Made by a program: the position numbers and the translations under genes. This document shows positions 1 to 15,098 of a stretch of DNA of 15,098 nt, piece by piece. How positions within the stretch are numbered: position 1 is the first letter of the stretch; each line of letters opens with the position of its first letter. The notes beneath the pieces are model-generated. The model had not been told where the DNA came from, did no database searches, and saw only the letters and a list, made by a program, of their open reading frames with translations. Source of the DNA: Selaginella moellendorffii (Eukaryota; Plantae; Lycopodiophyta); NCBI RefSeq assembly GCF_000143415.4, contig NW_003314533.1:1-15098 (forward strand), in the 5' to 3' direction.

Positions 1-1760
1 AAAAGCCCCCATACTGGGTTCAACCAGACTGGACACAGGAATTCATTGTACAAGTAGATGCATCTGATTATGCACTTGGCACTATACTTTGCCAGAGAAA
101 AACTGATAATAGAGACCATCCAATATACTATGCAAGCCGCAGACTCTCCCCACCAGAGATGAACTATACAACCACGGCAAAAGAGGCATTAGGAATGGTC
201 TATGCACTCACCAAATTTCGACATTACCTCCTTTCAAACAAAGTCAAGATCATGGTTGATCACCAAGCACTTTTACACTTACGCAACAAGACAATACTCA
301 CTGGAAGAATTGCGCAATGGTTTCTTCTACTTCAAGAATTCAACTTTGAGATTATTCTCAAGTGAGGCAAACAACATACGCTAGCTTATCTATCCCAACC
401 ACCAAAAGAGGGTGGGCGTGTCACGAAAGGCAACAATGACTTACTTGATTCACACCTTTTTAAGGCCACAACTCAAGGAATGCTCCAGGATATTTACAAA
501 TTCTTGACGACAACCAAGATCCCAAATCACTACTTCACAAACGATCAAAGGAAACAATTCGTCTTGAGGACACGACGATATTCAGTCATGGGAGGCAAAC
601 TATATAAGCTTGGACATGACAACATCTTGAGAAGATGCACAGAATCACAAGAAGAGATTAAGGATTTACTCGATGAAGCTCACGCAAGACCATCGGGAGG
701 TAATTTTGCCAAAGAAAATTACGGCCAGGAAAGTGTTACAAGCTGGATTATGGTGGCCGACACTCTGGAAAGACGCCACTCAAGATTTTCAAGAATGTGA
801 CATATGTCAAAGAACGAAGTTTCCACCGAGGAAACAAACTCAGGAACTCAATCCAACAACAGCATTGGAACCCTTCCAGCATTGGGGACTTGATTTTGTT
901 GGACCTATAGCAAGAAGTAGCAAAGGAAATCAATACATTTTGGTCGCTACCGACTATATGACAAAATGGGCAGAAGCTCTCCCACTAAAGAAAGCCACAG
1001 CAAAAAATACAGCCAGTTTCTCTATGAAACAATTATAACACGATATGGATTACCACGAGAAATTGTTACAGATCGAGGAACACATTTTCTGAATGAGACC
1101 ATTGACATTCTTGTTAAAGAATTTATCATCAACCATAAGAAGTCAACACCATATTACCCCCAGGGTAATGGACAAGCAGAATCAACAAACAAAACGCTTA
1201 AAAACATACTCAAGAAAATAGTCAAGACAAACCTTAAGGATTGGGATGAAAGAATTTATGATGCTCTTTGGGCTTACAGAACAGCCTACAAAGTTTCAAC
1301 AAATTCTACACCTTTCAAGCTTGCTTATGGCCTTGAAGCGTTAACACCACTAGAGTACACAGTACCATCCTTGAGAATGGCCATTGAACTTGAAATTAAT
1401 CAAGAAGAATCGATCAAGAAGAATCGATCAAGAAGAATCGATCAAGAAAAGACTCGCGATGCTTGAGAAACTCAATGAAGAAAGACTAAGTGCAATATGG
1501 ACAATTGAAGCAATACAAGGTAGAAGAAAAGCTTATCACGATCGCAAACAAGTCAAGAAAAACAAAGCGCATTACAAAGTAGGAGATCTTGTATTATGGT
1601 ATCGTGGCAATGTGGATAAACTTGGAAGAAAACTCGTTCATCAATGGGAAGGACCATTCAAGATTACGAGTATACAAATCCCAGGAACAGCAAAACTTGC
1701 AACTTTAGATGATGAAAAATTGCAAATCGTTAACTTGAACAAATTGAAGATTTACAAGCA
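1..1760 (+). pseudogene. pol: Ty3/gypsy LTR retrotransposon pol, 3' part (RNase H, HHCC zinc finger, DDE integrase, GPY/F module), disrupted
   Basis: Joining frames gives KAPIL..PDWTQEFIVQVDASDYALGTILCQ..IYYASRRLS..NYTTTAKEALGMVYALTKFRHYL..VDHQAL (RNase H). Then AHARPSGGNF..CDICQR (HHCC, second H lost), WGLDFVGP / IVTDRGTHF / GQAESTNK (D,D,E) and WEGPFKI (GPY/F). The RNaseH-then-integrase order is Ty3/gypsy. Lesions: frameshifts near 17, ~715, ~1020 and 1399-1448, and a TGA at 363-365. Runs off the left edge. Confidence 0.95.
1399..1448 (+). repeat. 14-bp tandem repeat (ATCAAGAAGAATCG) x3 plus a partial copy, inside integrase
   Basis: Exact units at 1399-1412, 1413-1426 and 1427-1440, then ATCAAGAA. 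Removing two units (28 bp) restores INQEESIKKRLAML and joins ORFs 966..1466 and 1384..1947. Confidence 0.95.
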
Positions 1761-1880
1761 ACCACAAGTGCTTCACACTATGGTGGAATACCAGAAATTT
1801 CAAGAGAAAACGTTCAGAGAAATCAACGAAAACACATTCGAATGCATGCAAACACTTAGAGAAAATTTGCCTCAACAAAA

Positions 1881-2306
1881 ATGGGACCTAACCCTAATCT
1901 TGGTGGCTGTGAGAAAAAAAGAGTTCTGGGCGATAGTGCATCACTAGGGGCAAACAGTGATCAAGACTGTAGCGATTCTTGGTCTGGTGAAAGCGCAGCT
2001 TCAATGAGGACTAGAGTTGGGTCAAGGGCTTCATGCTGTCCACGGGAAGAGGAAGAACCGATAGAACTCTCCGACGAGGAGAACAAGGTATGCACAGTTT
2101 TCCAAGTGGGCAATCCGGTATGGTCTCGCGATGAGACTCTTGATGCATGGCTGCAAAAGCATCAACTCTATGGCTTTTCGGTCCTGATGACAGCTACGAC
2201 AAGCACCGACCAGCAGGGAATCGAGAGGAAGATGCACGTGGAAAAATCACGATTGAAGAAGACTTTGCCAAAGCTCTTCAGCTACCGGGGGGGAGAAGAG
2301 CATTAA
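1881..2306 (+). pseudogene. Possible additional ORF 3' of pol in the gypsy element, truncated
   Basis: 141-aa ATG-started ORF overlapping the pol tail, with an acidic stretch (EEEEPIELSDEE) followed by WSRDETLDAWLQKHQLYGF. It ends at a purine run (GGGGGGGAGAAGAG, 2287-2300) that may be the PPT. No family recognised with certainty. Confidence 0.35.
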
Positions 2307-2932
2307 AACATTTCTCATGTTTGAGTGAGTGTTGAGGGAGGTGCAATTGTATTAGCATTTAAATGAATTAAGTGCCAAGTTTGAGTTAGTTATATTCTAG
2401 ATTACAGTATTTAATAGGGGTTGGGCTTTGGCTTTTCCTTAAAACGTGATTTAATTGTAGACTATGTTAACTTTACCAGAGGAAGAGTTAGTGATCAATA
2501 TTGAAGTGATTGAATTTTTATTAGATTTGAGTTGAGGATATATTAATCATTGATGATTCTTTTTATACTTGTTATAAAGTGAGTTATGTTTTGCCATAGA
2601 AGATAAATTCATGGAAAATCGTTCGGTGGTCATTTGTGGAGCATAGCTTTATTGTGTTTGGCTTTTGGATTAATGCAAACATACTCTTCATTAGCTTTAG
2701 TATTATGATGTTTGGCTTTTGGATATGTTAAAGAGGATGTTGTGGGTTATGTTATAATTTCTTCTTTGGCATTGAAATTAGTTCATGCAAGACTCGTAAT
2801 CATTATTAGGCAAGACTTGGCTATAAGTTTTTTCAAGCTTTTGATTCTTTGCATTTTATACTCATTTGTTCCATTTATTAAAAGTTGCTAGGAAAAACAT
2901 TTTGGCTTATTAACTTTGATGTTGAAATTAAT

Positions 2933-3231
2933 TGTAGCACACCTGAATTTGGAGCAGCCCACTATGCTATGAAACAAGGGTTTGGTACACTCACAATCCC
3001 ACGAGCACTAGCTCTCTATATCCAACACCGATATGCTAAATGGTGTCTAGCATAATTTCGGCATATCGGTGGCCTAACGCGAGGAGGAGGGTACCCCACC
3101 GACTAGAGCAATGTGGAGCTTAGGCTTAGACCCAAGCTAGATGCAAAACAAAGAGTGACACAGCCCAGCGAAAGCTAAACTAATGTCTCAGGTGGTTGGA
3201 CATGCATTCCAACCACTATCCTTAATATACA
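2933..3231 (-). mobile_element. LTR-like repeat, copy A
   Basis: TG...CA ends. Aligns by eye throughout with 3795-4111 (roughly 70-75% identity, estimated). Preceded on the minus strand by GGGGGTTCCAAA (3243-3232). Confidence 0.7.
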
Positions 3232-3781
3232 TTTGGAACCCCCTATAGACCCCCCCCATGCTTTGAGGAACATATGCTTTGGGTTTTCACCCTTAGCCAC
3301 CCTTAGTACCAAGAGTTAGTTTTTGAGACTAACTCAAAACTTATTAAATATGGAATGGCGCTAAATTGTGAATTTGGACATGGGACAAACACCATTATGT
3401 TCAAAACAATCTCTACATTCTATAGATATGCCAAATTAGCAAATCTAGACACTTTCCATAATTAGCTAATAGAACGGAATAAGACCAACACAAAGGGTAT
3501 GATAGCAAGCATGTTTGGCAAACACAGTAAGTTATCATCTAAGAAATATTGAGGGACAGATCTCAATATCGCAGGAGTTCCTAACGCTAGCAAGTGCAAG
3601 CCAACAATATGAGTTTCTCATCACCGTGTCAAATATATTTGACTTAGGATTTCTTTCCTTAGTACCCTTCCGGTCTAAGTGCACATATGCTGACCAATTT
3701 CTCAAGTAATTTGGGTGGAGACCATAAAGGGAATCAGCAGTACCGACCTCCTTCTATGGCTAGGAATTGTTAAAGTAATTC

Positions 3782-4111
3782 CTCTTATACCAAATGTAAT
3801 GCACTTGAATTTAGAGCTAAACTTCGAGCTCATTGCACTATAAAATAAGGGTCTAGTACACTCTCAATCCTATGAGCACCAGCTCCCCAACACCTTCTCC
3901 TCGTATCCAGCACCTGTATGCAAAGTAGTGTCAAACAATGTCAAATATAATTTCACTATACTAGTAAGTGGTACCCTATTGACTAGCATAATATGGAGAT
4001 TGAGATTAGACTCAAGTTGGATGTAGAACAAGGAGTGACATAGCCCAATTGAAGCTAAATTAATATCTTATGTGGTTGGCCATGCAATCTAACCACTATC
4101 CCTACTATACA
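3782..4111 (-). mobile_element. LTR-like repeat, copy B (3795-4111) with adjacent tRNA-iMet PBS (3782-3792)
   Basis: Minus strand reads ...ATTACA-TT-TGGTATAAGAG, one mismatch from the canonical TGGTATCAGAG PBS. Homologous to copy A. Confidence 0.75.
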
Positions 4112-4149
4112 TTTGGATTCTCTTATGAGGCTTTAGATACTCATTTAGG

Positions 4150-5650
4150 AGTAAATAAACCTCCAGCCCACATAGCGTGAAGTAGTAATCCTAGTGGTTG
4201 ATAACCACAATGACCAAGATCTCCTCTGTCCCAACCAGTAAATCCCAGATGAACCCCAAGGTATGCATAGGTTCACCACTTGCACCAATAACCATTGCTG
4301 GTTTGAGCTCCACCAAATGCTCCAACTTGAGGCATTTTACAACTTTGTAGTTAAGGACAAACAAAATTTAGCAATGCCTCAATCTTCTGGCCATAAATCA
4401 CTATTTCCATGGTCATATGAGGTTATATTGGATTATCCTTCTCAAACATAGTGAAAACACCAATCTTTTCACTCTGAGTCTTCTTTTATTCAGCCTTGGC
4501 TCTATGCTGATCTTCATCCACTTGCTTCACAAGTAGTTTTAGGGCTCTCCAGCCATCATTAGTAGTGAGAATTTTCTGGAGCTTTACAAGAGATTCCTTG
4601 ATATACTTTGTCATTTCTTTAATTTCAGGCTTCAGTTCCTTTGGAGGAAGCTTTATCCCTTCTTCCACAGCCTTGGGCTTCTTAGCTACAGCCCTCCTAT
4701 TACATTCATTCATTCTTCTTTGCCATTCTCAAGTGTAAATTACATACAATTGCAAATCATCTTTCTTGTTGTGCTCAAAATCTAGCTCATCTATCTCTTC
4801 CAGCTCCACATTATTAGCCTCATTGAGTTCCTTGGTCATGACCATGTTAGAAATTGGATTCCTCTAGTTAAGGGGGTAATCCCTAGCCCAATGATCCTCT
4901 TCACACTTGAAACATTTATGTTGCCTATTGCTCTAGCTTTGATTCACCACCTTTTTACCAAAGGCTGCCATCTGGTGGTTCATTTTGGTAAGTTAGGCTT
5001 TTATCTCTTGTATTAGGGTTGTGGTCAAGATTTTGACCTTCTCATGCAACTTTTTTGCAATAGCATCTTCCATATTCTTTGACTAGTCTATGGATTCCAC
5101 TACCTTGTTTGCCTTAGGAATCTCCATCTCATAGAAGCATTCTCGGAGTTCAAACTCAATTACCTATGTTACTACCTATACATGTGATTCTTGTAAAGTG
5201 TTTTTCATATGATCCCTCAATGAAGTCCTCAATCCCCCCCATAAAATACTCATTGAGATGCTAATTAGTGACTATAGACTATTAGTGACTAAACCCTAAT
5301 TGCATTGCAAGCCAATTTAGAGCATCTGCAAAAGTCTGGACAGTCTCACCATCCTTCTTAGTCTTTGTGGCAAGCTCATTCGAGAGTCTTTGACTATCCA
5401 AGCTGAGAAACCAATCTCCAAATTCCATTCAAACAAGTTATGCCCAATCTCGCATCCCTTTGGATGCCCTAGAAACTCTTCCTTTGAGGAATTCCACCAA
5501 ACCCTGATTGGTTTAATGAACATTGCACTTTTAGACCATAACAAAATGTTGTAGGCTAACCAACCATTTACATGTATTTTTATAGAGAGGGTTGCCAACT
5601 AATCTTGATTCTTATATGGTTTACCATCTTCTTTGAAGTTAGATAGTTTG
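4150..5650 (-). pseudogene. gag: Heavily decayed gag and aspartic protease of an LTR retrotransposon (may extend to ~6480)
   Basis: Minus-strand fragments: IRVWWNS..KEEFLG (gag-like, ~5470-5510); KCFKCEEDHWARDYP (zinc knuckle with last Cys changed to Tyr, ~4875-4917); IYGQKIEALLNF (degenerate ALLD(S/T)G, ~4365-4400); MVIGASGEPMHTLG. Many stops and frameshifts. Confidence 0.7.
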
Positions 5651-6481
5651 AACTTGCCAAAGATAGTAGCATGTCATTTACATGGTGTAGCATGAACTCT
5701 TAACCCTCTGAACATCCTAGGAGGATGAATCAATAGTCCTTTATAAACAGACGCTCCAAACATAGAACTGTATCTTTTTGGTGAACATTTGGGTATTTAC
5801 TCAATTCAATTCTTCTATGCCCTAACAAAAACAAAGGTTCCCCTGTCAAGGAATTTAAAGGCATTCCCCAAGTCCCTTCAGCCCCCTCAGTTGCAGTCTA
5901 ATTGGTTAATATGGATGCCTTACCTTTTAGTCAAGGCGTTTGACATCTTTACTGTTGGAACTTTCTAGATGATTCAATGGTGGAGACTGCGATTTTCATC
6001 CCCCATAGTCATTGCATTCATCTTCACAGCCAAATTTTGAAGGAGCCTCATGATTCCATCCACTTCCACCTAGAGGAACCTCTTGCTGTGGCATTATGAA
6101 GTTGCTCTGTCCTCAACTTCCTTTGCCAAATGCTAGTTGGAATCCATGCCTTCTTCCTCTATGAGGCTCTTTAGCCATATGGAAGGATATAAAATCATCA
6201 TGTGATAACTTTTTTTGGTTCACTATAAATCCCTGATTTTGGAATTCTTCTTCATTAAAGAATCTAGTGCCTCAACCACCCTTTGTGGTTGTTTGAAGCC
6301 TTTTTGGTAGCTCTTGGAAAGTTGGGGAGGTCCTTAGCATTTCACCAATCCTTCTAGCAGTCTAGCTCTTGGTATGGCTATTGCTAGTGATACAGCTGTA
6401 ACTCTTATTGAAAGCTAGATAGAATCCTCTTGCCATTTCCTCTTTGGCCCATTCTTTCTTATTAATGTCTGCCCAAGTGCG

Positions 6482-7325
6482 TCACTCAAGTTTCCTCCAA
6501 GAACCACAAGAAATTGGATGAAACCCATCAAAGATGGCCAAAAAACATGAGAAAAAAATGTTTGCTATAGTGTCAGCATTGGAACATTCACTTTTGTTGT
6601 CTATAATAATGCTTCCCACTGATCCATTCCAAAATGTAATAGGCCATTGTCCTCGATTTTGTGGGCTTATATAAAGCAAATGCAGCTGCATAGGAATACA
6701 GTGTGCTAGAGTGGGATGTAAGAAGATTATGATACAGGGATATCTTGTATATGACACTACGAATGAGTCCTATGTGGCATATAACTGAAGTAGGGTCATG
6801 ACTATTCGTTTTGGCCAAAGACCTGCTTTGTACATTTCTTATAGACACTTTTGAATGAAGAGCTTAGATTAGAAAATGAGGAGACTCGGGATACCTTACA
6901 ATTGGTATCAGAGGTGTAAGAAGATTATGATACAGGGATATCTTGTATATGACACCATGTACGAGTTCTACCTGGCATATAGCTGAAGTAGGGTCACGAC
7001 TATTTCTTTTGGCCAAAGGCCTGGCTTATAACATTTTTTATAGACACTTTTGAATGAAGAGCTTAGATTAGAAAATGAGGAGACTCAGGATAGCTTCCAC
7101 GGGATCCCTGATGCCCAACTTCAGCATCTTTTGGCAGAGTACCGATACCATCTTTGCATCAGGGAGCTGGAACTCAAATTCCCTGACCACATCATTGTTT
7201 TCACAAACGAAGGCAGTGCACATCTGCCAATCCTTACTCAGATCAGAGAGGATCATCGTTATGGTGTACATATTCAAATACATTGTAAATCCCCTCCATC
7301 TTACCATATACGTTTGTGGCCTCAT
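6482..7325 (-). pseudogene. Unidentified reading frame interrupted by the mini-LTR element
   Basis: Removing the element plus one TSD fuses ORF 7068..7325 and ORF 6482..6757 in frame: ...MVSVLCQKMLKLGIRDP|TLAHCIPMQLHLLYISPQNRGQWPITFWNG... Product not recognised. Confidence 0.45.
6717..7099 (+). mobile_element. Ultra-short TRIM-like element: LTR (6717-6900), 14-bp internal region with PBS, LTR (6915-7099)
   Basis: Two 184/185-bp direct repeats with about 20 differences by manual count. LTR1 has TGTAAG...CTTACA inverted ends. Internal ATTGGTATCAGAGG contains a perfect iMet PBS (6903-6913). Flanks TGGGA (6712-6716) and CGGGA (7100-7104) form a 5-bp TSD with one mismatch. Confidence 0.9.
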
Positions 7326-7740
7326 GAAACCAATCTGGATAGTTGGCGTTTGCCAGCAGTGGCAAGGGCATCCTTCCCCTGTGTTTCTTCCACATGGGGG
7401 AGGTAGTCAAGTCTGTCATACCCACGCTTCTCATGACGTTCCTGGCTGCCAACAGAACCAGATTCTCGCCTATTTCTATGGTAGAACTGCCACTCAGTAC
7501 CTATCCAACACCTGCCTCTATGACCGAAACTCCCCGCTTTGCTGAAAGATACATCCCATCCCGAAATAGCAGACTCCTTCTCCAGCTCATTAACTCCGTT
7601 TTCCATTCTCCTATTCAGCACCTGCATTTCACAAGATTTGGAATCAGCTCTATCAGGCAAGCAGATAAATTTAAGATGCTACTTGAAATGACCAGCAGTG
7701 TAGCACCATTTGCTAAGGCTGCTATAACTGAGGAACTTAC

Positions 7741-8296
7741 CTCTGCATTCCTTGCTTAACGTAAGGGCTGGCATTTTCCAATTGTAGGTATTCTTGGTGC
7801 TTGCTGATCTTCAGGCATCTCCTTTTTATGTTGCTTGTGGGTATACTTCCTGAGATGCTAGTCATGTAAGTACTACCTCCACTTCTGTTGCATGTCTAAA
7901 GGGACTACAAACTATATACGAAAGCATTATGGTTCTTACCGGGCAAACTTTCTTGGCAGCTGGTTGTTTGTCAAGGTCATTCTGCTGCAGTCAGGAAGCA
8001 TATCCAGACACCATAGTACTGTTTGTGCTGCAGTGAACGATCTCCAGTGAGGATCATTAACAAGCAATTTGTTTGGTTCTCACTGGATGAACTATTCCAG
8101 CGTGTAATCAATCACCATATGATAAAAACTAACATGTGTTTGGGAAGTCCACTGTTGGAAGCATCAAGCCGCTAAATGGTTTACCCTGTTGTAAAATGGG
8201 AGAAAGTGGTATATATAGTGGTATATATATATAGAGGATGAAATGCAGCCATACCTGGTAGATTGAGGATTCAGAGGTCCACTGCTAGAAGCATCG
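7741..8296 (-). other. Cluster of putative small spliced exons (8296-8255, 7984-7940, 7849-7741)
   Basis: Minus-strand splice signals: ttttttttactatggcAG|...CAG|GTATGG; ctgactgcAG|...CCG|GTAAGA; catctcAG|...GAG|GTAAGT. One implied intron is 90 nt (7939-7850). I could not assemble a consistent long reading frame. Confidence 0.4.
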
Positions 8297-8431
8297 CTGC
8301 CATAGTAAAAAAAATTTCAAAGCTTACAACCGCAAAAATAATAAAATGTTGAGAATATGAACTCTGGAAAATGAAAGAGCTCGGCTGCTATAAATTCAAC
8401 AACTTTGTTGTCAGAATGGCATCCAATGCTT

Positions 8432-10369
8432 TTAGATTGCAAAGTCATCGTCATCGTCTTCATATAGGTGATCTTGAAGATCCGGCCTTGCCTGATAAAG
8501 ATAGCTTGGATAGCTTCTGGCTGCATCACGCTGAACACAATGCCAATCCGATGTACCCTGCACGCACTCTATGTTCCACCTATTCCCATCTGGAAGGTAC
8601 TGAACGAACCAGCATTTAACGAGAGGGAATCGTTGGCTCTGCTCTCGAATCACAGGCTTAGGATCAGGAACGTCTCCATAAGCGAAGTAGATGTAGTTCA
8701 TCTCACTGTGAAAAAGGCACCTGTACCTCTCGCTCTTCTCGATATGCTTGATTATAGACTCCTTGTTCCCAACTCCCTGCAGTTCGAATGCGACGGGAGG
8801 AGATCCGGCATTTCTCAAGAAAAAATCCACACGAACTCTTTTTTGGCCATGTTTATCCCTCTTCTTGGCTTCAACGAGAATGACGTACTTGTGTTTGATG
8901 TAGCCTTTCTCCAAGACAAACTTGAGAGCTAAGAGTAACTCAGACTGCCATATGTATTCAGAAGGCTGGCTGTTAGCCTCCATCGCCAAACGGTGCGGTT
9001 TAATGAAGACAACCGCAGCCTGTACCGCTTCCTCGAATGTCTCAATTGCAGGCAGCGCTTCCTCATAAGAGAACCCACAATCCCTTAGAAAAACCGCCAA
9101 TAGCATGCTTGAGCTCAGGTCCACCATTCCGCCAGCTTGACGAATGAGCATACCATCGTTGATGGCGGGCAGCACATCCACCAACTTGGGTGCAACAGAG
9201 CCTCCCGAACCAACACATTCCAGTACGAGGCCTCTTAGTTCGGCTGGGTACTTGGTAAAGTTTCCCATGATCCTATAGTAGACCTTCGAGCCAAAGACAT
9301 GACCGACAACACGGCCCAGCCTCACCGCGCCCTTCCACTTCACCACCGTGCAAATGCTCTTGTTCTCCAAGTACTCACAGCACGCTCCCACCATTCCCTT
9401 GTAACCGTTGGTCTGCTCGTGAATGCTGATGGCAATCTTCTTTACTGCCGCTTCGGTCCCTGTGCTTCGGCCGTCACCCCTGGTAAAGATTACTCCACGT
9501 TCCTGTGCATACTCGCGGAGCATTCCAACAATCTGGTCCACTGTCAAAAACTCCAAAGAGCGCGTGTCCTCAAAGCTTAAGGGAGAAATATTGTGCACAT
9601 TGTACAAAGGGTTGTAAGAATCGTGGGTCCGAGAAGGAGATGATGGCTCGCACGCAAGACCTCCACCAGGATGCGTAGCCATCCTGGCTCGTCTCTGGAC
9701 TTGAAGAAGCCTTTTAGTCTTGGCAGTTCCCACCAACACTAAACTGCGAAGATAGTAACTACCTGCTGTTTTACGCCTTGATTTGCATCCTTGCTTGATG
9801 GCTCGCATGCCAGTGAGGAAGGAGCTAACAACAGTTGCCCTCTCTATATCGTTGAGGAGCGCAGCCTCGTCTATAAACCAGACAACTTCTCTTTTTGGAC
9901 AAGAGGGGGGATTCTGGAACATTGCCTGCACCTGTTCCATGCCACCTGCTGCATCCGTCCTCTTCACAAGTCCGTTACTATCCCGCTCGATAGACTCAGT
10001 CAGCAGCCGGAAGAATTGCTTTGAGCCTTCCATATCGTTGCTCGCATCATTCGCAGCAGCTACCATGCCCTCGGTGAGCGTGGTTACAATAACACCATAA
10101 CCCTGGCTTTCTACAGCATCCGCTACGGCATACATCAATGACGACTTCCCCGACTGGAACGGACCTGTGATCAGCAGCCACCTCCAGCGCTCAATCATCT
10201 GTTGGACCAGACCGTCTATATACTCCCATGGCACATAGTAATTCACATCCGTGCTGATTGCATCCGAAGATGAGAAATGACGATCGCGCCTGTACCTTTT
10301 GGTAGTGCCATGTGGGGATTCGCATTGCTTCCGCTTACCGTCTGCTGCTTGTGCTACTGCTTCCGCCAT
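8432..10369 (-). CDS. P-loop NTPase (AAA-like/STAND-type) fused to a C-terminal restriction-endonuclease-fold domain; Crinkler/CR-effector-like; 645 aa
   Basis: Uninterrupted ORF. Walker A LLITGPFQSGKS (core 10165-10142), Walker B VVWFIDE (9886-9866), and a pre-P-loop F...D...YYVP motif. The C-terminal SEYIWQSEL..ILVE..RVRVDFFL..PVAFELQ pattern resembles PD-(D/E)xK cores. The track start at 10450 is a TTG; the first ATG (10369) lies in the context GGCGGCG-ATG-GCG. Confidence 0.85.
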   Translation of the reverse strand: MAEAVAQAADGKRKQCESPHGTTKRYRRDRHFSSSDAISTDVNYYVPWEYIDGLVQQMIERWRWLLITGPFQSGKSSLMYAVADAVESQGYGVIVTTLTEGMVAAANDASNDMEGSKQFFRLLTESIERDSNGLVKRTDAAGGMEQVQAMFQNPPSCPKREVVWFIDEAALLNDIERATVVSSFLTGMRAIKQGCKSRRKTAGSYYLRSLVLVGTAKTKRLLQVQRRARMATHPGGGLACEPSSPSRTHDSYNPLYNVHNISPLSFEDTRSLEFLTVDQIVGMLREYAQERGVIFTRGDGRSTGTEAAVKKIAISIHEQTNGYKGMVGACCEYLENKSICTVVKWKGAVRLGRVVGHVFGSKVYYRIMGNFTKYPAELRGLVLECVGSGGSVAPKLVDVLPAINDGMLIRQAGGMVDLSSSMLLAVFLRDCGFSYEEALPAIETFEEAVQAAVVFIKPHRLAMEANSQPSEYIWQSELLLALKFVLEKGYIKHKYVILVEAKKRDKHGQKRVRVDFFLRNAGSPPVAFELQGVGNKESIIKHIEKSERYRCLFHSEMNYIYFAYGDVPDPKPVIREQSQRFPLVKCWFVQYLPDGNRWNIECVQGTSDWHCVQRDAARSYPSYLYQARPDLQDHLYEDDDDDFAI

Positions 10370-10384
10370 CGCCGCCTGCGCCAC

Positions 10385-10404
10385 AACCCTAACCCTGAAC
10401 CTAA
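10385..10404 (-). promoter_or_regulatory. Telo-box-like repeats just upstream of the NTPase-nuclease start codon
   Basis: Plus strand AACCCT-AACCCT-GAACCT-AA, 16-35 nt upstream of ATG 10369. Similar to, but not a perfect match for, the plant telo-box AAACCCTA. Confidence 0.4.
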
Positions 10405-11139
10405 GAAGTATGTGCCTTTGGGGAATCCAATCGATCAATTCTTGGGCCAAATCAATCTATTGCAAGATGTGGGAGCTCAAACCTCGCAGAATTTGTGTTC
10501 ATGGTAGAAGGCAGGCCACCTTGTGTAGCAGGAGGGTACAATTTGATTTTTGTTTGAAAAAAAAATGCTTCTGAATTTGTAATTACTCCAGTTTTTGCTC
10601 ATGATTTCCAGGAAATTCAGCTACTCTTAAGAGTTCAGGAGACTATTGCTTTGCCATTCTTGCTTAGGGTACGCTACACAAATCAGGCACTTTACAATTT
10701 ACCACTTATGTGACTTATATATGTTTCTTTGTAATTACCTTTAATATTATGTATTGTGAGTACATGAAATACACCAACACTACTTTTAGTTATTTACCCC
10801 TTGTTTTTAACATTGGTTTTCTGAACCATTTCTCAGGTTGCCATCAAACAATACATAGTTGTGCTCTAACATGAGAGCAGTTGAAGAGCACATAGAGTTG
10901 CTGCATCATGCCTCTGTCTCAGGTGCTGCTGCGATCATGAGAGGAAAAATTTAGCTTCGAGAATGAAGAACCCTGCCAAAAATCTCACATCCACGAAGCC
11001 ATGATGCATTACGAGGCACACACATCAAATTCACGAATGAGACAAAGGGAAAAACACACACAAAATGTAGACCGGCCTCCCACTCTTAAACAATGAAACC
11101 AGGAAGAGGAATCAAGGACAAGCCAAGATTAACAGATGT

Positions 11140-11831
11140 GGGGGGTTTCAAATGTATAATAGAGATAGTGGGTAAGTCGAGCATAGTTGACCAATATGAG
11201 ATATGAGTTTAACTCCTATTTGTGTGCTTATTTTTGTTTTGCGTTCAGCTTAGGTCTAAGCCCAAGTTCCACACCATGTTAGCTAGTGGAGTACCCATAT
11301 CCTCGCATTAAGCTATCAGTATACTGAAATAGTGCCAAACTCTGTTTAGCTCCATTTTGAGTGTTAGTCCTGGCATTGGGATATTGGATACTCTAGGACT
11401 ATTCTAAGTTGTTTCGTGCTTCTATCTTTTCGTTCTTTGGGCTGAATGCTTGGGAGTCACTCCATGCTCCAGTTTTGTCACTCCTTAGCTTAATATTGAA
11501 GAGTTTGGCTCCGTTCCTTCATTTAATGGCTCAAGACCTTAAAACTCAAGTTCTACACCATTGTTTTTAGGATATGTGGCATGTGGCTATAACACTTGGC
11601 ACATTGAGGGTTTATGTTCCACTTTGAACTCTGGCGGATCTCCTCCTATTGTTTATGTTCCAAGGCTTTAAAACTCGGGTTCCACTCTACTATCCTTGGA
11701 CACATGGCATGTGGCATGTAGTATGTGACACGTGGCATATGGAGGGTTTATGTTCCATTTCGTGGTTATCCTATGGGAAATCACTATATGATAAAGAGTG
11801 AAAACCACATATGCTACATTTGGTATCAAAG
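11140..11831 (+). mobile_element. LTR-like repeat, copy C (about 11153-11818), inverted relative to A/B, with PBS at 11821-11831
   Basis: GGGGGGTTTCAAA-TGTATA matches the reverse complement of 3226-3243. 11231-11340 aligns with the reverse complement of ~3045-3155. Ends GCTACA (reverse complement of TGTAGC at 2933) followed by TT-TGGTATCAAAG. Confidence 0.7.
11532..11760 (+). repeat. Diverged ~95-100 bp direct duplication within LTR copy C (11532-11625 and 11660-11760)
   Basis: Shared blocks CAAG..TTAAAACTC..GTTC, TGGCATGTGGC and GAGGGTTTATGTTCCA in the same order. Confidence 0.75.
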
Positions 11832-12383
11832 GATGAGTCTCAGTGAGTACTATTTAATAAGATTGGTCAACTAGTCTCATTGTATACACAAAGATGAAAT
11901 GATGATTCAAATGGGTACATATTTGGGTGCTATAACTTCACATTTGTTCCTTGAGTATGGTGTAAGCCATAAATTTTTCCTTTCCAATTTGCTAGCTTAC
12001 TTTGTCTATCCAACCAACACTGCCTTAACTTTTAGCTAAGTTCCCTCGCCAAGGTTCCCGCCTATTGTACCAGCTCCTACTTGGTCCTACTTGGTTTTAG
12101 CTACTCACTGCACGAGCAACAGAGCGTTAGCCATCCAATCCCCCTCCCCAGGTTAGATTGGACTTAAGGTTCGGCTACACTCCCTGCAGGCACAAGTAGC
12201 CAAGCACACCAAGCCTCCAAGTTTCTAACATCCCTTGGTGCCATAAGATTTGATCATAGGACCCTCTAAATCCCAAGCCTTAGGTGCAACACATACTTTA
12301 GGACGTTGGGGCGAAACACTAGAGTCTAATGGCTCGGTATGGGTACCTCTACCCCCCCCCCGTCCCCCCGCTTCCATCCCGAA

Positions 12384-12607
12384 GGTTTAGGGTTTTAGGG
12401 TTTAGGGTTTAGGGTTAGGGTTTAGGGTTTAGGGTTTTAGGGTTTAGGGTTTAGGATTTAGGGTTTAGGGTTTAGGGTTTAGGGTTTAGGGTTTAGGGTT
12501 TAGGTTTAGGGTTTAGGGTTTTAGGGTTTAGGGTTTTAGGGTTTAGGGTTTAGGTTTAGGGTTTAGGGTTTAGGGTTTAGGGTTTAGGCGCGTTTAGGCG
12601 TTTAGGG
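12384..12607 (+). repeat. Arabidopsis-type telomeric repeat array (TTTAGGG)n, about 31 units, G-rich strand on +
   Basis: Direct reading. Variants TTTTAGGG, TTAGGG, TTTAGG, TTTAGGA, plus TTTAGGCGCG and TTTAGGCG at the right junction. Confidence 0.99.
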
Positions 12608-12767
12608 TCAAAGACACCCCGCGGTGTTGCAATCCGGCGAGATCGCGGCACCACTTTGCGCAATCCACATTCTCCATGTGCCGTTGTCGAAACGGCGTGA
12701 TCGAGAGCAAGTAGAGGAGGCAAGAGAATGAATTTTCATTCATTCGCGAGCGAGGGAGAAGACAAGA

Positions 12768-12820
12768 GACAACCCGAGACCGGTTTCGTCCTTTTTGGGA
12801 CTCATCAGCCGGGTGTAGTC
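12768..12820 (-). ncRNA. Minimal type I hammerhead ribozyme
   Basis: Minus strand: GACUAC-ACCCGG-CUGAUGA-GUCC-CAAAAA-GGAC-GAAA-CCG-GUC^-UCGGGU-U-GUC. Core boxes CUGAUGA (12808-12802) and GAAA (12787-12784) are intact. Stem II is GUCC/GGAC. Stem I is ACCCGG/UCGGGU extended by GAC/GUC. Stem III is reduced to the palindrome ACCGGU. Predicted GUC cleavage between 12778 and 12777. Confidence 0.93.
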
Positions 12821-13160
12821 GTCTAACGTCTACCCTAACCCTAGCTCGGCGCCGACTCTACTTATATTCTGGCTCTGTCACGTGGCGCGAGTCCGAGTGG
12901 CAGCCATGCGAAGTGCATGACGGCGTTGGCTCGCGAGGATGCGAACGTAGCACAGCTGGGGTTGGTGACTCCACAGCAGTGGTAGTCGCGGAGAATGACT
13001 TCGGCGGATCGCCGAAGATAGTAAGCGTTCGTCCGGCGGGTGACGTACCTTTGACGCAAGATAACTTGTAAACGTGGCATGATATGATGCATGCATTACG
13101 TCCACAATGCTTGTGTCACTTGTGCGTACCCGGCGACGAAAAACGTGGTTCACTTTGCAG

Positions 13161-13594
13161 GGAATATTCTCGGAATATTCGGTCGTTGACCGTTGACCCC
13201 GCGTTGACCGTGTGTGGACTGGGATGGTGGGGGGCCTGAGGCCACTCATACATACCCGGAGTCCAGCGGTTACATGGGGGAGAGCCATCCTGCGAGCTGT
13301 CGGCATGTGTCGCCGATGTCGAGGGAACGGCACCGTTTGAACGGAAAACATGCTTTTCCACGAGTCGTGTGTGGAGTTCAGAGTTGAAACTCACATATTC
13401 ACGATCGGAAGGAAGAGCAGAATCCAACGGTATATGCCGTTTTGACTCGGTCAACAGGGATACAGTCGGAATATTGGGGAATATTCCGTTCTGACCGTTG
13501 ACTCCGCGTTGACCGGGCGTTGACTCGGAAGGGGGGTGGCCTGGAGTGACTTGGGACATACCTGAAGTCCATCGGCCAGACCCTGGGAGTCATC
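13161..13594. repeat. Diverged ~130-bp direct repeat in the PLE 3' region (13161-13289 and 13468-13594)
   Basis: Both copies run GGAATATT..GGAATATTC..TGACCGTTGACYCCGCGTTGACCG..GACT.GGA.GG.GGG.GGCCTG..ACATACC.G.AGTCCA.CGG..GAG.CATC. Confidence 0.85.
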
Positions 13595-13658
13595 GAGTAC
13601 GCGGAGAAGGATGCAAACATAAGCTTCCGTGTCTTGCAAAGTGCGGTACAAGACGTGG

Positions 13659-15098
13659 CTAAGCTCGCGGAGGGAGCTTAGCCCTGACCAGAAACGAACC
13701 GAGGTTCGGGGAGCGTCTCCAGCACGTGATCACTCGAGGGAGTGTGTCTGTGGGAGCTTCATCCATCACCTGTTTAGGGTTTAGGATGTCCCCCAAGCCT
13801 AGCTGCGCACTGTGGAGTGTGTAGGGCAGCTTGAAGGCGAGGGGGGCCCGTCGACAGGCGTCGCTAGAGCGGCGCGAACGTGCAAGGAGAGCTTGATGTC
13901 GCTGGTCGTAGGAGATGCCGGAGAAGCAGTGGTGGAGGAAGGAGGTCGGGTATCCTCGGGCACGGAGGCGGTGGTAGAACCGCGTGCGCATGGCGTGGAA
14001 TCCATCGGCCGTGCTCTCGCGGAGGAGGTATCTCCGGAGCTCGCTGCGGATGAATGCCACTTTTTGGTGCCGTGGGTGAACCGACGTCCAGGGGAGGTAC
14101 TGGTAGGCGTTGAGCGGCTTCTGGAACGTGGACGAGTCGAGGCAGCCTGTCTCTTCAAAGCGAGGGCCTTTGAAGAAGTGGATATCGAGGATATCCAACT
14201 CTTCGAGCGAGATCACCGAGGTGATCTTGATCGAAGGACACAGCGTGCCGTATCCTCGGAGCCATCGTTCGAGGCCTGCTCGTGTACCTGTCCAAATGCC
14301 CACTCCGTCATCTATGTACCTTCGTAGATAGAAGGGCCAGTCGTTGGTGGCATGCTTGTACTCGGCTTCGAGAGAGCAGAGGAAGAGGCAAGCGTAGACC
14401 ACCGCGAAGTTGGAGCCCATTGCTGTGCCGCGGATCTGCTGGTAGATGTTACCGTCAAACTCCACGTAGTTGTGCTCCAGAACGAGGGCAGCCGCAGCCA
14501 TGAGGAACCGCGAGCGTGTGGTGTTGCCGTACTCGGCAAACACAAAGTCGCGGAGGCGTTGGAGACCTTCTCGTGTGGGGATGCTTGGGTAGAGGCTCTC
14601 TACGTCGAACGTGAAGAGCCAGCAGTCCCGCGGGAGCTGTAGGTGGAGGAGGTCCTGTAGCAGCGTGCGCGAGTCGGAAAGAAACGTTGGCTGCTTCAGC
14701 AGGATATCGTAGAGCTGGCGGTGAAGCCAACGCGCGAGGGGCTCCCACAACGTACCGATATAGCTTGCGATGGGTCGGCCCTTTATTGGCTGCTTGTGTA
14801 TTTTCGGAAGAAAATACATCATGCAAGCCTGCCGGGGTACGGCGGGCTGGTGCAGCAGGAACTGCTGTGTGGAGTTGTCGAGCCACGAGCAGCTGCGGTA
14901 CTTTGTGATGAGCTCGGCGAGGCGTTCCTGGAGGGATTTGGATGGCACGGAGGGGACCTTCACATAAACGAGTGGGTCGTTCAGTTGGCGGAGAGCCTCC
15001 TTCTGTACCAATCACGATCCAGCACCACCGCTCCAAGATTTTTGTCCGCAGGCTTGATGACGATGGATGTGTCCGTGCGAGAGAGTGGAGAGCACGCT
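13659..15098 (-). CDS. Penelope-like reverse transcriptase (partial at 5' end; 1-bp frameshift at ~15005)
   Basis: IVIKPADKNLGAVVLDRDWY (PLE DKG-type motif, different frame, ~15064-15005); YFLPKIHK..GRPIAS; FDVESLYPSIP; YQQIRGTAMGSNFAVVYACLF; RYIDD; LDILD; QKPLNAYQYLPWTSVHP; LRARGYP; RRSPNLGSFLVRAKL then stop. Confidence 0.95.

What the first reader, a model, noticed from the sequence alone, without database searches (positions are those of the whole stretch)
12384..15098. Telomere-primed, ribozyme-bearing Penelope-like retroelement attached to a plant chromosome end
Seen: the element is on the minus strand and its 3' end joins the 3' side of a G-rich (TTTAGGG)n tract, so its RNA would end ...UGA-CCCUAAA, complementary to the telomeric overhang. 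The RT stops right after the RRxxNLxxxLVRAKL motif, where endonuclease-containing PLEs continue into a Cys linker and GIY-YIG domain. I saw no GIY-YIG in the downstream ORFs. Established: endonuclease-deficient PLEs (Athena in bdelloid rotifers, Coprina in basidiomycetes, relatives reported from Selaginella) attach at telomeres with this polarity, and PLE RTs are the closest relatives of TERT. Inference: 12384-12607 was once the true chromosome end, extended by cDNA synthesis, and the present end lies to the right. The class is known. The full 3' RNA architecture here (hammerhead, hairpins, duplicated module, telomeric oligos) in a plant copy may not be described.
Basis: partly seen in the sequence, partly recalled or inferred. 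Interest (0 to 1): 0.85.

Follow-up and report, generated by a model that had tools for sequence, protein, structure and literature searches.

The report
Telomere-attached Penelope-like retroelement, already known

Summary
A degenerate (TTTAGGG)n tract at 12384-12583 runs into 25 nt of variant repeats. These join directly to the 3' end of a minus-strand Penelope-like element (PLE). The element has a structured ~130-nt tail, a hammerhead ribozyme (12826-12759), a duplicated ~110-nt module and an RT ORF (15011-13659). The ORF stops 13 residues after the SPNLGSFLVRAKL motif. No GIY-YIG domain was found downstream, nor upstream in a full-length relative.

Four more junctions in a public Selaginella moellendorffii scaffold have the same polarity and the same junction letters, so the variant repeats belong to the element. 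The tract itself starts exactly where a dispersed repeat is broken off, as expected of a healed chromosome end. Stranded RNA-seq reads cover the whole element from one strand, mostly from paralogous copies.

The interpretation (an endonuclease-deficient PLE primed on the telomeric overhang) is supported, but priming itself is inferred. The window ends inside the RT, so whether this copy sits at a present-day chromosome end is not shown.

The class is published for this very species: Gladyshev and Arkhipova 2007, Repbase Coprina Sm1/Sm2, and hammerheads in Cervera and de la Pena 2014. Other windows of this scan found the same element on other DNA. The copy is frameshifted.

Possibly under-described details: the element-encoded variant repeats, a loop-less palindromic helix III, and a tail shared between two RT families.

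The parts
11961..12383 (+). Dispersed repeat (LTR-like, begins TGTAAG), broken off exactly where the telomeric tract starts
   Evidence: 79% identical to L001 2127-2553, where the repeat continues beyond the matching point
12384..12582 (+). Degenerate telomeric tract of about 28 units, (TTTAGGG)n, with the G-rich strand on +
   Evidence: TRF score 350; unit census
12583..12607 (-). Element-encoded variant repeats CCCTAAA-CGCCTAAA-CGCGCCTAAA at the 3' terminus
   Evidence: Identical letters at four further junctions in L001
12608..12740 (-). Conserved, structured 3' tail of about 130 nt; it contains the 17-nt site 12628-12644, which is unoccupied here
   Evidence: 95.6% identical to the tail of the other RT family in L001; fold z -2.9
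12759..12826 (-). Type I hammerhead ribozyme; predicted cut between 12778 and 12777; helix III is the loop-less palindrome ACCGGU
   Evidence: Rfam HH9 E 5.8e-8; nearly identical copy at L001 4584-4653
12830..12844 (-). G-rich telomere-like oligo (CTAGGGTTAGGGTAG in the RNA sense), just 5' of the hammerhead
   Evidence: Conserved in L001 copy 1; function unknown
13161..13575 (-). 3' UTR with a ~110-nt module present twice (13161-13269 and 13468-13575), each carrying GGAATATTC-type palindromes
   Evidence: L001 copy 1 has three such modules
13659..15011 (-). RT ORF (450 aa plus stop) with an intact FDVESLY and YIDD catalytic core; it ends without an endonuclease domain
13772..13787 (-). Telomere-like 16-mer inside the ORF, coding the conserved ILNPKQ
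   Evidence: also present at L001 11616-11629 and 3317-3330
15005..15097 (-). Upstream RT segment with the DKN motif (IVIKPADKNLG), in another frame; there is a frameshift near 15003-15005; the window end cuts off the N-terminus
   Evidence: a paralogous DNA contig carries one extra G after 15003

Best explanation
This is a 5'-incomplete, frameshifted copy of an endonuclease-deficient Penelope-like retroelement. It belongs to the telomere-associated families published for Selaginella moellendorffii, which Repbase files as Coprina Sm1/Sm2.

Inferred history:
1. A chromosome broke or eroded inside a dispersed repeat.
2. Telomerase added TTTAGGG repeats to the broken end.
3. The element's RNA carries C-rich telomere-like repeats at its 3' end. 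It annealed to the G-rich overhang.
4. The element's TERT-related RT used the overhang's 3'-OH as primer and extended the G strand with cDNA. The element therefore lies on the minus strand, with its 3' end towards the centromere.
5. Later additions would lie to the right of the window.

Shown here: the anatomy, the polarity, the recurrence of the exact junction, the lack of an endonuclease domain, the ribozyme core, and transcription from one strand.

Inferred: the annealing and priming steps, and the role of the hammerhead. Its probable role is to process read-through transcripts that start in an upstream unit.
For: Tract and junction. RT identity and lack of EN.

The DKN and YIDD motifs are present.

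All five junctions (the window plus four in L001) have the same polarity and identical junction letters. L001 shows head-to-tail order with telomeric spacers, and one copy is only 33 nt long.

The left flank is a repeat cut off exactly at the start of the tract.

In the RT tree the window groups with P0001 (support 100). Both lie inside a clade holding all the named EN-less streptophyte sequences. The GIY-YIG-bearing sequences are in a separate clade.

The hammerhead is conserved in two copies.

All RNA-seq reads have the first mate on +, which points to minus-strand RNA.

Literature, not tested here: EN- PLEs attach to G-rich overhangs through reverse-complement telomeric repeats next to a hammerhead motif (PMC8557442). 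S. moellendorffii is a named example (PMC12477314; PMC13159263). Hammerheads are described in its PLEs (PMC4209133).
Against: The window stops inside the RT, so neither a distal telomere nor further copies could be seen.

No RNA read supports this copy's own junction with a long tract. Every RNA read across 12582 carries a paralog's letter and runs into non-telomeric sequence after about four repeats.

There is no pile of read ends at the predicted ribozyme cut.

The L001 arrays lie at least 16 kb inside a scaffold and are mixed with other repeats, so such arrays can end up internal.

In my tree the one recognisable Coprina sequence (Microbotryum) is not a close neighbour, and no Athena reference was available.
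Confidence: 0.85

Rival explanations
1. Internal capture. The element, together with its own 3' telomere-like repeats later expanded by slippage, was copied into a double-strand break inside a dispersed repeat. In that case the tract was never a chromosome end.
For: The element encodes at least three telomere-like repeats itself. The tract is degenerate, with 90% matches. The L001 arrays are not at a scaffold end.
Against: About 28 mostly canonical units is far more than the three variant repeats encoded by the element. In L001 a 33-nt copy lies between two tracts, which fits repeated terminal additions. No other half of the broken repeat was seen, although the window ends too early to look for it.
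Confidence: 0.08
2. This is an endonuclease-bearing PLE whose endonuclease lies in the unseen 5' part (Chlamys/Naiad order), or which lost it recently. On this reading the telomeric junction is incidental.
For: The N-terminal ~100 residues and everything upstream are missing from the window. Chlamys-type PLE-X families exist in Selaginella (PMC8557442).
Against: The full-length relative in L001 has no GIY-YIG in its RT ORF or in the 902-aa upstream ORF. The RT groups with EN-less streptophyte sequences, away from the GIY-YIG-bearing ones. The published PLE-X families target 28S rDNA, not telomeres.
Confidence: 0.04
3. Assembly artefact: a telomeric read was wrongly joined to a repeated element.
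For: The element is multi-copy, and the DNA contigs laid on it are short and come from paralogs.
Against: The same junction, letter for letter, occurs four times in an independent older assembly.
Confidence: 0.02

Closest known systems
Coprina-type EN-deficient PLEs of Selaginella moellendorffii (Repbase Sm1, Sm2; Gladyshev and Arkhipova 2007)
   Same: Same species, judging by 93-99% identity of shared modules to the public scaffold. Same EN-less RT and same 3' junction with telomeric repeats. The hammerhead is as reported in 2014.
   Different: Nothing essential differs; this is one decayed copy. I could not read the 2007 paper or Repbase. So I cannot say whether the variant terminal repeats, the 902-aa upstream ORF or the shared tail are described there.
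Athena elements and Terminons of bdelloid rotifers
   Same: They lack an endonuclease, attach to the G-rich overhang through C-rich 3' repeats, carry a hammerhead motif and form chains at chromosome ends.
   Different: Terminon units can exceed 40 kb, and there the ribozyme is described as immediately adjacent to the C-rich repeats. Here the unit is about 5.6-7.2 kb. The ribozyme lies about 150 nt upstream of the repeats and next to a G-rich oligo.
Fungal Coprina elements (e.g. Coprina-1_Alen, Microbotryum)
   Same: EN-less, telomere-flanked and transcribed. The RT ends at the same motif; identity to the Microbotryum protein is 32%.
   Different: Their hammerheads have a large helix III and are stable as monomers. 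Here helix III is a loop-less ACCGGU.
EN(-) PLEs of conifers and other streptophytes
   Same: These are the nearest RT relatives outside Selaginella: Cryptomeria and Ginkgo at about 46-51% identity, Closterium at about 39-43%, all without GIY-YIG.
   Different: Their chromosomal position was not examined here.
HeT-A/TART/TAHRE of Drosophila
   Same: They work alike: head-to-tail retroelement arrays added to chromosome ends.
   Different: They are non-LTR elements with an unrelated RT lineage, and they replace telomerase rather than coexist with it.

Membership tests
Penelope-like elements (RT) | DKN motif N-terminal to the RT core | tested here: met
   IVIKPADKNLG at 15005-15097 (-), in a shifted frame
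Penelope-like elements (RT) | RT core with catalytic aspartates, plus a thumb ending near an (R/K)xPNLxxxL motif | tested here: met
   FDVESLY, GTAMG, YIDD and SPNLGSFLVRAKL are present. 68% identity over 99% of the ORF to P0001, whose precomputed Pfam families are DUF8422, RVT_1 and HTH_animal.
EN-deficient PLEs (Athena/Coprina) | No GIY-YIG endonuclease C-terminal to the RT | tested here: met
   The stop codon comes 13 residues after the SPNLGSFLVRAKL motif. Pfam and tblastn with EN+ proteins find nothing downstream.
EN-deficient PLEs (Athena/Coprina) | No N-terminal GIY-YIG (excludes Chlamys/Naiad) | tested here: inconclusive
   The window lacks the 5' part. The full-length relative in L001, from the other RT family, has none in ORF1 or the RT ORF.
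EN-deficient PLEs (Athena/Coprina) | 3' end joined to telomeric repeats, so that the RNA 3' end is complementary to the G-rich overhang | tested here: met
   The window junction at 12607/12608, plus four junctions in L001, all with the same polarity
EN-deficient PLEs (Athena/Coprina) | 5'-truncated copies in head-to-tail chains separated by telomeric repeats | tested here: met
   Seen in L001: copy 1 is truncated within the RT, a 33-nt copy follows, and copy 2 is full length. Not visible in the window itself.
EN-deficient PLEs (Athena/Coprina) | Location at present-day chromosome termini | not testable with these tools
   The window ends at 15098 inside the RT. No public record of the neighbouring gene was found for extending the contig.
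Coprina clade | RT groups with labelled Coprina references | tested here: inconclusive
   Only Microbotryum was recognisable, and it falls in the other half of an unrooted tree. The literature files Sm1 and Sm2 under Coprina.
Coprina clade | Single ORF, the criterion quoted in PMC13159263 | tested here: not met
   The L001 full-length relative has a 902-aa ORF just upstream of the RT ORF and overlapping it. That paper reports the same exception in a fungus.
Hammerhead ribozyme, type I | Conserved core CUGAUGA...GAAA, a cleavage triplet GUC, and helices I and II | tested here: met
   E 5.8e-8. The score of 42 bits is under Rfam's gathering score of 52.
Hammerhead ribozyme, type I | Helix III closed by a loop (active as a monomer) | tested here: not met
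   The two helix III strands, ACC and GGU, are contiguous in both copies. This is the palindromic form that Cervera and de la Pena propose acts as a dimer.
Terminons | Giant multi-ORF units with an Athena RT | tested here: not met
   The unit in L001 is about 7.2 kb with two ORFs.

The most novel reading that the evidence does not exclude
The last ~130 nt plus the three variant repeats may form a portable telomere-docking cassette. It is shared at 95-99% identity by two PLE families whose RT genes are only 67% identical in DNA. The stretch from the hammerhead to this tail may also be a transcription unit of its own. On this reading transcription starts just 5' of the ribozyme, beside a telobox-like oligo, and reads through a short telomeric spacer into the next element. 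That would be the strategy HeT-A uses in flies, and it has not been described for plant PLEs.
Probability: 0.2. Interest if true: 0.55.

Novelty: already known. Interest (0 to 1): 0.22.

Why it matters
EN-deficient PLEs are the closest mobile relatives of telomerase, and they show how an RT can use a chromosome end as its primer. This locus is a clean textbook example in a land plant. It shows a healed break, a telomeric tract, and an element joined by 3' repeats that the element itself encodes.

It adds no new principle, because the family, its telomeric habit and its ribozyme are all published for this species.

Its practical value lies in annotation and in small details that could guide experiments: the exact templated 3' terminus, the dimer-type ribozyme, and the tail shared between RT families.

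Tried and rejected
- Pairing of the G-rich oligo (12830-12844) with the C-rich 3' repeats as a way of hiding the terminus: it does not appear in the minimum-energy or centroid folds. Dropped.
- Monomer versus dimer folding of the ribozyme: the dimer comes out at -51.7 against -48.6 kcal/mol for two monomers, which is not decisive. The dimer argument rests only on helix III having no loop.
- The 30-letter sequence that RNA reads run into after the repeats occurs in neither the window nor L001. Its origin is unknown; it may be the 5' end of this family.
- ORF1 of the full-length relative: no Pfam family above its cut-off, no Atlas hit, and no homologue of 0.55-1.75 times its length.
- Gladyshev and Arkhipova 2007 and Arkhipova et al. 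2017 are not held. Their content is cited only through other papers.
- The weak FMN riboswitch hit (E 0.08) and OppA thermometer hit (E 0.91) in the left part of the window score far below their gathering scores. I treated them as chance.

Full report
WHAT IS THERE

Reading the + strand from left to right, the window holds the following.

- 11961-12383: a dispersed repeat that begins TGTAAG. It is 79% identical to L001 2127-2553, a stretch of the public S. moellendorffii scaffold GL377752.1. There the repeat continues, but in the window it stops exactly where the telomeric tract starts.
- 12384-12582: about 28 telomeric units with the G-rich strand on +. The census is 20 TTTAGGG, 4 TTTTAGGG, 2 TTTAGG, 1 TTAGGG and 1 TTTAGGA.
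- 12583-12607: three variant units. On the minus strand they read CCCTAAA, CGCCTAAA, CGCGCCTAAA.
- From 12608 rightwards: the reverse complement of a retroelement. In order it carries a ~130-nt tail, a hammerhead ribozyme (12826-12759), a G-rich oligo (12844-12830), a 3' UTR with a ~110-nt module present twice, and the RT ORF (15011-13659). Further RT sequence in another frame runs up to the window's end.

THE PROTEIN

- The 450-aa ORF matches S. moellendorffii LOC112343723 (P0001, 580 aa) at E 5e-206 and 68% identity.
- The next hits are EN-less proteins of Cryptomeria and Ginkgo (about 46-51% identity) and Closterium (about 39-43%).
- The RT catalytic motifs are intact (FDVESLY, YIDD). The PLE-typical DKN motif lies upstream, but behind a frameshift near 15003-15005.
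- A paralogous DNA contig carries one extra G after 15003. This copy therefore looks decayed, unless the assembly dropped a base.
- The ORF stops 13 residues after SPNLGSFLVRAKL.
- Pfam finds no GIY-YIG in this ORF or in the four downstream minus-strand ORFs.
- Four GIY-YIG-bearing PLE proteins align only as far as the thumb. Their endonuclease parts match nothing in the window or in L001.
- The full-length relative in L001 has no GIY-YIG either, neither in its RT ORF nor in a 902-aa ORF just upstream.
- In a quick maximum-likelihood tree of 109 sequences the window RT pairs with P0001 (support 100). Both sit in a clade (support 92) that holds all ten named streptophyte sequences. The GIY-YIG-bearing sequences form a separate clade (support 99).
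- The tree had no labelled Athena sequence and only one recognisable Coprina (Microbotryum). I therefore take the clade assignment from the literature and did not test it.

IS THE JUNCTION REAL AND MEANINGFUL?

L001 holds two larger copies of the element. Read in the sense orientation, each is followed by (CCCTAAA)n.
- Copy 1 is cut off within the RT. It belongs to the window's family: 93% identity in the UTR and 85% at the RT end.
- Copy 2 is full length, with its 5' end near 6718. It belongs to the P0001 family.
- Between them, inside the telomeric spacer, lies a copy of only 33 nt plus the variant repeats.
- A fourth terminus closes copy 2.

All five junctions (four in L001 plus the window) share the letters ...TTTGA-CCCTAAA-CGCCTAAA-CGCGCCTAAA and the same polarity. 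Two things follow. The variant repeats are part of the element's RNA rather than telomerase product. And the join is not an assembly accident. If orientation were random, five of five junctions in the one predicted polarity would have a probability of about 0.03, quite apart from the identical breakpoint.

MECHANISM

The anatomy fits the published model for EN-deficient PLEs. C-rich repeats at the RNA 3' end anneal to the G-rich overhang, and the RT extends the chromosome's own 3'-OH (PMC8557442; PMC13159263). The broken repeat to the left suggests that the tract was first seeded by telomerase on an eroded or broken end. These steps are inferred; nothing here shows priming directly.

THE RIBOZYME

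- The core letters and the helix I and II features are all present. That includes the UAC bulge and the CAAAAAG loop, which match the Rfam HH9 consensus.
- The predicted cut falls between 12778 and 12777.
- Helix III consists of ACC directly followed by GGU, in both the window and L001. A hairpin cannot close without a loop. This is the palindromic form that Cervera and de la Pena propose acts as a dimer in animal PLEs.
- Their text calls the Selaginella ribozymes canonical. I could not see their figure, so I cannot tell whether this is a real difference.
- Copy 2 in L001 has no ribozyme hit at all. The motif is therefore not universal in these elements.

RNA EVIDENCE

Three raw RNA-seq runs of the same species label gave 94, 12 and 36 reads.
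- In every pair the first mate lies on +. In most stranded libraries this means minus-strand RNA, which is the element's sense strand.
- Most reads are 95-99% alike, so they come from paralogs.
- In one run the depth over 12560-12814 (tail plus ribozyme) is about 15 times the depth upstream. The drop near 12815-12830 has no loose ends.
- Every RNA read crossing 12582 carries a paralog's letter. After about four repeats it runs into non-telomeric sequence.
- These reads therefore show an uncleaved ribozyme-plus-tail RNA that continues through a short spacer into other DNA.
- This is compatible with transcription that starts just 5' of the ribozyme and reads into a neighbouring unit. The depth is low, however, and no pile of read ends was detected.

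TAIL SHARING

The window's tail (12740-12627) is 95.6% identical to the tail of copy 2, although the RT genes are only 67% identical in DNA. Copies 1 and 2 share their last 1840 nt at 99%. The tail folds better than shuffled controls, with z -2.9, and z -4.35 when the ribozyme region is included. The copies are too few and too similar to allow a covariation test.

COMPARISON WITH WHAT IS KNOWN

- Telomere-associated EN-deficient PLEs were reported for S. moellendorffii in 2007. This is cited in PMC12477314, PMC8557442 and PMC13159263.
- Repbase holds Coprina Sm1 and Sm2.
- Hammerheads in these elements were published in 2014.
- EN(-) PLEs are also listed for conifers.
- Earlier notes of this scan report the same element chains on other pieces of this genome.

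VERDICT

It is one decayed copy of a known family.

Noticed in passing
window 12628-12644; L001 4787-6424 and 12235-13873: Both L001 copies carry a ~1640-nt segment, 99% identical between them, flanked by a 17-nt direct repeat (GATCTCGCCGGATTGCA) inside the PLE tail. The window copy has the site once and unoccupied, so it can serve as an empty-site control. A DNA contig of run X1 diverges at 12646 into a similar segment. Earlier scan notes read the segment as a site-specific LINE partner; a template switch onto a shared tail is the alternative.
   Followed up: partly
L001 6632-6690: An extreme 5'-truncated copy sits between two telomeric tracts. It consists of the last 33 nt of the tail plus the three variant repeats.
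   Followed up: yes
L001 7191-9899: A 902-aa ORF lies directly upstream of the RT ORF and overlaps it in the full-length relative. It has no Pfam family above its cut-off, no Atlas hit and no homologue of similar length. Coprina elements are usually described as having a single ORF.
   Followed up: partly
window 13161-13182 and 13457-13487; L001 11789-11812: Paired GGAATATTC-type palindromes (GAAnnTTC, reminiscent of heat-shock elements) recur in the repeated 3' UTR module of both RT families. Their function was not tested.
   Followed up: no
window 13772-13787; L001 11616-11629 and 3317-3330: The conserved residues LNPK near the RT C-terminus are encoded by CTAAACCCTAAA, which is a telomere repeat in the C-rich sense. 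This holds in both families, although their RT genes are only 67% identical in DNA. No copy primed from this internal site was seen.
   Followed up: partly
window 12560-12814 (reads from paralogs): In one RNA-seq run the depth over the ribozyme plus tail is about 15 times the depth over the rest of the element. These reads continue past about four repeats into a sequence found in neither the window nor L001.
   Followed up: partly
window 8432-10450 (-): An intron-less 672-codon ORF (645 aa from the first ATG) encodes a P-loop NTPase. It has weak AAA_30/AAA_22/AAA_35 hits, and its Atlas neighbours are AAA_35 and Crinkler-family clusters. Its G+C is 50-53% against about 39% around it. The exact protein is not on record.
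   Followed up: partly
window 673-1463 (+): Integrase remnants (Integrase_H2C2, rve) of an LTR retrotransposon are split over two frames.
   Followed up: no
L001 14072-14200: By eye, the telomeric tract that closes copy 2 abuts an RT-like reading frame of another retrotransposon that is cut off at the join. This would be a second case of a tract seeded on broken repeat DNA. Not tested with a profile.
   Followed up: no

Follow-up and report, generated by a model that had tools for sequence, protein, structure and literature searches.

Telomeric Penelope-like elements (PLEs) of the kind considered here are said to have been described by Gladyshev and Arkhipova in 2007. The published description of the Athena and Coprina elements includes a hammerhead as well as reverse-complement telomeric repeats (PMC8557442, PMC6431247), and canonical type-I hammerheads were reported in the pLTRs of telomeric PLEs of Selaginella moellendorffii by Cervera and de la Peña in 2014 (fig. 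3A; PMC4209133). A pLTR promoter and trimming by paired hammerheads are known for PLEs (PMC6765202, PMC4209133), and the role of PLE hammerheads is termed unknown in reviews (PMC7761336). In dimer-dependent hammerheads, two motifs form one extended helix III with two active sites, and newt satellite 2, some viroids and metazoan PLE hammerheads have an unstable palindromic helix III, as does the motif studied here (PMC6765202). The hammerheads of fungal and protist elements are described as having a long helix III and as being active as monomers (PMC4209133), whereas the Selaginella helix III is a hexamer.

The DNA analyzed here is a stretch of 15,098 nucleotides from S. moellendorffii (contig NW_003314533.1, positions 1 to 15,098 of the forward strand), called the window. 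Its hammerhead agrees with those reported in 2014 in species, element class and position in the terminal repeat or 3′ UTR, and shares with them helices I and II, a short palindromic helix III and loops for tertiary contacts, with no essential difference (PMC4209133). A hammerhead in telomeric PLEs of S. moellendorffii is already known, the idea of dimer action goes back further still, and the window does not hold a new kind of system; the motif is presumably identical in exact sequence to the hammerheads reported then. With the endonuclease-deficient telomeric PLEs the element shares an RT without endonuclease, addition to G-rich overhangs via 3′ repeats, 5′ truncation capped by telomere, head-to-tail chains and a hammerhead near the 3′ end (PMC8557442, PMC6431247). 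In rotifer elements the repeats follow immediately downstream of the ribozyme, according to the same sources, whereas a structured tail of 170 nt lies between the two in Selaginella (PMC8557442, PMC6431247). The host repeat is TTTAGGG, unlike that of the compared rotifer-type telomeric elements. Taken as a whole, the analysis makes it quite probable that the window carries a conserved type-I hammerhead of an endonuclease-deficient PLE, which would cut as a dimer and process multi-unit transcripts.

Results

Structure of the hammerhead motif

A search of the 15 kb window with Rfam gave one match above the gathering score, RF00163 (Hammerhead_1), at positions 12814..12772 on the minus strand (40.5 bits versus a gathering score of 34, E 1.9e-07). 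The match extended over model positions 1-45, i.e., the full model was covered. A sequence-only reading of the window had proposed a hammerhead with a complete catalytic core on the sense strand of a retroelement, and the Hammerhead_1 model that it had put forward for a search indeed scored above its threshold. The minus strand of the window is the sense strand of the element. The same reading had found a single copy in the window, and no second or degenerate hammerhead could be identified in positions 12300-15098 at E values up to 10; the motif is the only hammerhead in the window.

When the minus strand is read directly, helix I consists of ACCCGG and UCGGGU (6 bp, one of them G-U), and helix II of GUCC and GGAC, closed by the loop CAAAAA. 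The core boxes are CUGAUGA and GAAA, and the helix III position is occupied by the self-complementary hexamer ACCGGU. The stems correspond to the perfect 4-bp stem II, the 6-bp part of stem I and the palindromic ACCGGU described before. The cleavage triplet is GUC, and the cut is predicted after the C, between 12778 and 12777. CUGAUGA, CGAAA, the A…U pair that closes helix III and a base other than G at the cleavage site, which make up the conserved core, are all present. The type-I core (12772..12814, minus strand) is supported by the RF00163 match, by identical copies and by covariation with three other lineages.

With a permissive threshold, the model Hammerhead_HH9 covered the longer segment 12826..12759 and revealed an extended helix I; its 42 bits fall short of the gathering score of 52. 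Its distal segment, GACGA paired with UUGUC, lies beyond an internal loop of CUAC with a UAC bulge. The extended hammerhead (12759..12826, minus strand) rests on this HH9 match, on a constrained fold and on the invariance of positions 12767-12825. The loop II CAAAAA and the UAC bulge in helix I are nearly identical to those of the HH9 family, which is known from introns of amniotes. Unlike HH9, the Selaginella motif stays at 42 bits, under the score of 52, has neither a loop on helix III nor the 3′ bulge, and is found in another genomic context.

The motif had been called minimal in the sequence-only reading. This does not hold, since it carries a loop II of the Schistosoma/HH9 type and the UAC bulge in helix I. 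The metazoan min-HHR is without helix III bases and without loop-loop contacts, whereas the Selaginella motif keeps the 6-nt palindrome, and with it four extra helix III bases (CCGG), in addition to the HH9/Schistosoma-like loops. It is classed as a canonical type-I form with loops like those of Schistosoma and HH9, and Cervera and de la Peña likewise set the canonical Selaginella motifs apart from their min-HHR (PMC4209133). By sequence and structure the motif is confirmed as a genuine type-I hammerhead ribozyme, for which cleavage is predicted.

The hammerhead lies in the 3′ UTR of an endonuclease-deficient element

Along the plus strand, AT-rich plant DNA is followed by a TTTAGGG array, by three variant repeats and then by a GC-rich retroelement in antisense orientation that reaches the end of the window. 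The TTTAGGG telomeric array (12384..12582, plus strand) separates the subtelomeric DNA from the element's 3′ end. The variant telomeric repeats, which read CCCTAAA CGCCTAAA CGCGCCTAAA on the sense strand (12583..12607, minus strand), are encoded by the element: they recur in every copy, and this argues that they were templated by the element RNA and not made by telomerase. In the subtelomeric part of the window, a 672-codon ORF at 8432-10450 (minus strand) is GC-richer than its surroundings and gave weak P-loop/AAA matches below the Pfam cut-offs, and positions 1-2300 hold the remnant of a Ty3/gypsy-type polyprotein with an RNase H and integrase region and frame breaks.

The coding part of the element is an ORF for a Penelope-like RT (13659..15011, minus strand), recognized by homology, of which the C-terminal 450 codons with a YIDD motif are present; the element continues past the end of the window. 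The ORF stops 40 codons beyond the C-terminal motif associated with the RT. The RVT_1 profile matched it at 25.6 bits, below the cut-off, and 621 RT homologs were obtained at E ≤ 1e-5. The closest homolog is an S. moellendorffii protein with 67% identity; Cryptomeria, Ginkgo, Closterium and many contigs hold further relatives. Distant homologs, including P0098 and P0105 (∼1e-47), combine the RT with a GIY-YIG domain, a combination that is a hallmark of PLEs. No match to a GIY-YIG endonuclease was obtained in the window ORF, the N-terminal part of which lies outside the window, nor in the full-length paralog P0001.

The 3′ UTR measures 1.18 kb, and the hammerhead is located 845 nt past the stop codon of the RT. 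The part between the stop codon and the hammerhead (12815..13658, minus strand) has homologs in the S. moellendorffii loci L005 and L006 and contains two direct repeats of ∼305 bp with paired GGAATATTC motifs. These pairs resemble heat-shock elements (GAAnnTTC) and are found at 13161-13182 and 13457-13478 of the window, at 7788-7807 and 7947-7966 of L001 and at 646-665, 954-963 and 1260-1280 of L006; in both families from Selaginella they occur in every 3′ UTR repeat unit and lie upstream of the hammerhead. In the Cryptomeria 3′ UTR, TTCnnGAA pairs occur at L002 3935-3975. The terminal repeat may have its promoter or enhancer elements in these GGAATATTC and TTCnnGAA pairs.

Downstream of the predicted cut follows a unique tail (12777..12608) of 170 nt, measured up to the first telomere-like repeat, which is the length of the tail to the telomere junction given before. 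The tail (12608..12777, minus strand) is predicted to fold into three hairpins (fold z-score −1.9). In two copies of the tail, a 1.64 kb insertion with a flanking duplication of ∼17 bp (ATCTCGCCGGATTGCA) is observed (L001 786-2425 and 8234-9874), at a site that corresponds to ∼12629-12646 of the window.

The S. moellendorffii assembly GCA_000143415.2 has copies of the tail with 93-95% identity on two of its scaffolds. With blastn, L006 6584-8725 aligned without a break to window 14348..12503, and L005 9731-11243 to window 13829..12625. A telomeric 16-mer within the RT frame (13772..13787, minus strand) encodes I-L-N-P-K, as judged from the protein alignment, the codons and the RT homology, which continues to 13696. 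Combining the contiguous alignments with the coding function of the 16-mer and the RT homology running through it, it is concluded that the RT body and the hammerhead tail form one element. Because body, UTR and tail belong together, the hammerhead is part of the element's own 3′ UTR. The earlier statement that the cut would detach the 170-nt tail with the telomeric repeats from the RT body is in line with the L006 alignment, which shows both as one element. Two stacked insertions joined at 13772-13787 had also been considered and were ruled out by the blastn alignments to L005 and L006 together with the protein and codon alignments.

It is very improbable that positions 12608-13787 (1.18 kb) form a separate non-autonomous, retrozyme-like element beside an unrelated RT element, with a telomeric tract between them. 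The 16-mer at 13772-13787 would be such a tract, and L006 350-1870 is exactly a piece of this kind with 360 bp of telomere before it. However, the 16-mer is in frame and encodes a conserved RT motif, after which come 40 conserved C-terminal codons, the RT homology to the 67%-identical family runs through it, and the RT end and the tail are contiguous at two other loci. The short modules are better read as 5′-truncated copies. In addition, a retrozyme needs two hammerheads in direct repeats, whereas the window holds a single hammerhead within the 3′ UTR of an RT element.

The single element lies antisense on the G strand with its 3′ end facing the centromere and adjoining TTTAGGG, and the same junction is present in L005 and L006. 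Such an orientation is that of the endonuclease-deficient PLEs (PMC8557442, PMC6431247). L006 is a scaffold end that opens with 360 bp of CCCTAAA, after which follow a 5′-truncated copy, a longer copy, several tail-only copies and a member of the second family described below, so that 5′-truncated copies capped by telomere and head-to-tail chains are both found. The host element is assigned to the endonuclease-deficient PLEs of the Athena/Coprina kind. Among the telomeric repeats at L006 8960-9360, several copies of 35-90 nt of the extreme 3′ end of the element are visible that look like aborted terminal additions.

Position of the hammerhead in related elements

A second RT family of Selaginella (P0001; L001 7744-8234 and L005 18200-18691) is 67% identical at the DNA level to the family in the window. 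It ends in the same variant telomeric repeats, and the final 114 nt of its tail match at 95.6% identity; no hammerhead was found in its 3′ UTR. Since this family attaches with the same tail and without a hammerhead, the ribozyme is dispensable for telomere attachment.

In Cryptomeria, the elements form a tandem array (L002) with a period of 4339 bp, and in each unit the hammerhead lies 420 nt past the RT stop; ∼125 nt further on comes a CTCCTAAAC remnant, and after it the next ATG. In the ENA contig L007, the hammerhead is followed by ∼340 nt and a short CCCTAAA-like tract, with an ATG 8 nt further on. In these relatives the ribozyme is always found between the RT of one unit and the first ORF of the following unit, a position that fits processing of the transcript. 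Each Cryptomeria unit also contains a segment resembling 5S rRNA ∼70 nt past the RT stop (L002 3767-3865 and 8106-8204); the Rfam scores are 38.0 bits, equal to the gathering score, for one and 32.9 bits for the other, and both lack an internal part.

Conservation and covariation

The 43-nt core is identical in the window, in L005 (11054-11096) and in two copies of L006 (1628-1670 and 8416-8458). The tails of these four copies otherwise differ by 5-7%, with 46 variable columns in 526 nt of tail. Positions 12767-12825 contain none of them and make up the longest stretch without variation. When the region is preset by the Rfam match, the chance of its being invariant is roughly 0.5-2%; the chance of an equally long invariant gap anywhere in the tail is estimated at about one in five. 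A further, diverged contig shows 19 differences in 370 nt and none in the ribozyme, and no variant was seen among the RNA-seq reads across the motif.

A structure descriptor was run over 59 kb of related elements and gave four matches, two in the Cryptomeria tandem array (L002 4119-4160 and 8458-8499), one in the Logan contig L004 (214-255) and one in L007 (2880-2922). The mean was 0.02 matches per shuffled 59 kb, and none of the shuffled matches had a palindromic helix III. The hammerhead of L004 was also recovered with the Rfam model HH9 (29.6 bits). The Rfam hammerhead search of L003 and L008-L014 gave no match.

The alignment used for covariation holds 8 sequences, only 4 of which are distinct, and is thus a small sample, in which compensatory changes occur in 8 of the 13 pairs and 92% of the cells are standard pairs. 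Changes on both sides were observed in four of the six pairs of helix I and in three of the four pairs of helix II. None of 500 shuffles matched the observed covariation values, and the score collapsed when the partners were slid by one to three columns. The columns of the core (the CUGANGA box, the GAAA box and A15.1-U16.1) are invariant in all eight aligned motifs. Covariation in stems I and II had been named beforehand as a property by which the motif could be judged, and both helices display it. Compensatory changes in distant lineages point to long-term selection on the hammerhead fold.

That the hammerhead is a decaying relic without function, which appears conserved through the youth of the copies, is considered highly unlikely. 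With copies that are 93-95% identical, few substitutions are expected in 43 nt, and some related elements are without a hammerhead. However, it is at the ribozyme that the copies have their longest invariant stretch, and the compensatory changes in distant lineages are not what a relic would show.

Helix III in monomer and dimer folds

Selaginella has ACCGGU as its helix III hexamer, Cryptomeria and L007 share ACAUGU, and L004 has ACUAGU. The consensus of the hexamer is ACNNGU, with a center of CG, AU or UA that is always palindromic. A hairpin cannot be formed by ACCGGU, since 2 bp would have to enclose a loop of 2 nt, and indeed a stable helix III never formed within one molecule in the minimum-energy folds. 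In the minimum-energy monomer (−21.3 kcal/mol), the CCGG of helix III pairs with the CCGG of helix I, which results in an inactive fold, while the hammerhead-competent monomer with open helix III has −17.5 kcal/mol.

When an intermolecular helix III of 6 bp was forced, the dimer reached −43.9 kcal/mol versus −35.0 kcal/mol for two open monomers, a gain of 8.9 kcal/mol. The minimum of the unconstrained dimer was −44.6 kcal/mol, near that of the dimer with forced helix III. The two motifs probably act as a dimer by pairing via helix III, as predicted from sequence and folding energies. Dimer action is the best reading because a helix III hairpin is impossible and because the palindromic center covaries in three other lineages. 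This agrees with the sequence-only reading, which had proposed dimer action through the palindromic stem III: the hexamer cannot close, and it stays self-complementary in the three other lineages. The pattern of preserved palindromes is described for dimer-dependent hammerheads (Forster et al., 1988; Lunse et al., 2017; PMC4209133, PMC6765202).

The same reading had stated that such dimers cleave efficiently. Since the rates of cleavage in vitro are given as low for such hammerheads, dimers included (PMC4209133, PMC6765202), this wording is too strong.

Transcripts across the predicted cut site

Stranded RNA-seq data indicated low-level transcription of the family, with the first mate on the plus strand in 133 of 133 reads. 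In most stranded libraries this corresponds to RNA of the minus strand, which is the sense strand for both the element and the ribozyme. The RNA depth was 16 and 11.2 in two bins of the tail, 4.8 in the bin of the ribozyme and 2 in the next bin upstream, whereas a DNA-like contig depth was flat, going from 24.4 to 24 between the second tail bin and the ribozyme bin. The step at the ribozyme is suggestive of cleavage, although it is confounded by the shared tail and by multi-copy mapping. Indeed, the RNA reads from the tail carry fixed differences from the window copy, and the last 114 nt are common to the second family. At 12777/12778, read ends were not reported to pile up, with an RNA-seq depth of only 2-16.

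Among the three Selaginella loci, no copy has its 5′ end at the cut site. All integrated copies span it, which implies that their RNA templates were uncut there, and the earlier proposal that the integrated copy in the window derives from uncleaved RNA fits this observation.

That every integrated copy spans the cut site would also be expected if the hammerhead were mainly a structural 3′ fold that presents the telomere-complementary repeats or recruits the RT, with cleavage being incidental, a role proposed for the rotifer Terminons; reviews describe the ribozyme fold beside the 3′ repeats as serving for attachment (PMC6431247, PMC8557442). Here, however, ribozyme and repeats are 170 nt apart, and in the sister family the final 114 nt and the repeats are retained without a hammerhead. 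Moreover, all bases of the catalytic core, like the palindrome of helix III, have been preserved in the different lineages, and a mere scaffold needs neither. A mainly structural role is therefore regarded as unlikely, and a cleaving ribozyme is the preferred reading.

Telomeric tract in the RT reading frame

The 16-mer of the window (13772-13787, minus strand) is one of several (CCCTAAA)2 tracts that lie in frame in the RT gene; others are found at L001 7613-7629 and in L002, L003 and L004. The tract encodes (T/I)LNPK, with CTA AAC CCT AAA corresponding to two telomeric repeats, and it is followed by a CWR...L.SFLV stretch that is conserved in the protein family. The homology to the second RT family does not stop at the 16-mer but extends as far as 13696. 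When the codons of five sequences were aligned (the window, the second family of Selaginella, Cryptomeria, L003 and L004), all five used the same codon in only 12 of the 145 invariant degenerate amino-acid columns. The sole run of consecutive, fully conserved codons is L-N-P (CTA AAC CCT), and the flanking ACC and AAA complete the two repeats. The codons CTA AAC CCT are identical in five lineages, though the proteins are only 45-67% identical.

In distant relatives, namely L013, the fungal Microbotryum L014, L008 with its flanks of the TTAGGG type, and L007, the ORF holds no repeat that follows the repeat of the host. The in-frame tract is accordingly assigned to the closest clade, as judged from the sequences compared. 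It may be new as a conserved in-frame telomeric repeat.

The 5′-truncated copy L006 350-1870 starts exactly past the tract, under 360 bp of telomere. From this one junction it could be proposed that the tract serves as a telomere seed for aborted cDNA, an idea that is held as tentative and rather doubtful. A cDNA that stops just past the tract would end in TTTAGGGTTTAGG, from which telomerase could continue, or which could switch to the 3′ repeats on a different RNA.

Discussion

In the mechanism proposed here, the telomere-complementary repeats at the RNA's 3′ end would anneal to a G-rich overhang and prime reverse transcription, by which the chromosome end would be extended. The RNA that serves as template for transposition would have to remain uncut at its own 3′ hammerhead. 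A lone copy of the hammerhead would be unable to take the active fold, and two copies would have to pair via helix III to cut. Both could lie on a single transcript that reads through a head-to-tail chain, or each on an RNA of its own. Transcripts with a single ribozyme would stay intact and would be fit for telomere priming.

The most likely role of the ribozyme would be the trimming of transcripts that cover several units, passing from a distal one into the neighbor on its proximal side. A promoter in the upstream terminal repeat (pLTR) could drive the downstream unit, with paired hammerheads trimming the precursor. Such processing of read-through transcripts by hammerhead pairs would amount to the copy-number-dependent switch suggested in the sequence-only reading, an idea that repeats a logic already published.

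The telomere attachment of the sister family without a ribozyme indicates that cleavage is not part of attachment. If the telomere seed were true, it would yield units of 1.2 kb that consist of a telomere-capped 3′ UTR with a hammerhead, e.g., L006 350-1870, and it would build the tandem chains of hammerheads that are needed for dimer cleavage. If undescribed, the in-frame repeat would offer a testable link between protein coding and the healing of chromosome ends. For the PLE hammerheads, the question of the ribozyme's role is sharpened by a palindromic helix III that is kept by compensatory change across plant lineages.
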